Assembly (NCBI RefSeq): GCF_003334305.1
Contig: NZ_QOWS01000085.1
Origin: Escherichia coli
GTDB lineage: Bacteria > Pseudomonadota > Gammaproteobacteria > Enterobacterales > Enterobacteriaceae
Length of the DNA: 319 nucleotides
Direction: 5' to 3' (one strand)
Below, one piece after another: positions 1 through 319 of this stretch (within the stretch, counting starts at the first letter, position 1; every line of letters starts with the position of its first letter). The notes below the pieces were generated by a model, which was given only the letters and a program-made list of their open reading frames with translations, ran no database searches and was not told where the DNA came from. The position numbers and the translations under genes are program-made.

Positions 1-319
1 TTCTTCCGGAAGCGGGCTGCTTTTCCCCGATTCAAAAAGCGGGGACAGAATGATGCATTCCGCTACCCGCAGGGCGTTAAGCTCGATCAGGAAAACAGCC
101 GTATTTTTCTGCCGAAACTGGGCTGGATGCGCTACCGGAACAGCCGTCAGGTCACGGGTGTTGTGAAAAATGTCACTGTCAGCCAGTCCTGCGGTAAGTG
201 GTACATCAGTATTCAGACAGAAAGTGAAGTATCCACTCCGGCTCACCCTTCAGCATCAATGGTCGGGCTGGATGCTGGCGTGGCTAAACTCGCCACGCTG
301 TCAGATGGCACAGTCTTTG
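1..319 (+). CDS. tnpB: Internal fragment of a TnpB-type protein (IS200/IS605-family OrfB; RNA-guided RuvC-like endonuclease), truncated at both ends by the window
   Basis: Seen in sequence: frame 1 is open across all 106 codons, with no start or stop inside the window; + frame 3 has tga at 50-52 and + frame 2 has tga at 164-166. The translation contains the FPRFKKRG basic motif typical of the TnpB N-terminal half, and MVGLDAGVAKLATLSDG near the 3' end, matching the RuvC-I block (G-[IL]-D-x-G) of TnpB/Cas12-family proteins. From memory, not verifiable here: the peptide closely resembles enterobacterial IS609-like TnpB copies (e.g. E. coli insQ/ydcM). Position within the protein is inferred from the usual RuvC-I location at roughly residue 180-200 of ~400-aa TnpBs, so the window would cover about residues 90-200. 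Confidence 0.9.
1..319 (+). mobile_element. Interior of an IS200/IS605-superfamily (or IS607-type) insertion sequence or solo tnpB locus; element boundaries lie outside the window
   Basis: Inference from the tnpB coding content. tnpB genes occur within IS200/IS605 and IS607 elements and also as stand-alone copies. No element ends, hairpin ends or tnpA are visible, so the element type and its intactness cannot be determined from this window. Confidence 0.55.
259..319 (+). other. RuvC-I catalytic motif region of TnpB (MVGLDAGVAKLATLSDGTVF), with the presumptive catalytic Asp codon gat at 271-273
   Basis: Seen in sequence: codons 87-106 of frame 1. The spacing hydrophobic-G-L-D-x-G followed by a hydrophobic beta-strand-like stretch is the canonical first RuvC motif of TnpB/IscB/Cas12 nucleases (established knowledge). 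Assigning this Asp as catalytic is inference by motif position, not by alignment. Confidence 0.7.

Follow-up and report, generated by a model that had tools for sequence, protein, structure and literature searches.

IS608 of Helicobacter pylori is the model for single-strand "peel-and-paste" transposition by a Y1 TnpA transposase. This element carries imperfect subterminal hairpins at both ends, and inserts 3' of a fixed tetranucleotide, TTAC, without target duplication. The tnpA and tnpB genes are co-directional in IS608 and divergent in IS605. More broadly, a survey of the family identified TTAT as a frequent motif for left-end cleavage and TCAA for right-end cleavage (PMC9956272).

For TnpB, the companion protein, the closest well-described example is that of ISDra2 from Deinococcus radiodurans. 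Residue D191 is catalytic; the wedge (WED) domain binds the omega-RNA scaffold and helps to read the transposon-adjacent motif; WED residues T123 and N124 contact that motif, TTGAT; and the omega-RNA overlaps its own gene (PMC10097598). In IS605-family elements of Geobacillus stearothermophilus, a single motif serves both TnpA and TnpB, and cleavage of the donor joint (the vacant site) by TnpB retains the transposon (PMC10055086). Escherichia coli has its own member, IS609, composed of insP (tnpA) and insQ (tnpB). Our literature search found no direct experiment on IS609 InsQ: the reports comprise surveys, one purification, and the absence of transposition in K-12. The purification study included an "IS609" TnpB among nine candidates, and the text consulted gives no guided-cleavage result for it.

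The window analyzed here, a 319-nt stretch of E. coli DNA, consists of codons 93-198 of insQ, the tnpB gene of IS609 (IS200/IS605 family). It is 100% nucleotide-identical to that element, from which it differs in no respect. Positions 1..319 (+ strand) are an internal fragment of the 402-codon coding sequence in frame 1, as judged from identity and the open frame; they correspond to CDS nucleotides 277-595, in frame, and base 319 opens codon 199. Frame 1 contains 0 stops across 106 codons, versus 1, 5, 7, 3 and 6 stops in the other five frames, and the computed probability of an open frame of such length in random sequence is ~0.006. The translation matches NCBIfam models guided_TnpB (E = 4e-20, 72.4 bits) and IS200_TnpB (E = 1.2e-19), each over residues 1-104, as well as Pfam OrfB_IS605 over residues 70-104; the 72.4 bits lie below the whole-protein cut-off of 100 because the window is only a fragment. 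A preliminary description, made from the sequence only, had placed the window wholly inside a tnpB gene, had remarked on the uninterrupted frame, and had proposed a search against TnpB and OrfB_IS605 models. That identification proved correct. No Rfam family matched either strand of the window. Two smaller ORFs, of 38 codons in frame +2 (window 50-166) and 22 codons on the minus strand, were set aside as chance: both are unsupported, and both are nested in the well-supported frame.

The window alone fits several copies, loci and replicons, and statements about the full gene rest on the 100%-identical copies. Of 5,426 complete E. coli genomes searched by megablast, 4,885 (~90%) contain the window, at a median of two places per genome and with many 100% matches; the annotation over the latter reads "insQ: RNA-guided endonuclease InsQ/TnpB family protein". 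In DH5alpha, a K-12 derivative (locus L001), the window is L001:5001-5319, within the coding sequence 4725-5933. Strain W2-5 provides a second locus (L002), whose insQ is identical to the L001 copy. At both loci the ORF continues 276 nt upstream to a GTG start and 614 nt downstream through TGA (stop included), with 0 frameshifts and 0 stops. The short pseudogene remnant that a frameshift or stop just outside the window would have signified is thereby excluded for these matching copies.

The name IS609 rests on the RefSeq product name together with the K-12 literature. IS609 insQ is an already known, catalogued insertion-sequence gene, also called ydcM, and is routinely listed in E. coli genome surveys; COG0675 is named after it (COG name "InsQ"). 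Thus, the system class is known, as the preliminary description had stated, and not novel. We hold with high confidence the explanation as a whole, namely an intact IS609 insQ with an RNA-guided retention role that we in part infer.

A different address for the window was also considered. The same gene is present on 520 plasmid records (from Escherichia, Salmonella, and Shigella) and in the P1-like phages (phage-plasmids) SJ46 and RCS47, so the window might come from a plasmid or phage-plasmid copy of IS609, or from another enterobacterial species, rather than from the E. coli chromosome. Such an origin is very improbable: those copies are mostly 90-99% identical; the sole 100% "plasmid" match is a 4.8-Mb record, which is to say a chromosome; and among the matches listed, all of the 100% ones are E. 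coli chromosomes. It would alter the address of the gene and not its nature.

Full-length InsQ (402 amino acids) scores 378.6 bits against the NCBIfam model NF040570 (guided_TnpB), for which the curated cut-off is 100; against the narrower "exception" model NF038281 (IS200_TnpB), it scores 305.8 bits, under the cut-off of 425. Pfam matches reveal the canonical TnpB domain order: the amino-terminal HTH_OrfB_IS605 (residues 1-48, 3e-13); the OrfB_IS605 (RuvC) core (residues 162-277, 1.7e-34); and the zinc-ribbon Cas12f1-like_TNB (residues 304-370, 7e-23). Residues 3-372 align with solved structures of ISDra2 TnpB (PDB 8exa, 8bf8, and 8h1j; E = 2.6e-55). In this alignment the InsQ residues D183, E267 and D363 correspond to the ISDra2 RuvC triad D191, E278 and D361, and the CCCC zinc finger residues C334, C337, C353 and C356 correspond to C331, C334, C351 and C354. 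Both the triad and the zinc cysteines are invariant across 16 E. coli copies. Among solved structures, an "AI-designed RNA-guided nuclease" (PDB 9yyg and 9yyh; E = 1.1e-62) matches InsQ best, slightly ahead of the natural ISDra2 TnpB. Assignment as a type V CRISPR effector was rejected (Cas12f2, 92 bits against a cut-off of 450; C2c8, 141 bits against a cut-off of 350). The search for a CRISPR array was negative: the 10.3-kb locus is free of tandem repeats, and spaced direct repeats are absent from the 4 kb centered on the element.

Domain limits within the window were transferred from the ISDra2 structures (8bf8 and 8exa; PMC10097598) through the residue alignment; boundaries are approximate. 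The window begins with the carboxyl-terminal end of the REC domain (1..54, + strand; InsQ 93-110, roughly ISDra2 93-116), and continues with the second segment of the OB-fold WED domain (55..228, + strand; InsQ ~111-168, roughly ISDra2 117-176). Within the latter, codons 24-25 of the window (70..75, + strand) encode Q116-G117, which align with the motif-contacting T123/N124 of ISDra2. We infer that this difference fits a different motif, TTAT, for IS609. Next come the linker between the REC lobe and the nuclease lobe (229..252, + strand; InsQ ~169-176) and the first 22 residues of the RuvC domain (253..318, + strand; InsQ 177-198), a segment that includes the GLDAG motif and overlaps the start of the Pfam OrfB_IS605 match. 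The GAT codon at 271..273 (+ strand) encodes Asp183, which by alignment is the first residue of the RuvC triad.

InsQ and ISDra2 TnpB thus are alike in length class (402 versus 408 amino acids), domain order, D/E/D triad, and CCCC finger. InsQ differs in having a 15-residue insertion after RuvC-II, in lacking six residues in REC, and in bearing Q116-G117 in place of T123-N124; the target motifs are TTAT for IS609 and TTGAT for ISDra2. A further difference from ISDra2 is that the tnpA of IS609 is divergent and adjacent.

The limits of the element are evident from copies at five independent loci: ydcL-ydcO, ybcM-yedK, a split TetR/AcrR gene, gltX-yfeD, and a split yajI gene. Homology starts right after TTAT on the left and stops at ...GGAGGATGTCAA on the right, and flanks otherwise are unrelated. 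TTAT precedes the left end at 5/5 loci, and the five insertion sites have only this TTAT and the right-hand GGAGGATGTCAA in common. When the K-12 flanks were joined in silico (L001 to 4233, then 5977 on), the resulting sequence was found uninterrupted in 2,044 genomes, which defines the K-12 copy as L001:4234-5976 (1,743 bp); copies without a 5-bp deletion are 1,748 bp long. Strain HH97, for example, carries an empty site identical to the joined K-12 flanks at 208/208 positions. Because the precise empty site equals the joined flanks, insertion occurred without target duplication. Roughly 60% of E. coli genomes carry the element at ydcL-ydcO, and ~38% have the site empty. One apparent empty-site "footprint" of 42 nt, in strain HH45 (L087:411-440), consists of a 19-G run plus the last ~23 nt of the right end. 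This was rejected: a 19-G run in place of almost the entire element most likely arose in assembly, and not by biological deletion.

Imperfect subterminal hairpins lie on the same strand at the two ends, CCCCATCCTTCAGGGCGGGG on the left and CCACGTCCTTCAGGGCGTGG on the right, and there are no terminal inverted repeats. The right hairpin is followed by 10 nt ending in TCAA. These end hairpins, together with TTAT insertion and the TCAA end, are hallmarks of IS200/IS605 "peel-and-paste" elements. IS609 resembles IS608 in its hairpins, its tetranucleotide target, and the position of its right-end TCAA 10 nt past the hairpin; unlike IS608, it targets TTAT rather than TTAC, and its two genes point away from each other, as they do in IS605. 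The preliminary description had looked to the flanks for any novelty. The flanks proved to be those of an ordinary IS200/IS605 element.

The right end also touches on the neighboring genes. The terminal TCAA (L001:5973-5978, ~655 nt past the window end, and the same in L002) provides a TGA stop codon to the host gene that converges on it: ydcO in K-12, and yedK in W2-5. At the empty ydcL-ydcO site, the TAA stop codon of ydcO itself overlaps the TTAT target. Insertion of IS609 replaces this stop codon and adds one Tyr codon to YdcO.

The partner gene tnpA is divergent; 7 bp separate its start codon from that of insQ. Strain 120 carries a complete IS609 copy with an intact TnpA of 143 amino acids, including the HVH motif and the conserved Tyr. 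This protein scores 145.7 bits against NF033573 (transpos_IS200, Y1; cut-off 55), and its RefSeq name is "IS200/IS605-like element IS609 family transposase". In the K-12-type copies, which match the window at 100%, tnpA is a pseudogene, which has suffered a 5-bp deletion and a premature stop and has also lost its stop codon. The gene is dead in all ten ydcL-ydcO copies analyzed, which together display at least six different lesions, among them E62*, Y76*, L96*, a deletion of 5 bp, and a pair of distinct 1-bp deletions; all ten have, in addition, lost the stop codon. Since tnpA is dead in K-12-type copies, the element cannot move on its own. Mutation-accumulation lines of K-12, which carry one IS609 copy, acquired no new insertions (PMC5009759).

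Two features of these tnpA sequences deserve comment. The lost stop codon reflects a stop-to-Gln change (L001 ~4286-4288; equivalents in L004-L006 and L088-L095) that lengthens the frame through the left end. The change is present in all ydcL-ydcO copies plus several others, and is the sole visible tnpA lesion in strain SRY206 (L094). Separately, the copy at ybcM-yedK (L002:4234-5976) shares with L001 an identical insQ and the same 5-bp tnpA deletion, and carries L96* instead of Y76*. The presence of a tnpA-dead element at two loci implies either mobilization in trans by the TnpA of another copy, or gene conversion between copies.

The contrast with insQ is marked. The gene is intact in six copies at five loci, for which pairwise dN/dS values are 0.20-0.35. 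Disabling events in these first six copies numbered 5/16 for tnpA versus 0/51 for insQ (Fisher p = 4.5e-4). Eight further copies were added to form an orthologous set of ten from ydcL-ydcO. The 1,209-nt insQ ORF is open in 10/10 of these, which differ from one another by 22 synonymous and 30 non-synonymous changes (omega ~0.39); the non-synonymous share is 58% (30/52), versus 78% under neutrality (binomial p = 0.001). These patterns support the view that insQ is under purifying selection though tnpA is dead. Part of the signal could instead stem from gene conversion by active copies, and not from selection at the locus itself; exchange between copies is a possible contributor because the insQ genes of L001 and L002 are identical at different loci. 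The preliminary description had judged the gene functional rather than decayed, and the comparisons, with the ORF intact in 16/16 copies, catalytic residues kept, and omega at ~0.2-0.4, support that judgment. Selection appears to have maintained tnpB and its RNA well past the death of tnpA, at a site for which both occupied and empty alleles circulate.

A scan of one genome per species identified 175 relatives at 57-94% protein identity, mainly in the Enterobacterales and Burkholderiales, with other Proteobacteria represented too. The same divergent tnpA is present in 56/86 of the relatives' loci examined. The loci all end alike: the motif GTAGGAATCC, a stem-loop, and then GGAGGATGTCAA, beyond which sequences are unrelated. 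The final 200 nt of 48 loci, once aligned, yielded a consensus structure of 31 pairs in seven helices, with compensatory double changes in 18 pairs; one covarying pair, for example, is GC in 24 sequences and CG in 22. Paired cells amount to 95.5%, versus 84.3% in column shuffles and 39-52% when partners were slid by 1-3 columns, and 0/500 shuffles matched the observed values on any of five measures. In K-12, the helices span L001:5820-5974, which is -157 to -3 relative to the right end. It shares its sequence with the final ~110 nt of insQ, comparable to the overlap between the ISDra2 omega-RNA and its tnpB (PMC10097598), and it lies outside the window, ~500 nt farther downstream.

Helix 7 is also the DNA hairpin recognized by TnpA, so that its covariation is ambiguous with respect to RNA or DNA function. 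Helices 2, 4 and 6, which lie outside the TnpA hairpin, covary too. A conserved RNA structure spans the insQ 3' end and right end, and its covariation is strong, as would be expected of an omega-RNA. No Rfam family scored at or close to its gathering threshold; the weak matches at the insQ 3' end, to RNAs that overlap tnpB genes, were all sub-threshold (HgcC, 22 bits; sot0042, 17 bits; RAGATH-18, 25 bits), and served as a lead only; the structure was judged independently, by covariation. Expansions of 20-40 nt are present in several relatives within two helices of the RNA (columns 115-140 and 180-195 of the alignment; for example L029, L042, L054, and L057), and the right-end hairpin is expanded likewise in L033 and L048. 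Because such expansions occur in several relatives, the RNA scaffold tolerates stems of variable length. One of the relatives, an InsQ of 81% identity accompanied by tnpA on a 2,057-bp contig (L016), is ascribed to Streptomyces mutabilis JCM 4400. This probably represents assembly contamination, given that all other relatives at that identity are from the Enterobacterales.

At the other end of the gene, a sigma-70 promoter scan upstream of insQ found no site above chance; the sole match in 1.9 kb is on the other strand, and within chance expectation. A hairpin over the insQ GTG start (L001:4722-4740), detected in a terminator scan, is not conserved in relatives and was dropped. In relatives (L007-L080; for example, L007:2485-2500), a TATAAT-like hexamer precedes the tnpB start codon by only 7-9 nt and overlaps the opening codons of the divergent tnpA. 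This spacing would suit a leaderless or near-leaderless tnpB mRNA. The E. coli hexamer is TATCAT (L001:4710-4724).

A model for IS609 can be framed by analogy with ISDra2 and the Geobacillus elements (PMC10097598 and PMC10055086), from which nuclease activity, TTAT recognition, and RNA expression would carry over to the InsQ system. InsQ would bind the structured 3'-end RNA as its omega-RNA, whose 3' tail, transcribed from DNA just past the right end, would provide a guide of ~16 nt. The K-12 omega-RNA would end beyond the right end, after ...GGAGGAUGUCAA+UAUCGGUUUCUGUCAG. The complex of InsQ and RNA would then cut DNA in which TTAT, the presumptive nuclease motif, is followed by the guide sequence. 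The target so defined would be the vacant site that is left when the element is absent or has been excised, and the vacant ydcL-ydcO allele, found in 2,044 genomes, indeed consists of TTAT followed by the putative K-12 guide, TATCGGTTTCTGTCAG... Cutting would favor repair from an occupied copy, such that the element is kept and inheritance is biased toward the occupied allele.

In K-12-type IS609 tnpA is dead and no excision is expected, and retention is proposed for IS609 by analogy. A retention role here would have no excision to counteract, because tnpA is dead and the element does not transpose in K-12. It is conceivable, and in our estimation unlikely, that the tnpA-dead IS609 at ydcL-ydcO is a selection-maintained module of TnpB plus a guide in exact agreement with the empty allele, and that it acts independently of the transposase, cutting empty alleles as they come in or arise by recombination. 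If true, this would constitute an allele-level drive, or a recombination barrier, within the species.

What else might account for an open insQ beside a dead tnpA? The K-12-type gene could be an inert relic, unused, with its ORF open simply through shortness of time or through gene-conversion refresh by active IS609 copies. The death of tnpA in 10/10 ydcL-ydcO copies, the lack of IS609 transposition in the K-12 mutation-accumulation lines, and the failure to find a promoter upstream of insQ all suit this explanation, as does the identical insQ at two loci, which suggests inter-copy exchange; moreover, ~4.9% of point mutations are nonsense, so that zero stops in 52 changes is only mildly unlikely (~0.07, an estimate). 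Disuse nevertheless sits poorly with the depletion of non-synonymous changes, with the invariance of catalytic and zinc residues in all copies, and with the adjacent tnpA, which at the same age has accumulated its six or more different disabling lesions where insQ has accumulated none. The tnpA contrast and the non-synonymous depletion together disfavor the relic, to which we assign a low probability. Alternatively, because insQ is kept under purifying selection while its tnpA no longer works, and roughly 60% of E. coli genomes have this locus occupied, the protein might have been domesticated for a host role, such as the RNA-guided transcriptional control exerted by TldR proteins. The RuvC triad of InsQ is intact, unlike those of nuclease-dead exapted TnpBs; the element ends also are intact, and its presence or absence is polymorphic, with a clean empty site; and copies occupy many unrelated loci, plasmids, and phage-plasmids, where the flanking guide differs each time and provides no common target. 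InsQ thus displays none of the TldR-type features (lost RuvC residues, a fixed non-transposon context, and a conserved target). Nor are there conserved non-IS neighbors, and the suggestion in the preliminary description that a non-IS neighborhood might betray domestication finds no sign in the flanks. Domestication is very improbable, and an intact insQ with a retention role is preferred.

As a discovery, the window is of little consequence: the gene is catalogued, and the mechanism and structure of the family have been worked out already. Nonetheless, comparative data suffice to read off the exact limits of the element, its target motif, the guide position, and the RNA structure. K-12 harbors an apparently intact TnpB together with a dead transposase, which is relevant when this strain hosts TnpB experiments, and its IS609 is a handy natural setting in which to ask why tnpB should outlast tnpA.

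Two phage records bear on annotation of the gene. That of Escherichia phage If1, a filamentous phage of 8.5 kb (U02303.1/NC_001954.1, positions 6409-6469), contains 61 nt that are 96.7% identical to window positions 259-319; the match sits within a hypothetical ORF, and may be an IS609 fragment or a chimeric clone. In Morganella phage IME1369_01 (KY653118.1, 35231-35549), a copy 97.5% identical to the window is labelled "putative virulence protein", a misannotation of tnpB.

Follow-up and report, generated by a model that had tools for sequence, protein, structure and literature searches.

An internal fragment of insQ, the tnpB gene of IS609 in Escherichia coli, and the conserved RuvC and zinc-finger residues of its product

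The window and its gene

The window analysed here, a 319-nt stretch of Escherichia coli DNA, matches E. coli insQ (WP_000826403.1) with 100% identity; insQ is the tnpB gene carried by the insertion sequence IS609. All 106 codons of + strand frame 1 are open across the 319 nt, and the remaining frames hold ORFs of only 38 aa and 22 aa. The features of the window are as follows.

1..319, + strand: internal fragment of insQ (IS609 tnpB), frame 1, encoding InsQ residues 93-198; the start and stop codons both lie outside the window
208..319, + strand: opening part of a match to Pfam OrfB_IS605 (PF01385; profile i-Evalue 1.7e-34), which covers InsQ 162-277 and extends past the window
265..279, + strand: GLDAG, the RuvC-I motif in the first beta-strand of the RuvC/RNase H fold, aligned to GVDVG and GIDLG
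271..273, + strand: GAT, Asp183 of InsQ, the RuvC-I catalytic Asp by phmmer alignment numbering, equivalent to D191 of ISDra2 TnpB

The 106-aa translation of the window by itself matches solved TnpB structures (E 5e-10 to 1e-9), so its likeness to TnpB is not due to chance, and these matches place GLDAG opposite GVDVG of ISDra2 TnpB and GIDLG of 8iaz. Translation also confirmed the original prediction, which had placed the Asp of GLDAG at codon 91 (nt 271-273): the codon is GAT, and the motif covers nt 265-279. This Asp lies within MVGLDAGVAKLA (longer contexts, SASMVGLDAGVAKLATLSDG and PSASMVGLDAGVAKLATLSDGTVF) and is D183 of a full-length InsQ of 402 aa, in which residue 162, where the PF01385 match starts, corresponds to window codon 70.

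A search with the 319 nt found matches in 4885 of 5426 complete E. coli genomes, with 2553 records at least 99% identical; among the matches listed, all were 100% identical and annotated as 'insQ: RNA-guided endonuclease InsQ/TnpB family protein'. The identical window sequence is present at several loci in many genomes, two of which were extracted as exact matches, one between ydcL and ydcO (L001, from NZ_CP026085.1) and one between ybcM and yedK (L002); at both, insQ occupies positions 3725-4933 and the window positions 4001-4319. The allele in the window is ~99.3% identical to K-12 insQ and differs from the W3110 copy by 4 amino acids, so that it represents an allelic variant of the same element that carries InsQ (YdcM) in K-12 and O157:H7. 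The K-12 IS609 has the same dead tnpA (PMC2891674).

The record that supplied L001 is labelled DH5alpha. IS609 is present at four places in NZ_CP026085.1, whose insQ is ~0.7% removed from genuine K-12 alleles; W3110 and another DH5a assembly, both genuine K-12, have a single IS609 place each, so the label looks doubtful.

IS609 and its copies

The element around insQ belongs to the IS200/IS605 family and is ~1.74 kb long (1743-1748 bp by aligning independent insertions). Its left end (CCGGTG...) lies at L001 3234 and its right end (...GGATGTCAA) at L001 4976, and a 21-nt subterminal hairpin is found at both ends in one orientation (L001 3250-3270 and 4947-4967). Each of the four independent left junctions has TTAT, and no two of the six right flanks available from copies with a recognisable right end are the same. 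Two empty sites establish how the element inserts: K-12, at a place where O157 holds the element, reads ...GGCCTGGT TTAT/CACATCAGT..., and strain 22AR0750 reads ...GCGCTTT TTAT/TATCGGTTT... between ydcL and ydcO, the slash marking the insertion point. At both sites the insertion of IS609 is precise, directly 3' of TTAT and free of target duplication, which is the signature of IS200/IS605 elements. An extended target, TTAT/YA, had appeared from the first three sites and failed once the six right flanks were listed.

To compare insQ across genomic contexts, nine loci were considered, which contain seven distinct intact insQ sequences (from 5 chromosomal sites and 2 plasmids).

L001 and L004, ydcL-ydcO: insQ intact; tnpA pseudogenes at L001 3216-3717 and L004 2582-3007
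L002, ybcM-yedK: insQ intact, with the same sequence as in L001; tnpA pseudogene at 3294-3717
L003, inside a TetR/AcrR gene of O157:H7: insQ intact
L006, yhgE-hslO in an ST131 strain: insQ intact; tnpA pseudogene at 2296-2493
L007, gltX-yfeD in O157:H7: insQ intact; tnpA pseudogene at 2068-2493
L008, the TetR/AcrR site shared with L003: insQ pseudogene, frameshifted by an 11-bp deletion at nt 64-74; tnpA pseudogene at 2068-2493
L009 and L010, two plasmids: insQ intact, at L009 2500-3751 and L010 2485-3693

The two genes of the element differ in their state of preservation. Stops, frameshifts and truncations make tnpA a pseudogene in 6 of the 7 chromosomal copies examined, in 5 of which insQ is intact, and insQ is frameshifted in one of the nine copies overall. 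Among the seven chromosomal copies, only L003 has both genes intact; its TnpA (143 aa, 145.7 bits on transpos_IS200) is encoded divergently from insQ, and the element divides the TetR/AcrR gene in two. The plasmid copies of insQ, which are ~94% identical, retain the full catalytic set; neither plasmid has a recognisable left end or an annotated tnpA beside insQ, and the copy on L010 starts differently (N-terminus MKQQVSFK...) and its right end is diverged.

The insertion next to ydcO is widespread. The junction between the right end and ydcO (L001 4877-5076) was found in 3265 of the 5426 complete E. coli genomes (~60%); in the same search an ST131 record matched the element half only and 22AR0750 the ydcO half only. 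As the other genomes are without this junction, IS609 at ydcO is a common polymorphism and is not fixed.

The 10-mer TTATCCGGTG consists of the TTAT target plus the six bases with which the left end begins. A second exact copy of it lies inside ydcL (L001 2754-2763), ~480 bp upstream of the true left junction, and is possibly a chance match.

Catalytic and zinc-finger residues of InsQ

The full-length protein scores 378.6 bits against the NCBIfam guided_TnpB model (NF040570; cutoff 100) and 305.8 against the narrower IS200_TnpB model (NF038281), which is under that model's cutoff of 425. Pfam assigns it HTH_OrfB_IS605 (PF12323, 3e-13), OrfB_IS605 (PF01385, 1.7e-34) and Cas12f1-like_TNB (PF07282, 7e-23), that is, the TnpB architecture of an N-terminal HTH/WED-REC region, an OrfB_IS605 RuvC core and a zinc-ribbon TNB. 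In a phmmer comparison, InsQ 3-372 aligns to residues 3-370 of the 408 in ISDra2 TnpB (8bf8) with an E of 2.6e-55. By the numbering of this alignment the RuvC triad D183/E267/D363 of InsQ corresponds to D191/E278/D361 of ISDra2 TnpB, and the CXXC...CXXC zinc finger C334/C337/C353/C356 to C331/C334/C351/C354; in ISDra2 TnpB, Nakagawa et al. 2023 (PMC10097598) assign exactly these residues to the catalytic centre of RuvC and to the CCCC zinc finger in the TNB. Because the alignment reaches residue 372 and includes both the zinc finger and D363, InsQ has no C-terminal truncation.

The original prediction had taken the Asp in the window for the RuvC-I catalytic residue, and the alignment of D183 to a residue that is catalytic in ISDra2 TnpB (D191; PMC10097598) bears this out. 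It had also proposed a full-length alignment to ISDra2 TnpB as the way to judge the gene, and in that alignment all three RuvC acidic residues and all four zinc-finger Cys are conserved. With triad and zinc finger both intact, InsQ is predicted from its sequence to be a competent nuclease, as had been suggested from the window.

Among known systems, a close one is ISDra2 of Deinococcus radiodurans, whose TnpB (PDB 8bf8, 8ex9, 8exa, 8h1j; 408 aa, against 402 for InsQ) can be aligned to InsQ end to end and has the identical catalytic D-E-D and CCCC residues, although the two proteins are clearly diverged in sequence. Both elements are IS200/IS605 members with a Y1 TnpA that insert 3' of a short T-rich motif. 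The motif itself differs, since TTAT is deduced for IS609 and TTGAT is given for ISDra2, according to the guide tables in the supplement of PMC12781874. Unlike ISDra2, IS609 has divergent tnpA and tnpB genes, and InsQ carries a 15-residue insertion after RuvC-II (~278-292). More distantly, InsQ shares with Cas12f (type V-F) a core of RuvC and TNB zinc ribbon (PDB matches with E from 1e-13 to 1e-18). No CRISPR array or cas gene is annotated adjoining insQ at any locus examined, and, unlike in Cas12f, the guide of InsQ would derive from the transposon end and not from spacers.

The literature on insQ, ydcM and the IS609 TnpB yielded no cleavage experiment or functional study of InsQ itself. A 2026 study (PMC12781874) purified an IS609-type TnpB, a more distant relative and the only IS609 TnpB found to have been tested, and independently used TTAT as its TAM; that protein is reported to have passed a filter based on ten conserved critical residues and not to have been the most active in trans-cleavage.

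A different reading of the gene is that it encodes a nuclease-dead, domesticated TnpB, used as an RNA-guided transcriptional repressor. Such proteins, the TldRs, have been defined by deterioration of the DED motif with loss of one to three residues (the screen needed at least 2), are often truncated at the C-terminus so that the zinc finger and RuvC-III are gone, have no identifiable transposon ends, and are tied to a specific gene (fliC_P, oppF) with one dedicated guide (Wiegand et al., 10.1101/2023.11.30.569447). InsQ has the ancestral fold in common with TldRs, and the two presumably use RNA guides to recognise DNA in the same way. Loss of tnpA in many copies is weak context in favour of this reading, as is the ydcO-locus copy, whose prevalence could resemble host retention. 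Against it, InsQ displays none of the TldR features: the RuvC acidic residues (3/3) and the zinc finger are intact, the protein is untruncated and the transposon ends are present. The element also occupies many unrelated sites with different flanks, so that the guides would differ as well, and across the at least seven genomic contexts examined insQ has no fixed neighbour of the fliC_P or oppF kind. The probability that InsQ is a TldR-like repressor is therefore close to negligible.

The original prediction had argued, from the RuvC-I residue in the window, that the gene does not encode a nuclease-dead domesticated TnpB. The intact triad, the full length, the transposon ends and the neighbouring tnpA support this conclusion, which holds because the residues downstream of the window are intact too. 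An intact RuvC-I would by itself be weak evidence against a TldR and could not have established the point, since TldRs may lose only one to three of the DED residues (10.1101/2023.11.30.569447).

Taken with its genomic setting, the window very probably belongs to an ordinary transposon-borne RNA-guided nuclease gene, the insQ of IS609, with its D-E-D triad and CCCC zinc finger intact. The useful outcome is a clear negative, namely that insQ does not encode a domesticated repressor of the TldR kind; otherwise the result is mainly a correct annotation, as insQ, IS609 and the TnpB family, including its catalytic residues, structure and mechanism, are already known. The description of the element, with its exact ends, TTAT target and two empty sites, would permit InsQ to be programmed or tested directly.

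Persistence of insQ and a candidate guide RNA

The catalytic residues are maintained across copies of the element. In all seven intact sequences, MVGLDAGVAKLA, MIVIEDLKV and the zinc-finger/NADVNGAR block retain D, E, D and the four Cys, and the motif around D183 (MVGLDAGVAKLA) is invariant in these 7 copies from 7 locations. In a 90% cluster of 8831 members, 15 were read; D183 is present in all 15, and the other residues are kept where covered. Pairwise dN/dS by the Nei-Gojobori method is 0.14-0.36 over the 21 pairs of intact copies, with few substitutions in each comparison (9-77) and with pairs drawn mostly from different sites. These ratios show purifying selection on the element lineage, not necessarily on each resident copy. 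Because the counts are small and the pairs come mostly from different sites, the ratios may be a trace of earlier selection, from a time when the element was still mobile; the pair from one locus (L001 and L004, ydcL-ydcO) differs by 9 substitutions, too few to show selection.

These data bear on the possibility that insQ is a functionally idle relic of intact sequence, in which the reading frame of tnpA-dead copies is still open for lack of time to decay. Several observations are compatible with such a history, including the tnpA pseudogenes in L001, L002, L004, L006, L007 and L008, the inactivity of IS609 in K-12, the 11-bp deletion that frameshifts insQ in L008, and the mere 9 substitutions that separate the same-locus copies L001 and L004. 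[quoted passage not shown] An idle gene would nonetheless be expected to fit poorly with the decay of tnpA beside an open insQ in 5 of the 6 tnpA-dead copies, with dN/dS below 0.4 throughout the 21 pairs, and with the unvarying D183 motif, and we consider the relic hypothesis unlikely.

It is a general and already described feature of this family that tnpB tends to outlast tnpA, and the asymmetric decay of insQ and tnpA fits this tendency. Why insQ outlives tnpA in many copies is therefore a general question about TnpB, not one specific to this locus.

A further proposal would be that InsQ is a nuclease-active TnpB co-opted by the host with its catalysis kept, with a role at particular loci in, for instance, defence or genome maintenance. 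The intact insQ beside a decayed tnpA at several loci, its high prevalence and the purifying selection could all be read in this way. The ydcO insertion is polymorphic and not fixed, however, the guides vary by site and would merely match the local flank, the survival of tnpB beyond tnpA is general for the family, and none of the observations points to a host target; co-option appears very improbable. Hardly more probable is the related idea that host selection has kept tnpA-dead copies, such as the one at ydcL-ydcO, catalytically competent after mobility was lost. If true, it would imply a nuclease-dependent role beyond the spread of a mobile element, such as guarding an occupied site or acting on incoming DNA.

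If InsQ is the ordinary transposon-borne nuclease that we favour, it would bind an omega RNA whose template is the 3' end of insQ plus the right end of the transposon. By family precedent the guide would consist of 16-20 nt of the flanking DNA past the right end, with TTAT as the TAM, and InsQ would cut DNA that bears TTAT followed by a guide-matching sequence. The expected target would be the scar that remains after excision of the element, and cutting of this scar would for that reason favour retention (homing) of the element. As tnpA is dead in many copies and IS609 never transposed in the K-12 lines mentioned above, many copies would have no excision scar to cut.

A candidate region for this RNA, at the insQ 3' end and the right end, was analysed in L001 (4806-4986). 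Its Rfam matches are all sub-threshold, namely HgcC (22.2 bits, gathering 50, E 0.024), sot0042 (17 bits, gathering 88, E 0.16) and RAGATH-18, and the scan gave no match inside the window. Both HgcC and sot0042 have been linked to RNAs that overlap the 3' ends of tnpB genes. The matches offer a positional hint and not evidence. Shuffled sequences fold less well than this region does (z -2.66 for the region). Compensatory changes were found at 0 of 57 predicted pairs among six copies, which are too alike for covariation to be informative, and we infer the omega RNA on that account with reserve.

An exact 12-nt repeat, ATATCGGTTTCT, lies at L001 4976-4987, the right-end junction where the predicted guide for the ydcO locus begins, and a second time in the 5' part of tnpA (3683-3694). 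A guide that targets its own element through this repeat was considered and rejected, as the internal copy has no adjoining TTAT and the repeat is confined to one insertion site; other 11-12-nt chance repeats in the region weaken the idea further, and ATATCGGTTTCT is probably a chance repeat as well.

The right end of the element also contains the annotated stop codons of several neighbouring genes. Its terminal ...GATGTCAA holds TCA, the complement of which, TGA, is the annotated end of the convergent genes ydcO, yedK and yfeD. The host-gene stops in the right end are listed below; all lie outside the window.

L001 4973-4976: stop of ydcO
L002 4973-4976: stop of yedK
L007 3749-3752: stop of yfeD

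On the plasmid L010, where the right end was not located, ddrA ends at an equivalent distance downstream of insQ (L010 3733). At the empty ydcL-ydcO site (L011 397-402) the native ydcO stop, TAA, spans the insertion point, and insertion of the element adds one Tyr codon and brings a new stop. ATAA, the complement of TTAT, includes a stop codon, and the last bases of the element restore one. The simplest explanation of this shared stop arrangement is that the insertions seen are harmless ones that have survived.
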